Source: a virus
DNA: 64,000 nucleotides
Direction: 5' to 3' (one strand)
IMG/VR virus record: IMGVR_UViG_3300025751_000003
The position numbers were made by a program, and so were the translations under genes. Below are positions 1 to 64,000 of the stretch, piece after piece; positions within the stretch are counted from its first letter, which is position 1, and the number at the start of each line of letters is the position of its first letter. The notes beneath the pieces are model-generated. The model did no database searches, was not told where the DNA came from, and was given only the letters and a program-made list of their open reading frames with translations.

Positions 1-1
1 G

Positions 2-1027
2 AATGTTGGGGTTGGCAGTGGAGTTTCAGCAATTGGAGGAAATTATGGAACTCTTAGCATTCGCGGTAAAACCAACGATTTTGGCGGCGGCATTATTTTT
101 GAATCGCTTGATGGCACTGATCGCACGCTTGCGTACGGTGATGTTGGAGCGTTTCACTTAATCACTCAAGATACTCGCCCCTTAGTTCTTGGGACAAATG
201 CTACCGAAAAACTCCGCATCACATCGGACGGGAAACTAGGTCTGGGGACTAGTAGCCCTACTGTGCCCTTAACAATAGCTTATAGCGGCGCGGAAGCACA
301 GTTACAGATAAACAATTCTGGTAACAACAGGATGGTTTATCTGGGAGCTTACAGTGCAAACGAAGGTATTCTTCGGCTTTTCAATAGCTCGGACGTAGAG
401 ACAGTTCGCATACCCGCTGAAAGCACCGCAGGCGTTCACACATTCTTCAATGCAGGCAACGTAGGGATTGGCACTACGAGTCCTGCCACAGATGTACTTC
501 TGACTGTAGGTGGAAATGACACGAATAGCGGAATAATGCTGGATCGAAGCGCAGGTGACAACTGCGCGATTCACAATGTTGGCGGCACGCTTGTATTCAA
601 GAACGGCAGCAGTTCTACAGTCAGCGGATTAACAGAACGCGCCCGCATTGACAGCTCCGGCAGGTTGTTAGTTGGCACGACTACGAGCACTAACAATCCC
701 CGTCTTGGCGTTGCAGGCAGCACTCACATTGGTGCTGGAGACAATACCGTGTCCTTAGCTGACGGCGCTACAGGCACAGTTATTACTCCTGCTCGTGGCT
801 ATTCTTACATTAACGTCAGTCATGGCAATACTGCTTCAGATGGTTTGCTACTTCTTGTATTTGCTAATACAACAACTCTTACCATTGTCAGTACAGTGCA
901 CAGCAATGCGGGTACTCGCTACAGCGTCTCAGCTTCCGGTAGAGACCTGCAAGTAACCAATGCTCTTGGCATTACGGCCTCGTTCTATGCGTCGTGCTTG
1001 ACGCTTGCTCATGCAAACAATGGTTAG
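2..1027 (+). CDS. tail fibre-like protein, 5' end outside window
   Basis: Frame 2 is open from nt 2. The translation (NVGVGSG..KLGLGTSSPT..NVGIGTTSPA..RIDSSGRLLVGTTTS) shows Gly/Ser/Thr-rich fibre repeats. The track entry 263..1027 is only the part after an internal GTG. Confidence 0.7.
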   Translation, partial: NVGVGSGVSAIGGNYGTLSIRGKTNDFGGGIIFESLDGTDRTLAYGDVGAFHLITQDTRPLVLGTNATEKLRITSDGKLGLGTSSPTVPLTIAYSGAEAQLQINNSGNNRMVYLGAYSANEGILRLFNSSDVETVRIPAESTAGVHTFFNAGNVGIGTTSPATDVLLTVGGNDTNSGIMLDRSAGDNCAIHNVGGTLVFKNGSSSTVSGLTERARIDSSGRLLVGTTTSTNNPRLGVAGSTHIGAGDNTVSLADGATGTVITPARGYSYINVSHGNTASDGLLLLVFANTTTLTIVSTVHSNAGTRYSVSASGRDLQVTNALGITASFYASCLTLAHANNG

Positions 1028-1050
1028 ACCTCTTAGCCCTGCCCTCTAAA

Positions 1051-1209
1051 ATGACTCAAAAAGATTACAAACTTGAGCTGCTTGCAGCCATCGAAAACAA
1101 CAGGGACAAAGACGCCCTGACTGTGACACGCGAGTTTATGGCTCAAAAAGCCCTAGATGATCTTTACCAGAACAATGCAGAAGGCATGAAGCGTCTTGCT
1201 GACTCGTAG
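1051..1209 (+). CDS. hypothetical small protein
   Basis: ATG at 1051 lies in frame with track ORF 994..1209 (MTQKDYKLELLAAIENN...). No recognisable motif. Confidence 0.4.
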   Translation: MTQKDYKLELLAAIENNRDKDALTVTREFMAQKALDDLYQNNAEGMKRLADS

Positions 1210-1276
1210 TCCTACTCACTAACAGGGTGGGTGACCGACCCGTAACTGGTCACAAAACCTTTACCAACACTGACCG

Positions 1277-1543
1277 ATGGATTACACGATCACCATTCCT
1301 GACGAACTAACCCCTGGCATCGTCGCAACTGCTTCTTTGGAGGGTAAGAGCCCTGAAGAAGTAGTAGGCAGTTATGCCACCAGTATGGCCACTAAGGTGT
1401 GCCAAGACCTCAAAGTTGGACCGTATTACGTTGGTCCGACACCGCCTCAGTTCAACCCTGATGGCACCCCATACGATCCCAACTGGCAACCTCCCGTTGT
1501 AGACAGTGGCGACACTACTGAGCCCGATGGAGGTGATGTATGA
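1277..1543 (+). CDS. hypothetical protein
   Basis: 88-aa ORF whose stop overlaps the next start (ATGA at 1540). Pro-rich C-terminus. Confidence 0.5.
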   Translation: MDYTITIPDELTPGIVATASLEGKSPEEVVGSYATSMATKVCQDLKVGPYYVGPTPPQFNPDGTPYDPNWQPPVVDSGDTTEPDGGDV

Positions 1544-2310
1544 CGCTTGTTTGGCGGCCAGGGTTTCAGTTTGATGCTGATGCCTCCACTTACATCGAAG
1601 CGGTGGAGGCTGCTGACACACAGACATTGGAAACTGGTGTCCGCTACGCCATCAATGACTTTGTGATTGGCTGCAAGAATGATGGAATTTGGGATGCGAT
1701 TAAGGCTAGTTGCATTCTTGCGGGTGCTAGGACGCTGAGTGGGGCGTTGGTTCCGTTGGTTGGGACTGCTCCCACGAACTACAACTTTGTATCTGGAGAC
1801 TATAACCGCGAGACTGGACTTGTTGGTGATGGAAGCACGAAGTATTTAGATAGCAACCGAAATAACAATGCTGACCCTCAGAACAGCAAGCACCTGTCGA
1901 TTTACGCTACTGTTGTTTCAAGCATTGGCAATGCGTGTTACATAGGGTTGCCTGCGGCCTCTGGTTCTTCTCATTTAAGTCCCATTGTTGGTAATGTAGG
2001 TTTATTAGGCGGCCGGTTAAATTCAACAGTAGGCGTTCCAACTACTGCGGCCAACGTTGCTGGCCTTCTCGGTTTTAATCGCAGCACTTCAACAAGCTTT
2101 GTTGCAAGAGGAGGGATGACCACAACTGCCGAGATTTTAAACGGCAGTGCAGCTCCAGCAAATGGCAACATTTTGTGTTTTGATGGATTACCAGGAACTA
2201 AAAGTGACGCCCGCCTCGCCTTCTACTCCATAGGCGAATCTCTAGACCTCGCCGCCCTTGACACCCGCGTGTCAGCTTTAATCACCGCTATCGGAGCAGC
2301 TATACCATGA
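1540..2310 (+). CDS. fibre-associated LamG/concanavalin-like protein (putative)
   Basis: The N-terminus (DADASTYIEAVEAADTQTLETGVRYAINDFVIGCKNDGIWDAIKASCILAGARTLSGALVPLVG) resembles conserved phage fibre-accessory proteins. It is translationally coupled to its neighbours. Confidence 0.55.
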   Translation: MTLVWRPGFQFDADASTYIEAVEAADTQTLETGVRYAINDFVIGCKNDGIWDAIKASCILAGARTLSGALVPLVGTAPTNYNFVSGDYNRETGLVGDGSTKYLDSNRNNNADPQNSKHLSIYATVVSSIGNACYIGLPAASGSSHLSPIVGNVGLLGGRLNSTVGVPTTAANVAGLLGFNRSTSTSFVARGGMTTTAEILNGSAAPANGNILCFDGLPGTKSDARLAFYSIGESLDLAALDTRVSALITAIGAAIP

Positions 2311-2930
2311 CCTACATACTGAGTCCTACCGAGCGAGAGTACATTGCCTCGCTTCCGTTTAGGCGAAAGCAAAATGCAAAAGAATGGACGGCCAGTCAAG
2401 CGTTTCCCTGCCCAATGTTGGCACAATGCAGCAAATGCAAAGAGTACATGCCGATTACCAGCTTTTACCCAATCAAAACAAACAAGAGCGGGCGAATTGA
2501 CGTGACTGGCGGACTGCGCATGTATCACTGTGGTACTTGCAGCATGGGCGATTACTTTGCGACCAGCCAAGAAAAGAAGCTTTACTACGCTGCGAAACAA
2601 CGCGCAAAGCTTATTGGCGTTGACTTCAATATCGAGCTTTCAGACATCGTTATTCCCAAATACTGCCCAGTGCTAGGAATCGAGCTGAAGCCAGTAATCG
2701 GCAAAGGTCCGCAAGGTTATACAGCCAAAGGCAATTCACCCACCATTGATCGCTTCGATAACAATCAAGGGTACGTTAAAGGTAACATTGCTATTATTTC
2801 TTACAGGGCTAACGCACTCAAAGGCAACGCCACCTTGGAGGAGATGCAGGCAATCACAAATTACATGGCTAATGGTTGCCCGCCATCGGCGGAAAATTCC
2901 AACACTACTGCTGCTGGGGAGGTGAACTAA
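2307..2930 (+). CDS. HNH-type homing-endonuclease-like protein
   Basis: N-terminal Cys ribbon (CSKCKEY...CGTC) and a C-terminal SPTIDRFDNNQGYVKGNIAIISYRANALKGN motif. It is a paralogue of 28020..28541. Confidence 0.65.
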   Translation: MTYILSPTEREYIASLPFRRKQNAKEWTASQAFPCPMLAQCSKCKEYMPITSFYPIKTNKSGRIDVTGGLRMYHCGTCSMGDYFATSQEKKLYYAAKQRAKLIGVDFNIELSDIVIPKYCPVLGIELKPVIGKGPQGYTAKGNSPTIDRFDNNQGYVKGNIAIISYRANALKGNATLEEMQAITNYMANGCPPSAENSNTTAAGEVN

Positions 2931-3664
2931 TGCCTATCTATGTTCCTGGGAAGCTCACCCTCCGCAAAGAATTTGTGTGGAACGAAAGCGTCTGGAATCC
3001 CAGCATGATCCAGACGGCGCTGTGGTTGGATGCTGCTGATACAGGCACGATTACTGAGAGTGGTGGTGCTGTTAGCCAGTGGAATGACAAAAGCGGCAAT
3101 GGTAGAAATTTCACGCAATCAACAGCTATTTTGCAACCCATTTACAGCAACGCAGGCTTAAATGGGCTACCGGCTATTAGCTTTGTTTCTCAATACTTGA
3201 TATTCAGCCCTTTTGAGTCCGTCATAAATAACTCAGCATTCAGCATATTTTTTGCAGGAAGTGGCGAATTATTTTCGGGATCAACTGCGGCGGTCCCCAG
3301 GTTTTATTTTAGCAGTACTAACATTGCATACAATGCAAACAACATTGCTCCTTGGCCCTCAAACACTTCATCAAGAATAGCTGAATGGTCTTTTGACGGC
3401 ATCAACCAGCATCAAGTGTTTATTGATGGGAGCAGTGTCGCAACAGCTACGCAAGCGGTCACGACAGGATTTGTAACTACTTATCAGATAGGTCGGGCGG
3501 GAAATGATGACTCGAACGGCTTTTTTGCCGAATACGTTTTTGTCCCTGGAGCTATTTCTACTGACATTCGTCAAAAAATCGAAGGCTATCTAGCCCACAA
3601 ATGGGGACTCACTGCCAACCTCCCCAGCGACCATCCATACAAGCTCGTGGGACCGACGCCATGA
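2930..3664 (+). CDS. LamG (laminin G / concanavalin A-like) domain protein
   Basis: WLDAADTGTI..VSQWNDKSGNGRNFTQ and the C-terminal KIEGYLAHKWGL..LPSDHPYK are typical LamG_3 phage proteins. ATG at 2930 overlaps the upstream TAA. Confidence 0.7.
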   Translation: MPIYVPGKLTLRKEFVWNESVWNPSMIQTALWLDAADTGTITESGGAVSQWNDKSGNGRNFTQSTAILQPIYSNAGLNGLPAISFVSQYLIFSPFESVINNSAFSIFFAGSGELFSGSTAAVPRFYFSSTNIAYNANNIAPWPSNTSSRIAEWSFDGINQHQVFIDGSSVATATQAVTTGFVTTYQIGRAGNDDSNGFFAEYVFVPGAISTDIRQKIEGYLAHKWGLTANLPSDHPYKLVGPTP

Positions 3665-3722
3665 CCTACACAAACCCAGCAGTGGAAGACACTGCCACTA
3701 CGAGCCCTACGGAGGTGTTGCG

Positions 3723-4751
3723 ATGAGCTGGATTATTACGGGAACCGGAACTGGAGACGACTTGCTTTACTCGCAAGCAGGCACTCCTTCTCTTGATTTG
3801 AGGTTTGCTTCAACCAAGTCCCTCACAGATTACATTAGTGGGTCCAGTTTGATAAGTTTTACTCGCGCCAGTAGTGCGACATACGTGGGAAGTGATGGGC
3901 TAATCAAGACCGCGACGACGAACGAAGCACGATTCGACCACAACCCCACGACTGGCGAAAGCCTTGGCCTGTTGATGGAGCAGCAGCGTACTAATTTACT
4001 TCTAAACAGCACCACACTTACCACCCAGAACGTCACCGTTACTGCTGTTACGCACACACTGAGTTTCTACGGCACCGGCACAGTTTCTTTGAGCGGCGCA
4101 CATTCAGCAACGGTGGTCGGCACTGGCGTCTATCCAGCACGTTCAACATTGATATTCACGCCAACGGCAGGTACATTAACTGTCACTGTAAATGGAACTG
4201 TTGAATACGCAAACCTAGAGATCGGCGGTTTTGCGACTTCATGGATATTTACCGGAGGTTCTACCGCTACACGTAATGCAGATGCAGCTAGCATTAGCGG
4301 CAGCAACTTATCTTCTTGGTATCTACAAAGAGAAGGGTCAATCTTTACTGAAATTACAAGCTATCCTCATCCGGTTGCAGGAAAAGCACTTGTTCCGCTT
4401 GCTTTTAGTGATAACAGCTACAACAACAGGATATCCCTTGCGGGGTCTACAGGTAGTACACAATTCAACTTTGATGTAGTACCTGCCACAGTCCTGCAAA
4501 GGGCTATTCTTGGCAACTTTACAAGTGACGGCATTAAATGCGCTGGTGGCTATAAGTCTACTGGATCAGCAGGTTCTTTAAATGGTGCTGCTGCAGTGAG
4601 TTCAAATACTCCAAACATTCCACTATCCATTAGCCAATTAGATATCGCTAATAGCCACGATGGTATACAACCACTAGACGGCCATGTCAAACGGTTGACT
4701 TACTGGCCACAGCGCTTATCTGATTCAACCATTCAGACCATAACGCAGTAA
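3723..4751 (+). CDS. fibre / host-range-like structural protein
   Basis: LDLRFASTKSL..ISFTRASSATYVGSDGLIKTATTNEARFDHNPTTGESLGLLMEQQRTNLLLNS is a conserved N-terminal signature of phage fibre-like glucanase-fold proteins. Confidence 0.55.
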   Translation: MSWIITGTGTGDDLLYSQAGTPSLDLRFASTKSLTDYISGSSLISFTRASSATYVGSDGLIKTATTNEARFDHNPTTGESLGLLMEQQRTNLLLNSTTLTTQNVTVTAVTHTLSFYGTGTVSLSGAHSATVVGTGVYPARSTLIFTPTAGTLTVTVNGTVEYANLEIGGFATSWIFTGGSTATRNADAASISGSNLSSWYLQREGSIFTEITSYPHPVAGKALVPLAFSDNSYNNRISLAGSTGSTQFNFDVVPATVLQRAILGNFTSDGIKCAGGYKSTGSAGSLNGAAAVSSNTPNIPLSISQLDIANSHDGIQPLDGHVKRLTYWPQRLSDSTIQTITQ

Positions 4752-4850
4752 TGCGCATTTTGAACACCGCCCTCGTAGTGTCCCCGTCTAGTGGGATCAG
4801 CTTGATGCAGCTATGATGCAGACAGCTTTGCCCTTCCCATAGACGCCCTT

Positions 4851-5087
4851 ATGGACGATCAGTGGCGCCAACAACATATTGATGCTATCTCCGACAGCCT
4901 CCATGAGTTCATTAACGATGGCGGAGCGGAGGCTGCGCATGAGGCAGTTTGTGACGCCATAATGTCTTGGATTGATTACCACCAGAAAGAGCTGAACGAA
5001 TGGCGCTATTTGGCGGCACGTCTAAACCTTCCTTTACCCAACGCCTCTATAACTTCTTCCGAGGAGAGCAGCAAACCAAAGCCCTAG
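4851..5087 (+). CDS. hypothetical protein
   Basis: 78-aa ORF that overlaps the next ORF by 88 nt in another frame. Confidence 0.4.
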   Translation: MDDQWRQQHIDAISDSLHEFINDGGAEAAHEAVCDAIMSWIDYHQKELNEWRYLAARLNLPLPNASITSSEESSKPKP

Positions 5088-5374
5088 AAGAGCTGCGTCA
5101 ATCAGTCAAGGAGCGCACCAAGCAACTGGCGATTGATGATTATGAATGGTGGAATGCGTTGCCTTATGAGGAACGCCTACGGGCGTTCCGTAGCGTGTGT
5201 CGGCGCATCCATCAAGGGGATGTAATTGAACATGGATCCTATCGCCATGTTCTTTATGAAGTGTTTGGTTTTAATGGTGATGCTTATGTAGATGGAATGG
5301 ACTGCGGCTACATGGACATTCACAATCTCATCGCGAGGGGGTTTGAGGAGGCTCCCCATCGAGAGTCCACGTAA
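5000..5374 (+). CDS. hypothetical protein
   Basis: 124-aa ORF with protein-like composition. It is convergent with the lysis cassette and overlaps it. Confidence 0.45.
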   Translation: MALFGGTSKPSFTQRLYNFFRGEQQTKALEELRQSVKERTKQLAIDDYEWWNALPYEERLRAFRSVCRRIHQGDVIEHGSYRHVLYEVFGFNGDAYVDGMDCGYMDIHNLIARGFEEAPHREST

Positions 5375-5744
5375 TCCTCATCTCACCACCCAATGCCTTC
5401 ACAGCGTCACTTGCATGATCAGGAGCCTTGTGCTCGATCATCACCGATGGCACCACTGCGTTGGGTAGTGGCGTTATTTTTGCTTCTGGGAACAGCTCTT
5501 GCGCTTTCGTGGCCAACTTCTCGGAAACGTCAGTACGATGTTCCGCCTCCCATTGTTCCACCAAAACCTTCGCTTGTTTATCAACGGCATCTAGTGTGTT
5601 GGCCGTCTTCCATTCCACCCAGTCAGGGCGGCACCAGTCCATTAGACGTTTAAGGAAAGGATTGGTTGCCAAAGAAGGAAGAAGCTGGACCAGAAGAAGG
5701 CCCAGCTCATAAACAAGAGCGTTTAGCCAGCTCTCAAAAGTCAT
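5328..5744 (-). CDS. hypothetical protein, last gene of lysis cassette
   Basis: Hydrophobic N-terminus (LNALVYELGLLLVQLLPSL). The start overlaps the endolysin stop. Confidence 0.5.
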   Translation of the reverse strand: MTFESWLNALVYELGLLLVQLLPSLATNPFLKRLMDWCRPDWVEWKTANTLDAVDKQAKVLVEQWEAEHRTDVSEKLATKAQELFPEAKITPLPNAVVPSVMIEHKAPDHASDAVKALGGEMRITWTLDGEPPQTPSR

Positions 5745-6688
5745 CTTTCTTGGTAGACGCTAATGAAGATGCTGCCGCTCTTCAGGAGCGGCATCACGAA
5801 ATCACGCAGATGGGCATTGTGCATGCGAACGCAACCATGCGTAGCCAGAAGGGGCTGCATGGGCGCCCAAGCGCCTGGCCAGCCATTGCCACTGCCACCG
5901 CCATGCAGCATGATTCCTGCCCGTCTATTGTTGCGCTCCTGGCCTTCTAGATCGATCATGTCGAGGCTGTACCAGCCATAGGCCATGAGTATGCGATTAA
6001 AGGCAGGCTTGTCACCATTGATTTCGTAATCACGGTAGACAGTGCCCACTTTGTAGAGACCAGGGGGCGTGTCAGTATTGCGCAGCTTCCATTCATAGTC
6101 ACTAGCTTGACCTCGCGCCAGTGCAGGAAGCTCCCACAAGAGCTTCCCTTCGGAATTGAAACACTTGGCCGTTTCTACAACGTCATTGACGACGATGTGA
6201 TGATCACCAGGCTTGAAGCCAAATTCACGGACAGACTTCTTGGGACTAATCATGGGAGACGTGCGAGTTGATTCAGGAGCGTATTCCTTCATCAGTCGCG
6301 ATAATTTAGCAGGATAATCTGGATCCGTAGCATACGACTGCTCTTTAAGCATTCGTGCTGCGGTGTAACGATTAGGGGCGCCATTGACGCCCTTAAAATG
6401 CCGATAATCTTTGTACCAGCGCGTGACAAGATATTCAATGCATGCGGCAAGGCTAGGAAAATCAATAAATCCCGCCTTGATCGTCACCCATTGACCGTCG
6501 TACCATTCCTGAGTGGTAGTGCTAGTCCCACTTCCTTTCAGACCTAGGTAGTTATGTTTGCCCGAAGTGTGCTTGCCAAATCCGCTCTCTAGACAACATT
6601 GAGCTGCCGCGAGTTCAGGATATTTTGCGCCACACTTACGAGCAATCTGGAAGCATTCGTCCCAGAATGCTCGATTACTGGGCCACAT
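5741..6688 (-). CDS. endolysin: N-terminal glucosaminidase (FlgJ/LytD-like) + C-terminal YkuD-type L,D-transpeptidase fold
   Basis: AAAQCCLESGFGKHTSGKHNYLGLKG is a glucosaminidase motif. IMLHGGGSGNGW...ATHGCVRMHNAHL matches the YkuD H..(S/T)HGC(V/I)R motif. Confidence 0.8.
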   Translation of the reverse strand: MWPSNRAFWDECFQIARKCGAKYPELAAAQCCLESGFGKHTSGKHNYLGLKGSGTSTTTQEWYDGQWVTIKAGFIDFPSLAACIEYLVTRWYKDYRHFKGVNGAPNRYTAARMLKEQSYATDPDYPAKLSRLMKEYAPESTRTSPMISPKKSVREFGFKPGDHHIVVNDVVETAKCFNSEGKLLWELPALARGQASDYEWKLRNTDTPPGLYKVGTVYRDYEINGDKPAFNRILMAYGWYSLDMIDLEGQERNNRRAGIMLHGGGSGNGWPGAWAPMQPLLATHGCVRMHNAHLRDFVMPLLKSGSIFISVYQER

Positions 6689-6692
6689 GGCC

Positions 6693-6836
6693 TCAGCCCT
6701 TAACGCGGAACACTGCCTTCAGACCTGTCATAACAAGCTGAAGCATGTTGTTCTCCTTGTAGGGAGTCTTTTCAATAATTTGGTCAATAGCAGCGACGAT
6801 AATGCCACCGATGACGAACCACTCAATACCTGCCAT
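6693..6836 (-). CDS. small TM protein, holin candidate
   Basis: 47-aa ORF below the track cutoff (MAGIEWFVIGGIIVAAIDQIIEK...), lying immediately upstream of the endolysin. Confidence 0.45.
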   Translation of the reverse strand: MAGIEWFVIGGIIVAAIDQIIEKTPYKENNMLQLVMTGLKAVFRVKG

Positions 6837-6865
6837 TGAAATTCTCCGAGAGAGTTTGCTTTAGC

Positions 6866-7066
6866 CTAGCGACGAATTTCTAAGCTTCTCACCCGTGCTT
6901 CTAGCTGTTGCACGTTAGCAGTGAGAGTGTCAAGATTTTTTGTTATCGCTTCGACTTGCGTTGTAATGCGAATTTGTTGATTACCTACGGCAATCATCAT
7001 CCCGCCAGATGCTAATAGCATGCCAGCGGTGACTGTCGCCACAAAGTTTGCCAAGCCTTCTTTCAC
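6866..7066 (-). CDS. TM + coiled-coil protein (holin/spanin-like)
   Basis: TM segment FVATVTAGMLLASGGMMIAV followed by the heptad-like ITKNLDTLTANVQQLEARVRSLE. It is the first gene of the minus-strand lysis block. Confidence 0.5.
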   Translation of the reverse strand: MKEGLANFVATVTAGMLLASGGMMIAVGNQQIRITTQVEAITKNLDTLTANVQQLEARVRSLEIRR

Positions 7067-7158
7067 TGCTCGCTTTGCGGCATTTTTCTAAATCATAGCA
7101 TTGTCTCAGTGTTCAAATTCAGACGATAGATTAGTGTCAGCCAACTGAAGATAACGTC

Positions 7159-7665
7159 ATGTTTGTGGCGTATGAGCCCGATGATTACATCACTGGCCTC
7201 ATTGAATTACGTAAGTCGGACGCCACACGACGCTTCAGGAAATCTATCTTCGACGACTACCCGCTTCGCGGCCCGCTAGGGCAGTCCGCGTGCGCTTATT
7301 GCGGGCGATGGAATGAGAAACTAACCATCGACCACATCGTTCCTAAAAGCAAGGGCGGCCCTCACTTCGCACGTTGGAACATGGTGCCCGCCTGCAAACG
7401 GTGCAACTTGGCCAAGACTGATCTGCCAGTGTTTGAGTGGTGGCGGCCCACTGATCAGTGGTCGCGGCAGCGAGAGGAAGTGCTGATGGCTTGGACCTAT
7501 GCCAATAGCTTCATCGATGCCCACACTGACAGTGATGAATATTGGCGCTTCCTGGCTGAGAAGCGGGTGGTGCAGAAGGAAATAATGCGTCGCATAAGAA
7601 AAGGGCCATTTCGTGGCCCTTTTTCTTTAGCCGATTTGGGAGACGTTGGCTGGGCTGTTGCTTAG
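7159..7665 (+). CDS. HNH endonuclease
   Basis: CAYCGRWNEKLTIDHIVPKSKGGPH...NMVPACKRCNLAKTD is a classic HNH motif. Confidence 0.8.
   Translation: MFVAYEPDDYITGLIELRKSDATRRFRKSIFDDYPLRGPLGQSACAYCGRWNEKLTIDHIVPKSKGGPHFARWNMVPACKRCNLAKTDLPVFEWWRPTDQWSRQREEVLMAWTYANSFIDAHTDSDEYWRFLAEKRVVQKEIMRRIRKGPFRGPFSLADLGDVGWAVA
7598..7625. terminator. bidirectional hairpin at a convergence point
   Basis: GAAAAGGGCCA-tttcg-TGGCCCTTTTC, with A-run and T-run flanks, sits inside the 3' end of the HNH ORF. Confidence 0.6.
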
Positions 7666-7798
7666 TCGTAGCAATTGGATTTTGCGTTCTTCGACAAGGT
7701 GTGCGGAGGATACGCAACTTTTTAAGCCAAGCGATGGGAAGCTCACCTCGTACACCTCTTGGTCGTGGCAATCCACGTAGAAGCGCACCTCAGCGTCA

Positions 7799-8035
7799 TC
7801 AGGCGACATATTGAATAGCCTCCAGCGCTACGTCTATTTCCCTGGTCTGACGCTCTGGCCAGTCGCGGGTTTCCTTCAAGCCTTTTACAAGGTCATCGAG
7901 AAACGCCTTGGCACCGCTGTCCTTACCATCGTCACATAGATACTCTGAGATGGTGTCCAGGAGGCGTTCGTAGCGTTGCGTGCGCCATTGGGATTGCCAA
8001 TCGGCTTCAATGGCGGGGGTGGTTTCAGTCGTCAT
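7799..8035 (-). CDS. hypothetical protein
   Basis: Track ORF 7799..8110. The internal Met at 8035 gives only an 11-nt overlap with the upstream gene. Confidence 0.45.
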   Translation of the reverse strand: MTTETTPAIEADWQSQWRTQRYERLLDTISEYLCDDGKDSGAKAFLDDLVKGLKETRDWPERQTREIDVALEAIQYVA

Positions 8036-8330
8036 AGCGGACGTTAGGAGCAGAGGGACCGAGGGCATCGCACACTTCTTGGATGGCGGCACGTCTGTGG
8101 GCGTCGTCATGTTCCACGAGATGATTGAGATACCACTGGGCTTTACGAAGATCTTCTTGACCGCCCTTGCGGAGTTCGCGCCACACGTATTTTGCGATGT
8201 TCCCTTTTAGGAAGCCACGAAATTCGTCTGTCGTGAGCTGAGCCTCAATGGCTTCAATGCATTCAATGCTCCCCTCTGCCGTGTAATGGCCAGGGGAATT
8301 GACCATGTCGGGCTTAGAAGGAGGAGTCAT
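8025..8330 (-). CDS. DUF3310-family protein
   Basis: VNSPGHYTAEGSIECIEAIEAQLT..FRGFLKGNIAKYVWR...DLRKAQWYL is the DUF3310 signature. Confidence 0.7.
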   Translation of the reverse strand: MTPPSKPDMVNSPGHYTAEGSIECIEAIEAQLTTDEFRGFLKGNIAKYVWRELRKGGQEDLRKAQWYLNHLVEHDDAHRRAAIQEVCDALGPSAPNVRYDD

Positions 8331-9027
8331 TAGCTTTGAAGGCTGCGAAGGCTTCGCTAACGATAGGCTCGGCTAGCTCAGCAAGAACGTCGGCATAGGC
8401 ACGGATTTCCCATTGTGCGTCGGAAGGCTGACGCAAGCTCAGGAAATGCAGGAGAGCCTGAAGGCTGCAGGTCCAGACAAAGCTTGTGTAGTGGCACGTC
8501 GGCAGAATGCCGCGTGCCTGCTCCTTACTCACCCCAACAGCTAACAGGGTCGAATAGGCCTGTTGGATCACCTGCAAGGCCTCTGCATATTTAATTTCAG
8601 CCACTCGTGCGCTGCCTTCATCGAGCGGGCCATCAGAGGCTTGTTTGTTGCTGGCACTCTGCTTCCTAAATTCTTTTGGAAAATAAAACTCTTCGCTATC
8701 AGCAGGGCAGTAGCGGAAGCTCTTTTCATTCCAGCCAAGCTGGTCATTGGCAAACGTGCCGCCAATCACATGCTTCCACCATTGTCTTGCGACGAATAGC
8801 GGAGCCTTCACTTGCCATTTGAAGACTACGCCACGGAACGGGCTGGTGTGTCGATGGGCGACCAAGTAATTGAGAAGCTTCTGCTCTCTTGGTCCAAAGT
8901 CTGGACTTTCAAGGTCAAAGCTTTGCCTCGCATCGCAAACAATGTCCATTGAGCTTCCCATCCAGTCGAGAAGCCGAACACTGCTAATACCGTCACCGAG
9001 GGGATCATGGATGGTGAAATCAGTCAT
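8314..9027 (-). CDS. thyX: FAD-dependent thymidylate synthase ThyX
   Basis: HRHTSPFRGVVFKWQVKAPLFVARQWWKH and NEKSFRY match ThyX core motifs. The length, 237 aa, also fits. Confidence 0.8.
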   Translation of the reverse strand: MTDFTIHDPLGDGISSVRLLDWMGSSMDIVCDARQSFDLESPDFGPREQKLLNYLVAHRHTSPFRGVVFKWQVKAPLFVARQWWKHVIGGTFANDQLGWNEKSFRYCPADSEEFYFPKEFRKQSASNKQASDGPLDEGSARVAEIKYAEALQVIQQAYSTLLAVGVSKEQARGILPTCHYTSFVWTCSLQALLHFLSLRQPSDAQWEIRAYADVLAELAEPIVSEAFAAFKANDSSF

Positions 9028-9386
9028 TGTTCTGGGCGGAGACGCGAAATTGCTGAGACACTAATGCGGGCAGGATGTTGGTCACCCTCATCCCAAGCCA
9101 CTCGTGCTTTGCGCACTGATCTTCCCTTGCTGTCCTTCTCGTATTCAAAGGAGAGAATCGTGCCCTTGAATCCCGAATATATCCATCCATCTGACGTGAG
9201 TGATACCAAGACCACCCTCTGTCCCTTGGTGAAAGGATCATGATTTGGAGTGCGGAGAGACTGGCGAAACGGTGTTCTTGGGAGAACCGTAATCACAGGT
9301 TCGGGATCTTGTGCAGATTCCACTGGCCGTACAAATGTCTTCCGCCTGTCGCGCAGGGTTACGCTAAAGGAAAAGGAAAGAGCCAT
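9024..9386 (-). CDS. hypothetical protein (SH3/KOW-like C-terminus?)
   Basis: ATGA overlap with the thyX start. The true start is uncertain because there is no internal Met. Confidence 0.45.
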   Translation of the reverse strand: MALSFSFSVTLRDRRKTFVRPVESAQDPEPVITVLPRTPFRQSLRTPNHDPFTKGQRVVLVSLTSDGWIYSGFKGTILSFEYEKDSKGRSVRKARVAWDEGDQHPARISVSAISRLRPEQ

Positions 9387-9765
9387 GCAGTACAGCGTTC
9401 CAGTGATTCTTGATTACGATGGGAGGAAACACGTTGCAACCATGGGTCCATTTGAGCGCAGCATGGAGCGGGACTTCTCGCTAGCCGTCAATAAGAAGGC
9501 AATTGCAGAATGCACCGACATGCAACAGCTCAAAGAGGTGGCAACAAACCTGCTAGAGGGGTTCAGTAACCTGCAGGGCGCCGTAGGCGGTTTGATCAAG
9601 GAAAACATGAATTTGCGGCATGCCATCGGACTGCGGGAGTCTGATTTGCAAGCGGCAGAGGATCTTATGAATCAGGCTGCTGCTCTTCTAGAACAGCAGC
9701 AATCATCACAGACCAGCAAGCCTCCCCGATCTTCTCAATCCAAGTGGCGTCTGTGGCCGTGGTAG
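9385..9765 (+). CDS. hypothetical protein, weak NblA-like helix pattern
   Basis: AAGGAAAAGGAAAG lies ahead of the ATG at 9385. This ORF fills an otherwise 280-bp gap, and its 3' end overlaps the convergent gene. Confidence 0.4.
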   Translation: MQYSVPVILDYDGRKHVATMGPFERSMERDFSLAVNKKAIAECTDMQQLKEVATNLLEGFSNLQGAVGGLIKENMNLRHAIGLRESDLQAAEDLMNQAAALLEQQQSSQTSKPPRSSQSKWRLWPW

Positions 9766-10066
9766 ACGTGAGCAGAAATACTTTCCAGCCACCCATCATG
9801 GCCAGATTGTATTTCCTTGCATCGCGGTCATAACCAGACCCTGATACATGGCGACCCCGCATGTAGGTGCCGCCTTGTATCTCGATCAGCGAGCGGCTTT
9901 CGATGTGAGCGAAATCAGCTCGGTAGCGCTTGGATCGTTTGCTTTTGGCGTAGCGCTCTTGATAGTCAGATTCCCAAGTAGGCACATCACTGAACTCGCG
10001 AACAAGCTCTAATTGGGGCCACTTGACTTTCCACTGATCGTAGAATTTATCCTCAAGAGCGCTCAC
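9665..10066 (-). CDS. Vsr/DUF559-like PD-(D/E)XK endonuclease (putative)
   Basis: YRADFAHIESRSLIEIQGGTYM..GRHVSGSGYDRDARKYNLAMMGGWKVFLLT fits the Vsr-like fold pattern. Confidence 0.5.
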   Translation of the reverse strand: MSALEDKFYDQWKVKWPQLELVREFSDVPTWESDYQERYAKSKRSKRYRADFAHIESRSLIEIQGGTYMRGRHVSGSGYDRDARKYNLAMMGGWKVFLLTSTTATDATWIEKIGEACWSVMIAAVLEEQQPDS

Positions 10067-10070
10067 AAGA

Positions 10071-10640
10071 TCATACTTTCGCAGCAGTTACGCTAGCGCC
10101 TTGATCTTGATACTTTCCCTCATAGGGCCTGCTCACTTCACCACAGCGAAATAGCACCACTTGGGCAATGCCCTCGTTGGCATATACGCGGATGTAGCGA
10201 TCAGTGGGGTTGGTGAGGCTCATGGTTAGGTAGCCACACCAGCCAGGCTCGATGGGGGTGATGTTGGCGATGAGACCAGCGCGTGCATAGGTGCTTTTGC
10301 CCCAGCACAGTCCCATTACATCGTTCGGCATATTGAACCGCTCGATGCTCACGCCAAGGCCAATGGCATGCGGAGGGATGATAAAGAAGCTGCCCTTCTC
10401 ATCCTGCACTAAGCCTGTCGTGACGCCCTCCGGGGCATCTTTCACGTCGAAAGTGGATGTGGACTGCGGCGATGCATAGACGACAAACTCCTTGGGAGAC
10501 AGGCGAATGTCGTAGCCGCTTTGGCTGAGGCCGAAGCTCAGAGCAGGCTTGCCATCAACAATCTTGGTCTTCTCACCCACATAGGGCATGAAGATGTCGT
10601 TTTCAGCGAGCTTGCTGATTTCGATGTCGTTAAGGAGCAT
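10071..10640 (-). CDS. dcd: dCTP deaminase
   Basis: MLLNDIEI...SFGLSQSGYDIRLS...GLCWGKSTYARAGL...EPGWCGYLTMSLTN are typical Dcd / dUTPase-superfamily motifs. Confidence 0.85.
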   Translation of the reverse strand: MLLNDIEISKLAENDIFMPYVGEKTKIVDGKPALSFGLSQSGYDIRLSPKEFVVYASPQSTSTFDVKDAPEGVTTGLVQDEKGSFFIIPPHAIGLGVSIERFNMPNDVMGLCWGKSTYARAGLIANITPIEPGWCGYLTMSLTNPTDRYIRVYANEGIAQVVLFRCGEVSRPYEGKYQDQGASVTAAKV

Positions 10641-10674
10641 TGTGAAAGGGGCGCTCTAAGCGCCCCCGTAAGGA

Positions 10675-10947
10675 TCAAAACAGATCGTCGGAAGCAGCCT
10701 TCTTGCTGCTACCAGCCTTGCCAGAGTTGTCCCACATCGAGGCGTAGCCCTTGGCACCATCGATCTTGCCCTTCACTTGCACTTGGCCAGTGAAGCTGGG
10801 CTGAGAGTCGTTGACTTTGCGGTCGTTGGTCCACAACGATGCGGCAAGGCTGTACATGCCACGGTCGTTAGGGCCAGCTTCCTTGGCCTCGCGGAACACG
10901 TCTGCGGGGATGTCGATTGCGACTTTGTAGAGAGGCTGAGAAGCCAT
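10675..10947 (-). CDS. small protein with acidic C-terminal tail ending DDLF (possible ssDNA-binding protein)
   Basis: Met at 10947 (MASQPLYKV...). The C-terminus ...KKAASDDLF resembles SSB / gp2.5-type tails, and the gene sits in the recombination block. Confidence 0.45.
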   Translation of the reverse strand: MASQPLYKVAIDIPADVFREAKEAGPNDRGMYSLAASLWTNDRKVNDSQPSFTGQVQVKGKIDGAKGYASMWDNSGKAGSSKKAASDDLF

Positions 10948-10994
10948 GGTTGAAAAAGAAGAACGGAACAAGAGTAGCGACTATGAACGGGAGA

Positions 10995-11756
10995 TCAAGC
11001 TCCCTTGTCCATAGAAATTGTGAAGGGCACACGACCGGGATAGTGGTCGAAGAAGAACTGCTGAGTCTTCTGTGTCATCACGCCGGCTTGCGCTACAAGC
11101 TCACCGGCATCCAGGCTCACAATTTGAGCCTGTTCGCCCTTTCCAGTGTCGGGATCGTAGATGGCAATGGCGCAGTGCGCCTCATTGATTTCGATGTCAT
11201 ACATCTGTTCAATGGCCTGCACATAGGCTCCAAGCTGCATGCGGTAGTCCGCAAGCATCGAGTCGCTCTTGTGCTTGTAACTGGTCTTCCAATCGAGCAG
11301 CGCATAGGCGCCGCTCTTCATGGTGGCGAGCATATCGAAGGTGCCCGCGTAACCAATTTCCCTGGAAGGGCAGTACCACGAGATGGCACTTTCGACGAGC
11401 TGTGGCTCGTCTATCTGGTCCAGGAAGTCTTGAATGCTCTCGTAGTAAGGGAGGAATTGAGGCGCATTATCAAAATGCGTCTCAACATCCTCCCCATTGA
11501 AGAGATCTTCCAATACTCCATGAAGCCAGTTGCCGCGTTCAACGGCATTGCGCGTGCGACGGTTTGCTTCCGCATCGCCTACACGCTTGCGCCAGTTGAT
11601 GAGGGCCATTGTCTTGCCTATGGGGGCGGTGGCCGAGGCGACTGTTGTGACGGACGGCAAGACGATTCCTGCTGGAACATTGGGAAGTTCCTCCGAAACG
11701 TAGTAGCGTTTCTTGTTAATTTGGAGCCTGTTTGGCTCGTAGCGTGGGAATTTCAT
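10995..11756 (-). CDS. PD-(D/E)XK (RecB/Cas4-like) exonuclease
   Basis: GTFDMLATMKSGAYALLDWKTSYK...YRMQLGAYVQAIE. The Met at 11756 makes an ATGA overlap with the upstream gene. Confidence 0.7.
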   Translation of the reverse strand: MKFPRYEPNRLQINKKRYYVSEELPNVPAGIVLPSVTTVASATAPIGKTMALINWRKRVGDAEANRRTRNAVERGNWLHGVLEDLFNGEDVETHFDNAPQFLPYYESIQDFLDQIDEPQLVESAISWYCPSREIGYAGTFDMLATMKSGAYALLDWKTSYKHKSDSMLADYRMQLGAYVQAIEQMYDIEINEAHCAIAIYDPDTGKGEQAQIVSLDAGELVAQAGVMTQKTQQFFFDHYPGRVPFTISMDKGA

Positions 11757-11944
11757 CGTGGTTTGACGCAGTAAGAGCCAGATGTGTAATAGCCCAGAGG
11801 ACAACTGCTTCCCTGTTTCTCGATGGCATTAGTTGCGTTACGAGAGGGCACGCAATAGGCGCCGGAGATGAAGTAGCCCATAGGGCAGCTACCCACGCGA
11901 GGGAGAGGCTGTGCAAGCTGAGCCATGATGAGGATGGAAATCAT
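11753..11944 (-). CDS. small secreted Cys-repeat protein
   Basis: Signal-like MISILIMAQLAQ followed by two copies of CPxGYxxSGxYCV. ATGA overlaps at both ends. Confidence 0.55.
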   Translation of the reverse strand: MISILIMAQLAQPLPRVGSCPMGYFISGAYCVPSRNATNAIEKQGSSCPLGYYTSGSYCVKPR

Positions 11945-12342
11945 TTTTCGTTTACATCCCAGAAGTATTCGCAACCTTCCTTTGTGCAAGGAGGTGCCGC
12001 GAACTGTGACTGCCATTTGTCTGGAGGCGCAAGATAACGCCAGCAGTTTTCCTTAACAGGGCATCCATCCCCCGTACACATTGCAATGTCAGGCATGAGA
12101 TGTCGATTAATAAACGGCTTGAGAAACGCAGAATCCAGAAGACCAGCATCCATAACGGAAGCAAGCAGAGCCGCCACACGTTTCGGACTATCAATGAGAT
12201 CGTCTGGAAAGCTCCAATAGGCTTCATTCGCCTTCTCCCACCATTGTTTGTCCAAGGCGGTTTCCTGAATCAACGAGGGCTTGGCGATGGTCGCTGATGT
12301 AGTCATCGAAAGCTTCAATGATGGTGCTTTGGAAGAAGCCAC
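11941..12342 (-). CDS. hypothetical protein with Cys-rich C-terminus
   Basis: CTGDGCPVKENCWRYLAPPDKWQSQFAAPPCTKEGCEYFW. The start is uncertain. Confidence 0.5.
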   Translation of the reverse strand: MASSKAPSLKLSMTTSATIAKPSLIQETALDKQWWEKANEAYWSFPDDLIDSPKRVAALLASVMDAGLLDSAFLKPFINRHLMPDIAMCTGDGCPVKENCWRYLAPPDKWQSQFAAPPCTKEGCEYFWDVNEK

Positions 12343-12484
12343 AGCCCATGAGGTAGCAGGCGAAATCTTCTACGATTTCTGAAGTCGTTTCTTTGTAGGA
12401 AGTGAAGCTCACTTCATAGGAAGGATTACCAAAACGATCAACAAATGAATGGGTCCATTTGTGGGGCATCACTTGGAGGTCCAT
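12224..12484 (-). CDS. hypothetical protein
   Basis: 86-aa ORF that overlaps the downstream ORF by about 80-120 nt. Confidence 0.45.
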   Translation of the reverse strand: MDLQVMPHKWTHSFVDRFGNPSYEVSFTSYKETTSEIVEDFACYLMGCGFFQSTIIEAFDDYISDHRQALVDSGNRLGQTMVGEGE

Positions 12485-12603
12485 AGACGTGCTATGCGAA
12501 GGATGAGAAGAGCGCTGACAGTTGCTGTACCAGCCAATACAAGAAATAGGCCGAGCGGGTCATGCTGAAAATAAGTAGGAAGGAAGCTCAGTAATGGGAC
12601 CAT
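12469..12603 (-). CDS. possible 44-aa TM peptide
   Basis: Below the track cutoff (MVPLLSFLPTYFQHDPLGLFLVLAGTATVSALLILRIARLWTSK). It overlaps the next start. Confidence 0.3.
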   Translation of the reverse strand: MVPLLSFLPTYFQHDPLGLFLVLAGTATVSALLILRIARLWTSK

Positions 12604-12663
12604 CGTCTTCATCGAAGGCAACTACTCCAGCGAAGGCCCTCGCTAAGAGGGCCGCCGCCAGAT

Positions 12664-13599
12664 CTACTTTTTTGATGCAACGAATGCCTTAACGGCTTCG
12701 ACGGCAGCTTCGGTGGACACTGCAGCTCCACGAATACTGTCCAGTTCTTTCGTCATGGCAGCCTTGGTGATCTTGATACCCTGCTCCTTGGTCCAGGAGG
12801 ACACGAGAGTGGTGATCACATTGCCAAAGTCGCCGATGGTTTTGACGTTGGCGCCAGTATTAAGGCCAACAGTGTCCAGGGCGTTCTTGACTGCCATTTG
12901 ACAAGCCCTCACATCAGCGAGTCCAAGAGGATTGGCTTCGCAGAATCCAACAAGGGCTTGTTTTCCATCGAAGGCAAGAGCCCACGCTTCTCCAAGATGA
13001 GCATTGCCTCCATCAGCAGGCGCCTGCTCTTTCTTTGATGCCGGAGCTTGCTTCGGAGCATCCTGTTGGAGCGGGAGCCGGGCCGATCCTTTTTGGTCAT
13101 CTTCTTTGGGGATGTCTTCGCCTGCGTAGAGACGCAGGCCGAGGCCGGTGAAGGTGGCGATGCACTTAACGGCAGCACGCTGGCAGTTGTCGCTGATGGC
13201 GCGACCATCCAGCTCTTTAATGGCATTGTGCTTCCGATCCATCACGGGGAAGATCAGAGCAACAGTGCGACGGATGCCGTCAGTGAGATAAGGGCGAAGG
13301 TAGTAATAGCCAGGGCCACCAAACACCACTTCACCAATGATTTTCTCTTCAAACGCGACGAAGAGCGTGGGGAAGTGTTCCTTGAGATAGCGATAAGCGA
13401 AGGGCCAGGAGAGATAGGAGAGGCCTTTGTAGTCCTTCTCAATGTGAGGACCAATGTCAGGGGTGTCGTATGCAGCCTTGAAGGCTTCGGCGCTGATTTC
13501 AAGAGGAGTGAAGACGCCGTTGTAACGGTCGAGCATGGACTGCTGGGCGGGATCTGAAGACATGAGGGAGGGGGTGTGAACGGTGAAGGAGTGCTTCAT
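12664..13599 (-). CDS. Sak/Rad52-like single-strand annealing protein (DUF1071-like)
   Basis: GLSYLSWPFAYRYLKEHFP...FPVMDRKHNAI...NCQRAAVKCIATFTGLGLRLYAGEDIP is the DUF1071/Sak signature. Confidence 0.7.
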   Translation of the reverse strand: MKHSFTVHTPSLMSSDPAQQSMLDRYNGVFTPLEISAEAFKAAYDTPDIGPHIEKDYKGLSYLSWPFAYRYLKEHFPTLFVAFEEKIIGEVVFGGPGYYYLRPYLTDGIRRTVALIFPVMDRKHNAIKELDGRAISDNCQRAAVKCIATFTGLGLRLYAGEDIPKEDDQKGSARLPLQQDAPKQAPASKKEQAPADGGNAHLGEAWALAFDGKQALVGFCEANPLGLADVRACQMAVKNALDTVGLNTGANVKTIGDFGNVITTLVSSWTKEQGIKITKAAMTKELDSIRGAAVSTEAAVEAVKAFVASKK

Positions 13600-13877
13600 T
13601 AGGAGCCAAAGCTGCGCTTGTAGCCAGAGCGCTTGTTCTCGTCAGACGAGTCGTAGAAGATGACGAGGTACTTGCCTGGTTGTTCTGCATCACCAATGAC
13701 AATGCTTTCGCCAGGTAGAGGCCAGTCATTTACCGAGCGGATGTCAGTGATAACTTCAGCGGAATGTTCGTCGAACACATCGTCATAAACGACGCTTTCG
13801 CAGAACAGCTTGATTTCGCAATCTTCGTTAGTGCGAAGGTAACCATCAAGGTGGCTGCGGAGTTCAGAGGCTTTCAT
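13599..13877 (-). CDS. hypothetical protein
   Basis: 92-aa ORF with a TAATG junction to the annealase gene. Confidence 0.55.
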   Translation of the reverse strand: MKASELRSHLDGYLRTNEDCEIKLFCESVVYDDVFDEHSAEVITDIRSVNDWPLPGESIVIGDAEQPGKYLVIFYDSSDENKRSGYKRSFGS

Positions 13878-14214
13878 CGGGGAAGAGGGAGGATGGGTCT
13901 ACAGACTCTTGCGTGTGGTCGAAGCACTCTTCCCACGCATTGTCTGCGAGGGTGGCACTTCCTTCCCATACGGGAGTGGAGCGAATGAGACGCTCCAGCG
14001 TCTCACTGTTGGACTTTCGCGCTTCGTGGGCAATGTTGCCCAAGTGAGTAAAAGCGGTGTCTGTGAGGGTGACGTGGCGGCGCTTTTTGAGTTCGCCATG
14101 AGCATTCGGCACGATGATCAAAGGTGGGTGAGCAGGAAATAGGTCAAAACGGAAGAGATAATTAAGACCAGGAAAAGCTCCATCGGGAAGCGCGGCTCGA
14201 CACACCTTACACAC
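13864..14214 (-). CDS. ribbon-helix-helix-like DNA-binding protein (putative early regulator)
   Basis: KKRRHVTLTDTAFTHLGNIAHEARKSNSETLERLIR fits a beta-strand/helix/helix RHH pattern. It is the first gene of the leftward block. Confidence 0.4.
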   Translation of the reverse strand: MCKVCRAALPDGAFPGLNYLFRFDLFPAHPPLIIVPNAHGELKKRRHVTLTDTAFTHLGNIAHEARKSNSETLERLIRSTPVWEGSATLADNAWEECFDHTQESVDPSSLFPDESL

Positions 14215-14351
14215 CTTTTTTAGGCATGCAACCCCCTAATCCTCCGAGTCTCATGAGACTGCTGCTGAATGCTTAAGCATGCATTAAGAGCGCTTCAAGC
14301 CGTTGCAGCGCCTGAAAAATCTGCTACAACAGCTCTGACTCACCCCCGCTC
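14215..14351. promoter_or_regulatory. divergent early control region with perfect palindromes
   Basis: AGTCTCATGAGACT (14247..14260) and ATGCTTAAGCAT (14269..14280) lie between the divergent gene blocks. Confidence 0.5.
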
Positions 14352-16340
14352 ATGGCCTTCAACATCCTTGACCACGAAGCCAAGCTGGAGCCTTCCAAAG
14401 AAGCAGGAAAATATAAGTGTCCGGCCTGCGGCGGCAACAACCTTAGCCTCGACCGGAACAATGGTTCCTATAACTGCTGGAACGATCCATCGCCCAAGCA
14501 CCGCGCTGAAATTCGCAATGTCCTCGCCCCATTGAAGCGTTGGGAAAGGCCGCCCAGGGAAAGCGGCTCCTATCGCTTCCCCTACCAAAGTCGTGATGGC
14601 AACAAGGTTTTGGACGTTGTTCGTCGTGACAACGACGGCAAGAAGCAGATCTTCCAGGAATATCCTGAGGTGAAGCCCGATACACCGCAGCGCCAGAAGG
14701 TCATTGAGAGCCTGCGCTCTCAAGTGCTGCCATACCGCTACAACGAAGCCATTGAAGCTTCCAAGGCTCTCCGCCTGCCCATTTTTGTGGTTGAAGGTGA
14801 GCTTTGTTGTGATGCCGTTTGGCAAATAGGTTTACCGTCCGTCACCTTCTTGGGCGGTAGCAAGCAATACAGGAGCAATGGGGACTATTCATCCCTCTTC
14901 AAGAATGTCCGTCTCGTGTTGTGTCCAGACCGAGATGAGCCAGGCGTGGCTCTCATGCGGGAAGTGGCGGTTGATAACCCTGGCGCTCAGTGGTTGTATG
15001 CAGATCCCGAAAATTTTGAATGGGACTCACTTCCGCAAAATAACGGATATGACATTTCCGATTGGATTGATGAAGGTGCAGACCAAGAACTCATCCTCGC
15101 TTCTGTCGTCTCAAAGGATCGCCATGAAGGCCACGATGGCCTTCCTTCCTATGAAGAGATCATTGGCGCCCTGGAAACCATGGTCGGCCTTTATGGCAAT
15201 GACGCCCGCGTGCTATTTGAAGCACGCCAGTGGATGACAAACCACGGCCTCAAGATGGCCACCACCGAACTTGAAAAGCTTCTGACTGAAGCCAAGACTC
15301 GCGTGGACGGCAAAGAGGAGATCGAGGTGTTGGACGCCAAAGCCATTGCCCTGTCTAATGAAGTGAGGCGCTGGACCATTGCTGGCATCCTTCCCGAAAG
15401 CAGCGTGATGCTCCTAGCCGCTGCTCCAGGCAGCGGCAAATCAACGCTCATTTACAACTGGGCGTTACATGTTGCAACTGGCACGGAATGGAGCGGCCGG
15501 CGCTGTGCTAAGGGCAGGAGCCTCATCATCCAATGCGACGAACCAGTGGTCGATGCAGCGGAAAAGATGCAGGTGATCGGTTACGACCGTGACGATCTCA
15601 ACCCTGAGGACATTGGCTTTATCGAGCGGTGGCGTTTTTCCAATATTGGCTGGCTTGCGGAGCGCATCCGTCGTGATCGCCCGCAATTTGTGGCCATTGA
15701 CAGCCTCACGGCATGCCTAGCCGGCATGGATGTCGACCTCATCAAGAGCGATGCAGGCAATGTCATCTACGAACTGCGAGACATTGCCAACACCTATGGC
15801 TGCAGCATCGTCATCCTTCACCACCTCAATAAAACAGGCGGTGTGCGCGATAGCTCCAGCTTTGAGGCCAACGTCTCTGAAGTGGTGAAGCTTTACCGCC
15901 CCGAAAACAATCCTGGCCCCAGTGAATTCTTGCTGGAATGGACAAAATCACGTAGCGGACTGTCCGGCAAGCACTTCCTGGTTCGCGAGCCCGAAACTTA
16001 TGGCTGGTTCTACAGGGGGCCAGTGGACGGCGACCCAGAAGATCTGATGCGCACTGCCAACATCGTGAACAATCGAGGCATGGAGTGTTTCAGTGCTCAG
16101 CAGATGAGCAACATCCTTTCGCTGTATGACACCGGCAAAGCGAAGCGCACGCTGGAACAGGCACGGCGCCAAGGACTCATCTCTTCATCATGGAGACTCG
16201 GCCCCACTGGTGAGCGGGACCGCATGTATCACTCTTTTGATTATGTGGAAACAGAACTGTCGGACTTTGCGGAGGAGAAACCAACTATTGAGAACGCCCC
16301 TGAGGAAATGCCAGATGTTGATGATGACATTCCGTTCTAA
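14352..16340 (+). CDS. bifunctional primase-helicase (Zn ribbon + TOPRIM + RecA/DnaB-like ATPase)
   Basis: CPACGG zinc motif, TOPRIM-like IFVVEGELCCDAV / LCPDRDEPG, Walker A AAAPGSGKST and Walker B FVAIDSL. The protein ends DVDDDIPF. Confidence 0.85.
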   Translation: MAFNILDHEAKLEPSKEAGKYKCPACGGNNLSLDRNNGSYNCWNDPSPKHRAEIRNVLAPLKRWERPPRESGSYRFPYQSRDGNKVLDVVRRDNDGKKQIFQEYPEVKPDTPQRQKVIESLRSQVLPYRYNEAIEASKALRLPIFVVEGELCCDAVWQIGLPSVTFLGGSKQYRSNGDYSSLFKNVRLVLCPDRDEPGVALMREVAVDNPGAQWLYADPENFEWDSLPQNNGYDISDWIDEGADQELILASVVSKDRHEGHDGLPSYEEIIGALETMVGLYGNDARVLFEARQWMTNHGLKMATTELEKLLTEAKTRVDGKEEIEVLDAKAIALSNEVRRWTIAGILPESSVMLLAAAPGSGKSTLIYNWALHVATGTEWSGRRCAKGRSLIIQCDEPVVDAAEKMQVIGYDRDDLNPEDIGFIERWRFSNIGWLAERIRRDRPQFVAIDSLTACLAGMDVDLIKSDAGNVIYELRDIANTYGCSIVILHHLNKTGGVRDSSSFEANVSEVVKLYRPENNPGPSEFLLEWTKSRSGLSGKHFLVREPETYGWFYRGPVDGDPEDLMRTANIVNNRGMECFSAQQMSNILSLYDTGKAKRTLEQARRQGLISSSWRLGPTGERDRMYHSFDYVETELSDFAEEKPTIENAPEEMPDVDDDIPF

Positions 16341-16370
16341 ATAGAGGGAGACTTAACTCGGCGTCTCCCC

Positions 16371-16401
16371 GCCCGCCCGACGCTACGAGGCGGGCTTTTT
16401 T
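16371..16401 (+). terminator. rho-independent terminator
   Basis: GCCCGCC-loop-GGCGGGC followed by TTTTTT. Confidence 0.8.
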
Positions 16402-16498
16402 AATGCTAGCCAATATCTGATTTCCCAATAAACGGCCTTTATTAGGAATGCAGCTAACATAATAAAGATTAAGTTATGGCCGCGGCCTAGTTATTGCA

Positions 16499-16693
16499 AT
16501 GGCTTTCCAGAATCCAGGCCTTGAAGCGCTGCATCAATTCGTCACTGGTAACAACTCTGCCCTTGACTCTGCCCCTGTCATTGAACAGAACGTGGCAGAG
16601 CAAGTTGATAACAAGGTAGAAATCGAAGAAATCACCAAGGAGCTGCAGGACGATGCCCGTCTGGAGCGGCCAAAATGGAAGGGTTTTGGCTGA
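16499..16693 (+). CDS. hypothetical protein
   Basis: 64-aa acidic ORF. Confidence 0.45.
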   Translation: MAFQNPGLEALHQFVTGNNSALDSAPVIEQNVAEQVDNKVEIEEITKELQDDARLERPKWKGFG

Positions 16694-16868
16694 TTTCTAG
16701 GCGTTTTAGGGCTCGTGCTACAGTGGTCACGGAAAGTCCCGAGCGCACCCAGTTCCAGAACTGTTGAGCCCTAGACTCCTTCCAGGCATGGCCTTCCAGC
16801 ACCAGCGAAGCCCCCTCAAGGGGCGGAGCGGAGTCGGACGCCAGGCCAAGGCTACCTAAGCAAAAACA

Positions 16869-17144
16869 GTGGATAACATTGCAAAGCAAACAATTCTTGC
16901 AATGATTAATCCCCCTCAGCCAGTAGAAGTGTTGCCTTCGTTGGAACACAATGGAGTGGAAATTATTTGCCGCATTCATCACGGCTTTTCCACACCTTTG
17001 AAAGGGCCAGCTCCTGCGCCTCGATATCTGTATGGGGCCGTGAGCCCCCAAGGCGAACGGCACTGGCGAAGGAGCCTAAATGAATTGCAATCTCTCATCG
17101 AAGGAGGGTTTAGTGTTGATGGGAATAAGAAGCAGAAATCGTGA
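16869..17144 (+). CDS. hypothetical protein
   Basis: 91-aa ORF with a GTG start. Its stop overlaps the next start. Confidence 0.45.
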   Translation: MDNIAKQTILAMINPPQPVEVLPSLEHNGVEIICRIHHGFSTPLKGPAPAPRYLYGAVSPQGERHWRRSLNELQSLIEGGFSVDGNKKQKS

Positions 17145-17332
17145 CTCACGACAATGTTTTGTCTGATTCCGAGTGGGATGAGATGAACTCGCTACGGAGG
17201 GCCATTAAGGATGGCCCTCCTGCCGTCGCTTCACACAAGATGGAAAGGTTTGCTGAACTGTTTGTGCGAACTCTTCCCTATGAGGGCGATACAATTGCCC
17301 CAGCAGTGATTTTTACAGATGGCTCAGCCTGA
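17141..17332 (+). CDS. hypothetical protein
   Basis: 63-aa ORF coupled to its neighbours. Confidence 0.5.
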   Translation: MTHDNVLSDSEWDEMNSLRRAIKDGPPAVASHKMERFAELFVRTLPYEGDTIAPAVIFTDGSA

Positions 17333-18050
17333 AATTATCTTCAAAGATAAAGAAGAAGGCTTGCGCTATGCATTGAAGATCCTGACGGATGCTGGCCTCA
17401 CGCCAGAGGAAATCGAGCGTGTTCGTGCCAAGAATAAGCCTGGCGTGAACATGGCGAAAGACCTTATCGGCCTGCGTCGATACATGGTCCAGGAACTGTT
17501 GGCGGCCAACATGAGCAACCGTCAAATTGCTGATGCATTGCAGCTCAGCAAGGAGACTGTCAATGCTGACCGTCATCACGCTCGCCAGCTTTATACGGAA
17601 AAGCTTCTACAAAGCGCAGACGTGCATCGGGCACGTCTGCTCAAAGAGCAAATGGACCTTAAAGACAAGGCCATGGAGGCGTTTGAACACAGCAAACGCA
17701 AGAAGGTGACCACCATTCAAGATGGTGACGATGGCAAGGGCGGCACCATGATCAAAGTGGAAGAGAGTGCCGGTGAACATGGCTTCTTGAACGTGGCGAA
17801 GAGCGCCCTGGTGGAACAGGCCAAGCTCCTGGGCCTGCACGAGCTAAAGCGTGAAGAGCAGCAAGATAAGACCTACCAGCAATTCCTGAAGGACTTGACT
17901 GTCACCATTGATAAAGAGAAGAAACTGAGTGAAGACACCGCGATGAAGGAAGGGGCTGTGGAGGTCGAAGCTGTAGACGCAAATGAGAACAATGAGGCTC
18001 ATGATGTAGCAGAGCGCACGCGATTTCTTCAAAGTTCAGAAAGTCTTTAG
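17319..18050 (+). CDS. HTH (sigma-70 region 4 / LuxR-like) DNA-binding protein; possible small terminase or regulator
   Basis: MSNRQIADALQLSKETVNADRHHARQ is an HTH followed by a coiled region. The ...GFLNVAKSALVEQAKLLGL tail resembles TerS proteins. Confidence 0.45.
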   Translation: MAQPEIIFKDKEEGLRYALKILTDAGLTPEEIERVRAKNKPGVNMAKDLIGLRRYMVQELLAANMSNRQIADALQLSKETVNADRHHARQLYTEKLLQSADVHRARLLKEQMDLKDKAMEAFEHSKRKKVTTIQDGDDGKGGTMIKVEESAGEHGFLNVAKSALVEQAKLLGLHELKREEQQDKTYQQFLKDLTVTIDKEKKLSEDTAMKEGAVEVEAVDANENNEAHDVAERTRFLQSSESL

Positions 18051-18109
18051 CCCCGGTAGTTGACTGGCTTCGTTATCGTCGGCAAGATACAAGCGTCGCT
18101 CAGGTTTCA

Positions 18110-18547
18110 TTGTCTTTTTCCTTTAACAGCGTCGACGACTTCCTGCGAAAAGCTAGTGAAGCCAAGAGTGAGCAACGGGCGGAAGCTAACGCCTGGGCTC
18201 AAGATTTCCTTAATGATCCGCACACCATTGGCGTGCCTGTGGAGATGGCCGACACCATCGGCATTCTCATAGAAAAATATGGCGACGAGGCCCTTCGGCA
18301 AATCGCCCTGTTTTGCCTCGGCAAGTGGCATTCCATTCACTCTGGTGTCATCCAAGAGATGATTGAAATGGAGGACACCGCAGCCTCAATTGCTGCGGCA
18401 ATGGACTCCGCTCGCGTGAGTGGTGCCATTCAAATGCTTGAAAGCGTTGGCAGCTTCGGCGGTGACGATTCCTGGCGGGACATGCTCAAGGAAAGCATCA
18501 TCTCGGAAGTGGATGAGCACAAAGCTAGGGAGCAAAACGATGGTTGA
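18110..18547 (+). CDS. hypothetical protein
   Basis: 145-aa ORF. Confidence 0.55.
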   Translation: MSFSFNSVDDFLRKASEAKSEQRAEANAWAQDFLNDPHTIGVPVEMADTIGILIEKYGDEALRQIALFCLGKWHSIHSGVIQEMIEMEDTAASIAAAMDSARVSGAIQMLESVGSFGGDDSWRDMLKESIISEVDEHKAREQNDG

Positions 18548-18728
18548 CATGCCCAACACCATGAATGCCTATCTCATCACCACTAGCCGTGACGAGATGA
18601 TTTCCCTCATGGCACCAAGCGAACGGATAGCTCGCCAGTTATTTGCAACGCATTTCCCTCGTAAACGCATTTCAACAGTGACGGAATGGCCTTCTGACAT
18701 CCCTTGCACTGTTCCCTCCATCGAATGA
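18540..18728 (+). CDS. hypothetical protein
   Basis: ATG at 18540 overlaps the upstream stop (ATGGTTGA). Confidence 0.4.
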   Translation: MVDMPNTMNAYLITTSRDEMISLMAPSERIARQLFATHFPRKRISTVTEWPSDIPCTVPSIE

Positions 18729-18758
18729 TCCTTCCCACACTCCGACTCACTACCAGCC

Positions 18759-19310
18759 ATGCAGGAGGCATCTTCCAACTCGGTCCTGTCACCATCGAAT
18801 GGGCCAACACCATCCCAGAAGGCAGCCAGCTCGTGGGCCAGCCCTGTTGGGGCTGGACCACAGTCCTATTCCCAAATGACGTTTGGTTTTTCGGAAGATA
18901 AAGCGTCCGATGGACGGCAAGCATATATATGTATTCCACCAGCTCTAGCAAAGGAGGTGATGGCCAAGGCTAAGGAGAGCCCGCCACCTCATCCAGTGTG
19001 GGCCAGCGCCAAACGGCGTAGTCGCTACTTTGTTGTCACGGCTAAGTCCTTGGACGACCTCACTGAGATTGCAGACTTTGCTCGCGTGGAGTTGGAGGAG
19101 CCAGAAGAGCCTCTCACTAAAGCTCGCCGGCATGCTTTTCAAACCCTCCTTGGCCGCGCCCATCGCTACGCAGTGCTGGAACCACTGGGGGACTGCCACT
19201 GCTTAGCCACGGAATGGCGTGATCAGCCCCTGAAGGGCACCAAGGCTTCCTCTCGCATTGTGCGTGAACTTCGTGACGCAAAACGCACTAAGGGGTTGAC
19301 GCTCTGGTGA
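18759..19310 (+). CDS. hypothetical protein
   Basis: 183-aa ORF. The true start may be the internal Met near 18876. Confidence 0.5.
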   Translation: MQEASSNSVLSPSNGPTPSQKAASSWASPVGAGPQSYSQMTFGFSEDKASDGRQAYICIPPALAKEVMAKAKESPPPHPVWASAKRRSRYFVVTAKSLDDLTEIADFARVELEEPEEPLTKARRHAFQTLLGRAHRYAVLEPLGDCHCLATEWRDQPLKGTKASSRIVRELRDAKRTKGLTLW

Positions 19311-19365
19311 AAAGGCGGCATCATGCCGCCAAGGGACGCGAGTCCCGCCCATTGCTTCTTAAATC

Positions 19366-19761
19366 ATGCATTCCAAAGTTGTGAGCGTTTCTGGCCACAC
19401 CAGCGAGCGTGGCATCTCTGTATTTGCCAAAAATGTTCTTGGCAATACTGTTCCTGTGATGTTTGGTGGCGAGCCCGTCACTGAAGGCGTGTTTCGCATA
19501 GGTGAATTACTACGTGCCTGTCAGGCCCTAGAAACTGCGCTTTGCGCTCTAGAGGGCCAACGCTTAGACGTTGGCCCAAGCCCAATGCTTGACAATGCAA
19601 TTAACGATTTGAACTATTTGCACATCCGCCTGGACGGACTGGTGCAAGCCACTGCTGTAATGCACGGTTCAGTGGTGGAATGCATGGCTGCCGAGAAGCC
19701 TGATCTTATGCAGAGCTACCTCAGCGCTTTTGCAAAGGCGGCAGGGCAAGGAGAAGTGTGA
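19366..19761 (+). CDS. hypothetical protein
   Basis: 131-aa ORF. Confidence 0.55.
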   Translation: MHSKVVSVSGHTSERGISVFAKNVLGNTVPVMFGGEPVTEGVFRIGELLRACQALETALCALEGQRLDVGPSPMLDNAINDLNYLHIRLDGLVQATAVMHGSVVECMAAEKPDLMQSYLSAFAKAAGQGEV

Positions 19762-19763
19762 CA

Positions 19764-19919
19764 ATGGATAGAGAACTAATGCAGTGGACAATGAAGCCTT
19801 CTGAATTCTTTGATGCAATGGCAGCTCGTATGCGGCGCCTTGAGAAACGCCTAGCCAAAGTCAAGAAGAGCGAAGAAGAACTCATTCTTGAACGCTACCG
19901 CCAAGCTACGTCCATCTAA
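19764..19919 (+). CDS. hypothetical 51-aa protein
   Basis: Below the track cutoff (MDRELMQWTMKPSEFFDAMAARMRRLEKRLAKVKKSEEELILERYRQATSI). A terminator follows it. Confidence 0.4.
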   Translation: MDRELMQWTMKPSEFFDAMAARMRRLEKRLAKVKKSEEELILERYRQATSI

Positions 19920-19922
19920 ATC

Positions 19923-19948
19923 AAAGGCCCCAACAGGGGCCTTTTTTA
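19923..19948 (+). terminator. rho-independent terminator
   Basis: AAAGGCCCC-aaca-GGGGCCTTT followed by TTT. Confidence 0.75.
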
Positions 19949-19988
19949 TTACTCCCTTTAGAATTGTTTCTGATATTGCCATGTGAAT

Positions 19989-20309
19989 ATGTTGTCCACA
20001 GCAATGCGTCAGCGAGTGGAATTTATTTGCCAACGCATTGCACAAGGAGCGCCTGTTGAGCTTTCCGAGATGGCATGGCTACAGAAGCTCGCAGCTCGCA
20101 ACCCAACAGTGAACGATTGGCTCAAGAAGGCGCGTGATGTGGCGATCAATGGAGAGATGTCTCAGGAAAGCCTGGATGGCTTCTGTCAAGCCTTAGGGAT
20201 TGTTGACTCCGATCCATCGGACCACCTCACCGGTCCGCAGGATCCTGTGGCGATAGCGGAGTGGTTTCAGAGCAAGCAGCGGTGGTTTCGCGGCCAGTCT
20301 TCCCTTTAG
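19989..20309 (+). CDS. hypothetical protein
   Basis: ATG at 19989 in track ORF 19983..20309. Confidence 0.5.
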   Translation: MLSTAMRQRVEFICQRIAQGAPVELSEMAWLQKLAARNPTVNDWLKKARDVAINGEMSQESLDGFCQALGIVDSDPSDHLTGPQDPVAIAEWFQSKQRWFRGQSSL

Positions 20310-20454
20310 CTCGCGCCCAGGTGGAATCGTTCGGTAGCGGTTCAGTGCCGTATTCAAAGGTGTCGTAGTCCTCTTCATTGCGAGGGTCATAAATCGCTCC
20401 TTCGCGCATCCATTGTGCGAGGCGTTCCTTTTCCTGCTCTAGTGAAAGCTTCAT
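20227..20454 (-). CDS. hypothetical protein (lone minus-strand ORF)
   Basis: MKLSLEQEKERLAQWMREGAIYDPRNEEDYDTFEYG. Its 3' end overlaps the convergent ORF by 83 nt. Confidence 0.4.
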   Translation of the reverse strand: MKLSLEQEKERLAQWMREGAIYDPRNEEDYDTFEYGTEPLPNDSTWARAKGKTGRETTAACSETTPLSPQDPADR

Positions 20455-20503
20455 GCCGGGTCCGGCCAATGATGTATAGAGACTAGCTAGGTATGTATCT
20501 ACG

Positions 20504-20534
20504 AAAAAGGCGGGCCTTGAAGCCCGCCTTTCTT
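20504..20534. terminator. bidirectional terminator
   Basis: AAAAA-GGCGGGC-cttgaa-GCCCGCC-TTTCTT. Confidence 0.7.
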
Positions 20535-20872
20535 AATAGTTGTGGCCTCCGATAAGCAATTTTACCAACGAGAGCGAAGCTCAATCGTAGGGACAGTGCG
20601 CTCCTGGGGTCCATGCGATACCCTGATTCACTTCGTCACGAAGATCGTCCGCACTGTCTCGCCCGTCCACCCTTACGGCTCGCCATGCGACTGACGAGGG
20701 AAGCGGTTAAACCTCCAGGACCGACCACTGAGCAATAGTAGCACCAGCAACACCAAGCTGCTCCCCGCACCAATTCTTAAGAAATTCACGGGCCACGCAG
20801 AAAATGGGGCACAATAGTGAAACTGCAAAGCCGGAGACGGCCTGCAGCTCCTGGAGCTACTCTCTTTTTCTG

Positions 20873-21229
20873 ATGCTTCGTTTTCTGTCTTCTCTCCTGC
20901 TGCTGGGCACCATTGCACCATCCACCCAGGCAGCAGCGTTTCAATGCGGCCAAGCAAGCCACTACGGCGTTGGCGATGGCTACCACGGGCAACGAACTGC
21001 CTCTGGCCAACGGTTTGATGCCTATGGCATGACCGCCGCCCATCCATCACTGCCCATGGGCTCACGGGTGCTTGTAAAGAACCGTGACAATGGCAAGACG
21101 GTGCTGGTGACCATCAATGATCGCGGTCCTTACATTGGCGGCCGTGTGCTTGACCTGTCCTACGGGAGCTTCTCTCGCATCGCTCCACCTAGTCAGGGCA
21201 TAGCCAACATTTGCATGAGCAAAGCCTGA
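20873..21229 (+). CDS. secreted RlpA-like double-psi beta-barrel protein
   Basis: Signal peptide MLRFLSSLLLLGTIAPSTQAAA, then ASHYG..GYHGQRTASGQRFDAYGMTAAHPSLPMGSRVLV.N..NGKTVLVTINDRGPY. Confidence 0.75.
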   Translation: MLRFLSSLLLLGTIAPSTQAAAFQCGQASHYGVGDGYHGQRTASGQRFDAYGMTAAHPSLPMGSRVLVKNRDNGKTVLVTINDRGPYIGGRVLDLSYGSFSRIAPPSQGIANICMSKA

Positions 21230-21249
21230 TCAGCTCTCCTCCTGGAACC

Positions 21250-21429
21250 ATGCTTGACCGCCTCGCTTCTCTTAGTTTCCTGCTCACCGTTTGTGGCCTG
21301 GGCTTCTTCACCCTGATTGCTGCTCCACAAGTGCAGCCCAATCACGCAGGCCTGGCTAAATGCAAGGAGCTTCACCCCGTTCGCTATTGCCGAATTGCGA
21401 ATGGCTTCCCCGTGGAGCCCCTGCGCTGA
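21250..21429 (+). CDS. small membrane/secreted protein
   Basis: MLDRLASLSFLLTVCGLGFFTLIAAP... with two Cys residues. A terminator follows it. Confidence 0.45.
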   Translation: MLDRLASLSFLLTVCGLGFFTLIAAPQVQPNHAGLAKCKELHPVRYCRIANGFPVEPLR

Positions 21430-21454
21430 TAAACTGCCCCTGGAATGTTCAGAC

Positions 21455-21478
21455 AAGGCCCTTGACAGGGCCTTTTTC
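21455..21478 (+). terminator. rho-independent terminator
   Basis: AAGGCCCT-tgac-AGGGCCTT followed by TTT. Confidence 0.7.
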
Positions 21479-21528
21479 ATGCTCTACCATTCCGGCAAGC
21501 CCGCGAGGGTGACCTTTCCTTAGTCGCC

Positions 21529-21924
21529 ATGACTGCTTCTTCTCATTTCCGCGTTAGCAAGAAGGCCCAAGATTCCCTGGGTATCACCGTGCTGAACGTG
21601 CTCCAGCATTGTGTGGTCATTCGCACCGAGCGTGGCCCTCGTTTCATGAGCCGCAAGGTGTTTGATTCCTGGGAAGCCAAGCAGCGTGCCCACAAGGCAC
21701 GCGGGTGCCATGCCCGGTACATCGCCAACAACGTGTGGATGGTGCTCGATCCCACCACTAACACTGACGCTCACACCGTCATTCGCACTGGCGCCTACGC
21801 CAAAGGTATTGAAGGCAAGTGGAGCTGCACCTGCACTGACGCCCATTTCATGATGGAGCGTGGCCAGGAGCCCTGCTGCAAGCACATCCTTGCAGCTCAC
21901 ATGCAACTCAACATCGGCTCATGA
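21529..21924 (+). CDS. SWIM zinc-finger protein
   Basis: CTCTDAHFMMERGQEPCCKHILAAH fits the CxC..CxH SWIM pattern. Confidence 0.55.
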   Translation: MTASSHFRVSKKAQDSLGITVLNVLQHCVVIRTERGPRFMSRKVFDSWEAKQRAHKARGCHARYIANNVWMVLDPTTNTDAHTVIRTGAYAKGIEGKWSCTCTDAHFMMERGQEPCCKHILAAHMQLNIGS

Positions 21925-22106
21925 ACGACGATCTCTATTTCCCTGCATTGGACTCCCTGGAAAACAGGCTTGGTGACGCACTGGGCCTGGCCATCGGCCT
22001 CATCCGCAACCCAGAGGCATTGAACAATCAAACCATGGCCACCATTGAGAAAGCCTTTGGTGAATGGTGCGACAAGCAGATTGATGAAATACAAAATGAA
22101 GACTAG
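21921..22106 (+). CDS. hypothetical protein
   Basis: 61-aa ORF with an ATGA overlap. Confidence 0.45.
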   Translation: MNDDLYFPALDSLENRLGDALGLAIGLIRNPEALNNQTMATIEKAFGEWCDKQIDEIQNED

Positions 22107-22227
22107 GGCCGCCATTCAGGAGCAGCCCCGCCTGAGACAGACCAGGCTTCACGAGGCCTGGTCGTAACGACGCTCTATCGCCGGTAACGCCCCATGAAGA
22201 AATCAATGGGCTCCATCACCATAGTCA

Positions 22228-22440
22228 ATGGCTAAGTTCCAAGTGGGCGCCATCGTCGATCTTTACGACGTAGGCCTGAAGCAATGGAGGGGCGAATATA
22301 TCGTCATCAAAATCCCGGAAGATGGCCGCGGCCTTTACAAGATCCGAAATACCAAGACCAATAGTCAGCAATTTGTTCGTGAGAAGGCGCTGCGTGTGGG
22401 TCGCTTAGGGCCATATCGCATTGAAAGCTTGAAGCCTTGA
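22228..22440 (+). CDS. hypothetical protein (SH3/KOW-like)
   Basis: 70-aa ORF (MAKFQVGAIVDLYDVGLKQWRGEYIVIKI). Confidence 0.5.
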   Translation: MAKFQVGAIVDLYDVGLKQWRGEYIVIKIPEDGRGLYKIRNTKTNSQQFVREKALRVGRLGPYRIESLKP

Positions 22441-22501
22441 GCGCCATGGTGTAGGATTCTGGGCATCGGAGCCGGAGACGGTTCCTTAAGCCTGAATCAC
22501 C

Positions 22502-22867
22502 ATGATCACCACCTTCAAGACCACCTGCGTTTGCCCCAACTGCGACGGCAAAGGCAAGCTCCCTCACTACAGCCACATCGCTAACGGCGACTGCTTCGCC
22601 TGCGGCGGCACCGGCACCCTCAAGATCACTGAATTCATCGGCGACAACTCCGACGTGATCCTGGAAGTGAACACCCGTCGCGGCAAGTTCGATAGCGCCT
22701 GCCTGCGCTGCCGCACCTGGAAGAACGAGAAAGCCGGTGATGGCAAGACCTACCACAACTGGGGCCGGGACAAGTGGTGCCGTGAAATTGTCGACGCCGA
22801 TGAGGCTCGTGAGCTGTGGCGCAATGCCAAAGCCAACGGCATCAAAACCACCATCTGGGAATATTGA
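22502..22867 (+). CDS. DnaJ-type CxxCxGxG zinc-finger protein
   Basis: CPNCDGKG and CFACGGTG repeats. Confidence 0.55.
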   Translation: MITTFKTTCVCPNCDGKGKLPHYSHIANGDCFACGGTGTLKITEFIGDNSDVILEVNTRRGKFDSACLRCRTWKNEKAGDGKTYHNWGRDKWCREIVDADEARELWRNAKANGIKTTIWEY

Positions 22868-22870
22868 GCT

Positions 22871-22945
22871 TTGTTAAGCAGGAGCAGGGCCACCAAGGCC
22901 CCTGCTCTTGCTGGTGTATAGTTCTCTCACGGCCGGCGACGGTCC
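22871..22945 (+). promoter_or_regulatory. terminator-promoter cassette, copy 1
   Basis: TGTTAAGCAG, then a hairpin (GAGCAGGGCC/GGCCCCTGCTC), GGTGTATAGTTCT (22913..22925) and CCGGCGACGGTCCC. Confidence 0.6.
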
Positions 22946-22961
22946 CAACTGCCTGATCATC

Positions 22962-23348
22962 ATGACCTCCATCGTTTCTCCCTTGCAGGGCACCCAACTC
23001 CAGCCCGGCACCATCCTTTCTGGCTCCTGGGGCTACAGCATGACCATCGTGGATTTCTACGTCGTGGTCAAATGCACCGAGAAGACTGCTTGGGTGCAGC
23101 AAATCCAAGCCCATGAAGTGGATCATGGTCCTGCTGGTGGCCACGCCGTTCCTGAGCTAACTCGCAAGCCTGCTCTGGTGTTTCAGAACCGTGAAGACGG
23201 TCAGGGCGGTGAAATGGTGCAAGCCCCCATCAAGATGTTCCGCATCCGCAAGGACAAGGATGGTACGGAGTGGCTCTGGAACAGTAAGTTCAACTGCAGC
23301 CTCCGCATCTGGAACGGCAAGCGCGTTTACAGCAACCACTGGGACTGA
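22962..23348 (+). CDS. hypothetical protein
   Basis: ATG at 22962, 49 nt after the cassette motif. 128 aa. Confidence 0.55.
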   Translation: MTSIVSPLQGTQLQPGTILSGSWGYSMTIVDFYVVVKCTEKTAWVQQIQAHEVDHGPAGGHAVPELTRKPALVFQNREDGQGGEMVQAPIKMFRIRKDKDGTEWLWNSKFNCSLRIWNGKRVYSNHWD

Positions 23349-23359
23349 TTATTTCACTC

Positions 23360-23430
23360 TGTTAAGCAGCAGCGGGGCCTCAAAGCCCCGCTCTGCGCTG
23401 GTGTATAGTTCTTTCAACGGCGGCGACGCC
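23360..23430 (+). promoter_or_regulatory. terminator-promoter cassette, copy 2
   Basis: TGTTAAGCAG, then a hairpin (AGCGGGGC/GCCCCGCT), GGTGTATAGTTCT (23400..23412) and CGGCGACG. Confidence 0.6.
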
Positions 23431-23446
23431 TCTCCTGTTGAGAACC

Positions 23447-23659
23447 ATGACCTACCCCGCATTGAACCATGGCGATGAAGTGATGATCGAACATCGCTTC
23501 CGCTCTGAGCTTGCCGAAAAATACGCGGCAACTGCCAACCCCGACCCTGACTACCTAGCCAAGCTGCAACGAGACGCCGCCTACTGGCGTGAGCAATACA
23601 ACGCATATATCCGCTACATCCGCGTCACCAACACCAGCTACCACCTCGCTGAACGATGA
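23447..23659 (+). CDS. hypothetical protein
   Basis: GAGAACCATG start context. 70 aa. Confidence 0.5.
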   Translation: MTYPALNHGDEVMIEHRFRSELAEKYAATANPDPDYLAKLQRDAAYWREQYNAYIRYIRVTNTSYHLAER

Positions 23660-23934
23660 ATCTCCGCACCGTCCACGGCTTCACCGTCCCCTCCATCCAC
23701 CTCAACGGCACTGGCGGCACCACGCTCCGCGAGGAATACGCCAATGCCTACGAAGCCCTCAATAAGGCCGTGGAGGCATTCGTCAACACCACCTGCAACG
23801 CCCGTGATTTCTACGTGCAGGACCAGGGAGCCTTTGATAAGGCCCGCCACGAGCGGGCCGAGGCCCTGGAGCAGCTCAGGAAAAGCCAGCACTATGTCGG
23901 CTCAGTGCTGATGGGCATTTGTGACCAAATGTGA
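23656..23934 (+). CDS. hypothetical protein
   Basis: 92-aa ORF with an ATGA overlap. Confidence 0.55.
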   Translation: MNLRTVHGFTVPSIHLNGTGGTTLREEYANAYEALNKAVEAFVNTTCNARDFYVQDQGAFDKARHERAEALEQLRKSQHYVGSVLMGICDQM

Positions 23935-23939
23935 ACACG

Positions 23940-24010
23940 GGAAGCGGAGCCACCAAGGCTCCGCTTTTTCATGGTGTATAGTTCTGTTATCGGGCCGGCG
24001 ACGGTCCCCA
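23940..24010 (+). promoter_or_regulatory. terminator-promoter cassette, copy 3
   Basis: Hairpin (AAGCGGAGCC/GGCTCCGCTT), TTTTT, GGTGTATAGTTCT (23973..23985) and CCGGCGACGGTCCC. Confidence 0.6.
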
Positions 24011-24023
24011 TTCCTGGAGCATC

Positions 24024-24227
24024 ATGCCTCTCTTCTTCAATGACCGCGAAGCCTGCGTCGCCTTCTGTGAGCAGCGTGGTTGGACTCTCGGCCCCTGGCG
24101 CCTAGAGCCCGTTCTGGCCTCTACTGACCTGGCCTGGAAGGGCACTTGCACCCGCTGGATCATTCGCCTCATCTTTAACGATGGATGTGGCAACAGCGAG
24201 CTGCAGGGCTGGTTCACCCGCCTCTGA
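24024..24227 (+). CDS. hypothetical protein
   Basis: 67-aa ORF. Confidence 0.5.
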   Translation: MPLFFNDREACVAFCEQRGWTLGPWRLEPVLASTDLAWKGTCTRWIIRLIFNDGCGNSELQGWFTRL

Positions 24228-24231
24228 CCTT

Positions 24232-24266
24232 AAAAGGGCCGCCCCAAGCGGCCCCTTATATATATT
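24232..24266 (+). terminator. hairpin followed by a TATATATATT -10-like tract (variant cassette)
   Basis: GGGCCGC-cccaa-GCGGCCC followed by CTTATATATATT. Confidence 0.5.
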
Positions 24267-24293
24267 CCCCTTCCATCGATATATCCGAGAACC

Positions 24294-24479
24294 ATGCAAG
24301 ACGCCATCGCCGTTATTGCCATTTCTAAAAAGGGCAAATCCCGCATCGGCACTAAGCTCACCACTGCCATTGTCGAACAGAATCACCACGATAAAATCTT
24401 CGTTGTGTTTCCTGAGCTAAATCAATGCAGGTGGATTCGCAAAGACAACGATCCTGACTTTTCCATTGTTGATTCCTGA
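24294..24479 (+). CDS. hypothetical protein
   Basis: 61-aa ORF with a GAGAACCATG context. Confidence 0.5.
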   Translation: MQDAIAVIAISKKGKSRIGTKLTTAIVEQNHHDKIFVVFPELNQCRWIRKDNDPDFSIVDS

Positions 24480-24483
24480 AACC

Positions 24484-24789
24484 ATGCGTTACGTCTGTAA
24501 TTACAACGACAACGGTCCCTATTTCAGTGCTACGCAAGGGCAATATCAAGCAGCTCGCCTCAAAGAGCTGCTGATGCACGTGCGCGTGTGCATGGAAGAC
24601 GCAGATCAGGCCATTGGCGTGTTCAATGGTGACTCAGAGTGCATTGGTATGTGGCTTGATGAAGCAGAGCCCGTAGATGACGGGGAAGGTGGCATGGTGT
24701 TGGGCAAACCGTGCTACACGCTGTATCGCCCAGGCGACATGAGCGCCGGATTGTGGAACATGCACCTTCGCCATTTCAACAGGCCATGA
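24484..24789 (+). CDS. hypothetical protein
   Basis: Met at 24484 (GAAACCATG) within track ORF 24466..24789. Confidence 0.5.
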   Translation: MRYVCNYNDNGPYFSATQGQYQAARLKELLMHVRVCMEDADQAIGVFNGDSECIGMWLDEAEPVDDGEGGMVLGKPCYTLYRPGDMSAGLWNMHLRHFNRP

Positions 24790-24944
24790 TTCTCATTGAT
24801 TTCTTCTCTGAAGACGCCTGTAAGGGCACTGAGCTGATTGAAGGGTGGTATTTCTACGCTGATGACGATGATTCTGTCATTGGCGGGCCTTTCCCCAATG
24901 AGGAAGCCGCCCTCAAGGCGGCTTTCGATGGACATTCTTGGTGA
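24786..24944 (+). CDS. hypothetical acidic protein
   Basis: ATGA overlap (MILIDFFSEDACKGTELIEGWYFYADDDD...). Confidence 0.45.
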   Translation: MILIDFFSEDACKGTELIEGWYFYADDDDSVIGGPFPNEEAALKAAFDGHSW

Positions 24945-25048
24945 GACCCGGCTAGAGGTGTATTGGACCCGGCTAGGAATGTATCTATGGAAAAATTTTG
25001 GACCCGGCTAGGGTCGTATCTAGGGTCCGGCTAGGGTCGTATCTAGGG
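24945..25048 (+). repeat. four tandem iteron-like direct repeats
   Basis: GACCCGGCTAGAGGTGTATTG / GACCCGGCTAGGAATGTATCTATGG / GACCCGGCTAGGGTCGTATCTAGGG / TCCGGCTAGGGTCGTATCTAGGG. Confidence 0.8.
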
Positions 25049-25081
25049 AGGTCCATGCGGCTATGCGCCTCCCCGCATAGT

Positions 25082-25520
25082 AGTACAAATGTACTAGCCG
25101 ATTGTCACTGATAAGCAAAACTTATCATTCAGGCCCGAACGATAAGCTGGGCTTATCATATAAGCCAGGCCTATGGGAGGCCGCCCCATCCACAAGCTGG
25201 GCTTATCAGTGGCCCACCAGTACGTTTGCACTTGTGCCAATCCGGCACTGTCACACGATGCCGGTACGGATCGTGATGGCCTGCCCTGCCGATACGGATC
25301 GTGATCACACTGGCCCCTGCAGTGCGGATCGTGACGGGCAGCGCTGCTGATCAGCACCGTTAGCTTGTGCCAATCCGGCCTGCTGTCACAGCGGCCCCTT
25401 TGTCTGTATCCGTTGCTACATTCTGGCCCTTTGTAAGGTTTCGCAATATTTGCGCCGCTTGCACCTGGCCGTGCTAACGGCCCCGACCCTTTGCCCCCGC
25501 TTGTGCCAATCGACGGCCTG
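25082..25520. repeat. non-coding zone with several interleaved repeat families and palindromes
   Basis: AGTACAaaTGTACT; TGATAAGcaaaaCTTATCA; GATAAGCtggGCTTATC; CTTGTGCCAATC(CGGC) x3; (TA/TG)CGGATCGTGA x3; TGCTGATCAGCA. Confidence 0.75.
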
Positions 25521-25751
25521 GCCTGCCCCAGGGTTGACGTGGGGGCCTGCCATGCTGTACGCGCGGGCGCGATCGTTTGTCTTTTGCTTTGCACGGCCCA
25601 GCAGTCAGCGGCCCCTACCATTGCTGACCGCCAAAAGCCCCTAGCTAGTGGGCCACCTCTGGCACTGGCCTAGTTGCCCTGGGCTTTGGCCCTTGTGCTT
25701 GGCAATATTTGAGGGCGCCAGCGATGGTGCAGCCCTCTCCTCTTCAATCCG

Positions 25752-25916
25752 ATGCAAGCCCTCTCCATCACTGCCAAGCTGGCCGTTGTTTTTGGCGGTT
25801 CTCTCCTGGCCCTTTTCACGGCCTCACTGGCCGTAGAGGATCAGCGGCACTTCATCGCATGCCGCGCCACGGGCGCCAGCGCTGACGCTTGCCTGCTGCA
25901 GATCGCAGGCCGCTGA
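25752..25916 (+). CDS. possible 54-aa TM protein
   Basis: Below the track cutoff (MQALSITAKLAVVFGGSLLALFTASLAVEDQRHFIACRATGASADACLLQIAGR). Confidence 0.3.
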   Translation: MQALSITAKLAVVFGGSLLALFTASLAVEDQRHFIACRATGASADACLLQIAGR

Positions 25917-25955
25917 TTCCCTACCCCCCCCGTCAACCACAACCACACCAAAGCC

Positions 25956-27473
25956 ATGCCCACCACCACCACCACCCCCGCCGGCCCCATCGCCTATCTG
26001 CAGGCCGTAGCCTCTGGCACCACCAAAGCCCAGGGCCTGAAGCGCCCGACCGTTGCAGCCCTGCAGCAGGCAGCCAAAGCCCTGGGCCTGCCCGACCGCA
26101 TCGACCACGCCCCCAGCGGCGGCTACCACGTCGGCACTGGCTGGAATATTGGCCCCTGTAGCAACCTGAAAGACGTGGCCGCGGCCCTACTGCGCAGTCA
26201 CGAGAACGCCTGGGCCGTTAAGCCTGCAGCCCAGGCCCTGCCCCCGAGCCATGCCGAGCGCGTGGCCGATGACATTCTGGCCGCTTTGGATGAGCTAAGC
26301 GCCCGATGGGAGGCCCAACCACAGCAGCAACCACAGCAGGCCCCCGCTGCCATCGTGCCCGCTGGCCCTACTGCCCGCAAGACGGCCCCCGCCGCTGTGC
26401 CCGATGACGTGAAGGCGCACCTAGCCCGCTTTGGCCTGGCCGTTGATGGCCTGCTGACAGTAGGGGCCTCAAACGCCAAGCTTGCAAAGGGCAAAGCCCT
26501 GGCCTGGCCCGTCATCCTGCACCACTTGCCCGCCAAAGCCCTGGCCCAGGCCGTGGCCGGCCCCAAAGCCGGCCCCACGGCCCCACGCTCCCGGATCGAC
26601 GGCCTGCAGGCCCTGGCCGAACGTGAGAACGTCCTAAGCCTGGCCTTGGCCCATAATGGCTGCCCCTGGGCCTCTGCTGGCTGTGCTGCTGGCTGCCTGG
26701 CCTGGGCTGGTCATGGCGGAATGTCCACCACTGTGGCCGCTGCCCGTGCCCGCCGCACCCTTGCCATGCTGGCCGATGGCCGTATATATGCCAGGGCCGT
26801 GCTTTGGGCCATCGCCCGAGCCTATCGGCAGGCCCAGACCAAAGGGCTGCCCCTGGCCGTCAGACTGCGCGGCACCGATGACAGCCCGGTTCACCTTTGG
26901 CGCTTTGACGTGACAGCAGCAGAGGCACAAAGCCTGGCCCGCCGTTACGGCCTGCCCGTGGCTCCTGGCCAGGGCCTCACCCTGCCAGAGGCCCTGGCCC
27001 TGGCCCCTGCCGGTGCTGTGCATCTCTACGAATATTCCAAAGCCCCCATCACTGGCCCCCACGGCCTGCAGGCCCAGGCCAGCGCTGGCTTTGACGTGAC
27101 AGCCTCGCTGGCAGCAGACCGGCCCCGTGGCATCGATCAAGCCCTGGCCGCTGTGGCCGCTGGGTTCCGCGTGGCCGTGCCCGCTGGCTTTGCAAAGGGC
27201 CAGCCCCTGCCAGAGGCCCTGATTCTGCGCAACGATGACGGCGGGGTGCGCCTGCTGTGCATCGACGGCGACACCACCGACCACCGATGGGCCGACCCTG
27301 CAGGGCCTCAGCCTGGGGGCTTTGACGGCGTGGCCGTCATCCTGCGCACAAAGCGCAGCAGGGGCAAAGGGCCAGAGGCTGACGCGTTCAGCCTCACCCC
27401 CCTGGTGGGAGCATGGCAGCCCCTGGCCGGTGGTGGCCAGGCAGCGTTCACCACCGTGAAATGGGAGGCCTGA
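25956..27473 (+). CDS. GC-rich 505-aa protein, C-terminal two-thirds GP88-like (function unknown)
   Basis: SNAKLAKGK..., CPWASAGCAAGCLAWAGHGG..AARARR, RLRGTDDSP, HLYEYSK and IDGDTTDHRWADP..VILRTKRSRGKG resemble the GP88 family as I recall it. The N-terminus is low complexity. Confidence 0.55.
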   Translation: MPTTTTTPAGPIAYLQAVASGTTKAQGLKRPTVAALQQAAKALGLPDRIDHAPSGGYHVGTGWNIGPCSNLKDVAAALLRSHENAWAVKPAAQALPPSHAERVADDILAALDELSARWEAQPQQQPQQAPAAIVPAGPTARKTAPAAVPDDVKAHLARFGLAVDGLLTVGASNAKLAKGKALAWPVILHHLPAKALAQAVAGPKAGPTAPRSRIDGLQALAERENVLSLALAHNGCPWASAGCAAGCLAWAGHGGMSTTVAAARARRTLAMLADGRIYARAVLWAIARAYRQAQTKGLPLAVRLRGTDDSPVHLWRFDVTAAEAQSLARRYGLPVAPGQGLTLPEALALAPAGAVHLYEYSKAPITGPHGLQAQASAGFDVTASLAADRPRGIDQALAAVAAGFRVAVPAGFAKGQPLPEALILRNDDGGVRLLCIDGDTTDHRWADPAGPQPGGFDGVAVILRTKRSRGKGPEADAFSLTPLVGAWQPLAGGGQAAFTTVKWEA

Positions 27474-27476
27474 CCA

Positions 27477-27608
27477 ATGCTGCCCCTACAGCCCCCGGCA
27501 TGGATGGAGAGGGAAGAGGCCCGAGCCGAATGGTTGGAAGCCCAGGGCCTGCCAGAGGATTGGCAGCCCGACCCAGAGGATCTAGAGCGATGGTGGGAGA
27601 TCGAATAG
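27477..27608 (+). CDS. possible 43-aa acidic peptide
   Basis: MLPLQPPAWMEREEARAEWLEAQGLPEDWQPDPEDLERWWEIE, starting 4 nt after the upstream stop. Confidence 0.3.
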   Translation: MLPLQPPAWMEREEARAEWLEAQGLPEDWQPDPEDLERWWEIE

Positions 27609-27644
27609 CAGCCCCTACCATGCCGGTCCCCATCCCGTCAACTC

Positions 27645-27677
27645 AGCCCCCAGGCAGCCCCTGGGGGCTTTGCTTTG
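27645..27677 (+). terminator. rho-independent terminator closing the GC-rich module
   Basis: AGCCCCCAGG-cagcc-CCTGGGGGCT followed by TTGCTTTG. Confidence 0.65.
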
Positions 27678-27817
27678 CCTGCTGGCCCCTGCCATGCCTG
27701 GCCCCCGCTTTGGCCCTGCTACGGGCCCACAGGCTGCCCGCTGACGCTGCCCCCGCTTTGCCTGCTGCTGCCTGAGCTTTGCTGGGCTGAGGGTATCACC
27801 CATCACTGGAACGGGGT

Positions 27818-27839
27818 TTTTCCACAGGTCTGTGGAAAA
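27818..27839. promoter_or_regulatory. inverted pair of DnaA-box-like 9-mers
   Basis: TTTTCCACAG-GT-CTGTGGAAAA is a perfect 22-bp palindrome containing TTTTCCACA on both strands. Confidence 0.6.
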
Positions 27840-28019
27840 CTCTTCACTGTAACGCTTTGTTTCAACGCTTGACGCACCGGCCGGTGCCATGCAAGAATAG
27901 CGAAGCAATGGTTGACATAGCGCGGTAACGTGGGGGTTTTGTGCCAAGCTTGTCGGGCTACCCCAAAACAAAGTGCCGCAATTTTTGATCAACTATTTTC
28001 CTTTATGCATACGCGCATA

Positions 28020-28541
28020 TCACAACTGAGAGCAGACTAGGTTCATTTTTGCTTTTGCAAGTGCGAGGCCAAGTTCGATTAGTTCTGTTTCGTTTGCGTC
28101 ATTTTTCAAGCAATTTGCTTTCCAAGAAATAATCCAAACATTGTCTTTTGTGTATCCTCTTGAGCTATCAATACGATCTAGCGATGGAGCGCAGGGATGA
28201 GCGTTACCTTGTTCTCCTGCTCCATAGTTAGTTTTCCAGCGAAAAGGAGCCCCGGTAATAGGACAATTATCGGTTACGAGGGAATATAGGAATTTGGAAT
28301 CAAGGTCAAATTCCCAGCCTTTAGTTTTTGCTCTATGTTTAGCCGCTGAGAGCATTTTTGCGATTCTTGATGCCACGGGATTTGCATTGCGAGCAAATGC
28401 CCGCGCGTTGTAGTTTCTGTTGTAACTGCTTTCACATGCTTTACATGCGGATCTGCGACCATCTTTAGCTCTGCTTCGACGAGTAAATAGTGAGAGCGGC
28501 TTTACGCGACCACATTTAGAGCAGGCCTTTGTTCCTTCCAT
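28020..28541 (-). CDS. HNH-type homing-endonuclease-like protein
   Basis: CSKCGRVKPLSLF..CKACE ribbon and APSLDRIDSSRGYTKDNVWIISWKANCLKND. It is a paralogue of 2307..2930. The start is taken at MEGTKAC, whereas the track extends to 28712. Confidence 0.6.
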   Translation of the reverse strand: MEGTKACSKCGRVKPLSLFTRRSRAKDGRRSACKACESSYNRNYNARAFARNANPVASRIAKMLSAAKHRAKTKGWEFDLDSKFLYSLVTDNCPITGAPFRWKTNYGAGEQGNAHPCAPSLDRIDSSRGYTKDNVWIISWKANCLKNDANETELIELGLALAKAKMNLVCSQL

Positions 28542-28699
28542 GGAAGGCAAATTAACTGGGCAAAGCATAGCCATGGCTCGTGAAAACGTAGTCTTGCTAT
28601 GGCGAACCAAGGCCCCAAAGGCCGCAGGTGAGCCATATGGCGAAGCTCCGTTCAGAACATTCACCAGACATTCCATTCCATTGTTATTTCCAGAACAAA

Positions 28700-28726
28700 G
28701 GGCGGTCCTCAAAGACCGCCCTTTTT
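28700..28726. terminator. hairpin terminator
   Basis: GGGCGGTC-ctcaaa-GACCGCCC followed by TTTTT. Confidence 0.55.
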
Positions 28727-29215
28727 AGTGCGAAGACCATTGTTTGCGTGTGTTTTTGCGTCACCCGCGCAGTTGCACGCATTTTCCCCTTGCATTCACC
28801 AGGCGTCCTGGAGCGACGCCGCTTTGAGGCGGCGTCTCAGGGCTGGAAGGACATTTGCCAGTCCTAGAAGGCTTGCGAGGGGCTTGGCGTCGAGAGCTTT
28901 GGGCTCTTCTGGAGCGCTCAGTGGCCGCTTTGGGGCGGCCCCTCGCTTAGTGCTGGATGCGATGGTCAGGCGTCGCTTCGTCGGCGAACCGTATCCTGAA
29001 CAGCAGTTGCACAATGCTTAGCATAACGTGAGCTGTGACCTAATTTTGGTATAGCGCTGATACCAAACAGGGCTTTTGATGCCATTTCTCATGAAAATCT
29101 TCAGCTTTTCTCCATTGTTTATGCTGAGATGCTGAAATAATCGTGAAAAGTGACAAGAAACACATGCCCTTCCATTGTTCTCTCTTTAGCGTGAAGAAAT
29201 ATCGCAGAGATCACC

Positions 29216-29404
29216 ATGTGGGACGATCTGCCAGAGCCCTTCATGGTCGGCTCAATCAAGCTATGGCCCGCCCATAGCCGCCCTGGCTATACGTGGTTCA
29301 TTGCTCACGAAGGTAAGCCTCATTACTTTCGCAGCAAGAATGAGGCAATGCTCTTCGCAAAGGACCGGCAGTCCATCGAAGATCCTGAAATGCTGTGTGA
29401 CTAG
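29216..29404 (+). CDS. hypothetical protein
   Basis: 62-aa ORF with a CACCATG context. A hairpin follows it. Confidence 0.5.
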   Translation: MWDDLPEPFMVGSIKLWPAHSRPGYTWFIAHEGKPHYFRSKNEAMLFAKDRQSIEDPEMLCD

Positions 29405-29455
29405 CGAAAGATTTGATTAAGGAGCCAGCAGACGTAGCTAAGCTGGTTCCGTTCA

Positions 29456-29485
29456 AGAGCCGCCTTTGAGGGCGGCTCTTTCGTC
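29456..29485 (+). terminator. hairpin terminator/attenuator ahead of the RNR gene
   Basis: AAGAGCCGCC-tttgag-GGCGGCTCTT followed by TCGTCTC. Confidence 0.5.
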
Positions 29486-29495
29486 TCAATCAAGG

Positions 29496-30917
29496 ATGAC
29501 AATGGCGGAGAAGATTGCCCGCACTGGACGGGTGCAAAGTTGGATGGATGATGCTGACGGGCGCCTCCCCGTGAGCTGCACAGTGTTCAACGTGCTTGAT
29601 TCAATGGAAGGCGAGGATGGCATTGAGGCTTCCTGGCGCTTTGTGAGTCATGGTCTGCGCAATGGCGCTGGCGTTGCCGTCCATTTATCTGATTTGCGGC
29701 CTAAGGGCGCTGAAAATGGCAAGGGCCTGGTGGCCAGTGGTCCGGTGAGCTTCGGCAAAATCTATTCCACATTGAATGAAATTCTGCGACGGGGCGGGCG
29801 ATACAAGAACGGTGCAATTGTTCTGCATATTGATTATTCGCACCCTGATGCGCTTGATTTCATCAAAGCATCGCGAAGTGAGCTGCCTTGGGTGAAGCGT
29901 TGCGTGAATGTTGATAAAGATTTTATGGAGAAGAGTTCTCCTGAATTGATTGATGCATTGCTGAAGGGAATTGCTTCAGGCGACATCTGGCTGAACAAAA
30001 TTCGTTATGACCAGCGTGGTGAGCGCATTCGTGCGAACGTCTGTCTGGAGGTTTATCTTCCGCATCGTGGCACTTGTCTGTTGCAGCACGTCAACATGGG
30101 CGCCTGCGCCATCGAAGACCTCGTAGGGGCTTTCAAGGAGGGCATGCTGCAGCTTTGTGAGCTGCATGCCGTGACGGGCGTTGGCGACACTGGAGAGTAT
30201 CTGCCTGCCGTTGTAGATCGTCAAGTGGGGCTTGGCATGCTGGGCCTGGCTAACTTCCTGGCGCAGGAGGGTATTTCCTATAAGGACTTCGGCCTGGCGC
30301 TGAAAGATGTGAACGATGGAAAGCCTGGGCCTATTACCAATGCTCGCACTGCTGCCATCGTTTTGAAGCAGGCAATCATGGAGGCCGCGGCCATTGCCCG
30401 TGAATACAACATGGACAGGGCATTTTGCATTGCTCCCACAGCATCGTGCTCCTATCGCTACCAGGATTTGCGTGGATTTACTACAACGCCTGAGATTGCT
30501 CCTCCTATTGCTCGTCACGTGGACCGCGATAGCGGCACATTTGGTGTGGAAAGCTTTGACTATGGCGATGTTGAGACGGCAGCAGATGTGGGCTGGGAAG
30601 ATTACAAACGTGTGGCTGATGAGCTGGTACGCATGTACCAAAATAGCGGCAATCTTTTCCATGGATATAGCTTCAATTCTTGGAGCGATGTTGTCGTTTA
30701 TGACGAAGCCTTCCTCAAGGATTGGCTAGCATCACCTCAGACGAGCCTCTACTATTCGCTGCAAGTTCTTCCAGACACGCAGCGTAAAGATGATGCCTAC
30801 GCGGCATTAGATGACGACTTTAAGAGCATGTTTGGTCTCGACGATGAGTCGGCGGCCAATCAGAGTTCTGCGTCTTGTGATTTAGAGGCCGGATTCTGTG
30901 CAGCTTGCGCAGAGTGA
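29496..30917 (+). CDS. ribonucleotide reductase catalytic (alpha) subunit, unusually short
   Basis: GAGVAVHLSDLRPKGA..SGPVSF, HPDALDFI, the NVCLEV catalytic Cys-Glu motif, APTASCSYR and a C-terminal Cys pair (CDLEAGFCAACAE). Confidence 0.8.
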   Translation: MTMAEKIARTGRVQSWMDDADGRLPVSCTVFNVLDSMEGEDGIEASWRFVSHGLRNGAGVAVHLSDLRPKGAENGKGLVASGPVSFGKIYSTLNEILRRGGRYKNGAIVLHIDYSHPDALDFIKASRSELPWVKRCVNVDKDFMEKSSPELIDALLKGIASGDIWLNKIRYDQRGERIRANVCLEVYLPHRGTCLLQHVNMGACAIEDLVGAFKEGMLQLCELHAVTGVGDTGEYLPAVVDRQVGLGMLGLANFLAQEGISYKDFGLALKDVNDGKPGPITNARTAAIVLKQAIMEAAAIAREYNMDRAFCIAPTASCSYRYQDLRGFTTTPEIAPPIARHVDRDSGTFGVESFDYGDVETAADVGWEDYKRVADELVRMYQNSGNLFHGYSFNSWSDVVVYDEAFLKDWLASPQTSLYYSLQVLPDTQRKDDAYAALDDDFKSMFGLDDESAANQSSASCDLEAGFCAACAE

Positions 30918-30923
30918 CTAATT

Positions 30924-30950
30924 AAAAAAGGGGGCCGGCGGCCCCCTTTC
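30924..30950 (+). terminator. hairpin between the RNR alpha and beta genes
   Basis: AAAAAA-GGGGGCC-ggc-GGCCCCC-TTT. Confidence 0.5.
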
Positions 30951-30976
30951 GTATCCACACTATTCCATCGTTTGAA

Positions 30977-31717
30977 ATGGCCACTGCCGAGAAAAGCCCC
31001 TATCTAGAGACAATTGCAAAGAAGCGGCCTTGGCAGGCCGTTCCTGTAAGCAGGAATGCCGTTGCTGAGGGCAGCGAGGCTACTTTGTTCAAGGCGCTGG
31101 CTTTGCGCCATCTAGAGCTGCCTGTAAAGGATTTCTTGGCGCAAGGGCTGGAGAAGGATTTGCCTTCCACCCCAGGCGTCGTAGAGGCTCTTCAGTCCAA
31201 CATGGAGGACGAAGAGCGCCACGATCAGGCTCTTAATTACATTGCCGCCGTCCATGGCGTAAATGAAAAGGCTGAGAGTGATGTGATGAACATCCTGAAA
31301 GTATGGAATGAGCATCCAGCTCATCCCGTCCACAAGGCGGCCATTCTTGAGCGCTCCGTGTTTTTCGTGGCGTTGCCGTTCTTCCGTCAAAACGGCGACG
31401 TGGGCATGCGCACTGTTTCTGCTGACATTAGCCGCGATGAGCGTGTTCACACTGCCATTCACGGCATGGTTGCAAAAGAGCTTGGCGAAGAGGATTCTCA
31501 AAGTCTGAATCGGCTTCGTGCCGCTACAGCGGCTTGGCTCTTTGAGGATCTTGGTCCAAGTGATAATCGGTGGCTTGACAAGGATTTCTGGATGAGGCAA
31601 TCCGAAAGTCTGTTCTTTACAGGCAAAGCTCCAGAGATGGTCGACACACGTCGCGCACGTCAAATCGCCTTCTTTGAAAGCTCAAACGTGGACCTGCCCA
31701 GCTACGGTCGGGAATAG
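30977..31717 (+). CDS. ferritin-like di-iron protein, probable divergent RNR beta subunit
   Basis: Two ExxH motifs (EDEERHDQAL, DERVHTAIHG), located directly after the alpha gene. Confidence 0.6.
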   Translation: MATAEKSPYLETIAKKRPWQAVPVSRNAVAEGSEATLFKALALRHLELPVKDFLAQGLEKDLPSTPGVVEALQSNMEDEERHDQALNYIAAVHGVNEKAESDVMNILKVWNEHPAHPVHKAAILERSVFFVALPFFRQNGDVGMRTVSADISRDERVHTAIHGMVAKELGEEDSQSLNRLRAATAAWLFEDLGPSDNRWLDKDFWMRQSESLFFTGKAPEMVDTRRARQIAFFESSNVDLPSYGRE

Positions 31718-31783
31718 TTTCAGTTCTAGCAAGGCGTTTGCCCAACCAAGGCGCTAGCATGATTGCTGGCGCTTTTTCTTTGA

Positions 31784-32284
31784 ATGAAACTGTGTGTTTG
31801 CTGCGGCATTGAGAAGGACTCTTCGCAGTTTTACAAGGAGAAGAGAGTGGCAGACGGTCTCACCGCCAGATGCAAGCAATGCACCAAGGAAAAGGCGGGA
31901 AACAGTTATAGAACCAGAAAGACAGAAGTATTGGCGCAGCGAAAGGCTCAGTACGACAAGCGAAGAGAAAAGGACAAGAAGTTGCGCAACACCTATGGAA
32001 TCACGCTTGAGCAATGGGAGGCAATGTTCAAAGCGCAGGGCAGTTGCTGTGCCATCTGCAAGTCGACTAGTCCAAATCACGGGAGCGGCCAATTTGTTGT
32101 TGACCATTGCCACGAATTCGGCCAAGTGCGCGGCATCTTGTGTGGCAAATGCAACATAATGTTGGGCCAGGCAGACGACAGTCACGACACATTGTTTGAA
32201 GCTGCCATGTACTTAGTTGCAAATTCCACTCCAGAGTCCATAGAAAAGCGCAAGCAAGCCCTACGGGCGGCGTTGGACCGCTAA
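31784..32284 (+). CDS. endonuclease VII-family (HNH-like) nuclease
   Basis: CAICKST...VVDHCHEFGQVRGILCGKCNIMLG is the Endonuclease_7 signature. The N-terminal Cys ribbon is shared with the two HNH paralogues. Confidence 0.8.
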   Translation: MKLCVCCGIEKDSSQFYKEKRVADGLTARCKQCTKEKAGNSYRTRKTEVLAQRKAQYDKRREKDKKLRNTYGITLEQWEAMFKAQGSCCAICKSTSPNHGSGQFVVDHCHEFGQVRGILCGKCNIMLGQADDSHDTLFEAAMYLVANSTPESIEKRKQALRAALDR

Positions 32285-32304
32285 TATTTTCAAGGTGTGA
32301 GGAG

Positions 32305-32340
32305 AAGGGGCGCCCCGCAAGGGCGCCCTTTGTCTTGTTT
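32305..32340 (+). terminator. rho-independent terminator
   Basis: GGGCGCC-loop-GGCGCCC followed by TTTGTCTTGTTT. Confidence 0.6.
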
Positions 32341-32865
32341 ATGGTCAATTGCTGGCTCATCTCAGATACGCACTTTGGCCATGAGAAGGCCTGTACGTTT
32401 CTGCGGCCTGATGGTGAGAAGCTACGTCCGTTTGACAATGCAGAAAAAGCAGACGAAGCAATGGTGGAAAAGTGGAACGCCGTTGTGAAGCCCAAAGACA
32501 GGATTTACCACTTAGGCGACGTAGCCATTCCGCGTAGGGGCCTGAAAGTATTGGAGCGCCTGAACGGGCGAAAGGTATTGGTGCGTGGCAATCATGACAT
32601 CTACAAGCTGTCAGATTATGCGCAATATTTTGATGACGTGAGGGGATGTTTTTATCACCATGAATTCATGCTGAGTCACATTCCATTGCACCCGGAGCTG
32701 TTTGAGCAGCGTTTCAGGGGTAACATTCACGGTCATCTACATTGTCACAACGTGAGGCTCCCTGGTGGGAGCCTAGATCGGCGCTATTTCAACACTTGCG
32801 TAGAGCAGAATAATTTTGCCCCTTTCCATTGGGACGAGGCTATGGCTTATTTCGACGGCGAATGA
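32341..32865 (+). CDS. metallophosphoesterase (calcineurin-like)
   Basis: WLISDTHFGHE, HLGD, RGNHD and GHLH motifs. Confidence 0.75.
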   Translation: MVNCWLISDTHFGHEKACTFLRPDGEKLRPFDNAEKADEAMVEKWNAVVKPKDRIYHLGDVAIPRRGLKVLERLNGRKVLVRGNHDIYKLSDYAQYFDDVRGCFYHHEFMLSHIPLHPELFEQRFRGNIHGHLHCHNVRLPGGSLDRRYFNTCVEQNNFAPFHWDEAMAYFDGE

Positions 32866-33101
32866 TTATGTGGCGGCTTTGGGCGAAAGCACTTGGCGAG
32901 AAGGCTGGAAAGAATAAAAAAGAAGCAGATGTTGTCGCTCTTATTAGAACTGTTGTACTGTTTTTGTACATGACCACCAATATTTTCATCATCGCAGGAG
33001 TTATTCGCCACTGGAACGACGTTGAATACACACTACCAGCGAGCGATCAGTTGCGCATAAAACAAAAAGAAGGGGAGCTAATGCTCCCCTTCTTGCTTTA
33101 A
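32862..33101 (+). CDS. small membrane protein
   Basis: ATGA overlap. TM segment VVALIRTVVLFLYMTTNIFIIAGVI. Confidence 0.5.
   Translation: MIMWRLWAKALGEKAGKNKKEADVVALIRTVVLFLYMTTNIFIIAGVIRHWNDVEYTLPASDQLRIKQKEGELMLPFLL
33068..33099 (+). terminator. terminator overlapping the end of the ORF
   Basis: AGAAGGGGAGC-taat-GCTCCCCTTCT followed by TGCTTT. Confidence 0.65.
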
Positions 33102-33184
33102 CGCTTAGACATACTGAACAGCGAGCGAACGCTGTGCTGAAATGATAAGCGTGTCAGCAACGGAATACTACCACGAGGGCAGTT

Positions 33185-33304
33185 TCAGAACCAGTGCGGC
33201 TTGGGCACATAGGCAACGCCCCTGTAAACCAGAGAGGCCATTTGTGCTTCACGCAGACGTGCGGCTTTCTCAAGCTGCTGCTTGATCAGTGCAAGAGGGT
33301 TCAT
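33185..33304 (-). CDS. possible 39-aa protein with a YRGV motif (DUF4278-like)
   Basis: MNPLALIKQQLEKAARLREAQMASLVYRGVAYVPKPHWF, below the track cutoff. Confidence 0.35.
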   Translation of the reverse strand: MNPLALIKQQLEKAARLREAQMASLVYRGVAYVPKPHWF

Positions 33305-33389
33305 GGTGGTTCCCGATGATGCTGTCCCCGTTCCGTGACAGCGAGTCATGCGCCCCGTCGCCGGGGTGAACGTACTTTTAGTTTATCAA

Positions 33390-33460
33390 GCCCCTGGCAG
33401 GAATTGAACCCGCGGCTAATGCTTTACAAAAGCATTGCTCTACCACTGAGCTACAAGGGC
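33390..33460 (-). tRNA. tRNA-Thr (anticodon UGU), no encoded CCA
   Basis: The reverse complement GCCCTTG TA GCTC AGTGGTA GAGC A ATGCT TTTGTAA AGCAT TAGCC GCGGG TTCAATT CCTGC CAGGGGC folds as a full cloverleaf with a 7-bp acceptor stem. Confidence 0.85.
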
Positions 33461-33677
33461 GAGGGGCGGGAGTAGGACGCAATAGTCCAATAATGGCCGT
33501 GCGGCGGCCCTCCCGCAGCTTCATCGTTGTCCTGGTAAGGCAACAGCAAAGGGAGCTTCCACCCTCCCCTTGCAATTCGGGGGTGCCTGAACCACCCCCT
33601 ATAAAACCACTCAGGCGTCCCCTCGTGGCTGCATCGCGATTGCTCAGAAACTATAAAGCAAAAATAAAACGATGGAG

Positions 33678-33818
33678 CTATTGCCGCCAAGACCAATAGA
33701 TGGTTCCACCTTGCTCTGAAATCCAGCGATGGTGGTGACGTGCTTCATGAAGCGGCACGCAAACTTGGTGTTTGCGGCCATTCAATATGTATTGCATGCA
33801 AACTGTATTGCCATTCAT
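33678..33818 (-). CDS. possible 46-aa protein
   Basis: ATGA-coupled to the upstream ORF (MNGNTVCMQYILNGRKHQVCVPLHEARHHHRWISEQGGTIYWSWRQ). Confidence 0.35.
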   Translation of the reverse strand: MNGNTVCMQYILNGRKHQVCVPLHEARHHHRWISEQGGTIYWSWRQ

Positions 33819-34057
33819 ACGTCGTACAGACGACACTCGGGAGCTTCCGGGTTTTGCCGGCACAAAACCTCCCAGCGCGTTGACGTGGAAAAGGGAAGGT
33901 CTACCTCCTTTTTATACGCGGCCATGGCTTCGACATAGGCATTATTTGCCTCGCAGGCTTGCTCGCTGTCTGCCCCGTGCTCGTTAAAGGCCGTGGTGAA
34001 CGCAAAGGAGGCATCCACTACTTTTGCAAAGGCTTGGTGAAGAGCTTCCCTTTCCAT
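33815..34057 (-). CDS. hypothetical protein
   Basis: 80-aa ORF downstream of terL on the same strand. Confidence 0.5.
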   Translation of the reverse strand: MEREALHQAFAKVVDASFAFTTAFNEHGADSEQACEANNAYVEAMAAYKKEVDLPFSTSTRWEVLCRQNPEAPECRLYDV

Positions 34058-34091
34058 TGCATCATCTTGAACACTTTTAGGCTAAGTGTTT

Positions 34092-34274
34092 TCAAGTGGA
34101 TTGCTCTTGGCGCTGCTGTTTTTTGAGCGTTTGCTGAATTTTGCGGAGGCGTGGCAGCAGGGACGGTTGATAAAAATGCTCTGCCGCAAGAAGCTGCAGC
34201 GCAGTTTGGCGATCACCCTCTAATAGTGCTACCAAGAACTGCACTTCTTTGGGACTAATTTCAAGCGTTTCCAC
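34092..34274 (-). CDS. hypothetical protein
   Basis: 60-aa ORF. Confidence 0.45.
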   Translation of the reverse strand: METLEISPKEVQFLVALLEGDRQTALQLLAAEHFYQPSLLPRLRKIQQTLKKQQRQEQST

Positions 34275-34314
34275 TTCGGCATTGTGAAAATAAATTCTTG
34301 AACATACTAAAGGT

Positions 34315-35679
34315 TCAAATGAATCCGTCTAGCCAATTAGCCTCGTCGTCTTGATTTGCGGCGTGAATTGCTGCGGCCAATGCAAATGCATGGTCGTCAA
34401 TGCCAGTTTGCTTGCCACCAGTTACCGTCCATTGTCCGCCTGCTCTATACACCACAGTTAGACCTTTGATTTCACTAATTGCCTTTTCATGGTTGTAAAT
34501 GTTCACCTGTCCAGCATTAAATAATTCCCGCATCTTTGAGAATGCTTTTACTTTGGAATTGATGGTCCAAGTGAGTTCTTCAATGGGAAAATCACCAGTG
34601 AGGGCCTGGATTGTGCCTGCGCTGTTGTATTGGTCCATGACGATCTTGTCAAACAAATAGAGCTTGTGCTGTTCCCTTATCCAGTCTTCCACTGCATTGA
34701 TATTTACTTCCTTCCTTCCATTAATTTCAAAGTCGGCAACAAACGTGTGGAACTTGTCAACAACTAGAGTGCCATTATTGAAATGAACAATACAGGCGGT
34801 GTAGTTATCTCGACCAAGGCCGCCGCGAGCAGGGTCAAGCGCTAGTACATATGTTCCCATAAAGGCCTCTTCAGGAGGCAATGCCTTGCGTTTGTCGTCA
34901 ATGCAGGCCTCTACTACATCAGGAGAGATGAGAGCAGAGAGATTGGCAGAGAACTGCGCCCCATATTCCACATTGAACTTATCTGGGTCACGCTGGCGCT
35001 CCAGCTCCAGGAATTCACGAGAGATGGTGGGATTCATCTCCCATGTTGGGAGGTTTACAGCTTGCAAATGGGAAAACCGCCCTGAGGCGGCTTCCTTGAA
35101 ATGTTGATAGAAGAGGCCGTCTGTGAGCCAAGGCGAAGAGAGTTCAAGGATTTTGCCTTCCCGGCCAAACTGTGCCACTGCAGGAGAAAGCGCTTGATAG
35201 ATGCCGTTGGCGCCAGAGTTGGCATCGCCGTCTACTGCGAAGGCAAGCTCGTCAAACACACAAGCGCAACATGCAAGACCACGAGCAGCCCTACCGGAGG
35301 TGGGAATAGCTTTGAACACGCAACCATTGCTCATCTCAAGCTGATCTGCCGTTTCGCGCTGGATTTCTTGGGCGAACGGGCTATCGAGGATGAGCTGGCG
35401 GATGTTATTGAGGGCAATGCGGCTCTGATCTTGACTGTTGGCCACTGTCAAGACGTACCACTTCTCCCCTTTCCGTACCTTGCTTTTGTATTTCTCTTCC
35501 AGTACAAAACAGATGTAGACGCAGGCAACGGCAGCCATAAGCGTTTTACCACTACGGCGACCGAGAGCCCAAGTTGCCTGTGAATAGCCGCCAGTGAAGA
35601 AGCTGTCAAGAATTTCAGCTTGCTTCGGATAGAGTTCAAGCTTTAGGGCGTGCTTGGCAAAGTCTGAGCAGCTAAGCAT
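34315..35679 (-). CDS. terL: terminase large subunit
   Basis: Walker A ALGRRSGKTLMAA, the FDELAF Walker B region and a C-terminal RNaseH-like nuclease region (LALDPARG..DNYTACIV...DDHAFALA). Confidence 0.9.
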   Translation of the reverse strand: MLSCSDFAKHALKLELYPKQAEILDSFFTGGYSQATWALGRRSGKTLMAAVACVYICFVLEEKYKSKVRKGEKWYVLTVANSQDQSRIALNNIRQLILDSPFAQEIQRETADQLEMSNGCVFKAIPTSGRAARGLACCACVFDELAFAVDGDANSGANGIYQALSPAVAQFGREGKILELSSPWLTDGLFYQHFKEAASGRFSHLQAVNLPTWEMNPTISREFLELERQRDPDKFNVEYGAQFSANLSALISPDVVEACIDDKRKALPPEEAFMGTYVLALDPARGGLGRDNYTACIVHFNNGTLVVDKFHTFVADFEINGRKEVNINAVEDWIREQHKLYLFDKIVMDQYNSAGTIQALTGDFPIEELTWTINSKVKAFSKMRELFNAGQVNIYNHEKAISEIKGLTVVYRAGGQWTVTGGKQTGIDDHAFALAAAIHAANQDDEANWLDGFI

Positions 35680-36164
35680 GCTTTTAGTTCCTCAATCGGG
35701 CGAAGATTCTCTTTAGGAACGAAATAAGAGACGCGCCCTGGTACGTGACTCTTTTTCCACTTGTCCTGCATTGCATCGTAGGCCTTGATCCACCCGTGGA
35801 TGCGTATCTCCCGATGTTCGATGGTGACCAATACCAGGGTCTTAGAGGAGGTTTCGTCGAGCATGCACGCCAGATCATAGTAATGTCGTGCTCGTGTTTT
35901 TACATCGATGTCCGGGGGTAAATCATAACTTCCGCGTCGGGCTTCACTCTCCTTAAACACTTCATCTTTAAGGCCAAGATATGAAGCAACGGCCATCTCA
36001 CCACCGGCCCCAAGGATGTGAACACGGAGGGCATCTTGCCCGTGAGTGGGGCCTCGATCACGGCCAATTTTGCCCTGAATCATGTTGACGCTCTGCCGAC
36101 GCTCACCTTCTGCAATGGCGAGCGCCTTCTCGGAGTGTGACAGCTCCCACGTTATGTAGCCCAT
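35643..36164 (-). CDS. putative PD-(D/E)XK-like nuclease upstream of terL
   Basis: GAGGEMAVASYLG ... YDLPPDIDVKT fits an E...D..(D/E)xK arrangement. It overlaps terL by 37 nt. Confidence 0.4.
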   Translation of the reverse strand: MGYITWELSHSEKALAIAEGERRQSVNMIQGKIGRDRGPTHGQDALRVHILGAGGEMAVASYLGLKDEVFKESEARRGSYDLPPDIDVKTRARHYYDLACMLDETSSKTLVLVTIEHREIRIHGWIKAYDAMQDKWKKSHVPGRVSYFVPKENLRPIEELKACLAAQTLPSTP

Positions 36165-36192
36165 GGTGTGCTAGGCGAATCCTGACGTTTCA

Positions 36193-38118
36193 ATGTATCC
36201 AGTTTTAGAATGGTTGCAACATCAGGATTTCTTATGCATGGCTGACGTTACACAAGGTGTGGATATGGTGCAGCTCGGGCACAGTTCCGAGGGTGGTATT
36301 CGCGCTGATGGCCTGCAAAACGTGTTCACCGGCATGGGTACGACACGTGATAAGACCACACGTACTACTGTTAAGCCCGTCAGCTTCATGGGCCATGAAG
36401 ACCTTGAAGGTCTTTATGCACATTGGCTCATGCGCCGCATTGTTGACCTCGTGGCGGATGAGAGCACCCGCGAGGGTTTTGAAATTTTGTTTGGCGGGGA
36501 AGGCGTGAACGCCGAAACCCTTTCCGGCGTTGAGCAAGCTATTGAAGACCTCGAAATCCTGTCGGGCTTTAACGAGGCAGCTAAGACTTCACGACTGTAT
36601 GGCGGCAGCGCACTGTTGCTTTACATCGATGATGGCCGTCCGTCTGATATGCCCGTTGATCGGAGCAACATTCGTGCCGTGGAGGGCATGGAATGCCTGG
36701 ATCGGCATCAGATTGCGCCGGTTATCAGCGAAGACAGTCTTTACGACTATTCAAAAGCAACTTACTACCAGATTATTTCTGGTGATCTTATTCAGCAACC
36801 CAATCTTCGCGCCATCCATAAAGACAGGATTTTGCGCTTTGACGGCATTTGGCTGCCCTACCGCACCCGTCAGAAGAACTATGGCTGGGGCATGAGCGTG
36901 CTGCAGAGCGTGTTTGAGAGCTTCAATCACTACTACAGCGGCACTTCCTCCATTGCCACTCTTCTTACTGAATTCGACATTTTCGTTCACAAGGTGCGGG
37001 GCCTGGCTTCGATGCTTGCTGCAGGCAAAGAAAGTCAAGTGAAAGACCGCCTGCAACTGAACGACATGAGCAAGAGCATCTATCGCGGCTACGCGATTGA
37101 TGCTGAAAAGGAAGAGCTGGCATTTGTGAGCCGCCACTTCGGTGGCGTCTCTGAAATCTTGGAGAAGCTGCGGCTTGACATTATTGCTGCATCTGGCATT
37201 CCCCATACATTGTTGTTTGGTCAGTCGCCGTCAGGTCTTGGCGCTACTGGCCGCTCGGAGGAGCGTGATTTCGCGAAGATCTGCCATCACTACCAGGAGA
37301 CACACTTTCGCAAGCCTCTAATGAAGCTGATGGAATACATCATGCTCAGCAAGGCGGGGCCGACCAATGGGAAGGTGCCTGATAACTGGCGCGTGAGCTT
37401 CAAGCCGCTATTTGAAATGAATGAGCGGGAGCTGGCGGACGTGCGGGCGCGTGTTGCTGCCGTCGATGCTCGCTACATCCAGGTGGGTGTGCTCACACCG
37501 CAGGAGGTGGCTGATAGCCGCTTCGGCAAGAGCGAATACAGCATTGAGACCACTATCGATCCGTCCATCGTGCGGGAAATGCCTGACAAGGCTGGTAGTG
37601 GCGATGGAAAACTGGCAGTGTCTCCTGGTGGTCGTGATCCTCTCGATCAGGCCAATGGCACTCTGCCAATGGACGGCACTCGTGGAGCCTCTCCTGATGA
37701 CGAAACAATGGACGAGGCAGGTCTCTATCTCTCGCGGGATCTAGAGCATCAGCGTGGAGATGTGGAATTCAAGGACAAGGAACTCCACAAGAAGGCAATT
37801 GCTGCAGCGAAGGCCAAGTTCAAGACTTGGCCAAGCGCAGTGGCCGGGGCCTATGTCACGCGAAAGTACAAAGAGCTGTATAAGCGCAAGCACGGCAGCA
37901 TGGAAGGCGCCTTCAAGGGCAAGAAGGAAACTGCCGAATATTTCAAGGAGGATGCCATCGAGCCAATGAAGGCCGAAGGGCTCATTCTTGGCGACATCGA
38001 CGAGGCCTCCCTGATTTCTCAGGCTGATATTGATGCTGCATTGAACCAGTGGAAAGCGGAGGCGCCGGAGCGCTTTAAGGACATCTTGGAGGCTTCTGAT
38101 GCTCAGCCCACTGAGTGA
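36193..38118 (+). CDS. portal protein (DUF1073-type)
   Basis: GLQNVFTGMGTTRDKT near the N-terminus, 641 aa, located next to terL. The real start may be at 36238 or 36265. Confidence 0.8.
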   Translation: MYPVLEWLQHQDFLCMADVTQGVDMVQLGHSSEGGIRADGLQNVFTGMGTTRDKTTRTTVKPVSFMGHEDLEGLYAHWLMRRIVDLVADESTREGFEILFGGEGVNAETLSGVEQAIEDLEILSGFNEAAKTSRLYGGSALLLYIDDGRPSDMPVDRSNIRAVEGMECLDRHQIAPVISEDSLYDYSKATYYQIISGDLIQQPNLRAIHKDRILRFDGIWLPYRTRQKNYGWGMSVLQSVFESFNHYYSGTSSIATLLTEFDIFVHKVRGLASMLAAGKESQVKDRLQLNDMSKSIYRGYAIDAEKEELAFVSRHFGGVSEILEKLRLDIIAASGIPHTLLFGQSPSGLGATGRSEERDFAKICHHYQETHFRKPLMKLMEYIMLSKAGPTNGKVPDNWRVSFKPLFEMNERELADVRARVAAVDARYIQVGVLTPQEVADSRFGKSEYSIETTIDPSIVREMPDKAGSGDGKLAVSPGGRDPLDQANGTLPMDGTRGASPDDETMDEAGLYLSRDLEHQRGDVEFKDKELHKKAIAAAKAKFKTWPSAVAGAYVTRKYKELYKRKHGSMEGAFKGKKETAEYFKEDAIEPMKAEGLILGDIDEASLISQADIDAALNQWKAEAPERFKDILEASDAQPTE

Positions 38119-38761
38119 TTCATGGCCTCGGTTTGATGCCGAATGGTCATATGACACTAACTTGGGGCGCTACAGGCGCCCCTCTGGTCAATTCATGAGC
38201 GAGAAGGCCGTAATGGCTCTCGTTGATGGTCGCATCGACAAACTTGGTCAGCAGTTACGCCGTTTCACTCAAATGTTGGCCGATGGCAACATCACGATTG
38301 ATCAGTGGCAAGGCAGTGTCCGCGAAGCAATTAAGGCTGCTCATATTCAAGCAACAGTGCTTGGGCATGGTGGCAAGGACGGCATGGGCAGCGCAGAGTA
38401 TGGCCGCATCGGTCAAAGGCTTCGTGCGGAATACGGTTATCTTCAGAAGTTTGCTGGGGATATTCTGGCTGGGCGCGTTTCTACTGCCATGGCTCTTGCT
38501 CGTGTGCAGCTATATGCTGAGAGCGTGCGAGGTTCTTACTGGGAAGGTTCCAGTATTCGTCAAGAACGACAGGGCTACTCCCTGATGCGTCGCATCCTCG
38601 ATCCGCAAGCGCAGCATTGCGATGACTGCCTTCGCTATGCAAGGGCTGGATTGGTGTCGATGGGAAGCCTGCCTATGCCTGGACAACGCTGCGAATGCCG
38701 ATCCAGATGTAGATGCAGTGTTGAATACAAGCGCAACGCTGTACCGACAGTCCCTGTCTAA
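38099..38761 (+). CDS. head morphogenesis protein (Mu F / SPP1 gp7-like)
   Basis: Position directly after the portal gene and a C-terminal Cys cluster (CDDCLRYARAG...GQRCECRSRCRCSVEY). Confidence 0.6.
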   Translation: MLSPLSDSWPRFDAEWSYDTNLGRYRRPSGQFMSEKAVMALVDGRIDKLGQQLRRFTQMLADGNITIDQWQGSVREAIKAAHIQATVLGHGGKDGMGSAEYGRIGQRLRAEYGYLQKFAGDILAGRVSTAMALARVQLYAESVRGSYWEGSSIRQERQGYSLMRRILDPQAQHCDDCLRYARAGLVSMGSLPMPGQRCECRSRCRCSVEYKRNAVPTVPV

Positions 38762-38799
38762 AAACTAGGCCTAACATTGCGCAAGACATTGCGCTTTGT

Positions 38800-39996
38800 A
38801 TGGCCAAGATTCTTTACTGCGGAGACGCTGCAGTTCAAACTGGATTCGGACGGGTGGCAGAGAATTTGCTGCCTGAGCTTGCGAAAGAGCATGAAGTGGT
38901 GGTGCTCGCCGTCAACTGGTGGGGCGACCCGCATGAATTGCCCTATCGGATGTATCCAGCTAATGCAGGAGGAGCCGATCCGTTCGGCTCCCATCGGATG
39001 CAGGAGCTTCTGATTAAGGAGAAGCCCGATCTGGTGTTTGCGGTGAATGATATTTGGATTTTGAATAAGCTGTGGAAGGTGGCTAAGCCCCTTAAAGAGG
39101 CGATTGGCTTCAAGTGGTATGGCTACTTCCCCACTGACAGCTACGGCTTCTTCCCGGAAGTGTTTGAGGATTGCAAGGAGTGGGATGGCATGGCCACCTA
39201 CACGCAGTTCGGATTGGAAGAAGTGCGCAAGGCGGGCTGTGAAATGCCGTGCGATGTTATTCCGCATGGTATTGATCGCTCTACATTCTTCCCCGTTAAA
39301 AAGAATGAAGCACGCAAAGCGATGAGCGTGCCCGAGGATCTATTTATCGTCTTTAATGGCAATCGCAATCAGCCACGCAAGCGCATTGATTTGACTATCA
39401 AAGCGTTCATTGCATTTGCGCTGGACAAACCTGATGCTCGCTTATGGCTCAATATGGGGTCGAAGGATCAGGGATGGGATTTGATTCCTCTGTTTAAGCG
39501 TATTTCTCGTGACTATGGTTACGACCCTGCGGGCAAGTTGATTCTCACAAGCAAGGACTTTGATGTGATGAATTGCCTGCCAGTTGACAAGCTCAATCTT
39601 GTGTATAACGCTTGCGATGTTGGCGTTAACACTTGCATTGGCGAGGGCTGGGGCCTGGTGAATTTTGAGCATGCCGCCACGCGCACTGCTCAGATTGTTC
39701 CCGACCACACATCGTTGAAGGAGATCTTCGGCGGCATCCCGCGCATTCCCATCGAAAGCTGGGAAGTGGACTGTAACTATGGCTTGGACCGTGGCATTCC
39801 TTCTGTGAATGATCTCGTGGCCATCCTTAATAATTACTACGAGAATCGCGACAATCTTGACAAGGTGGCGCAATGGTGCTACGACGAACTTCAGGATGAG
39901 AAGTATTCGTGGAGCACGATTGGTGCGAGCGTGGTCAAAATTGTTAACAATGTCCTGAAGAAGCCCACATCTGGCAAGGGCTTTGGCAATGACTAA
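38800..39996 (+). CDS. GT-B (GT1/GT4-like) glycosyltransferase
   Basis: MAKILYCGDAAVQTGFGRVAENL..., ...CIGEGWGLVNFEHAATRTAQIV (E-x7-E region). Confidence 0.7.
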   Translation: MAKILYCGDAAVQTGFGRVAENLLPELAKEHEVVVLAVNWWGDPHELPYRMYPANAGGADPFGSHRMQELLIKEKPDLVFAVNDIWILNKLWKVAKPLKEAIGFKWYGYFPTDSYGFFPEVFEDCKEWDGMATYTQFGLEEVRKAGCEMPCDVIPHGIDRSTFFPVKKNEARKAMSVPEDLFIVFNGNRNQPRKRIDLTIKAFIAFALDKPDARLWLNMGSKDQGWDLIPLFKRISRDYGYDPAGKLILTSKDFDVMNCLPVDKLNLVYNACDVGVNTCIGEGWGLVNFEHAATRTAQIVPDHTSLKEIFGGIPRIPIESWEVDCNYGLDRGIPSVNDLVAILNNYYENRDNLDKVAQWCYDELQDEKYSWSTIGASVVKIVNNVLKKPTSGKGFGND

Positions 39997-40675
39997 GCGT
40001 CGCGTGAGCGTGGGGATTCCCACGCTTTCTTGTTATGACAAGCTCATCCGTCTGTGTAATCATCTTCTCAATGATGAGCACCCTTGTATAGAGGCAGAGG
40101 TGTTGATTCTTGACAATGGTGGGCGAATGAAGGAGAGCGGTGCTGTTGATGCGCTTGCGGAAAAATGCGATCTTTCCAAATGGAAGATTGCAGTGCCACC
40201 GTATAACCTTGGTGTGGCAAAGTCGTGGAATTATCTCATCAATCAGCTCAATCAATGCATTATTGCGAATGATGATGTGGTGTTCGGATTGAATGACATC
40301 GCGGCCTTTTTAGAGGCCGCTGATGCCAATCCTGGCAGCATTTTGCTGGAGACTAATCATCCCGTTGGTGGGTTTTCCACGTTCTACGTGAATCGCCCTG
40401 AGCGCTGGCTGGGAATGGGAGGCTTTGATGAGCTATTTGCACCTGCTTACTTTGAAGACAATGATTGTCGTTGGCGTCTGCTGGTGGAAGATAATCCCGC
40501 GATCAAAGTGAATCTTCCTTCATGGAAGCATGACAACAGCAGCACATTGCATAGCGGTGATGATCGTTACAAGCGAATGCATTGGTGCTGTTTTGAACGC
40601 AATAAGGCCTACTACCAAACGAAATGGGGAGGCCTCCCTGGCAAGGAACAATTCACTTCTCCATTCGGTAAATAG
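39983..40675 (+). CDS. GT-A (family 2-like) glycosyltransferase
   Basis: VSVGIPTLSCYDKL...VLILDNGG...IIANDDVVF. Confidence 0.65.
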   Translation: MAMTKRRVSVGIPTLSCYDKLIRLCNHLLNDEHPCIEAEVLILDNGGRMKESGAVDALAEKCDLSKWKIAVPPYNLGVAKSWNYLINQLNQCIIANDDVVFGLNDIAAFLEAADANPGSILLETNHPVGGFSTFYVNRPERWLGMGGFDELFAPAYFEDNDCRWRLLVEDNPAIKVNLPSWKHDNSSTLHSGDDRYKRMHWCCFERNKAYYQTKWGGLPGKEQFTSPFGK

Positions 40676-40677
40676 CA

Positions 40678-41220
40678 ATGGCGCATTTTGAACAGCAAGA
40701 GTTCGTACAGAGTGTGAAAAACGAATTTCCGTCGTTTTTCCATGGAGGGCGAATCATTGAGATGGGGAGCCTTGATATCAATGGAAGTGTGAGGCGTTTC
40801 TTTGAAGAGCCGAAGGAGTACGTGGGTGTTGACGTGGGGCCTGGGCGAGGCGTTGATGTGGTGTGTGAGGGCCAGAATTATGACGGCGCCACTGGCAGCT
40901 TTGATGTGGCCATCTCTGCTGAGTGCTTTGAACACAATCCCCATTGGGAAGCCACATTCGCAAACATGCACCGTTTGGTGAGAGATGAGGGCTTATTGGT
41001 GATGACCTGCGCCACCGTTGGGCGCCCAGAGCATGGCACAACAAGAAGCGACAGGGGCAGCAGTCCGCTAACAGTTGGTAAGGGCTGGGACTATTACAAG
41101 AATTTGATTGAGGAAGATTTCTACGACGCTTTTCCCATTGCCTGCATGTTTTCGGAACATTGTTTTAAGGTGAATACAAGTAGTCACGATTTGTACTTCT
41201 GGGGGCTTGTAAGTAAATGA
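40678..41220 (+). CDS. class I SAM-dependent methyltransferase
   Basis: RIIEMGSLDINGSVR (motif I), YVGVDVGPGRGVD, FDVAISAECFEH. Confidence 0.7.
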   Translation: MAHFEQQEFVQSVKNEFPSFFHGGRIIEMGSLDINGSVRRFFEEPKEYVGVDVGPGRGVDVVCEGQNYDGATGSFDVAISAECFEHNPHWEATFANMHRLVRDEGLLVMTCATVGRPEHGTTRSDRGSSPLTVGKGWDYYKNLIEEDFYDAFPIACMFSEHCFKVNTSSHDLYFWGLVSK

Positions 41221-41522
41221 CATCGAAGCAGAAGCAATCGAAGGTGCGCAAGGTGATGCGCGAATTCAAAGCGGGCACCTTGAAGGGCGGTGACGGCAAG
41301 CCCGTGAAGAGCCGCCAGCAAGCCATTGCCATTGCAATGAGCGAAGCTGGCATGGAGAAGAAAGATAAGAGCGACGCTTATTGGGATGCCTACATCGACA
41401 CGATGTGCGGCTCAATGAGCAAGGAAGGAATGGAGGATGAGGAAGAGATGGATGGCAATCCTGCTGAGGCTCGTTGCAAGGGCTATCTGTCAAGCCTGCG
41501 CAAGCGCAGAAAAAAGGGCTAA
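41217..41522 (+). CDS. DUF6496-like small basic protein
   Basis: KVRKVMREFKAGTLKGGDGKPVKSRQQAIAIAMSEAG. Confidence 0.5.
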   Translation: MTSKQKQSKVRKVMREFKAGTLKGGDGKPVKSRQQAIAIAMSEAGMEKKDKSDAYWDAYIDTMCGSMSKEGMEDEEEMDGNPAEARCKGYLSSLRKRRKKG

Positions 41523-41557
41523 GGGGCGACGCTGAAGGCTTCGCCCCTCCTGCAAGC

Positions 41558-41866
41558 GTGAGAAGTGCTGCGCGGCGCGGCCTTGAGCTGCGCCGAAAGC
41601 ACGGCAAAGGAGGGTTGACTACTAAAGAAGCTGGAAAGCAAGGCATTGGAAGCGGCGTGGCACGAGCCACGTCGCTAGCTAACGGGGACAAGGTTAGTGC
41701 GGAGACAATTCGTCGCATGGTTGCATTTTTCTCACGACACGAGAAAAATAAAAGTGGCGGAGAAGATGACGCCGGCTACATTGCTTGGCTTCTATGGGGT
41801 GGCGACGCTGGTAAGTCTTGGGCAAATCGAACACTTAAGATGCTGGAAAAGCGTCAACAAAAATGA
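41558..41866 (+). CDS. conserved phage head-module protein of unknown function
   Basis: ARRGLELRRKHGKGGLT...VARATSLANGDKVSAETIRRMVAFFSRHEKNK. The GTG start at 41558 is preferred over the track start at 41474. Confidence 0.5.
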   Translation: MRSAARRGLELRRKHGKGGLTTKEAGKQGIGSGVARATSLANGDKVSAETIRRMVAFFSRHEKNKSGGEDDAGYIAWLLWGGDAGKSWANRTLKMLEKRQQK

Positions 41867-42180
41867 TGGAAGGCCTCAGAATGGTGCGTGAGGAAGAAGA
41901 CGGCATCAGTGTGATGCAGGCCTTGCAGATTTTGTCTCGCAATGCCCACCGCAGTACCTCTCGATGGGAACTTGTCGAGAAGCAAGTTTTCAAGAATGGG
42001 CGTCTAGAGGAAACGCATGAATATGTGGTGAGCGTTTACGACGTTCCCGATTCGGAGTTTGAACCTGCCAAGTTTTTAGTGTTTGAAGCAGTGGCGATGG
42101 CCAAGGCTTACATCATGGATGGTATTGAGGAGCAGCTTGCTTCTATTCGTGATGAACACGAAGATGACGATGATGATTGA
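41863..42180 (+). CDS. acidic hypothetical protein
   Basis: 105 aa ending EHEDDDDD. Its stop abuts the convergent XRE gene. Confidence 0.5.
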   Translation: MMEGLRMVREEEDGISVMQALQILSRNAHRSTSRWELVEKQVFKNGRLEETHEYVVSVYDVPDSEFEPAKFLVFEAVAMAKAYIMDGIEEQLASIRDEHEDDDDD

Positions 42181-42471
42181 TTAGTCCTTCGTCGCATGAA
42201 CGACGAAGGACGGATAGCCCATCAACCAGAGCACACTGAGCTGAAAAACTCCGCTCATTACTTTAATTTGCGCAACATCAGGGGCAAGGATGCCGCTTTC
42301 AATGCGGGAGATGGTGGCCTGATCGCAGAATAGAAGCTCTGCCAGGGCTCGCTGTGAAAGACCGCAACTTTGGCGGGCGTCTTTAACTCGCGAGCCTATG
42401 AGAGCCTTTGCTTCGCTGTACGAGGAGCGAGGGCTTTTAACTTTACGCCCGACCAGATCTTTCTGCGTCAT
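42181..42471 (-). CDS. XRE-family HTH regulator with hydrophobic C-terminus
   Basis: GLSQRALAELLFCDQATISRIESG is a classic HTH_3 motif. The start is taken at MTQKD (42471), and the tail reads FQLSVLWLMGYPSFVV. Confidence 0.75.
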   Translation of the reverse strand: MTQKDLVGRKVKSPRSSYSEAKALIGSRVKDARQSCGLSQRALAELLFCDQATISRIESGILAPDVAQIKVMSGVFQLSVLWLMGYPSFVVHATKD

Positions 42472-42531
42472 TCTATGCAGAATAGCATAATGTATAGTAG
42501 AATAGGCAAATAAAGCTTCTACAGTGTATGT
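42472..42531. promoter_or_regulatory. divergent promoter/operator region
   Basis: TATAGT (42493..42498) is bracketed by direct repeats of AGAATAG (42479..42485 and 42499..42505). Confidence 0.5.
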
Positions 42532-43728
42532 ATGAGCACCACATCTTGCCGGTACGACGTTTCTCCTATTGAGAAATACGAAGTAACACCGGAGGGTTAC
42601 CTTCGTGTGTGGGCTTCTATTGCTCGTACTGGTATTCAGCATTACACCGATGCTGACGGTTCTATCAGGAAGGAATTCCGTCCTGAAACCGAAGTGGCGT
42701 CTCCTGAAAGCCTTGCCTCATTTGCGGGGAAGGCCATCACTATGGAACATCCTCCTGTCCTTCTGGACAGTGAGAACACCAAGGATTACCAAATCGGTTT
42801 TACCGGCTCGGAAATTGTTTATGACAATGGCTTTGTAAAAGCCGTCATGACAGTGACTGATCGCGAAACTATTGACAAGGTAATGCGCGGCGATGTTCGT
42901 GAAGTGAGCGCCGGCTATAGGGTCAATTATGATCCGACGCCTGGCGTTACCGATAGTGGCGAGCATTACGACGGTATCCAAAAGGAGATCAGTGGTAATC
43001 ACGTTGCTATCGTTCGTCGGGGCCGAGCCGGCCCGCAGGTGAGGTTGCATTTGGATCGCCAAGATGCTGCCGATCCCTCCCTACTTTCCACTGAGGAAAA
43101 TCAAACTATGTCCGCCAAAGTCGTTTTCGACGGCGCCGAGTTTGAGGTGAGCGAGAGCGTTGCTCTGGCGATCACCAAAGAACGCGATGACGCCAAGATG
43201 TCCTACGAGGACATGAAAAAGAAGTACGACGAGCTGCAGGCTGCTGCTGATTCCATGAAGGCCGAAATGGACGCCATGGAAGAAGAAATGAAGGGCAAAA
43301 TGGACGGGGCCGAAGGTCGCGCCGATGCCCTGGCCGAGCAAGTCGATTCTCTGAAGGCTGAGCTGGAAGAAGCCAAGCAAATCAACGTGGATTCCATTGT
43401 TGAAGAGCGCCTGGCCCTTGTTTCCAAGGCTAAGCCCGTACTGGATGCCGCTTATGAATTTAGCGGCAAGAGCGACCGTGAAGTGATGGTTGACGCCATC
43501 AAGGCAGTTCGCGGCGACTCTGTTGCTCTGGACGAGCGTTCCGACGATTACGTCCTGGCAATGTTCGACACCATCTCTGAAGATGCTGCCAATCGCGCTG
43601 ATTCCACCGAGGATCTGCGTAAGGCGGTGGCTTCCATCGCCACTCCTGCGTCTGCTCCCTCCTCGTATATCGAGAAGCTGCAGAATGCCTGGAAATCTCC
43701 CCTGTCTGTCTCCAAGGAGGCTAAGTAA
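42532..43728 (+). CDS. DUF2213-type prohead protease/scaffolding protein
   Basis: EGYLRVWASIARTGIQHYTD..., GKAITMEHPP, REVSAGYRV. The C-terminal half is an acidic coiled coil. Confidence 0.65.
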   Translation: MSTTSCRYDVSPIEKYEVTPEGYLRVWASIARTGIQHYTDADGSIRKEFRPETEVASPESLASFAGKAITMEHPPVLLDSENTKDYQIGFTGSEIVYDNGFVKAVMTVTDRETIDKVMRGDVREVSAGYRVNYDPTPGVTDSGEHYDGIQKEISGNHVAIVRRGRAGPQVRLHLDRQDAADPSLLSTEENQTMSAKVVFDGAEFEVSESVALAITKERDDAKMSYEDMKKKYDELQAAADSMKAEMDAMEEEMKGKMDGAEGRADALAEQVDSLKAELEEAKQINVDSIVEERLALVSKAKPVLDAAYEFSGKSDREVMVDAIKAVRGDSVALDERSDDYVLAMFDTISEDAANRADSTEDLRKAVASIATPASAPSSYIEKLQNAWKSPLSVSKEAK

Positions 43729-43731
43729 TCC

Positions 43732-44301
43732 ATGGCCGTAACTTTTTCGACCAGCGCAGGTGCTGCCGGTGGCGTTCAATCCAGCTATGAGCTGGAGCTG
43801 ACTGCTGCTCTGGAAGGCCAATTCGCTGACATTGCCGACAACAACGTCGCCACTTTCGTGAACGAAACTGGCGCCGCCATCGCTTACGGAAACCTTCTGG
43901 TGGTTAACACTGCTGGCACCGTGGGCAACTCCGCCAAGACTGTGGCCGCCACTGGCGACACTGTCGTGGGCGTGAACGCTCTCACCTACGTGGACGAGAA
44001 GGTGCTTGACGCCAACTCCCGTCCTGGTGTTGCTGATGAGCAAGCTGTCAATGCAATCAACAAGGGCGTGGTTGCCGTCTACGTGACCGGCGCTGTTGAT
44101 CTCACCTCCCCCGTGCGCGTGTACTACGCCACTCACACTGGCACCACTGCTGGTGCTCACCCCGGTCGCTTCTCTCACGCTTACGTGAGCGGCAAGACCC
44201 GTCGCCTGACTGGCGCCCGCTGGGTGTCCAAGACCACTGGCGCTGGTGTTGCTCTGCTGGAGCTGAACGGCCCCGATTTCACCCTTGCCGCCGATTCCTG
44301 A
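43732..44301 (+). CDS. head structural/decoration protein (putative)
   Basis: Lies between the scaffold and capsid genes. 189 aa, Ala/Gly/Thr-rich. Confidence 0.45.
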   Translation: MAVTFSTSAGAAGGVQSSYELELTAALEGQFADIADNNVATFVNETGAAIAYGNLLVVNTAGTVGNSAKTVAATGDTVVGVNALTYVDEKVLDANSRPGVADEQAVNAINKGVVAVYVTGAVDLTSPVRVYYATHTGTTAGAHPGRFSHAYVSGKTRRLTGARWVSKTTGAGVALLELNGPDFTLAADS

Positions 44302-44313
44302 TAGGAGTACACA

Positions 44314-45228
44314 ATGAGCGAATTTCGTATGGATGAAGCGGGCCTGTTCCTTGAGCGTCAGCTTGAGTACATCCGCCCGCAAGTGTTTGAAGTCGAGTAT
44401 GCCGACATCAAATACCCCACAATTCTGCCTGTAACCAGCGAAGCTGGTCCTGGCGCCCAGACCTTCACCTATCGCATCATGGATGCGACTGGTGACTTCA
44501 AGCTCATCTCTGACGCTGCAGATGATCTGCCGCGTGCTGATGTGAGCCAGGTCGAGAAGAGCATCAACATCCGCTCCTTCGGTGGCTCCTTCGGCTACAC
44601 CGTGCAGGAACTGCGTGCAGCTCAAATGGCCAATCTGGCCCTGGAGCAGCGCCGTGCCGCCGCTGTGCGTCGCGCTTACGAAGAGAAAGTGGAGAGCGTT
44701 GCTCTGTTCGGTGAGGCCTCTGTTGGCCTGGCTGGCTTCTTTAACAACTCCACTGTGGACGTTGTGTCTGCTGACAAGTGGTTCACTGGCGCTACCGCCA
44801 CTGGCACCACTGCTCAGGACATGCTGGAACTGATGAACCAGGGCGTTACCGCCATCATCAATGGCTCCAACATGAAGGAGCAGCCCGACACCATTCTGAT
44901 GGCTTGGGAAGATTACAACGTGGTTTCGACCACTCGTAACTCTGACTCTTCGGATGTGACTGTGCTGGAGTACTTCCTGCGCACCAACCCCTTCATCCGC
45001 AACGTCGAGCCCATCAACCAGCTCGATGCTGACAAGAGCAGCCTCAGCAAGAACCGGATGGTCATCTACAAGCGTGATCCCGGCAAAGTGCAACTGCACA
45101 TTCCTCAGCCTCTTGAACTGTTCCCCCCTCAGCAGCGCGGTCTGGAATTCATTGTTCCGGCTCATGCTCGCGTGGGTGGCGTCGCTCTGTACTATCCCAA
45201 GAGCGTCATCTACGTTCAGGCTCCCTGA
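44314..45228 (+). CDS. major capsid protein (DUF2184 / HK97-fold type)
   Basis: FLERQLEYIRPQVFEVEYADIKYPTILPV... plus its position after the DUF2213 gene. 304 aa. Confidence 0.8.
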   Translation: MSEFRMDEAGLFLERQLEYIRPQVFEVEYADIKYPTILPVTSEAGPGAQTFTYRIMDATGDFKLISDAADDLPRADVSQVEKSINIRSFGGSFGYTVQELRAAQMANLALEQRRAAAVRRAYEEKVESVALFGEASVGLAGFFNNSTVDVVSADKWFTGATATGTTAQDMLELMNQGVTAIINGSNMKEQPDTILMAWEDYNVVSTTRNSDSSDVTVLEYFLRTNPFIRNVEPINQLDADKSSLSKNRMVIYKRDPGKVQLHIPQPLELFPPQQRGLEFIVPAHARVGGVALYYPKSVIYVQAP

Positions 45229-45292
45229 GAAAGCCCTTAGGTAGTTTGTCAAGAATGGGCGGTTAAGCTTATCAAGTTTGTTAATTCAACAA

Positions 45293-45679
45293 ATGTTGAT
45301 TGCTTACCGCCCTGAACTTGAAAACCCGCCGCGAGAGGCCAGTTTCGGAGTGATTACTAAGCGAGGCATGATTAGCCTTGCGCCCGGTCTTAATCAGGAA
45401 ATTCCTGATGAGCAATGGGAAGAAGCAAAACTGAACCCTACGGTGCAGGGACTTCTTCGCATTGGGGCTATTGAGGAGATGAAGGAGCGAGTGGAAGTGG
45501 AAACTATTCCCAAGTCCGCCGAAAACCTTTCTCAGCTTCCGCTTAGTCAGGCTATCCAGGCCATTGAACTTCTCCACGACGAGGACAAACTCGGAGATTG
45601 GAAGAAGATTGAAGGTCGCGTGAGGGTCCGCAATGCGATTAACCGTCGTCTTGAAGCCATTCGCACAGGAAAAGCATGA
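45293..45679 (+). CDS. hypothetical head-associated protein
   Basis: ATG at 45293 in track ORF 45278..45679. Confidence 0.5.
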   Translation: MLIAYRPELENPPREASFGVITKRGMISLAPGLNQEIPDEQWEEAKLNPTVQGLLRIGAIEEMKERVEVETIPKSAENLSQLPLSQAIQAIELLHDEDKLGDWKKIEGRVRVRNAINRRLEAIRTGKA

Positions 45680-45987
45680 GTGTCACTTACGCTGGTTTTC
45701 TAGAGCGTTTCCCCGAGTTCAGCCCTCATCCATCGGGAATTGTGAACGGCGCTATTGAGAGCGCCTCTGCAGACGTTTCGTCAGACATCTTTGGTGATCA
45801 GACTGACCGAGCAGTGCGTTTTCTAGCCGCTCACATCATTGCTATTCAGCTTGCACAAATGGGCGTCATGATTGGCGCAACAGACGGCAAGGTTTATGGC
45901 AAAGGTCTCGACGCCACGTTGTATGGGCAAGAGTTCAAACGTCTCACTGATGCGGCATCATCCTCTCTGCTTGGTTTCGTTGTCTAA
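45676..45987 (+). CDS. head-tail adaptor (DUF4054-like)
   Basis: YAGFLERFPEFSP...RAVRFLAAHIIA. Confidence 0.55.
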   Translation: MSVTYAGFLERFPEFSPHPSGIVNGAIESASADVSSDIFGDQTDRAVRFLAAHIIAIQLAQMGVMIGATDGKVYGKGLDATLYGQEFKRLTDAASSSLLGFVV

Positions 45988-46376
45988 TGACCAATCCTGC
46001 TCCGCCACTAGCTAATGCCACACTGGTGTTTGCAGTGGCGAGCGGATATGCGACAGACTCGGCCACTGGTAATTACGTTGAAATCACTGGAGATGAAACG
46101 TACTATGCCACTTTGAAGCAGAGCAAGGATCCTCGATACGATCAACGACTCGGGGCTGATGAAACTGCCATCTATATGAAGGGCAGGCTTGTTAGCCCAC
46201 TGGCGTTTTCGGGAGTGCCCCCTGGAAGTGTGGCTGCGGCCACCATTGAAAATCAGGAGGGGCGTTTTGAATTACTCCCTACGACCGAGATGACTGACCA
46301 CTACCGTCAGTTTCTGGGCACTCCAATCCACGGCTACTTTAGAGTTGTGGGAGCAGGTAGTGTCCTTAATCGTTAA
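45987..46376 (+). CDS. head-tail joining protein (putative)
   Basis: Called from position and coupling only. Confidence 0.45.
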   Translation: MTNPAPPLANATLVFAVASGYATDSATGNYVEITGDETYYATLKQSKDPRYDQRLGADETAIYMKGRLVSPLAFSGVPPGSVAAATIENQEGRFELLPTTEMTDHYRQFLGTPIHGYFRVVGAGSVLNR

Positions 46377-46399
46377 TCACGCTCCTTCGCATTGTTTCA

Positions 46400-46978
46400 A
46401 TGGCCATTCAACATCCCACACAGATCATCAAGAGCCAGGACACCATTGTGTATGTGGGCGCTCTTTCCGGCGCCACTCGTCCTGCCATCACTCCCGCGTC
46501 TGCTGGCGCTCTTAGCCGTCCCACTTCGGGCGTTCCTTCCGCCATGTATTTCCTTGGCGGCGTGACCAATGCCTCCGTTTCATTTAACGATGGTGAGCAA
46601 GAATACTATCTGCTCGGCAACGGTGGCTTCGCTGATAGCGTGAAAGTCACCCAGCGTTGCCAAGCTTCCATCACTTCGTATTTCCAGAAGGATCTGGACG
46701 GCAGTCAGATTGACGAAACTCAATTTGACGAAGCCATGGATCTGATCCTGCGCGGCCGTACTGAGAAAGATTTTGAACTCTATGTTGAAATCTTCAAGTT
46801 CCTCGGTGGTCAAACTTATGACCTCACCTGCTTTGCAGCTACCGTGATGAACTACAACGAGAGTTACCCTGCTGACAACCTCGTTGAGACCACTTTCGAC
46901 CTGATGAGCCGTGGCACTTACGGCACTGGTCGTTGCACCATCTCTGGCGCAATCCTGCCTAGCACTCCCAACGCTTGA
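46400..46978 (+). CDS. putative major tail tube protein
   Basis: 192-aa beta-rich ORF, the only gene in the tail block followed by a strong terminator. Confidence 0.45.
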   Translation: MAIQHPTQIIKSQDTIVYVGALSGATRPAITPASAGALSRPTSGVPSAMYFLGGVTNASVSFNDGEQEYYLLGNGGFADSVKVTQRCQASITSYFQKDLDGSQIDETQFDEAMDLILRGRTEKDFELYVEIFKFLGGQTYDLTCFAATVMNYNESYPADNLVETTFDLMSRGTYGTGRCTISGAILPSTPNA

Positions 46979-47003
46979 TCATCAAGCTAGAGGCGTTCTC
47001 ACA

Positions 47004-47028
47004 AGCCCCCGAAAGGGGGCTATTTTAT
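47004..47028 (+). terminator. rho-independent terminator
   Basis: AGCCCCC-gaaa-GGGGGCT followed by ATTTTATT. Confidence 0.75.
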
Positions 47029-47032
47029 TGAT

Positions 47033-47443
47033 ATGAACATCCTGGAAATCCGCAGCACTGTCGAGCAATTGTTGTCCGACTTGCTCGGGAGTTATACGCT
47101 TCCCAATGGCTCTGCAGTGCCTGCATTGTGGGTGGATGGGCGCAGTGGTGTGCCGAAAGGATGGCAAGTGCAGGGATTAGAAGCATCGATTAGGCAATAT
47201 CCAACACGCGCTTCACGCCCTTTGATGGGAATGGTAGAAATGCGAAAGTCTTGGGAGGTTGTGTTGTCGCAATACGACCCTGCCGCAGAGGACATGGACG
47301 AGGCCGTTGATCGAATTATGCGGCACTTCCCAGACTGTGCAGTAAGAGGATTTCCTTCTAGTGATAGAGAATATCAGTATGCCAGGATCATCATTCCTGA
47401 CATTGAAATTGCCACGCAATACCGCCCTGTTGCTAACGAATGA
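47033..47443 (+). CDS. tail completion/terminator-like protein
   Basis: 136 aa, DUF3168-like pattern. Called from position. Confidence 0.4.
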   Translation: MNILEIRSTVEQLLSDLLGSYTLPNGSAVPALWVDGRSGVPKGWQVQGLEASIRQYPTRASRPLMGMVEMRKSWEVVLSQYDPAAEDMDEAVDRIMRHFPDCAVRGFPSSDREYQYARIIIPDIEIATQYRPVANE

Positions 47444-47913
47444 ACGTAAGCGTAAATGCTGCAATAGTAAGCGCCAAGATTGTAAATGCCAAGGATCTTG
47501 AGCAGCAATTAGCCACTGCCTTTAAGCAGTGGCTAGAGGAAGACGTGAACGACGAATATATGAGCGAACAGTTCCAGACAAGCAAATGGGCCTATCCGCC
47601 GCCGTCAACAGAAAGAAAGAACGGAACTATTGCGGGCAATCCTCGTGACATCTTCGACACTGGAGAGTTGTTTCGCAGTGGACAGGAAAGCTTTTCAATT
47701 AGTCAAAACTCATCTTCAATTGAAGGAAAGTGGCATTGGAATGCCACTAATTCCAGCGGGGAAGAATATGCATGGTTCGTCCATGAAGGTCAAGGGCCGC
47801 ATTCACGGGCTCCGCGTCCATGGACAGACGAGATTTCCTATGGCTACCTCTTTGAAACAAGTGATGTGAAGCGCGACCTGGAGATTAGAGTGACGCGAGC
47901 CTTTAATGCCTGA
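47440..47913 (+). CDS. HK97 gp10-like neck protein
   Basis: YAWFVHEGQGPHSRAPRPWTDE resembles the gp10-family EfGT..a.PF motif. Confidence 0.45.
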   Translation: MNVSVNAAIVSAKIVNAKDLEQQLATAFKQWLEEDVNDEYMSEQFQTSKWAYPPPSTERKNGTIAGNPRDIFDTGELFRSGQESFSISQNSSSIEGKWHWNATNSSGEEYAWFVHEGQGPHSRAPRPWTDEISYGYLFETSDVKRDLEIRVTRAFNA

Positions 47914-48170
47914 TGCGATACGACTATTTGAAGAGCGATGATGGCAAGGTCCATGTGATCAATGCCAGAAAAAACTATGCCACGCTTGAGGCGGGCATAG
48001 TTTGCGTGATTGCTTCTACGGAAACCACCTGTAGAATTTCTGACGACAACAATGCTTTCGTCGTAGAGCTTCCTGACACACTTCTTTCTAGTGGCGACAG
48101 GGTGAAAGCTTTCAATGTTGACCTATCTATCCTGAGCCATGAGCAAATACAGCTTTCTCCTCCAATCTGA
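47913..48170 (+). CDS. hypothetical protein
   Basis: 85-aa ORF. Confidence 0.45.
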   Translation: MRYDYLKSDDGKVHVINARKNYATLEAGIVCVIASTETTCRISDDNNAFVVELPDTLLSSGDRVKAFNVDLSILSHEQIQLSPPI

Positions 48171-48663
48171 AGAGGCGGAGTATTTTGAGCTTCTGCCCAA
48201 CATTCGTCTGAAGAAGCACAATGGCTGGTTAGTGGCGGAGTCAATTGAGCAGGAGCAGATTGCTCGCGCTCAGAGTCAGGCAACCATTCGTGCTGTGCAG
48301 CTTGCAAAGCGCATCTCTGAAGCCAAGGACATCCCCTTGGAGGAGGCGTTTGGACTGCTGCAGAACGGCACTTCGTTCAATGAAATGGAGCTGCTGTCTG
48401 ACTACACAGAAGAAACCCTTGGGATGCTCACATCGGGATCTTCTGCTGAAACCAACAATGCCAAGCTAGTCACCACATTCATCCGCACTCGCGGCGAGGG
48501 CTTGATTGATGGTGAATGGCAACCGCTGCCGGACTGGTCTCTTGATGACACAAAGGAAATGGGGCGGTCCATCATTGACAAGGTAATGGAGTTTATTGTT
48601 GAAGAGCAAGGCAAGGAGACTGAGGAGCAAGAAGCAAAAAAATCCCAGAAGAAGGCGGGTTAA
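48139..48663 (+). CDS. tail assembly chaperone, G-like
   Basis: Acidic 174-aa ORF two genes upstream of the tape measure, with an in-phase slippery heptamer near its end. Confidence 0.6.
   Translation: MSKYSFLLQSEEAEYFELLPNIRLKKHNGWLVAESIEQEQIARAQSQATIRAVQLAKRISEAKDIPLEEAFGLLQNGTSFNEMELLSDYTEETLGMLTSGSSAETNNAKLVTTFIRTRGEGLIDGEWQPLPDWSLDDTKEMGRSIIDKVMEFIVEEQGKETEEQEAKKSQKKAG
48636..48642 (+). promoter_or_regulatory. -1 programmed frameshift slippery site A AAA AAA
   Basis: The zero frame reads GCA AAA AAA TCC. The -1 frame is closed by TGA at 48621 and then open from 48624 through to 49106. Confidence 0.65.
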
Positions 48664-49106
48664 GCGAAGTTGAGCGGCTTGAAAAAGCCGCTCGACGGCG
48701 CCTGTCTTCGTTGGCAAATTGGAACGAAATATACTTTCGACTTAGTTCATCAGACTTAAAAGATCCACGGTGGCATTGTGAGAATTTTGCAATGCAAAAG
48801 GTGGATGATGTTGAGGCTGCGTTGAAGTTTCTAGAGAAGCAGGATATTTATAGATACAACGTGAACAGTTTGTCAACAGCAAAGCTTGGCACTGTTGTTG
48901 TTGGAGCACTGGGCGGCAAGCGTAATGACGTGGGGGTGGATGACTTCCTGCCGTTTGACACTAGGAAGCTTAAGAAGGACACTGGTGTGACTGATGCGAG
49001 CCTGAAGGTATTGAAGGGCTTGATGAGTACACATCGTCTTGATCCACGTCTGGTCGCAACACTTGCCAATGAAATCAAGAGCGCATCAATGAGAGAAGAC
49101 GAATAG
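48642..49106 (+). CDS. T-like segment, probably expressed as a G-T fusion by -1 frameshift
   Basis: Track ORF 48711..49106 begins at TTG only. Its frame is continuous back to the slippery site with no stop codon. Confidence 0.55.
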   Translation: MPEEGGLSEVERLEKAARRRLSSLANWNEIYFRLSSSDLKDPRWHCENFAMQKVDDVEAALKFLEKQDIYRYNVNSLSTAKLGTVVVGALGGKRNDVGVDDFLPFDTRKLKKDTGVTDASLKVLKGLMSTHRLDPRLVATLANEIKSASMREDE

Positions 49107-49155
49107 CATGGGCCACACATGGCTACACTATTAAAATAAAGGGCGTTGTGTAGGA

Positions 49156-52100
49156 ATGGCCGCTGAGCTAAGGCTTAATGTTGCTCTTGACCTCGCATAT
49201 TTCAGGCAGCAACTTCCAAAACTCAGCCAAGCCGCTGCAGGGTATCGCCTACCTCTGCAGGTAAAGTTTGATGCGCGTCAATTACGCAAGGAGCTAAATA
49301 AGCTTACTGGCCGCAGGGAATTCCGTATCAATCTGAATGATACGGCGATCAAGAGCGCGTTAGATAGCACTCAGAAATTAGAGCAAGCCCTTAAGCGGCT
49401 TCAGACAGCATCTCGTGGAGCTGCGCCTGTTGCGCCAATTGGCGTGCAGGGTTTAAGCAAAACTGCGTCGAAGGGCGGGGTTAACAAGGCTCAAATTGCA
49501 AAGCTTTACGAAGCTCTTGCAATTGCTGGCGTAGAGGGTTTCCAGCGAGGAGTTAAGAAAAATCGCGACGAGATGGTCGCGGAGATTGGCGGCCTGAGTG
49601 CGGACACAATTAGTGGCTTGCTCAACGGCCTTAAATCAGGTGATCCGAAGCTGAAGGCAGCAGCGCGAAGCCTTGGCAGCTCGCTGATTAACAGCTTCAA
49701 GGCAGTGCTTGGCATTGCTTCTCCATCGAGAGAATTCAAATATTTAGGTGAGTTTGCCGCTGAAGGCTTTGAGATTGGACTAACTCAGGGTCTAAAGGAA
49801 GCTGAAGCTTCCGCAATGAACCGCATGCGGGCGATGCTTGCGGCTCTAAAAGGAGAGGCATCGAAGTTCGGCCCGGCCTTGATGATGGCCAGCGGTATGG
49901 GCGGTGGCCAGCAGAAAGGGCTGCGTGAAGCCCTTCTCATGGCTGCTGGCATGGGCGGACTTTATACGCCTGAAACCCAAGGCCAGCGCATGTTCCGCCA
50001 GGCGCGAGAGGGTATTGCGGGCCGTTACGGAGCAGTGCCCAGTGCCACGTTTGCTGGTGGCGGCTCTGGCACTTACAACCTTGGCAGACAGGCCATTCAA
50101 GGGCCTCAACTGCCCGTTCGTGGCGTCTTCGACAGCACTCCTTCACCGCCACGCATTGCCGGCCTTCTTGGTCCTAGCGGCACTGCAGAGGCCACTAGGG
50201 CCGCTGCATTGGCGCTTAAGGAACTGGAGGCTCGCGCAAGATCTGCGGCACGTTCTGCTGCTGTGTTTGCAGAGGATGCAGCGCGTGCTTCTCGGCGTCG
50301 AGGACTGGAAGTGGCGTCGGGACAGGTGCCTCTTGGTGGCGGAGGTCGCTACTTGCCCCCTGGTGGAGGCGGCGGCGGTGGTGGTCGCAGTGGTGGCTTT
50401 GGTGGTATCGGGCCGAATTTTGGTCGCGACCTCGGCCGTGGTTTTGTTGGTCGCGGTGGTGGTATCGCCGGGGAAATTGCTAACGAGTTTGGCAATGCAA
50501 CTAAGCAAGTGTTGCTGTTTGGCACGGCTTACAAGGCACTTGCTGCCATCACTTCATTGCCTGGCAACATCGCGAATGCCACGGCAAGTCTGCAGTCGTT
50601 CCGCAACCAGCTAGAGGCAGTTACTGGCGGCGGCCAAGTGATGGCCGACAGCTTGGAGCTGATTGAAAGCACCGTGGCACGCTTTAACGTGCCGGTGCAG
50701 TCTGCACGAGATGGCTTCGTTCGGCTTTATGCGTCGATGAAGCCTGCTGGCATTGACCTTGGAACGATTAACAATCTGTTCACTGGCCTGTCAGCCACCG
50801 CATCGACATTCGGCATGAGTGCCGACCAAGTTGATCGGATGACTTACGCACTGGCTCAGATGGCCAGTAAAGGTCAGATTATGACCGAAGAACTGAAGGG
50901 ACAGCTAGGTGATGTGTTCCCTCAGGCCGTGAGTCTGTTCGCTGAAGCCACTGGCTTTATGAACGACACGATGGACGATGCCGCGAAGAGTCAGGGCATG
51001 TCGCAATTCCTTCAAGCCTTGGAGGATGGTGCCTTCAAGGGCGAGAAGATGAAGCAAGTGCTGTCCAATGTGGGCATTGCACTTAAGAAGTTTGAAGGTA
51101 GTGCAGACAAGGCTGCTGGTTCGTTCCAGAACCAGATGAACAAGCTTAACAATGCGTTGACTGGCTTCTACGAGAGTTTCTCGCCGGCAGCAGGCGCGTT
51201 CCTTGGTGAATTCGTTACGCCCATGGTGCAGGCGCTCACTGAAGTGGGTGATGCAGTGAAACTTGCGTTGTCTGGTGATGAAATAGAGAACAATGATCTC
51301 GCCGCATATTTCCGGGATGAACTGTTCCCGCAGTTGATCAACATCAAGGATGGTTTGGTCACTGCAGCGCAAACAGTCGGTCAGTTCGCACAAGCATTGG
51401 CGGTTGTGCTGCGCCCCCTGGCGCAGCTCATCCTTGGCAATCAGCAGTTTGTCAGTGTACTTACAAGAGCCATTGTTCTCCTTGGGGGATTCAGGGTTGC
51501 CGCTGCCGCAGTAAATGCAACTGGCATCATTCCTCTCATTCGTAACATCATTCGTTACAACGGGGTTTTCCGAATCTTCCTCACGCAAACTGCCGCTGGC
51601 TCTAGCGGCCTTACTGCACTGAGGAATGCATCTGTCGCAACTGGCGTGGGCATGCGTCAAGCTGCGGTGGGCGTGAGAGTGCTTGCGACGGCAATTCGCA
51701 CTGCGCTGGTTGCTTCTGCGATTGGTATTGCTTTGGTGGCTATCAGTGCATTGATTGAAAAGATCATGCAGCTCAAGGCTACCGCCGAGAGCATTGAAGG
51801 TCAGAGAGGGGGAGCTGGCACCAGGATCAAGAAGGCTGCAGAGATGGCAGGAACCGAAGGGATGAAGGCCGAGCAAGCTCGTGTTGGCGCCGAGATCTCA
51901 AGCAGAGAGAAGAGCATTGGCATTCTTGAGCGACTGCAGCAAGGTGAGACGATTTCAGAGAAGGAACGTGCTCAACTGAAAGCCACCGGCAGCTTGCCTA
52001 GTGGCCTGATGCAGACGAAGGGAGGTTTTACTGCAAAGAGTATTTCATACGCAGGGGGAGGGGCCTTTAAGGAGGATATTGCGGGTGATGTTGGCGAAGT

Positions 52101-53355
52101 GCTGGAAAACAACAAGAAGTCACTCGCCGCCTTCACTGAAGGGATGGACGAGCTGACGCAAGAAGCAGCAAAGAACGCTGCTGTTGTTGATGCGCGAGCT
52201 AAACAGCAAGCCCAAATGGATTTCACTGGACTTGGTGGAGGAGGCGAAGGCGATGGCGGTGGAAAGGGTGGGAAGACAACTCCTGCCACATTGCTTGATC
52301 TCACTCGTCAATTAAACAAGGCGAAAGAAGAGGGGCGCCTCATTGATGAAATTCAACTGCAATATCAGATTGATGTGGTCAATGCGAATCAGGAGCAGAA
52401 AGATGCCGTTGGTCGCATGATTGCGCTTGAAGAGGCGCGTCACAAACAGCAAATGGCGCTGCAGGATCTTGGCGAAAAAATCGGCAAGGAGATGTATGAG
52501 CAGATTGAACGCGAGAAAGAAGGACGCCGTGAAGTCAATCGCCTGATGGTTGAAGCCCGTTTTGCGGCGGGCCAGATCACAGCCCAGGAAAGAGATCGCC
52601 TGTTGTTCATTCAGGGGCAGATTGACGCCCTTGATCAATTCAAGAAGATCCCTGGTGTCACGCCTGATGACGTTGCTGCATTTGAGGCTAGGCAGGCGGC
52701 CACGCCTGAGCCCGGCAGCATTGGTGAGCTTTACAAGAACACAAAAGACGAGCTTGACGACCTCACTGACAGCACAAAGTTTCTTGGCGAAGCAGCAAAT
52801 GGCATTGGCAGTGCATTTGCCAAGTCTTTCACTGATATTCTTACTGGCGCTCAAACGTGGAGAGAAGGCCTTGCCGGTGCATTTAAGAGCGTGGCGAGCA
52901 TGTTTGCTGACATGGTTACTCAAATGCTGGCCAAGTGGGCTGCGTTGCAGATCATTGGATTGTTCTCGCCTGGCGGAAATAGTGGTGGCGCCAAACCGCC
53001 TCTCCCAGGGTCTGTAGCCTTAACTGCTGCAAACGGCGCTGTATGGGAAGGTGGTTTCACTCCGTTTGCTAACGGCGGAGTAGTGAAAGGCCCCACTCTT
53101 GGTCTTGTTGGCGAGGGCCGCTTCAATGAAGCAGTCGTACCACTGCCCGACGGCAAGAAGATTCCCGTAGAGCTTGGCGGAGGCGCTGGTAACAATATCT
53201 CCACTAACATTGTTGTCAATATGAACAATGGCCAAGCGAGCAGCCAGATGAGCGGAAGCGGCGGTCAAACGCTCGGTCGCGAAATTGAAGGCGCTGTGCG
53301 CAATGTCATCATGAAAGAAAGCCGTCCAGGCGGCCTCATCTATAGCGGACGCTGA
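49156..53355 (+). CDS. tape measure protein
   Basis: 1399 aa, helical Ala/Gly-rich, with Gly runs. Located between the chaperones and the gpM-like gene. Confidence 0.9.
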   Translation: MAAELRLNVALDLAYFRQQLPKLSQAAAGYRLPLQVKFDARQLRKELNKLTGRREFRINLNDTAIKSALDSTQKLEQALKRLQTASRGAAPVAPIGVQGLSKTASKGGVNKAQIAKLYEALAIAGVEGFQRGVKKNRDEMVAEIGGLSADTISGLLNGLKSGDPKLKAAARSLGSSLINSFKAVLGIASPSREFKYLGEFAAEGFEIGLTQGLKEAEASAMNRMRAMLAALKGEASKFGPALMMASGMGGGQQKGLREALLMAAGMGGLYTPETQGQRMFRQAREGIAGRYGAVPSATFAGGGSGTYNLGRQAIQGPQLPVRGVFDSTPSPPRIAGLLGPSGTAEATRAAALALKELEARARSAARSAAVFAEDAARASRRRGLEVASGQVPLGGGGRYLPPGGGGGGGGRSGGFGGIGPNFGRDLGRGFVGRGGGIAGEIANEFGNATKQVLLFGTAYKALAAITSLPGNIANATASLQSFRNQLEAVTGGGQVMADSLELIESTVARFNVPVQSARDGFVRLYASMKPAGIDLGTINNLFTGLSATASTFGMSADQVDRMTYALAQMASKGQIMTEELKGQLGDVFPQAVSLFAEATGFMNDTMDDAAKSQGMSQFLQALEDGAFKGEKMKQVLSNVGIALKKFEGSADKAAGSFQNQMNKLNNALTGFYESFSPAAGAFLGEFVTPMVQALTEVGDAVKLALSGDEIENNDLAAYFRDELFPQLINIKDGLVTAAQTVGQFAQALAVVLRPLAQLILGNQQFVSVLTRAIVLLGGFRVAAAAVNATGIIPLIRNIIRYNGVFRIFLTQTAAGSSGLTALRNASVATGVGMRQAAVGVRVLATAIRTALVASAIGIALVAISALIEKIMQLKATAESIEGQRGGAGTRIKKAAEMAGTEGMKAEQARVGAEISSREKSIGILERLQQGETISEKERAQLKATGSLPSGLMQTKGGFTAKSISYAGGGAFKEDIAGDVGEVLENNKKSLAAFTEGMDELTQEAAKNAAVVDARAKQQAQMDFTGLGGGGEGDGGGKGGKTTPATLLDLTRQLNKAKEEGRLIDEIQLQYQIDVVNANQEQKDAVGRMIALEEARHKQQMALQDLGEKIGKEMYEQIEREKEGRREVNRLMVEARFAAGQITAQERDRLLFIQGQIDALDQFKKIPGVTPDDVAAFEARQAATPEPGSIGELYKNTKDELDDLTDSTKFLGEAANGIGSAFAKSFTDILTGAQTWREGLAGAFKSVASMFADMVTQMLAKWAALQIIGLFSPGGNSGGAKPPLPGSVALTAANGAVWEGGFTPFANGGVVKGPTLGLVGEGRFNEAVVPLPDGKKIPVELGGGAGNNISTNIVVNMNNGQASSQMSGSGGQTLGREIEGAVRNVIMKESRPGGLIYSGR

Positions 53356-53360
53356 TCACT

Positions 53361-53714
53361 ATGGCACAACCAACTTTCACGCTTGAAGTTGAATATGGGC
53401 TCACTGTTCGCAGAGGCACGCGCGTTAGGCGCGTGCAATTTGGCGATGGCTACGAGCAAGTTGTACCGGATGGTGCCAATACTGACATCAGGAAGTATGA
53501 CATTAGGACCACCCCAATCACTGATGCGCAAGCAGAGGCGTTAGACGATGATTTGTCTGCATTGTCAGGTGATTTCTTTTATTCACAATTCAAGCAAGAT
53601 GATGCAGTGTACAAATATCGCCTTGATCCAAATGAATGGTCTTGGGAATGTTCAGGTCCAGATGTGAACATTATTTCTTTTTCGTGTAAGCGCGTGTACG
53701 ATTCCAGGGATTAA
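53361..53714 (+). CDS. lambda gpM-like minor tail protein
   Basis: VRRVQFGDGYEQVVPDGANTD aligns with lambda M VRKVRFGDGYSQRAPAGLN. Confidence 0.8.
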   Translation: MAQPTFTLEVEYGLTVRRGTRVRRVQFGDGYEQVVPDGANTDIRKYDIRTTPITDAQAEALDDDLSALSGDFFYSQFKQDDAVYKYRLDPNEWSWECSGPDVNIISFSCKRVYDSRD

Positions 53715-53716
53715 TT

Positions 53717-55072
53717 ATGACCATTCAATCTGATGTATCGCAGACGTGGCATGATGCCATCATCGAGCTATTTGAACTGGATCTGTCAACCATCACTAGA
53801 AGCGCAGGAGATAAGTATTATTTCACGGCCAATCTCATGCCTGATAATACAAAAATTTCGTGGAAGGGAATTACTTACGAGCCGCTCCCCATTGCAGCAA
53901 CTGGATTTGAGCGTACTACAAAAGGGCAAATCCCTACTCCCGAGTTGACGGTGGCCAATGTCTTGGGGACGTTGGCTTCAGTGGTCAATACGTTAGATGA
54001 CTTAGTGGGCGCAAAAGTAACAAGGCGCCGCACCTTGTTGAAGTACTTAGATGGTGGGGCCTCGCCAGATCCATCACAAGAATTTCCAGATGACATATTT
54101 TATGTGGAGCGTAAAATTGCAGAAAGTAGCATTACCATTACATGGCAACTTGCCAGCAAAATTGACCTAGAGGGACTGCAATTACCGCGAAGAATTATTA
54201 CGCAAAATTATTGTTTGTGGAAGTTTCGCGGCTCAGAGTGCGGTTACAACGGCGTGGCCGTTGCTGACCAATTCGACCAGTCAATAGTCACTGGCGGGGC
54301 GTCCTCTCCAGAAGGCAGTGCGTATATTGACGCATTTAATGCATTTACTGCGGCGAAAGCAAAACTTGCCACCGCGGAAGCCATCAAGAATAAGCTGTTT
54401 GCTCAAAAAGAAACTGCATGTGATGCGTCATCTCCAGAAACGTATGGAGCCAATTTTGTCTTCAAGAGGGGCGGTGATGTTGATATAACTTTTTTCATTC
54501 AGACCGAAGATGCAGCGATTGCTGTGTGGGATGGCAACAATGTAAGCATTTCGGGATTCAACCCCAATTACAGCCCTGGTTACAAGCAAAACACAGGACG
54601 AGGGCCAGGCGAAGAGAAAAATGGAACAGGGGAGGTCTACGCTGTTGAGCGTAATGGCATTACTCTTCCATTTAACGATTCAACTTTCGCAATGAAGGAT
54701 GAAGATCAGCAGCCAATATTTATTGTTAGCGGCCAGGTGGTAGTAAGTAGCGGGTTTGTTTCTTATAGTCTTGGCGACTATGCAAGTCCAGGCTTCGCTC
54801 CCATGAGAAGCCTGGCTTCCGTGGAATATGGTGCAGCGCAATGTGCCAGTAAGACGGCAGAATATGATGCTGCATTAAGCCTGTATAACGATGCTCTTGA
54901 TGAATTCAATGCTGCGCAGGCGGCTCTTAATGCCGCCTACGCGGCATTGCCTCCTGGGGATGATATTTTGAAGCGTGACCGCTGCGGAAAACGGTTGCAA
55001 AGTTGCCGCTTGAGATTCACTAATGGCAACTTACCATTTGGTGGATTTCCTGGCGCCAACTTGGTAAGATGA
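53717..55072 (+). CDS. lambda gpL-like tail tip protein with a large internal insertion
   Basis: IIELFELDL...YYF, WKGITYEPLPI..GFE, NYCLWKFRGSECGYNGVAVADQFDQ and CGKRLQSCRLRF..GNLPFGGFPG match gpL. The protein is 451 aa against about 230. Confidence 0.8.
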   Translation: MTIQSDVSQTWHDAIIELFELDLSTITRSAGDKYYFTANLMPDNTKISWKGITYEPLPIAATGFERTTKGQIPTPELTVANVLGTLASVVNTLDDLVGAKVTRRRTLLKYLDGGASPDPSQEFPDDIFYVERKIAESSITITWQLASKIDLEGLQLPRRIITQNYCLWKFRGSECGYNGVAVADQFDQSIVTGGASSPEGSAYIDAFNAFTAAKAKLATAEAIKNKLFAQKETACDASSPETYGANFVFKRGGDVDITFFIQTEDAAIAVWDGNNVSISGFNPNYSPGYKQNTGRGPGEEKNGTGEVYAVERNGITLPFNDSTFAMKDEDQQPIFIVSGQVVVSSGFVSYSLGDYASPGFAPMRSLASVEYGAAQCASKTAEYDAALSLYNDALDEFNAAQAALNAAYAALPPGDDILKRDRCGKRLQSCRLRFTNGNLPFGGFPGANLVR

Positions 55073-55776
55073 TTCCACTTTCAATTAAACAGGCTATTGC
55101 AGGAGAAGCCCGCAAGGCTTCTCCTAATGAATGTTGCGGATTGATTGTCAATGGGGCGATTGTTTCTTGTCACAATTCATCCCCATCGCCTTCCGATTAT
55201 TTCACGATTACTGCCGAAGACTACATAAAAGCTTCTGCGATGGGAGAAGTGGAGGCGGTGTATCATTCGCACGTTGGTGGCACAAGGGGCTTTTCACGGC
55301 CCGATATAGCGGCATGCAAACAAAGCAATGTGCCGTGGATTGTTTTCCATGCACCATCGGGAGATTTTTTCTACGCTGACCCCACTGGAGGCGCCCCTTA
55401 TGAGGGGCGCCAATGGACTTATGGCATTCATGATTGCTATGCCATTGTGAGAGATTTTTACAAGAGGGAGCTTGGTATTGAGCTTGACGATTTTAAGCGG
55501 GGAGATGAAATGGAATGGGAAAACAAGGGTTGGACTATGTTCGTTGATAATTATTCTCGGCAAGGGTTTTACGAGATAGAAAGCCCGGAGCAGAAAGGAG
55601 ATATTTTGTTAATGCAAGTTGGCGCCCCATCTCCGAATCATGTGGGAGTAATGACAGGGCAAGACAATTCTTTTTATCACCACTTAATGGACAGGTTGTC
55701 AGAGAAAAGTGTTTATGGAGGTTATTGGGCTAAAGTAACAACTAAGACGCTGAGGCATGAGGGCGCAAGAGCATGA
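55069..55776 (+). CDS. lambda gpK-like protein (MPN/JAB + NlpC/P60)
   Basis: NECCGLIV..., HSHV (JAB-like) and GDILLMQV...NHVGVM (NlpC/P60-like). Confidence 0.8.
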   Translation: MIPLSIKQAIAGEARKASPNECCGLIVNGAIVSCHNSSPSPSDYFTITAEDYIKASAMGEVEAVYHSHVGGTRGFSRPDIAACKQSNVPWIVFHAPSGDFFYADPTGGAPYEGRQWTYGIHDCYAIVRDFYKRELGIELDDFKRGDEMEWENKGWTMFVDNYSRQGFYEIESPEQKGDILLMQVGAPSPNHVGVMTGQDNSFYHHLMDRLSEKSVYGGYWAKVTTKTLRHEGARA

Positions 55777-56414
55777 AGCGGCGGATGGTAGAAGTGAAGC
55801 TTCTTGGGGAGTTGGGACGCCGTTTCGGGAGGTCGTATAAGTTCATGGTGCGCAATCCACGAGATGTTATTTCTGCGTTGTCTAACCAGCTCGATGGGTT
55901 TAAGGACTATCTTTGTGGCGCCCATGAAAATGGAATGGGCTTCAAGCTTGTTGACGAAGATCCAGAAGGAATGAATTATGACGGCGTGATGATGAGCTGC
56001 AAACAGCTTATCATTGCTCCTGTTATTGCTGGATCTGGGGGGAAGGGGATGTCGATCGGCCAGATTTTATTGGGCGCAGCACTGATTGGTTTGGCATTCA
56101 TTCCAGGCATTGGCACGGTTGCCGCAGGGGGTGGACTTGCCGCAGCAGGTGCAACTGTCGGAAGCCTCTCCAGTGTTGGCACCGTACTGTTTGGGCTTGG
56201 CGCAAGCCTGCTTTTAACTGGGATCGCTGGCCTCCTCACGCCACCAATTCAAACACCTGGCACTGATTCAAAGAAGAAAGACAGCTTTATGTTTGATCGG
56301 GCCGTGGAGCTTACCACCCAGGGCTACCCCATTCCGCTGCTGTATGGGCGATATTTGGCCGTTTCGCCATTGGTTATTTCCTCTTCAATCAGCACTGAAA
56401 ACATCTCAGCGTAG
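55773..56414 (+). CDS. lambda gpI-like tail assembly protein
   Basis: VEVKLLGELGRRFGRSYKF N-terminus and a Gly-rich hydrophobic segment. Confidence 0.75.
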   Translation: MKRRMVEVKLLGELGRRFGRSYKFMVRNPRDVISALSNQLDGFKDYLCGAHENGMGFKLVDEDPEGMNYDGVMMSCKQLIIAPVIAGSGGKGMSIGQILLGAALIGLAFIPGIGTVAAGGGLAAAGATVGSLSSVGTVLFGLGASLLLTGIAGLLTPPIQTPGTDSKKKDSFMFDRAVELTTQGYPIPLLYGRYLAVSPLVISSSISTENISA

Positions 56415-56416
56415 CA

Positions 56417-58396
56417 ATGAAGGACAACCTCACTGGCGAAGTTCAGCAATGGTCAATTAGCGGTGCTGGCGGCAAAGGTGCTGGCGAAGGCCCCGTTGAA
56501 GATCCAGACACTTTGCGAAGCAAGGCTCAAGCAAAGGTGTTGGCACTTTTTAGCGAGGGAGAAGTGCAGGGTTTTCCCAGTAATTTTTCTGCCGAGCAAA
56601 GAGGGCAAAGAATCTTCTTGAATGATACGCCTCTTGTTAATCCAGATGGCAGTAAAAATTTTGAAGGTGCCAGCATTTCTTTTGCTACTGGCACGCAGGC
56701 ACAGTCGTCATTGCCGGGATTTAATGATGTGCGCATCGAGCAATCAGTGGGCATCAAAGTACAAAATCGCATTGGACCAGTATCTGCAACTACAACCAGT
56801 TCCACATTGAGCAAATTGGTTGTGCGAGTGGGAGTGGCATCACTGTTCCGCGTAGAAGAAGAGAGTGGTGATGTTAAAGGGAGTGAGGTGAAATTTACTA
56901 TTCAAATTATTGATGCTCTTGGTTCGACAATTAAAATCAGAGGCGAAAGTATCAAGGGTAAGTCGAGGGGGCCTTATGACGCGGAATATGAATTTAGCCT
57001 TTCTGGCACTGGGCCATGGACTGTAAAGGTGAGAAGAGATACAGGCGATCCTGACAATTTAAAAATCAATGATGATTTCTATTTCAAGGCGATTGTCGGC
57101 ATCATTGAAAATACATTGCGCTATCCCAATTCGGCGCTGATGGGGTTTAATGTTTCTTCTGAATTTTTTGATAGTGTGCCAAAAATTTCCGCTGAGTTGC
57201 TTGGCATCAAAATACAAGTGCCAACAATTTATGACGGAGCCTCTAACACCTATTCGGGAGTGTGGGATGGAAGCTTTAAGACAGAGGCAAATAACAATCC
57301 TGTATGGGTGTTTTATGACCTCTTGACGAACTCTCGCTATGGCTGTGGCGATTTTATTGATAAAGAAGATATTGACATTTACTCTCTTCTTCCTATTGCC
57401 AAGTATTGCGATGAGATAGTTTCTGATGGTCGAGGCGGAACGGAAAAGCGTTTCACTTTTAATGGCTACATCAACAATCGTGGTGACGCCTATGAGGTGC
57501 TGAATTCGTTGGCGGCGGCATTTCGCGGGATGATTTATTACGCGCAAGGGCAAATTATTGCCACTCAGGATCGCCAAGCTTCAGCAGTGAAGCAGTTTTC
57601 TCCCGCCAATGTCATTGTTGAGGTGTCTGATGGTGGGGAACTGACAAAGCCAGCTTTTGTTTATGAGGGTACTGGCCTTAAGGCACGAAAAACCGTTGCA
57701 CTGGTGTCATGGAATGATAAGGATGATCGCTACAAGGCAAAGATTGAATATGTAGAAGATAGAGATGGCATTGATCGGTATGGCTATCGCGAGCTTGAGG
57801 TGAGAGCACTTGGCTGTACGTCTCAAGGGCAAGCCCAGCGCGTAGGGCGTTGGGCGCTAGTTACCAATCTGAATGAAACGGAAACTGTTACCTTTAAGGT
57901 GGCAGCAGAAGGTTTCTTTTTGATGCCTGGTGAAGTTATTGAAATTGCAGACCCCTATAAAAGCGTGGGCATTTACGCGGGTATGCTTGCTGCTGTGGGA
58001 ACAAGTGCAGTGGTACTTGACAGAGAAGTGTCCCTAGAAGTCAATAAAACTTATGAAATCATCATTCGCACTGGGGATGGTCTTGACCTTGTGGCGACTG
58101 TTACAAGCAGTCCAGGATCCACCGACAACATTACTTTCTCTCCATCGTTCACCGAGGAGCCTGCGCTGCCAGCAGCATGGATCATTCGCGAGGCAGGAGT
58201 AACACCACGCAAATATCGAGTGATTGGACTGAATGAGGACGATAATGTCATAACAGTGTTGGCATCTGCTTACTATGAAGATAAATATGCAATTGTTGAT
58301 GATTTCACGAAGCTTTCTTCTGAGACCACATCAATTGCAGGCCTAGCCATCACCCCAATGGTTAGTGCTGGCAGTGTTGTACTAAAGGTCACCTAA
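56417..58396 (+). CDS. lambda gpJ-like tip/host-specificity protein, N-terminal portion only
   Basis: GGKGAGEGPVEDPDTLRSKAQAKVLALFSEGEVQG matches the J N-terminus. The protein is 659 aa against about 1130. Confidence 0.8.
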   Translation: MKDNLTGEVQQWSISGAGGKGAGEGPVEDPDTLRSKAQAKVLALFSEGEVQGFPSNFSAEQRGQRIFLNDTPLVNPDGSKNFEGASISFATGTQAQSSLPGFNDVRIEQSVGIKVQNRIGPVSATTTSSTLSKLVVRVGVASLFRVEEESGDVKGSEVKFTIQIIDALGSTIKIRGESIKGKSRGPYDAEYEFSLSGTGPWTVKVRRDTGDPDNLKINDDFYFKAIVGIIENTLRYPNSALMGFNVSSEFFDSVPKISAELLGIKIQVPTIYDGASNTYSGVWDGSFKTEANNNPVWVFYDLLTNSRYGCGDFIDKEDIDIYSLLPIAKYCDEIVSDGRGGTEKRFTFNGYINNRGDAYEVLNSLAAAFRGMIYYAQGQIIATQDRQASAVKQFSPANVIVEVSDGGELTKPAFVYEGTGLKARKTVALVSWNDKDDRYKAKIEYVEDRDGIDRYGYRELEVRALGCTSQGQAQRVGRWALVTNLNETETVTFKVAAEGFFLMPGEVIEIADPYKSVGIYAGMLAAVGTSAVVLDREVSLEVNKTYEIIIRTGDGLDLVATVTSSPGSTDNITFSPSFTEEPALPAAWIIREAGVTPRKYRVIGLNEDDNVITVLASAYYEDKYAIVDDFTKLSSETTSIAGLAITPMVSAGSVVLKVT

Positions 58397-58791
58397 TGGC
58401 GCAAATTGAAGTGACATGGAAATGGCCGCAATACAGCGGGTATTCCATTTTGAATGCCATTAATCCTGCAATATGCTGGCATGAGCCGCGAAACAATCCA
58501 CTTATCAAGGAGTTTGCTGTAGAGCTATATCGCGAAGAGGATGACCGATGGGTGGACCTTGGCCGCACCACTGCTGATTACGTGCGTATTGATTCGCAGG
58601 ATTACGATATACGAACGTCTTATCAGATAAGGATTGCTACAATCGGGATAAATAGGCGGCAGTCGCCATGGTCTTATAGCCAGCGATTTGTTGCATCGCC
58701 ATTGAGATTTGATTTCACGTCGCCCGACACTGTGCGACTTCCTGATGGCTCTTCTAAATTAAACCAGCGTCTGCTGTTTTTGCTTTTTTAA
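58396..58791 (+). CDS. FN3-like domain protein (separate ORF)
   Basis: TAATG junction. VTWKWP...YELYREEDDRWVDLGRT...YQIRIATI follows an FN3 pattern. Confidence 0.45.
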   Translation: MAQIEVTWKWPQYSGYSILNAINPAICWHEPRNNPLIKEFAVELYREEDDRWVDLGRTTADYVRIDSQDYDIRTSYQIRIATIGINRRQSPWSYSQRFVASPLRFDFTSPDTVRLPDGSSKLNQRLLFLLF

Positions 58792-58793
58792 TC

Positions 58794-59201
58794 ATGGCAC
58801 TGTTTGGTCTTGATGCCGCTGGTAATTCTGCCTATGTACAGGCGGTCGGTAATGGCGCGGAAAGCACGCCTTACATCTTGCAACACGATATTTTGCCGTC
58901 TGGCATCAAGAGCGCATGGGTGGCGAGTACTAGCGGAGAAGTGGTGGTATCTGGCGTAGCTACGAAAGAGCTGCGAGTGTTAAACGTGGCCATCACGGCA
59001 ACAAGCGGAGGCACTGTTCAGTTCCGAAGCGGCGCCTCTGGCACCACATTGACACCTGCGTTCCCCGTGTACGCATCAGGCACCCCGTTGTCATTTGGCA
59101 GTCCGATGGGGCTGTTCCAGACCACCGCTGGAGAAGGCTTGCAAACGGTCGTCAGTAGTGGCATTGAATACCAGGCCTTGATCACCTATCGCGAGGTGTA
59201 A
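58794..59201 (+). CDS. hypothetical tail-tip protein
   Basis: 135 aa, beta-rich. Confidence 0.45.
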   Translation: MALFGLDAAGNSAYVQAVGNGAESTPYILQHDILPSGIKSAWVASTSGEVVVSGVATKELRVLNVAITATSGGTVQFRSGASGTTLTPAFPVYASGTPLSFGSPMGLFQTTAGEGLQTVVSSGIEYQALITYREV

Positions 59202-59203
59202 GG

Positions 59204-60034
59204 ATGACACGCATTGTTGGCTTTCTAGAAGGGGCCAGCGGGCCTCTTAGCGGACGACTCTACGTGAAGGCAGGGGGCGCCTTCATTGGCGCCCCTGCTA
59301 AGGATTTGTCCTTCAAGGTGGAGGATGGCATTGTCGATGTGGAGCTACCTCCATGCCCTCCTGGTATGCCCTACTTTGTCGACTGGAAGGATACGGGTGA
59401 CATTAGCCGCTTGAAGTATGTGGAGCGTTGGCGCGTGCCCGCTGCTCCTGAAGTGAGCATTGAAGAAGTGCGTGGTCTTGTTAAGTCGCGCCCTGGTCGT
59501 GCGCAAGCAGCGAGCAAGAAAGGCGAGCTGCTTGAGGCCAAGATGCTCAAGAATGAAATTAACGAGCTGACGGCAAGTCTGCAGCGGCTTGAGCAGGAGA
59601 ATGCCAAGCTCTTGCGTGAAGTGACGGACGCTGAGAGCAAGGCCGCAGCAGCGCAGGCCAAGAGTGCTTCGATGGTGTCGGAGTTGACAAGTGCCAAGCG
59701 TGACGCCATTGACGCTCGCCTTTCTCAACAGGAAGTAGTTATTGAGAAGGTAGTAGAGAGGACTGTCACTCCTGCTGACATTCAAGAAACAATTAGCGAC
59801 TATCGCCAGCGCCTGGAGCTAATGGCGCGTGAAAACGAAGCATTAAAAAAGGAAGTAGAGGACGCATTCTCGCTTACCACGCATTATGCAAGTCTCCATT
59901 CGCAAATTGATAGACTGACGATGGAGAAGCATCAGCTTCTATCTCGCATCGATGAATTGAAGCGTCCCAAGCGCAGCACAACGTCGTTGCGTAACGAAGC
60001 TATTGCAAACCTCGACCGTCTTATTAGTGGCTGA
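59204..60034 (+). CDS. coiled-coil fibre-like protein
   Basis: N-terminal beta domain followed by a long heptad region (LLEAKMLKNEINELTASLQRLEQENAKLLREV...). Confidence 0.5.
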   Translation: MTRIVGFLEGASGPLSGRLYVKAGGAFIGAPAKDLSFKVEDGIVDVELPPCPPGMPYFVDWKDTGDISRLKYVERWRVPAAPEVSIEEVRGLVKSRPGRAQAASKKGELLEAKMLKNEINELTASLQRLEQENAKLLREVTDAESKAAAAQAKSASMVSELTSAKRDAIDARLSQQEVVIEKVVERTVTPADIQETISDYRQRLELMARENEALKKEVEDAFSLTTHYASLHSQIDRLTMEKHQLLSRIDELKRPKRSTTSLRNEAIANLDRLISG

Positions 60035-60711
60035 TGGAAAGCATTAACGTAACCGTGAGGGAAGGTGACAGCTTTGATGAGCTGTACCTTGCTTTCCAGA
60101 AGCCTCTTGGCACCTATCGGGATTTCACCAATTCCGAAGTGATTGCACAGATTAAAGAGACGTTTGGCGGCGATGTAATTGACACGTTCAATATTACAAA
60201 GCTTGCCGCTACTGGCCATTTGAAGCTTGCACTGTCTTCTGCTCAAACAGAGGCTTTGCGCCGCAATATTGCAAGTGGTTATGACGAGCGCGTCATCACT
60301 TATGACGTGGGAAGGCAGGCCGCTGACCCTGCCGACATTGGCGCTCTCTATCTGTGGGACTTGAAAGAGCTGTACTACGTGGAAGAGGGCGGCGGCATTG
60401 TTCAAATGGTGCAAGGGACAATAATTGATCCCCTGCTGCTCACATATCGCGTGCGTGTAACTACAGTTGATCGCCATAATCTTGGCCCTTCTGACATTAT
60501 TCGCATTGCTGGAACTAGCGTGGCTGGCTACAATGCTACTTACACCGCAAACACGCTAGATATCATTGACGAGCGAACTTTTGAAATATTGCCCGTCAAT
60601 AACGTGCCTGTATTTAGCGCTAATTCTTTTGGAGGTACTCTACGAGTGCTGAAAGAAGATACGATTGTATTAGGCACACTGCAGGTTAAGCCCCGCATCA
60701 CATCGATTTAA
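60034..60711 (+). CDS. hypothetical tail-associated protein
   Basis: 225 aa with an ATGA-type junction. Confidence 0.5.
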   Translation: MESINVTVREGDSFDELYLAFQKPLGTYRDFTNSEVIAQIKETFGGDVIDTFNITKLAATGHLKLALSSAQTEALRRNIASGYDERVITYDVGRQAADPADIGALYLWDLKELYYVEEGGGIVQMVQGTIIDPLLLTYRVRVTTVDRHNLGPSDIIRIAGTSVAGYNATYTANTLDIIDERTFEILPVNNVPVFSANSFGGTLRVLKEDTIVLGTLQVKPRITSI

Positions 60712-60717
60712 GGAATC

Positions 60718-62268
60718 ATGCCTGACATTGAAGAAGGTCAACAGGTAGTAACAGTTGGCAGATCGGAGCCTATCCAGGCGGGTCAGGCGACCATGGAGCA
60801 GTCGCTGCCTGTTGCGCTGGCTAGCGACCAAACTCCCATCCCCATTCTTGACAATCTGAGTGCGCCTTCTGAGGTGCATGATGATCTGCTGGGCAATCCC
60901 CGTGTGCAGACCAGCTTGGCTCTGTGGGATTCCACCAACATTATTGCCATTGATCCCAAGCTTTGGAAGCTGACTGAGGATCGTGAAGGCAATCCCCTGC
61001 ACGCTACTGTCACTCACCTGCCTCAGGAGAGCGGCGCTCAGCTCCTCATCAATACCAACGCACCTAACTCTACAGAGGTGCAGATGCAGAGCCGTCTGGT
61101 ATTCCCGTACCAGACTGGTCGCATCACTGATGTGAGCTTTGGCATCAGCATGCTTCGCAATATAAATGCGACGCATGAAACTGGCCTGTTCGACGAGAAG
61201 AACGGCTATATCGTTCGCATTATTGGCGACGATCTTTTCTTCGTTCGTCGCACCAACTCTGGTGAAACTCCGCAGAACCACGGAGCACCTGCGGGGTCTA
61301 CTGACTATACAGTCACTGATCCCACTTCTATTTATTTCAACCATCGTTATCGCCTGCTGCCTGAAGATCCTTCCGTGATGGAAGAGATTGTTCCTCGCAG
61401 TGTCTTCACTGGCGACAAGCTCGATGGTGTGGGCAACAGTGTTCACACGCTGAGCTTGTCCAACGTGACAATGTTCCGCATCCAGATGGGCTGGTATGGC
61501 GGTTCGGCTTGTAAGTTGATGGCATTCGTGCCTGTCGACGAGAATCTACCTGGCGGTGCTGAGCCTAAGAATGCTCGGTGGGTGACAATTCACCAGATCA
61601 ACACTTGTGATCGCCTGCCGTTCCCGAGCCTCGGCAATCCGAATCTGCCACTGACATTCCGCATTGTCAAGACTGGCAGTCTCGCCCAGGCCGTGTTCCT
61701 GAAGATCTACGGCACCAAGGCTGAGATTGATGGTGGCGATGCCACAAAGTATGACATCTTCTCGCATGCATCATCGAGCGTGCAGATTAATCCTGGTGTG
61801 CCGCGTCCGCTGCTCTCTATTCGTTGCAAGGAGAACATTGTCAATGCGGAAGGTGCTGTAACGAAGAACATTCTTCGCGTGGTGCCTTTGATGCTCAACC
61901 TTTCGTCTACATCGCCCACCAAATTTACGCTGGTGAAGAATGCAAGCGGCTTGGTAGTGAGTGGTGCAACTCTTGATCCGCAGGAAGCTGGTGTGGCTTG
62001 GACTTCCAACGCCCAGCTCTCTGCTGTTGAGTACAACACCACAGCATCTGGCATCACTGGTGGCGAGATTGTCACCACGTTCTTCACTGGCAACGAAGAC
62101 GGTCAAAACCTGGAGCTTCAGGAAATCTTCCGTCTCAACCGCGAGTTCCTCACCCGCCCAATCTCTAATGATTCGGGCCAGTCTGGTGATGTGCTCACGC
62201 TGGTTGCTGAAAGCCTTGCGGTGAGTGGCAACACTGTTGCAGGCTCTCTCACTTGGGGCGAGCGCTGA
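60718..62268 (+). CDS. distal tail / receptor-binding-like protein, paralogue A
   Basis: Shares LGNPRV..., (F/Y)xxxxGWYG(G/A)S(A/S).. and PSLG.P.LP.T motifs with the next ORF. Confidence 0.55.
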   Translation: MPDIEEGQQVVTVGRSEPIQAGQATMEQSLPVALASDQTPIPILDNLSAPSEVHDDLLGNPRVQTSLALWDSTNIIAIDPKLWKLTEDREGNPLHATVTHLPQESGAQLLINTNAPNSTEVQMQSRLVFPYQTGRITDVSFGISMLRNINATHETGLFDEKNGYIVRIIGDDLFFVRRTNSGETPQNHGAPAGSTDYTVTDPTSIYFNHRYRLLPEDPSVMEEIVPRSVFTGDKLDGVGNSVHTLSLSNVTMFRIQMGWYGGSACKLMAFVPVDENLPGGAEPKNARWVTIHQINTCDRLPFPSLGNPNLPLTFRIVKTGSLAQAVFLKIYGTKAEIDGGDATKYDIFSHASSSVQINPGVPRPLLSIRCKENIVNAEGAVTKNILRVVPLMLNLSSTSPTKFTLVKNASGLVVSGATLDPQEAGVAWTSNAQLSAVEYNTTASGITGGEIVTTFFTGNEDGQNLELQEIFRLNREFLTRPISNDSGQSGDVLTLVAESLAVSGNTVAGSLTWGER

Positions 62269-62296
62269 TCGCCTTTCACATTGATAATTACTGCTC

Positions 62297-64000
62297 ATGG
62301 CAACGTATTACCAGCTTCCCCATGAAGTAGGTCAGAAACGCATTGTTGTTGCAAGCGGTGCCAATGCAGGCACCGTCTTGCAAGAAGCTGGTGAGTTTCC
62401 AGTTGGGCAAGCGCCTATGGCGGAGAGCATGCCAGTGGTGGTTCCACTGGAAGGCACTCCGCTAATTATCAATAAATATCTTGAGAAGCCTTCTGAAATC
62501 AAGGTGGATGTGCTTGGCAATCCACGGGTTGATGAAGCGCTGAGTCTGTTTAATTACACAGACGATTATGCATTCCGTGATGACGTGTATGTCACGGAAA
62601 TTCAGGGCTTGAATGAGAGTGGTGAGAATGATGAAGAGAGTGCCAAATGGAGTCAGCTTGAGCGTGTAGCAGTTGACTACACGCCGCTTCCCATTGGCTC
62701 ATTCCGTCACGATATTCGCCGTCGTGGCATCAATGTAGAACTCGCTAAGGCCTCTGGCGGCTTCCAGCGTGCTCGCTTGAGCACGCGGAAGCGCTTCCGT
62801 TATCAGACAGGGCGCGTGATGCGCATGTCTGTGTGCGTGCAGATGAGCCTTGCTGATCTTCCCGCATGTGAGAAGCTCTGGGGCATTGGTGACAGCCAAG
62901 ATGGCTTCTTCTTCCAAATCAGGGCTGCTGGTGAGGGAGATGATTTCCGAATCATCTACCGTCGCTCGTCTGGTGATGGCCTACTGAAGGAAGTTGTCGT
63001 TCCTCGGAGTGAGTTTAATCATGATCCGATGGATGGCACTGGCTATAGCGGTGCCAACATTGACTTCACCAAGAACTGTATGTATCTGGTGGAGTGGGGC
63101 TGGTATGGCGCCAGCTCTGCCCGCTTCTATGCATTTGTCGTAGACGAGCAAGACGGTCTTCCTGCAACGGTGAAGCAGGTGCCTCGGGGCCGTTGGGTGT
63201 TGATGCACGAGCTGCTCATCCCTGACAGCCTTGATGCGCCGAGCCTTGGCACGCCTGTGCTGCCGTTCACCTTGGAAGTGAGCAACACTGGCTACCTTGT
63301 TGAGCCCCAGTTCATCTTTAAGTATGGATTGAGTGTGCAGGTGGATGGCGGCGAGAGTGAAAAGGCCGACATCTATGGAGCCGATCTTTCCAATGGCCGC
63401 GACATTGGTCCCGTTATTGGCGGCACTGCGCCGTCACATTTCTTTCCATTGTTTGCCATTCGTGCAAAAGATTTTGCGAACGGCAATATTTTGAATACTC
63501 TCCAGGGCTTGCCTAAGACTCTGGAAATGTTCGCGAACTACGGCACTGAGCTTGCCGTGTTCCGCGATGCGGAGTTTGCAGACTTCGATGAAGTGGGTCA
63601 TTTCAATGGCACGCTTCCTGATGACGACGGCGGTGATTTTGGTCTAGCCGAGTCGCTGCTGCTTGCTCCTGGCGGTGATCTGGTGATCATTACGCTGTTG
63701 TTCCCTGATGGGAACAACGAGCCCTTCCAGATTATTGATGATGCCGTGACAGAGGGCGTTCTGGTGAGTCCTGATGGCTTTGTCTATGCAGATCCCTTCC
63801 TGTTACTGACAGAACCCCCCGAACAGCTTCCCTTGACGCTGCAGGATCAATATGTGGCCACTGACATGGGCACGCTTGAAGGTAATTTTGTTGTCAAGAA
63901 GACTGTAAGTGGCAAGGAACTCACTCGCCTTTACGTTCCGCCGAACAAGCACACCAATGTAAAGCTCACTTCTATTTACGACTTGGTGCGCGAGGCGATT
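62297..64000 (+). CDS. distal tail / receptor-binding-like protein, paralogue B, 3' end outside window
   Basis: ATG at 62297. I translated the frame by hand to nt 64000 and found no stop, and the ORF is absent from the track for that reason. Confidence 0.55.
   Translation, partial: MATYYQLPHEVGQKRIVVASGANAGTVLQEAGEFPVGQAPMAESMPVVVPLEGTPLIINKYLEKPSEIKVDVLGNPRVDEALSLFNYTDDYAFRDDVYVTEIQGLNESGENDEESAKWSQLERVAVDYTPLPIGSFRHDIRRRGINVELAKASGGFQRARLSTRKRFRYQTGRVMRMSVCVQMSLADLPACEKLWGIGDSQDGFFFQIRAAGEGDDFRIIYRRSSGDGLLKEVVVPRSEFNHDPMDGTGYSGANIDFTKNCMYLVEWGWYGASSARFYAFVVDEQDGLPATVKQVPRGRWVLMHELLIPDSLDAPSLGTPVLPFTLEVSNTGYLVEPQFIFKYGLSVQVDGGESEKADIYGADLSNGRDIGPVIGGTAPSHFFPLFAIRAKDFANGNILNTLQGLPKTLEMFANYGTELAVFRDAEFADFDEVGHFNGTLPDDDGGDFGLAESLLLAPGGDLVIITLLFPDGNNEPFQIIDDAVTEGVLVSPDGFVYADPFLLLTEPPEQLPLTLQDQYVATDMGTLEGNFVVKKTVSGKELTRLYVPPNKHTNVKLTSIYDLVREAI

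What the first reader, a model, noticed from the sequence alone, without database searches (positions are those of the whole stretch)
25082..25750. About 0.7 kb without credible ORFs, packed with at least five interleaved repeat/palindrome families
Seen: AGTACA-aa-TGTACT (25082..25095). TGATAAG-caaaa-CTTATCA (25109..25127). GATAAGC-tgg-GCTTATC (25141..25157), with a degenerate second copy at 25192..25208. CTTGTGCCAATC(CGGC) three times (25231, 25364, 25500), the first two followed within a few nt by TGTCACA. (TA/TG)CGGATCGTGA three times with a period of about 28-30 bp (25265, 25293, 25323). A perfect 12-bp palindrome TGCTGATCAGCA (25345..25356). The only long ORF here, 25094..25621 on the minus strand, is Arg/Gly/Pro-rich junk. 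Such a density of distinct short repeats is not explained by promoters alone. It looks like a multi-protein assembly site such as an ori, a packaging site or a recombination site.
Basis: seen in the sequence. Interest (0 to 1): 0.65.

Follow-up and report, generated by a model that had tools for sequence, protein, structure and literature searches.

The report
Phage control region with host-regulator sites
This 0.7-kb gene-free stretch of a marine Synechococcus phage is most likely a control region that carries binding sites for the host's stress and nutrient regulators in front of an early phage operon, not a proven replication or packaging site.

Summary
Every motif sits at the stated coordinates. 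Direct repeats far exceed dinucleotide shuffles (0/1000); inverted repeats do so only marginally. No frame is conserved.

The window is a relative of Synechococcus siphophage S-CBS4. The stretch lies between a conserved 52-aa gene and a GP88-family gene (PF17338), and about 20 diverged relatives keep this arrangement.

Three parts stand out:
- **LexA box:** AGTACAAATGTACT (25082) matches the cyanobacterial consensus exactly and is the only exact match in 64 kb.
- **NtcA box:** TGTATCCGTTGCTACA (25405) lies inside a 325-bp non-coding core that is better conserved than the flanking genes.
- **Lineage-specific repeats:** relatives carry different arrays in the same gap, including 1-5 LexA boxes, six NtcA boxes at a 40-bp period, 20-27 Pho boxes at an 11-bp period, and Zur-like boxes. 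All are nearly absent from the flanks.

Best reading (about 0.5): a transcriptional control hub ahead of the orf54-GP88 operon that reads host SOS and nutrient state. The binders of the window's own repeats (CTTGTGCCAATC, CGGATCGTGA, GATAAG palindromes) are unknown.

An origin (about 0.17) or a packaging/terminal role (about 0.1) is not excluded. The defining features I could test were unmet or inconclusive for both. GP88 has an unknown fold and no similarity to replication initiators. No binding or transcription was tested.

The parts
24689..29189 (.). 4.5-kb segment that holds the whole locus and is missing from the S-CBS4 GenBank record. GC is 0.61-0.69 between 25 and 28 kb, against about 0.52 elsewhere.
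   Evidence: BLAST of the window against the S-CBS4 record: the record end maps to 24688 and the record start to 29190. Composition.
24786..24944 (+). orf52, a small acidic protein gene that marks the left edge of the gap in all relatives.
   Evidence: tblastn at 59-100% identity in about 35 loci, always upstream of the gap.
24945..25050 (+). Four GACCCGGCTAG(G)-type direct repeats (spacing 21, 35, 23) directly after the orf52 stop. The binder is unknown.
   Evidence: The same module (2-4 copies at a 21-23-bp period) is found in most relatives.
25082..25095 (.). Exact cyanobacterial LexA box, AGTACAAATGTACT.
   Evidence: Only exact match to AGTACWNWTGTACT in 64 kb; 0 expected in 100 shuffles. 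Consensus from PMC3091678. 13 of 20 lineages have 1-5 boxes in the gap and 0-1 outside it.
25109..25127 (.). Palindrome TGATAAG-N5-CTTATCA. It lies in the lowest-GC part of the region, and its binder is unknown.
   Evidence: GATAAGC sites recur in L009, L025 and L029.
25141..25208 (.). Two copies of GATAAGC-TGG-GCTTATC (25141-25157, and a degenerate copy at 25192-25208), 50 bp apart.
   Evidence: family D7, 85% identity.
25219..25232 (.). Second, weaker LexA-type box AGTACGTTTGCACT (2 mismatches).
   Evidence: The identical 14-mer is present in the gaps of L025 and L041.
25231..25511 (+). Three CTTGTGCCAATC sites (25231, 25364, 25500). The third lies in the conserved core. The first is a partial duplicate of the core unit CTTGTGCCAATC...CGTGnnGGCCTGCCnTGC.
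   Evidence: The 25500 copy is conserved in L013, L015, L016/18 and L019, and with one mismatch in L035.
25265..25356 (+). Three CGGATCGTGA repeats (25267, 25295, 25325), a GATC cluster (5 sites) and the palindrome TGCTGATCAGCA (25345-25356).
   Evidence: L013 has four copies. TGATCA-containing repeats recur in L024, L030 and L035.
25376..25700 (+). Conserved non-coding core (87-94% nucleotide identity to L013, L015, L018 and L019). No coding signal and no RNA covariation.
25405..25420 (.). NtcA-type box TGTATCCGTTGCTACA (TGTA-N8-TACA). It overlaps an extended -10-like TGCTACATT at 25414-25422.
   Evidence: Invariant in five lineages. L031 carries six such boxes at a 40-bp period.
25609..25690 (+). 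Block shared by even the most distant lineages: CCCCTACCAT, then AGCCCCTAGCTAGTGGGCCACC-N-TGGCCTAGTTGCC. In relatives without orf54 it sits about 75 to 110 nt upstream of the first in-frame GP88 ATG, and in one group it is followed by TTGACC-N18-TTTAAT.
25752..25916 (+). orf54, a small hydrophobic protein gene inserted between the control region and GP88 in this lineage only.
   Evidence: 85-100% identity in L013-L015 and L019; absent elsewhere.
25956..27473 (+). GP88-family gene (505 aa). It has a variable N-terminal domain, a Pro/Gln-rich linker and a conserved C-terminal domain with a Cys cluster. Function unknown.
   Evidence: Pfam PF17338 and phrog_1617. Model pLDDT 85.7. No PDB fold match. 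Only GP88-type matches among viral models.

Best explanation
The stretch is the upstream control region of a phage operon (orf54, GP88, orf43). Its order, left to right, is:
1. A conserved set of 21-23-bp-period repeats just after orf52.
2. A variable zone of operator-type sites.
3. A conserved 325-bp core that holds the promoter region.

In this phage the variable zone holds one exact and one weak host LexA operator, GATAAG palindromes, and CGGATCGTGA and CTTGTGCCAATC repeats. The core holds an NtcA-type site that overlaps an extended -10-like element.

Proposed mechanism: host regulators that report DNA damage (LexA) and nitrogen status (NtcA) bind here, together with unidentified factors for the remaining repeats, and set how strongly the GP88 operon is transcribed. 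In relatives, regulators for phosphate (PhoB/SphR) and zinc or iron (Zur/Fur family) would do the same. Lineages have swapped, duplicated and expanded these site modules.

Shown here: the motifs, their statistical excess, their confinement to this gap, their recurrence across lineages, and the non-coding nature of the core.

Inferred only: that the proteins bind, where transcription starts, and what the regulatory outcome is.
For: - **LexA:** exact consensus at 25082, unique in 64 kb, 0 expected. Consensus AGTACWNWTGTACT and marine Synechococcus recA/lexA boxes such as CGTACGTTTGTACT are listed in PMC3091678. LexA-type boxes occur in the equivalent gap of 13 of 20 lineages, up to 5 copies in L039, with 0-1 outside.
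- **NtcA:** TGTA-N8-TACA at 25405 is invariant inside the core. Six copies at exactly 40 bp in L031 keep the arms while part of the spacer varies. Density is 0.51/kb in gaps against 0.02/kb outside.
- **PhoB:** L040 and L043 carry 20 and 27 CTTAACCT boxes, all on the + strand, at an 11-bp period in groups of 3-4. This equals the cyanobacterial Pho-box consensus and its 8+3 spacing (PMC1906773).
- **Zur type:** sites within 1-3 mismatches of NTNANAATGATNATCATTNTNAN (PMC9337993) occur in 12 of 20 gaps, 0.64/kb against 0.008/kb outside.
- **Layout:** the block shared by all lineages lies directly upstream of GP88 and, in one group, of a TTGACC-N18-TTTAAT promoter-like element.
- **Core:** it is non-coding and shows no RNA covariation, as expected of protein-binding DNA.
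- **Parallel in a cultured phage:** in the cluster-A mycobacteriophage Bumblebee11, the GP88 homologue (gene 84) lies 287 bp inside a 1.2-kb gene-free genome end that carries 4-5 copies of a TGCGATGTCAAG-type repeat. GP88 homologues also sit within about 1 kb of the record start in pelagiphages and a T7-like roseophage.
- **Precedent:** host NtcA and PhoB sites are already documented in cyanomyophages (PMC3037559, PMC10976474).
Against: - No binding or transcription data exist.
- Promoter predictions in this GC-rich DNA are weak. The consensus scan found nothing convincing in 25051-25750.
- Downstream of the NtcA box the candidate -10 elements sit at 14 nt (TAAGGT) or 24 nt (CAATAT). I recall about 22 nt as the usual spacing.
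- The LexA box does not clearly overlap a -35 or -10 element.
- The window's own three main repeat families match no regulator I could name.
- Arrays of 6 to 27 sites are far more than a promoter normally needs, so plain promoter control may not be the whole story.
- One of the papers warns that bioinformatic Pho-box calls in phages are unreliable.
- The cumulative GC skew reaches its minimum at about 28 kb, which would also fit an origin nearby.
Confidence: 0.5

Rival explanations
1. Origin of phage DNA replication. The short direct repeats would be iterons for a phage initiator (for example the primase-helicase at 14352-16340, or GP88), the GATC cluster and host-factor sites would modulate firing, and transcription from the core would activate it.
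For: - Dense lineage-specific direct repeats at a fixed genomic position.
- The densest GATC cluster in the window.
- The cumulative GC skew has its minimum at 27-28 kb. The skew of + strand genes changes from about -0.02 (14-25 kb) to about +0.10 (29-33 kb).
- The phage encodes a primase-helicase.
- From memory: the P1 origin combines iterons with GATC repeats and DnaA boxes, and the P4 origin consists of short octamer repeats bound by its primase-helicase.
Against: - No DnaA box within one mismatch in 25051-25750; the only one in 24900-25960 is at 24986.
- No strongly AT-rich stretch. The minimum is 0.35-0.40 GC over 40-60 bp, at the LexA box.
- The repeats are 10-12 bp at 28-30 or 133-136 bp spacing, not the roughly 20-bp phased iterons I recall as typical.
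- GP88 shows no sequence or fold similarity to any initiator, and nothing related was found in 72,556 plasmids.
- Arrays do not track the GP88 N-terminal domain type. L024 and L030 share a repeat family but have different domains.
- Several arrays in relatives are recognisable transcription-factor sites.
- The skew dip is partly produced by the C-rich coding strand of the GC-rich GP88 gene.
Confidence: 0.17
2. Terminal or packaging function. A physical genome end lies at about 24688/24689, and the repeats are terminase-recognition sites or an end-proximal element. Possibly 24689-29189 is a long direct terminal repeat that the S-CBS4 assembly dropped.
For: - The S-CBS4 record ends at window 24688, in the middle of the homologue of the 107-aa ORF (residue 74 of 107), and restarts at 29190.
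- Two metagenome contigs start at 24689 and 24691.
- GP88 homologues are end-proximal in several cultured phage records.
- TGATCA-type repeats recur here and in relatives. From memory, the P1 pac site is built of TGATCA/G hexamers.
Against: - TerS and TerL lie at 34.3-36.2 kb, about 9 kb away.
- Many long contigs read straight through 24688.
- One contig start (24691) overlaps another contig end (24813) from the same sample by exactly 123 nt. That looks like an assembly-graph branch rather than a DNA end.
- Contigs break at many other points in this segment: 24813, 24944, inside the GP88 linker, and about 27035-27660.
- The nearest repeats are about 260 bp from the putative end.
- No read-level data are available.
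Confidence: 0.1
3. A non-coding RNA gene or a long structured leader. The conserved 325-bp core would be transcribed, and its conservation would reflect RNA structure.
For: - The core is more conserved than the neighbouring genes.
- If transcription starts near 25430-25460, a leader of about 300 nt would precede orf54.
- An imperfect hairpin at 25634-25687 is present in all lineages.
Against: - No Rfam hit in 20-30 kb at E<=1, apart from an unrelated sub-threshold match at 29408.
- Folding energy is no better than shuffles on either strand (z = -0.03 and -0.66).
- RNAalifold gives a positive (penalising) covariation term, with 1 compensatory pair of 97 and many broken pairs.
Confidence: 0.06
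4. A phage attachment or other site-specific recombination site, or a mobile cassette boundary.
For: - The segment 24689-29189 behaves as a present/absent unit relative to the S-CBS4 record.
- An HNH endonuclease gene lies inside it at 28020-28712.
- 12-nt inverted copies of GTGGCCCAC/GTGGGCCAC flank the variable zone at 25209 and 25645.
Against: - No integrase or recombinase was identified among the window ORFs I scanned or in the parts of the S-CBS4 annotation I read. A published note lists only a tRNA as an integration-type feature of S-CBS4.
- No repeats longer than 8 bp are shared by the two segment borders.
- No junction lacking the island was found in IMG/VR; the single pattern hit was unrelated.
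- This GP88 subfamily occurs in only 2 MAG contigs among 185,579 species genomes, so there is no sign of prophages.
Confidence: 0.04

Closest known systems
Right-end early control region of cluster-A mycobacteriophages (L5/Bxb1 type: early promoter P_left plus repeated repressor operators, upstream of the genes that gave the GP88 family its name)
   Same: In Bumblebee11 a GP88-family gene (gene 84) lies just inside a gene-free stretch of 1,220 bp that carries 4-5 copies of one short repeat (TGCGATGTCAAG type). The window has the same layout: repeats, then small ORFs, then GP88.
   Different: From memory, the mycobacteriophage repeats bind the phage's own repressor and the region abuts a cos end. 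Here the recognisable sites are for host regulators, no phage repressor is known, and the position of the genome end is unproven.
LexA-controlled phage promoters (from memory: coliphage 186 tum, CTXphi PrstA, Bacillus phage GIL01)
   Same: A host SOS-repressor operator inside a phage regulatory region. The box at 25082 is an exact cyanobacterial consensus.
   Different: Those phages are temperate or carrier-state phages with a defined switch. Here up to five boxes occur in tandem in relatives, the box is not shown to overlap a promoter, and lysogeny is not known for S-CBS4-type phages.
Host NtcA- and PhoB-driven promoters of T4-like cyanomyophages (PMC3037559; PMC10976474)
   Same: Cyanophages use the host's nitrogen and phosphate regulators. 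The same consensus motifs (GTA-N8-TAC and PyTTAAPyPy(T/A)) appear here.
   Different: In myophages the sites are single and scattered in front of many genes. Here they are concentrated in one hypervariable gap of a siphophage and amplified to 6 (NtcA) or 20-27 (Pho) tandem copies in some lineages.
Iteron-type origins (from memory: lambda ori, P1 oriR, P4 ori/crr)
   Same: Clusters of short direct repeats, a GATC cluster, and a location next to a skew minimum.
   Different: There is no DnaA box, no unwinding element and no adjacent initiator. Repeat size and spacing are atypical.
Repeat- and palindrome-rich non-coding region in the terminal repeat of phage T5 (injection stop signal; from memory)
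   Same: A gene-free stretch packed with direct and inverted repeats near early genes, possibly within a terminal repeat.
   Different: The terminal-repeat status here is only a hypothesis drawn from record and contig ends. No sequence or gene similarity to T5 was seen.

Membership tests
Cyanobacterial LexA operator | 14-bp palindrome matching AGTACWNWTGTACT / RGTACNNNDGTWCB | tested here: met
   25082-25095 is an exact match, unique in 64 kb, with 0 expected in shuffles. Consensus from PMC3091678.
Cyanobacterial LexA operator | Conservation of the site at the same locus in related genomes | tested here: met
   13 of 20 lineages have 1-5 boxes in the gap and 0-1 in several kb of flanks.
Cyanobacterial LexA operator | Overlap with or close proximity to promoter elements | tested here: inconclusive
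   By eye, only a weak TTGTCA-N15-TATCAT lies 7 nt downstream of the box. The consensus scans found nothing better.
Cyanobacterial LexA operator | Binding by LexA and derepression on DNA damage | not testable with these tools
   Needs EMSA or DAP-seq, and infection experiments.
NtcA-dependent promoter | GTA-N8-TAC (extended TGTA-N8-TACA) site | tested here: met
   TGTATCCGTTGCTACA at 25405-25420. The window holds 3 such sites against 0.25 expected. The site is invariant in 5 lineages.
NtcA-dependent promoter | -10 box TAN3T about 22 nt downstream of the site (spacing from memory) | tested here: inconclusive
   Read from the sequence: TAAGGT lies 14 nt and CAATAT 24 nt downstream. An extended -10-like TGCTACATT overlaps the site itself.
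Iteron-type replication origin | Three or more iterons of about 17-22 bp in helical phase (from memory) | tested here: not met
   Repeats are 10-12 bp at 28/30 bp and 133/136 bp spacing.
Iteron-type replication origin | AT-rich DNA-unwinding element | tested here: not met
   Lowest GC is 0.35 (40 bp) and 0.38-0.40 (60 bp), at the LexA box. That is only the bottom 3-6% of windows.
Iteron-type replication origin | DnaA boxes | tested here: not met
   None within 1 mismatch of TTWTCCACA in 25051-25750. One lies at 24986.
Iteron-type replication origin | Adjacent gene for a cognate initiator | tested here: not met
   GP88 has no PDB sequence hit, no fold hit (best E 0.3) and no plasmid homologue.
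Iteron-type replication origin | Strand-composition switch at the site | tested here: inconclusive
   The cumulative GC skew minimum is at 27-28 kb, but it is confounded by the GC-rich, C-rich GP88 gene.
pac/cos packaging site | Located in or next to the small-terminase gene (from memory) | tested here: not met
   The terminase genes lie at 34315-36164 on the minus strand.
pac/cos packaging site | Coincidence with mapped genome termini | tested here: inconclusive
   The S-CBS4 record end and two contig starts fall at 24688-24691. A 123-nt contig overlap points to a graph branch instead. No reads are available.
Structured non-coding RNA | Match to a known family, or covariation supporting a fold | tested here: not met
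   No Rfam match. Fold z-scores are -0.03 and -0.66. The covariation term is positive, with 1 compensatory pair of 97.
Phage early control region upstream of a GP88-family gene (cluster-A mycobacteriophage type) | GP88-family gene downstream of a gene-free stretch of about 1 kb or more that holds repeated operator-type sites | tested here: met
   Window: 24945-25751, then GP88. Bumblebee11: 1,220 bp with 4-5 repeats.
Phage early control region upstream of a GP88-family gene (cluster-A mycobacteriophage type) | Operators bound by a phage-encoded repressor, and position at a physical genome end | not tested
   No repressor was identified, and the genome ends of this phage are unknown.

The most novel reading that the evidence does not exclude
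The gap is a fast-evolving "sensor or decoy" module. Lineages load it with tandem arrays of sites for different host global regulators: LexA up to 5, NtcA 6, Pho boxes 20-27, and Zur-type boxes. As the phage DNA multiplies, these arrays would either titrate those regulators away from the host regulons, or make an early developmental decision (go ahead, or stall as in pseudolysogeny) depend steeply on the host's DNA-damage, nitrogen, phosphate or metal status. The unassigned repeats in this window would then be sites for further host regulators whose motifs are not yet known.
Probability: 0.2. Interest if true: 0.8.

Novelty: new variant of a known kind. Interest (0 to 1): 0.6.

Why it matters
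Nutrient limitation and DNA damage strongly change the outcome of cyanophage infection in the sea. How siphophages read host state is largely unknown. The only documented route is single NtcA or PhoB sites in front of scattered cyanomyophage genes.

Here one fixed, gene-free position in a widespread group of Synechococcus siphophages collects sites for four host global regulators, and different lineages amplify different ones. If the sites are functional, this gives a compact and testable handle on how these phages couple their programme to host physiology. It would also be a natural example of regulatory modules being swapped between phages.

The work also flags three further points:
- The reference S-CBS4 genome record probably lacks this 4.5-kb segment.
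- The GP88 family, which is common near the record ends of several phages sampled here and has no known function or fold, sits directly under this control.
- The unassigned repeats are candidate motifs for regulators not yet described.

Tried and rejected
- **Coding:** the 175-aa minus-strand ORF and the short plus-strand ORFs were tested. They have no Pfam, PHROG or NCBIfam hits, show frameshifts in relatives and lack codon periodicity. Rejected.
- **Upstream ORF coupled to GP88:** some relatives have a TAATG overlap that suggested this. The frame is closed by a TAG 13 codons upstream (read by hand from the sequences). Rejected.
- **Structured RNA:** rejected.
- **GP88 as initiator:** I tried Pfam, NCBIfam, PDB by sequence and by profile, an AlphaFold model with Foldseek against PDB and viral models, and plasmid searches. 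None gave a link to replication. The weak PDB hits are TIM-barrel-like enzymes at E>=0.3.
- **Co-variation of arrays with the GP88 N-terminal domain:** not found.
- **Other motifs in the window region:** Pho boxes, CRP sites, RpaB HLR1 sites and Zur boxes are all absent.
- **Invertible segment or mobile cassette with flanking repeats:** nothing longer than 8 bp is shared by the two borders.
- **Junction lacking the island in IMG/VR:** one chance hit only.
- **Wasted scan:** one IMG/VR scan used a pattern with a wrong spacer length.
- **Literature:** no paper mentions PF17338 or the GP88 family. The S-CBS4 genome paper is not in the library.
- **Similarity searches:** no similar DNA in cultured phages beyond S-CBS4 itself, and none in plasmids.
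Full report
**What the window is.**
The window is about 90% identical in DNA to Synechococcus siphophage S-CBS4, NC_016766. Its layout, left to right:
- tail genes, then an endolysin gene;
- nucleotide-metabolism genes;
- a Sak-like annealing protein gene;
- a primase-helicase gene (14352-16340);
- a run of small + strand ORFs up to 24944;
- the stretch in question;
- a GP88-family gene (25956-27473);
- an HNH endonuclease gene on the minus strand (28020-28712);
- ribonucleotide reductase genes;
- a tRNA-Thr gene;
- terminase genes on the minus strand (34.3-36.2 kb);
- the portal, head and tail genes.

The S-CBS4 record ends at window position 24688 and restarts at 29190. The whole segment 24689-29189 is therefore absent from that record. 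GC is 0.61-0.69 between 25 and 28 kb, against about 0.52 elsewhere.

**Checking the observation.**
CTTGTGCCAATC and CGGATCGTGA each occur three times here and nowhere else in 64 kb.
- Direct repeats are far in excess of 1000 dinucleotide-preserving shuffles: 26 repeated 10-mers against 0.54, with 0/1000 shuffles reaching it.
- Inverted repeats are only marginally enriched (38/1000 and 60/1000).
- A lone 12-bp palindrome is not unusual (253/1000).
- The stretch has the densest GATC cluster in the window.
- The repeat zone actually begins at 24945, with four GACCCGGCTAG-type repeats just after the stop of a 52-aa ORF.

**Is it coding or an RNA?**
The 175-aa minus-strand ORF and the short plus-strand ORFs have no family hits. 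I aligned the stretch with four relatives that are 87-94% identical (L013, L015, L018, L019).
- Left part, 25051-25375: variable.
- Right part, 25376-25700: a very well conserved core.
- In the core, substitutions fall 24/25/20 over the three phases (p=0.74).
- Amino-acid identity is lower than nucleotide identity in all six frames.
- Every frame has stops, and there is a 1-nt indel.

So the core is non-coding. The RNA tests were also negative:
- Rfam gives nothing here.
- Folding energies equal those of shuffles.
- RNAalifold finds 1 compensatory pair of 97, with a penalising covariation term.

The conservation is therefore best read as protein-binding DNA.

**Comparative anatomy.**
The GP88 protein has hundreds of metagenomic relatives, many on contigs of about 52 to 81 kb. 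I fetched loci for about 20 distinct lineages. In all of them the order is orf52, then a gap of 420-1940 bp, then GP88. Each gap is built the same way.
1. Two to four GACCCGGCT-type repeats at a 21-23-bp period follow directly after orf52.
2. A lineage-specific zone of short repeats and palindromes comes next. Examples: AATAAAGAATT at 34 bp in L015, ACCGTAGAATATACTC at 25 bp in L027, CATATGCCGGTAGC at 16 bp in L030.
3. A block shared by even the most distant lineages closes the gap: CCCCTACCAT, then AGCCCCTAGCTAGTGGGCCACC...TGGCC.... In lineages without orf54 it lies about 75 to 110 nt upstream of the first in-frame GP88 ATG. In one group it is followed by TTGACC-N18-TTTAAT, a good sigma-70-type promoter match that sits just before the probable true start codon.

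In the window's lineage the small hydrophobic orf54 has been inserted between this block and GP88.

**What the sites are.**
Several modules match published consensus sites of cyanobacterial global regulators.
- **LexA.** AGTACAAATGTACT at 25082 equals AGTACWNWTGTACT (PMC3091678). It is the only exact match in the window, with none expected. A weaker box, AGTACGTTTGCACT, at 25219 recurs as the identical 14-mer in L025 and L041. Thirteen of 20 lineages have 1-5 such boxes in the gap and almost none in the flanks. L039 has five in a row.
- **NtcA.** TGTATCCGTTGCTACA at 25405 (TGTA-N8-TACA) is invariant in the core. L031 has six such boxes at exactly 40 bp, with conserved arms and partly variable spacers.
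- **PhoB/SphR.** L040 and L043 have 20 and 27 CTTAACCT boxes, all on the + strand, at an 11-bp period in groups of three or four. That is the cyanobacterial Pho-box consensus and spacing (PMC1906773).
- **Zur/Fur family.** Sites within 1-3 mismatches of the cyanobacterial Zur-box consensus (PMC9337993) occur in 12 of 20 gaps, at 0.64/kb against 0.008/kb outside. The window itself has none.

The window also lacks Pho, CRP and HLR1 sites. Its remaining families match nothing I could name: the GATAAG palindromes, CGGATCGTGA, CTTGTGCCAATC and TGCTGATCAGCA. The first CTTGTGCCAATC unit (25231-25289) looks like a partial duplicate of the core unit at 25500-25555. This suggests that a core site was multiplied upstream.

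**The neighbouring gene.**
GP88 (PF17338, phrog_1617) has three parts:
- a variable N-terminal domain, with at least five unrelated types across lineages and none in some;
- a Pro/Gln-rich linker;
- a conserved C-terminal domain of about 370 aa, with a Cys-x6-Cys-x3-Cys cluster.

A confident model (pLDDT 85.7) has no significant PDB match (best E 0.3). Among viral models it matches only GP88 or "Gp37/Gp68-like" proteins. Profile searches of PDB sequences find nothing.

Nothing links GP88 to replication initiation, and no homologue was found on plasmids. The repeat arrays do not follow the N-terminal domain type.

In cultured phages, distant GP88 homologues sit close to record ends or in early regions:
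- about 0.8 kb from the left end in pelagiphages;
- at positions 261-932 in a T7-like roseophage;
- as gene 84 of the cluster-A mycobacteriophage Bumblebee11. There it lies 287 bp inside a gene-free right end of 1,220 bp that holds 4-5 copies of a TGCGATGTCAAG-type repeat.

From memory, that region in L5-type phages holds the early promoter and repressor operators. It is the closest known parallel to the layout seen here.

**Interpretation.**
I think the stretch is most likely (about 0.5) the control region of the orf54-GP88 operon. It would read host state through LexA and NtcA in this phage, and through PhoB and Zur-type regulators in relatives, together with unknown factors for the other repeats. 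Use of host NtcA and PhoB by cyanomyophages is documented (PMC3037559, PMC10976474). What is new is the concentration of sites in one hypervariable gap, the tandem amplification, and the LexA and Zur-type sites.

The weak points are:
- promoter predictions are poor;
- the spacing downstream of the NtcA box is not canonical;
- the LexA box does not clearly overlap a promoter;
- nothing has been tested experimentally.

**Rivals.**
- **Origin (about 0.17).** It would explain the direct repeats, the GATC cluster and the skew minimum at about 28 kb. It lacks DnaA boxes, an unwinding element, typical iterons and an initiator.
- **Terminal or packaging role (about 0.1).** It rests on the coincidence of the S-CBS4 record end and two contig starts at 24688-24691. 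A dropped 4.5-kb terminal repeat would explain the S-CBS4 record neatly. Against it: long contigs read through the point, one contig pair overlaps by exactly 123 nt as at an assembly-graph branch, contigs break at many places in this segment, and the terminase genes are 9 kb away.
- **Structured RNA (about 0.06)** and **recombination site (about 0.04).** Neither has positive support.

These readings are not all mutually exclusive.

**Most novel reading not excluded (about 0.2).**
Arrays of 6-27 sites are more than a promoter needs. They could act as decoys that titrate host regulators as the phage DNA multiplies. Alternatively they could act as a steep switch that ties an early decision to host nutrient or damage status.

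**Verdict.**
The feature is a new variant of a known kind: phage regulatory DNA that uses host transcription factors. Interest 0.6.

Noticed in passing
window 24689-29189 (borders 24688/24689 and 29189/29190): The S-CBS4 GenBank record lacks exactly this 4.5-kb segment. Its last base cuts the homologue of the 107-aa ORF (24466-24789) at residue 74 of 107. Two metagenome contigs start at 24689 and 24691. The reference genome may be incomplete, for instance through a dropped terminal repeat or an unassembled variable segment.
   Followed up: partly
window 25956-27473 and GP88 genes in L009-L045: The GP88 gene has 0.60-0.71 GC (0.65 or more in 14 of the 15 lineages checked), while the DNA on either side is mostly about 0.45-0.59 GC. 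A strongly and stably GC-rich gene inside a mid-GC phage is unexplained.
   Followed up: partly
window 25956-27473; proteins P0001-P0240: GP88 proteins carry at least five unrelated N-terminal domain types, or none. These are joined to the conserved catalytic-looking domain by a Pro/Gln-rich linker (QQQQQPQQ). The C-terminal domain has a Cys-x6-Cys-x3-Cys cluster and a fold with no PDB match.
   Followed up: partly
window 27609-28019: A second gene-free stretch lies downstream of GP88. It contains another CCCCTACCAT motif (27612), a piece conserved in relatives (27645-27757) and a TTGACA at 27912. Its function is unknown.
   Followed up: no
window 856-871 and 12526-12541: Two more TGTA-N8-TACA (NtcA-type) sites. 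The window total is 3 against 0.25 expected. The one at 12526 lies in an intergenic gap next to the recombination genes.
   Followed up: no
window 2307-2930 (+), 7159-7665 (+), 28020-28712 (-); L043 261-959: The window has three HNH/endonuclease VII-type genes. Relative L043 has an extra HNH gene inserted between orf52 and the repeat arrays. This may be linked to the mosaic nature of the segment.
   Followed up: no
L013, L019, L022, L024, L035, L041 gaps; window 25061-25081: A 10-bp palindrome TATGCGCATA, or a longer ATGCGCATATGCGCAT, recurs in several relatives' gaps, up to three times in L041. The window has a split version, CTATGCG-N7-CGCATAG, just left of the LexA box. The binder is unknown.
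   Followed up: no
loci L026, L032, L033, L034, L081, L082, L084, L088, L089: Metagenome contigs break unusually often inside this segment: in the GP88 linker, at 24813, at 24944 and at about 27035-27660. This fits high micro-diversity or repeats, and it means public assemblies of these phages are often cut here.
   Followed up: partly
window 29408-29484: A sub-threshold Rfam match to RNAI (27.2 bits against a gathering score of 47; E=0.1), just upstream of the ribonucleotide reductase gene. Probably chance.
   Followed up: no
window 33389-33460 (-): A tRNA-Thr(UGU) gene lies between the nucleotide-metabolism genes and the terminase genes. S-CBS4 is also reported to carry a tRNA.
   Followed up: no

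What the first reader, a model, noticed from the sequence alone, without database searches (positions are those of the whole stretch)
25752..27677. Self-contained GC-rich module (small TM ORF, 505-aa GP88-like ORF, 43-aa ORF, own terminator) inside an otherwise ~50% G+C phage
Seen: hand counts of 60-nt stretches here give about two-thirds G+C (for example 40/60 at 25981-26040), against roughly 45-55% in the structural and early genes. Spurious long ORFs appear on both strands, as expected for a local GC jump. The module has its own upstream repeat region and its own hairpin terminator (27645..27677), and a homing-type HNH gene sits on its right flank. The large ORF has a low-complexity Ala/Pro/Gln N-terminal third. 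The rest contains SNAKLAKGK, CPWASAGCAAGCLAWAGHGG, YEYSK and IDGDTTDHRWADP...KRSRGKG, which I recognise as the GP88-type phage/plasmid family with no assigned function. Inference: this is a recently acquired cassette, host- or plasmid-derived. Its link to iterons and DnaA boxes suggests a replication or maintenance role for a protein family that has none assigned.
Basis: partly seen in the sequence, partly recalled or inferred. Interest (0 to 1): 0.75.

Follow-up and report, generated by a model that had tools for sequence, protein, structure and literature searches.

The report
Swappable GC-rich GP88 gene cassette
A GC-rich block in this Synechococcus siphovirus is real; it is one of several interchangeable cassettes at a hypervariable early-gene slot and encodes a divergent member of the uncharacterised GP88/DUF7227 enzyme superfamily, so it is largely ordinary phage mosaicism with an unexplained compositional anomaly.

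Summary
Window 25200-27900 is 66% G+C against 52% elsewhere (z = 6.6). The 505-aa ORF is a Pfam GP88 member (PF17338, above the gathering score). The hairpin at 27645-27669 exists.

The window is a relative of cyanosiphovirus S-CBS4. An RNR-anchored census of 80 IMG/VR relatives shows that the segment between a conserved palindrome (25079-25096) and about 28689 is a hypervariable slot. It holds one of five occupants: a long GC-rich GP88 (this type), a mid-length GC-rich GP88, a short normal-GC GP88, a DUF7227 gene (a remote GP88 homolog), or an unrelated DUF7178 gene. Contig L019 is 94-96% identical to the window on both flanks and carries DUF7227 instead. So "cassette" is supported.

"Host- or plasmid-derived" is not supported: I found no homolog in plasmids, cultured phages or isolate genomes, and the nearest high-GC relative is phage-like. 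The replication inference is not supported either: the iterons occur with every cassette type, and DnaA boxes are not enriched.

The catalytic domain models at pLDDT 95 with no PDB match. It has an invariant Cys triad and conserved charged motifs in an alpha/beta barrel-like fold. A metal- or Fe-S-dependent early enzyme used in host-phage conflict is the best guess, and it is unproven.

The parts
24945..25048 (.). Four or five iteron-like direct repeats of about 22 nt (GRYCCGGCTRG...GTATC). This is a backbone element immediately left of the slot.
   Evidence: repeats. (conserved in five lineages). (present with cassette classes A, B, DUF7227 and DUF7178).
25079..25096 (.). Conserved palindrome TAGTACAAATGTACTA. 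It marks the left breakpoint of the variable slot.
   Evidence: 100% match in L007/L008; amplified in L017. (identity to L019 ends at 25096)..
25097..28688 (.). The variable slot as occupied in this genome: the whole exchangeable segment relative to L019.
   Evidence: L019 is 94-96% identical on both sides and different in between. L021, L024 and L027 resume homology at 28560-28689.
25106..25211 (.). Lineage-variable inverted repeats with TGATAAGC/GCTTATCA half-sites.
   Evidence: (I9) and the sequence. Only partly conserved, in L007.
25374..25706 (+). Conserved non-coding leader of the GC-rich GP88 type. Its core block of about 140 nt is at 25543-25695. Probably a promoter or 5' UTR.
   Evidence: 91% identity to L094, higher than the coding sequence (79%); the block is present in 9 class-A loci; conserved stem at GGCCA/TGGCC with little covariation; no Rfam match.
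25752..25916 (+). Small single-pass membrane protein gene (54 aa) with an invariant EDQRxF..CR..G.S.D.CLL.I.GR tail. It is an independent mini-cassette.
   Evidence: 57-80% aa identity in 17 loci, mostly with class-B or DUF7227 cassettes. Third-codon-position changes dominate (for example 11/6/25). Absent from the other class-A loci.
25956..26240 (+). N-terminal domain of the 505-aa protein (about aa 6-87, alpha-alpha-beta-beta-beta-alpha), specific to the long GC-rich type.
   Evidence: pLDDT above 90; 37-54% identity in L007, L008, L017 and L018; no PDB fold match.
26241..26402 (+). Helix plus a disordered Gln/Pro/Ala-rich linker.
   Evidence: pLDDT 45-78; sequence.
26403..27473 (+). GP88 catalytic domain. 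It carries the Cys triad C236/C243/C247 and the motifs SNAKLAKGK, RLRGTDD, YEYSK, TAS, DGDTTDHR and LRTK.
   Evidence: invariant columns. (pLDDT 94.7, pTM 0.92). (BFVD GP88-domain matches, E from about 1e-8 to 6e-15, plus one closer homolog at 8e-53)..
27477..27608 (+). 43-aa acidic ORF of doubtful coding status.
   Evidence: only L018 has a homolog (45% identity). L007 and L008 have unrelated 76-aa ORFs at this position.
27645..27669 (+). G+C-rich hairpin, a plausible intrinsic terminator for the GP88 transcript.
   Evidence: The region is 84% conserved in L094 only. The U-tract is weak.
28020..28712 (-). Endonuclease VII/HNH-type gene with low G+C (GC3 0.38). It is variably present across relatives and is not tied to one cassette class.
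   Evidence: PHROG 1035, E = 5e-36.; homologs occur with classes A, B and DUF7227. It is absent in L017. Some other loci carry T5orf172/MUG113 endonucleases instead.
28696..28728 (.). A-tract/stem/T-tract hairpin (AAAGGGCGGTC...GACCGCCCTTTTT) at the right boundary of the slot.
   Evidence: (I1) and the sequence. Homology to L019, L021 and L024 resumes at 28664-28689.

Best explanation
What is shown:
- The block is one allele of a hypervariable cassette slot in the early or DNA-metabolism region of S-CBS4-like cyanosiphoviruses. The slot lies between a conserved iteron/palindrome region and the ribonucleotide reductase genes.
- In about nine of ten relatives the slot encodes a member of one very divergent protein superfamily. 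The forms are a long GC-rich GP88, a mid-length GC-rich GP88, a short normal-GC GP88, and DUF7227.
- These forms are exchanged between backbones by recombination.
- The allele in the window consists of a conserved leader of about 330 nt, the 505-aa GC-rich gene and a hairpin. An unrelated small membrane-protein gene has been recombined in upstream, and an HNH endonuclease gene lies downstream.

What is inferred:
- The G+C richness reflects an origin in high-GC phages.
- The protein is an early-expressed enzyme. Its alpha/beta barrel-like catalytic domain binds a metal or Fe-S centre through the invariant C-x6-C-x3-C triad that follows the first strand.
- Conserved Lys/Arg/Tyr/Asp residues at strand ends would act on an anionic substrate, most likely DNA or a nucleotide.
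- Its role would be in host-phage conflict (genome protection or counter-defence). That would explain why nearly every relative keeps a version while the versions are replaced at a high rate.

The evolutionary and anatomical part is well supported. The biochemical part is a best guess.
For: Cassette and slot:
- The L019 flanks are 94-96% identical to the window while the interior differs.
- Census: 11 class-A, 3 class-A', 21 class-B, 13 DUF7227, 4 DUF7178 and 4 unresolved loci.
- L094 has 87% GP88 identity but 76% RNR identity, and its leader is 91% identical.
- Synteny holds in L007, L008, L017 and L018.

Superfamily:
- L5 gp88 is the archetypal GP88 (E = 1.4e-56) and also hits DUF7227 over its full length (E = 0.0028).
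- The GP88 HMM finds the slot's DUF7227 ORFs at E = 3e-6 to 2e-4, and hhalign gives E = 0.0023.
- The motif skeleton is shared, and L5 gp88 and DUF7227 share a C-terminal CxxCxxC.

Composition:
- GC-rich alleles are 63-72% G+C in 48-53% backgrounds.
- L009 is a phage-like contig of 67-80% G+C with a 56%-identical homolog.

Enzyme character:
- Invariant residues are K, three C, R, two Y, T, S, two D, R and K.
- The model has pLDDT 94.7, with beta-strands alternating with helices.
- The weak PDB fold hits are nearly all TIM-barrel enzymes.

DNA or nucleotide link and early expression:
- Fusions exist to InPase, a RadC JAB domain and a winged HTH, and GP88-containing phage proteins of 995-1211 aa exist.
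- InPase is described as a polyvalent-protein domain in PMC5512222.
- Typical GP88 genes sit in arrays of small early ORFs.
- L5 gene 88 is second from the right end of the genome. That this is L5's early leftward operon is background knowledge.
Against: - No activity has been assigned to any GP88, DUF7227 or DUF5131 protein, and there is no literature on PF17338, DUF7227 or DUF7178.
- No solved structure is similar by sequence or by fold (best E = 0.02, TM about 0.2).
- The link to the radical-SAM-related DUF5131 is not statistically significant: hhalign E = 0.13-0.25, and 1 of 88 members at E = 0.24.
- The Cys spacing is not the canonical CX3CX2C.
- Four loci carry an unrelated DUF7178 gene and four are unresolved, so the superfamily gene is not strictly indispensable at this position.
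- Metagenomic contigs can be chimeric. L019 is only 10 kb.
- The counter-defence role rests on evolutionary pattern and context only.
- Persistence of GC4 at 0.71-0.80 across alleles as divergent as 68% aa identity is not explained by a simple 'foreign origin'.
Confidence: 0.6

Rival explanations
1. Replication or maintenance protein. GP88 would be the initiator, or an accessory factor, acting at the adjacent iteron/palindrome region, which would be the phage origin.
For: - A non-coding region of about 1 kb lies directly upstream. It contains 4-5 direct repeats spaced 21-23 nt apart, palindromes and AT-rich arrays, and its architecture is conserved in all lineages.
- Replication modules are classic mosaic units in phages (background knowledge).
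- Some clade members carry winged-HTH-like N- or C-terminal domains.
Against: - The iterons are 70-95% conserved regardless of which cassette follows: GC-rich GP88, short GP88, DUF7227 or the unrelated DUF7178. An initiator and its iterons should co-vary.
- Typical GP88 genes elsewhere have no such repeats.
- DnaA boxes are at chance level.
- The invariant residues look catalytic rather than DNA-binding.
- The N-terminal domain has no detectable HTH match.
Confidence: 0.1
2. Recent capture from the host chromosome or a plasmid. The high G+C would simply mirror a high-GC Synechococcus/Cyanobium donor.
For: - The cassette's G+C (66-69%, GC3 0.75) is close to that of subcluster 5.2 Synechococcus such as the S-CBS4 host CB0101, about 64% (background knowledge).
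- One homolog is labelled as a Synechococcus MAG protein (P0088), and one locus sits in a Cyanobacteriota MAG.
Against: - There is no match in 72,556 plasmids.
- Only two short MAG contigs matched in 185,579 species genomes. L009 has phage genes, and L010 has 663x coverage.
- The P0001-P0120 homologs whose genomic context was examined lie on phage-like contigs of about 70 kb, or 109 kb, with the same synteny.
- The GC-rich type is old and diversified within phages.
Confidence: 0.07
3. The G+C richness is actively maintained rather than being a relic. The cause would be selection on the DNA or RNA, or on codon usage for early translation with the host tRNA pool, or biased repair.
For: - GC4 at conserved residues is 0.71-0.80 in five lineages, against 0.40-0.60 for RNR.
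- Even the fourfold sites that differ between lineages carry 52-68% G/C.
- Synonymous identity is higher than in RNR at similar aa identity, for example 0.58 against 0.28 for L008-L017.
- In L017 the island is bounded by the gene itself.
Against: - Horizontal spread of the cassette between backbones (L094) would by itself lower synonymous divergence relative to RNR.
- A high-GC phage reservoir exists (L009).
- Other early genes are not GC-rich.
- No structured RNA was detected.
Confidence: 0.25
4. The Cys triad is a structural or catalytic zinc site in a metal-dependent hydrolase or transferase of TIM-barrel type, with no radical or Fe-S chemistry.
For: - The weak fold hits are hydrolase- or isomerase-type TIM barrels, including amidohydrolases, xylose-isomerase-like proteins and AP endonuclease 2.
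- The D-G-D-x-x-D-x-R motif suits divalent-cation binding.
- The Cys spacing is non-canonical for radical SAM.
Against: - The Cys triad directly after the first strand, followed by a long helix, mirrors radical-SAM topology.
- DUF5131 has the near-identical GCx6Cx2CYA, and its motif blocks are collinear with GP88.
- DUF5131 matches 'radical SAM mobile pair protein A' at E = 7e-10 and is listed in the radical SAM superfamily (PMC9477430).
- L5 gp88 and DUF7227 have an extra CxxCxxC, like auxiliary clusters.
Confidence: 0.3

Closest known systems
Pfam GP88 (PF17338), namesake mycobacteriophage L5 gene 88 protein
   Same: The HMM match is above the gathering score. The Cys triad and the strand-end motifs are shared. 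The fold matches BFVD GP88-domain models. Both are stand-alone genes in an early-type region.
   Different: - Pairwise similarity to L5 gp88 is insignificant.
- The window protein is twice as long. It has an extra N-terminal domain and linker, plus two insertions in the catalytic domain.
- It is 69% G+C.
- Its C-terminal site is DGDxxDxR where L5 gp88 has CxxCxxC.
- The function of the family is unknown.
Pfam DUF7227 (PF23872)
   Same: It occupies the identical genomic slot in near-identical backbones. It shows remote homology and a shared motif skeleton.
   Different: - About 240 aa, ordinary G+C, and 18-21% identity to the window protein.
- Cys spacing is Cx3Cx6C, and there is a C-terminal Cys cluster.
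- It is a separate Pfam family with no literature.
DUF5131 / phage Gp37-Gp68 family (PF07505), listed in the radical SAM superfamily (RadicalSAM.org Megacluster-5-2)
   Same: - A three-Cys motif follows the first strand (GCx6Cx2CYA against CPxASxGCx3C[L/Y]A).
- An RRT motif follows it.
- Strand motifs are collinear.
- A BFVD protein named 'Gp37/Gp68-like' matches the model at E = 4e-12.
- It is a phage or prophage family of similar size.
   Different: - Profile-profile scores are not significant: E = 0.13-0.25.
- Only 1 of 88 GP88 members touches the DUF5131 model.
- GP88 has no NCBIfam radical-SAM hit, whereas DUF5131 has one.
- The relationship is a lead, not a demonstrated membership.
Mosaic cassette slots of tailed phages, for example the alternative replication or early modules of lambdoid phages and the hyperplastic regions of T4-like cyanophages (background knowledge)
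   Same: Fixed boundaries, alternative unrelated or distantly related genes, neighbouring homing endonuclease genes, and patchy distribution relative to the backbone phylogeny.
   Different: Here most alternatives belong to one enzyme superfamily. One allele class carries a strong and persistent compositional signature.
Polyvalent-protein domains of phages and conjugative elements (Iyer et al. 2017, PMC5512222)
   Same: GP88 domains occur fused to InPase and to a RadC JAB domain, and inside phage proteins of 1000-1200 aa.
   Different: The window protein is a two-domain stand-alone protein. GP88 is not named in that paper. Virion packaging is untested.

Membership tests
Pfam GP88 (PF17338) | Match to the family HMM above the curated gathering score | tested here: met
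   E = 2.2e-8, 34.7 bits against 24.4. Only aa 229-309 align to the Pfam model. All 38 and all 88 aligned relatives match GP88.
Pfam GP88 (PF17338) | Invariant Cys triad (C-x6-C-x3-C) and strand-end motifs (NxK, RxNGTxD, YxYxK, TxS, LRxK) | tested here: met
   The invariant columns include C236, C243, C247, R303, Y358, Y360, T382, S384, D439, D442, R444 and K466.
Pfam GP88 (PF17338) | Same fold as other GP88-domain proteins | tested here: met
   Foldseek against BFVD finds proteins named 'Gene product 88 domain-containing' at E from 5.6e-15 to about 1e-8, probability 1.00.
Pfam GP88 (PF17338) | Biochemical activity | not testable with these tools
   No activity is known for any member. There is no literature.
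Radical SAM superfamily (via DUF5131) | CX3CX2C motif or an accepted variant that ligates a [4Fe-4S] cluster | tested here: not met
   The spacing is C-x6-C-x3-C. DUF5131 has C-x6-C-x2-C. Cluster binding itself is untestable here.
Radical SAM superfamily (via DUF5131) | Significant sequence or profile similarity to a recognised member family | tested here: not met
   hhalign of GP88 against DUF5131 gives E = 0.13-0.25. hmmscan finds 1 of 88 members at E = 0.24. There is no NCBIfam hit.
Radical SAM superfamily (via DUF5131) | Partial TIM-barrel core with the Cys loop between beta1 and alpha1 | tested here: inconclusive
   The order of secondary-structure elements fits. The Foldseek PDB search has no significant hit; MoaA ranks 43rd at E = 1.7.
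Exchangeable genomic cassette (mosaic module) | Replaced as a unit in an otherwise near-identical genome, with fixed boundaries | tested here: met
   L019 against the window. The right boundary is at 28560-28689 in L019, L021, L024 and L027. The left boundary is at the palindrome.
Exchangeable genomic cassette (mosaic module) | Composition distinct from the backbone | tested here: met
   z = 6.6. The same holds for every GC-rich allele.
Exchangeable genomic cassette (mosaic module) | Own promoter and terminator | tested here: inconclusive
   The leader is conserved and travels with the gene. A hairpin with a weak T-tail is present. No sigma-70-like promoter stands out above chance.
Iteron-dependent replication initiator | Iterons co-vary with the initiator protein | tested here: not met
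   The iteron array is conserved with four unrelated or distant cassette types.
Iteron-dependent replication initiator | Recognisable DNA-binding (winged-helix) domain | tested here: inconclusive
   The N-terminal domain folds confidently but has no Pfam or PDB match. Sister proteins have winged-HTH-like extensions.

The most novel reading that the evidence does not exclude
GP88 and DUF7227, and perhaps DUF5131, would form one large superfamily of phage early enzymes that has not been recognised as such. The enzymes would be Fe-S, radical-SAM-like, and would modify DNA or a nucleotide to evade host defence. The hypervariable slot in S-CBS4-like cyanophages would be a natural allelic series produced by an arms race. 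The GC-rich allele's composition would be actively maintained by selection rather than being a relic of transfer.
Probability: 0.2. Interest if true: 0.75.

Novelty: new member of a known kind. Interest (0 to 1): 0.45.

Why it matters
GP88 is a large family with no function assigned: at least 3,692 clusters matched in one profile search. It is found in early regions of many phages, including the model mycobacteriophage L5. This locus offers three things.

First, it provides evidence that GP88 and DUF7227 are remote homologs that substitute for one another in the same slot.

Second, it gives a natural allelic series in closely related backbones. With that series, allele-swap experiments could reveal what the enzymes do.

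Third, it is a clean example of a gene-sized compositional island that stays GC-rich across diverged phages.

It also flags that the S-CBS4 reference record probably lacks this region. None of this overturns current understanding. Phage mosaicism and cassette slots are well known.

Tried and rejected
Searches that returned nothing useful:
- PDB sequence searches with the protein and with GP88 and DUF5131 profiles found nothing relevant.
- Foldseek against PDB, with both the catalytic-domain and the full-length models, gave no significant match.
- Rfam on 24400-29400 returned only a chance-level hit.
- NCBIfam had no model for any cassette class.
- Literature searches for PF17338, GP88, DUF5131, DUF7227 and DUF7178 found nothing on function.
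- tblastn against cultured phages and against plasmids gave no match.

Ideas tested and dropped:
- DnaA boxes are at chance level. The TTTTCCACA inverted pair at 27818-27839 looked interesting but is absent from diverged relatives.
- The 175-aa reverse ORF (25094-25621) was rejected as a gene. Nucleotide identity of 78% gives only 36% aa identity, and the ORF overlaps the conserved non-coding leader.
- DUF7178 was tested for a relationship to GP88. None was found.
- The hhalign link between GP88 and DUF5131 is not significant. I kept it only as a lead.

Conclusions I revised:
- I first concluded that the block is conserved in all relatives and is therefore not a cassette. That rested on the first four relatives, which had been found through the protein itself and so all carried it. 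The RNR-anchored census overturned it.
- I first concluded that the 54-aa ORF is not conserved. This was overturned once non-class-A loci were included.
- The absence of the block from the S-CBS4 record is uninformative. The record ends in the middle of a conserved ORF and both record ends flank the slot, so the record is probably not closed.


Full report
**1. The observation**

The compositional jump is real and large.
- Window 25200-27900 is 66.2% G+C against 51.7% for the rest of the window.
- In 200-nt windows the rise starts near 25200, plateaus at 66-72% across 25800-27800, and falls to 41-50% by 27900.
- Among 1.5-kb windows the maximum here is 0.691 against 0.518 +/- 0.026 elsewhere, z = 6.6.
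- GC3 of the 505-aa ORF is 0.745 against 0.533 +/- 0.066 for 42 other long ORFs. All codon positions are raised, and Ala makes up 21% of residues.

- The 505-aa ORF (25956-27473) matches Pfam GP88 above the gathering score (E = 2.2e-8, 34.7 against 24.4 bits) and PHROG 1617 (E = 9e-27).
- The hairpin at 27645-27669 exists, with a 10-bp stem and a T-poor tail.
- The neighbouring minus-strand gene is an endonuclease VII/HNH type.

**2. Genomic setting**

The window is a relative of Synechococcus siphovirus S-CBS4, 82-94% identical over most early and structural genes. Window 24254-24688 aligns to the last 435 bases of the S-CBS4 record, and 29190 onward aligns to its first bases. The 4.5 kb that includes the finding therefore falls exactly between the two ends of that record.

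The S-CBS4 record stops in the middle of a conserved 107-aa ORF, which continues for about 30 codons in the window. The record is therefore most likely not closed across this region, and its "absence" there says nothing.

**3. First impression, and why it was wrong**

Homologs of the 505-aa protein are abundant in metagenomes: 498 hits, several on contigs of about 70 kb. Four diverged relatives found through the protein (L007, L008, L017, L018) show the same order: 52-aa ORF, then a non-coding region of 0.6-1.0 kb, then GP88, then RNR. Their GP88 genes are 68-72% G+C in 49-51% backgrounds.

That suggested an ancestral, fixed feature. But those loci were selected through the protein itself, so all of them necessarily carried it.

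**4. The unbiased census**

I anchored on the neighbouring RNR gene in IMG/VR and obtained 80 loci at 75-99% RNR identity. tblastn and HMM classification show that the segment between the 52-aa ORF and RNR is hypervariable.

| Class | Occupant of the slot | Identity to window GP88 | G+C of the gene | Loci |
|---|---|---|---|---|
| A | Long GC-rich GP88 (the window type) | 63-87% | 63-72% | 11, counting L007, L008, L017 and L018 |
| A' | GC-rich GP88 in a 386-427-aa open reading frame | 48-49% | 65% | 3 |
| B | Short GP88 | 27-33% | 43-50% (ordinary) | 21 |
| C | DUF7227 (PF23872, E = 9e-78) | 18-21% | 47-51% | 13 |
| D | DUF7178, unrelated | none | 47-56% | 4 |
| Unresolved | no GP88-type gene identified | not applicable | not applicable | 4 |

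The decisive case is L019. It is 94.4% identical to window 23976-25096 and 95.8% identical to 28689-30918. In between it carries 3.6 kb of ordinary G+C encoding DUF7227 and a different reverse-strand gene.

Backbones with at least 90% RNR identity to the window carry four different cassettes:
- the window itself: class A;
- L019 and L024: DUF7227;
- L021 and L022: class A';
- L027: class B.

Conversely, L094 has an 87%-identical GP88 and a 91%-identical leader, but only 76% RNR identity. The block is therefore an exchangeable cassette that moves between backbones.

The left boundary lies at a conserved palindrome (25079-25096). The right boundary lies at about 28560-28689, next to a strong A-tract/T-tract hairpin (28696-28728).

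**5. What belongs to the cassette and what to the backbone**

- The iteron-like repeats (24945-25048) and the palindrome occur with every cassette class. They are backbone elements.
- The conserved block of about 140 nt (25543-25695) lies within a leader of about 330 nt that is 91% identical in L094. It accompanies class-A GP88 genes and, in the other class-A genomes, ends about 30 nt before the start codon. It is more conserved than the coding sequence, so it is probably the promoter and 5' leader. Rfam has no match, and covariation support for a structure is weak. Two class-B loci (L083, L085) also match part of it.
- The 54-aa ORF (25752-25916) is a genuine gene. Seventeen loci encode homologs at 57-80% identity with an N-terminal hydrophobic segment and an invariant EDQRxF..CR..G.S.D.CLL.I.GR tail. 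Substitutions are concentrated at third codon positions. It normally accompanies class-B or DUF7227 cassettes and is missing from the other class-A loci, so the window lineage is itself a recombinant.
- The 43-aa ORF is conserved only in L018.
- HNH/endonuclease VII homologs occur with classes A, B and C and are missing in L017. Some other loci have T5orf172/MUG113 endonucleases at this position. Homing-type endonucleases are therefore frequent neighbours of the slot rather than parts of this cassette.

**6. The protein**

The catalytic domain (aa 150-505) was modelled with pLDDT 94.7 and pTM 0.92. Strands alternate with helices in a barrel-like alpha/beta arrangement.

Invariant residues across 38-55 diverse relatives are:
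- a Lys in S-N-x-K;
- C236, C243 and C247 (C-x6-C-x3-C), which directly follow the first strand;
- R303 in R-L-R/N-G-T-x-D;
- Y358 and Y360;
- T382 and S384;
- D439, D442 and R444 in D-G-D-x-x-D-x-R;
- K466.

These sit at strand ends, as expected for an active site.

No solved structure resembles the domain by sequence or by fold. The best Foldseek E-value is 0.02 at a TM-score of about 0.2, and the weak hits are almost all TIM-barrel enzymes. In the viral predicted-structure library it matches GP88-domain proteins (E from about 1e-8 to 6e-15), including proteins of 995-1211 aa, and one protein named "Gp37/Gp68-like" (E = 4e-12).

The N-terminal 87 residues fold confidently as alpha-alpha-beta-beta-beta-alpha with no known match. 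Residues 88-150 form a helix followed by a disordered Gln/Pro/Ala-rich linker.

**7. Superfamily relationships**

L5 gene 88 protein is the archetypal GP88 (E = 1.4e-56). Its only other Pfam hit is DUF7227, across its full length (E = 0.0028).

The GP88 HMM detects the slot's DUF7227 proteins at E = 3e-6 to 2e-4 among 13 targets, and hhalign gives E = 0.0023 with the same motif register. An alignment of all classes shows one motif skeleton. L5 gp88 and DUF7227 share a C-terminal CxxCxxC where classes A, A' and B have DGDxxDxR. I regard remote homology between GP88 and DUF7227 as likely.

A further link to DUF5131 (Gp37/Gp68) is only a lead.
- DUF5131 has GCx6Cx2CYA followed by RRRT, and its strand motifs are collinear with GP88.
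- However, hhalign E-values are 0.13-0.25.
- DUF5131 itself is listed in the radical SAM superfamily next to spore photoproduct lyase (PMC9477430). It matches NCBIfam "radical SAM mobile pair protein A" at E = 7e-10, below that model's cut-off.

**8. Function**

No member of the family has a known activity.

Context points to an early, DNA- or nucleotide-related role.
- Fusions exist to a polyvalent-protein-type inorganic pyrophosphatase, a RadC JAB domain and a winged HTH.
- Typical members are stand-alone genes in arrays of small early ORFs.
- L5 gene 88 lies second from the right genome end, in what is known to be the early leftward operon (background knowledge).

Nearly every S-CBS4-like phage keeps some version, while versions as different as 18-30% identity replace each other in near-identical backbones. 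That pattern is typical of genes involved in host-phage conflict.

I therefore favour a metal- or Fe-S-dependent enzyme that modifies DNA or a nucleotide for genome protection or counter-defence. This is inference from pattern, at perhaps one chance in three.

The replication-initiator idea is weakened because the iterons do not co-vary with the cassette and DnaA boxes are at chance level.

**9. Origin of the composition**

No plasmid, cultured phage or isolate genome carries a detectable homolog. Two MAG contigs do. One of them, L009, is phage-like and uniformly 67-80% G+C, with a 56%-identical homolog that lacks the N-terminal domain. An origin in high-GC phages is the simplest reading.

What remains unexplained is the persistence of the signal.
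- GC4 at conserved residues is 0.71-0.80 in five class-A lineages, against 0.40-0.60 in RNR.
- Fourfold-degenerate sites that differ between lineages still carry 52-68% G/C.
- Synonymous identity exceeds that of RNR at similar amino-acid identity.

Cassette spread between backbones explains part of this. Selection or a continuing high-GC reservoir may explain the rest.

**10. Verdict**

A host or plasmid origin and a replication role are not supported.

The thing itself is a new, architecturally extended member of a known but uncharacterised family, sitting in a classic mosaic slot. Its main value is as an entry point to the function of GP88 and DUF7227. Interest is moderate.

Noticed in passing
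window 24466-24789; S-CBS4 record NC_016766 positions 69209-69420 and 1-30 (L002 end, L001 start): The S-CBS4 reference record ends in the middle of a conserved 107-aa ORF, and its two ends flank the hypervariable slot. The deposited genome is therefore probably missing several kb here, including whichever cassette S-CBS4 carries.
   Followed up: partly
window 24460, 28675, 29109, 29169 (also 43391 and 63443): The motif TTCCATTGTT is enriched: 7 matches with at most 1 mismatch against 1.45 expected, and 0 of 100 shuffles reach 7. Four copies cluster around the slot, mostly just upstream of plus-strand ORFs. It may be an early-gene control motif or a recombination linker.
   Followed up: partly
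window 28696-28728: There is a strong hairpin with an A-tract before it and a T-tract after it (AAAGGGCGGTC...GACCGCCCTTTTT). It lies exactly where homology to L019, L021 and L024 resumes, and it overlaps the 5' end of the HNH ORF.
   Followed up: no
window 27818-27839: A perfect 22-nt palindrome contains two inverted TTTTCCACA boxes, which I recall as the cyanobacterial DnaA-box variant. It is present only in near-identical genomes (L003-L006) and not in diverged relatives.
   Followed up: yes
window 28689-29029: A backbone segment of 59-64% G+C is conserved in all relatives examined (95.8% in L019, 89% in L021, 75% in L024). Gene callers place an ORF of about 80 aa here in relatives. Its coding status and function are unknown.
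   Followed up: no
L017 7400-7850: The backbone palindrome TAGTACAnnTGTACTA is amplified into long AT-rich tandem arrays (TAGTACAAAGATACTATAG...). G+C falls to 27% just upstream of a 68% G+C GP88 gene.
   Followed up: no
window 28020-28712 (minus strand); L055 4328-5089; L063 6823-7617: The HNH/endonuclease VII gene is a low-GC outlier (GC3 0.38) and is variably present. Other relatives carry T5orf172/MUG113 (GIY-YIG-like) endonuclease genes at the equivalent position next to RNR. This suggests endonuclease-driven turnover at the slot.
   Followed up: partly
L050 3561-4277; L055 1142-1879; L063 4563-5222; L095 4501-5160: In four relatives I found no GP88-type gene upstream of RNR. They carry a DUF7178 (PF23802) gene in that region instead, and it shows no detectable relationship to GP88. 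In three of the four the 52-aa ORF and iteron anchors that mark the slot were not detected either, so its placement in the slot is provisional. Nothing is known about this family.
   Followed up: partly
L013 2111-7110 (456-kb contig): A typical short GP88 gene sits between three ChlI/Mg-chelatase-like (ComM/YifB-type AAA+) genes on what looks like a jumbo-phage contig.
   Followed up: no
L019 6007-7014 (minus strand): The DUF7227 cassette in L019 is accompanied by a 335-aa reverse-strand ORF with only a weak IS110-type transposase (DEDD_Tnp_IS110) hit (E = 0.005). It sits where the window has its HNH gene.
   Followed up: no
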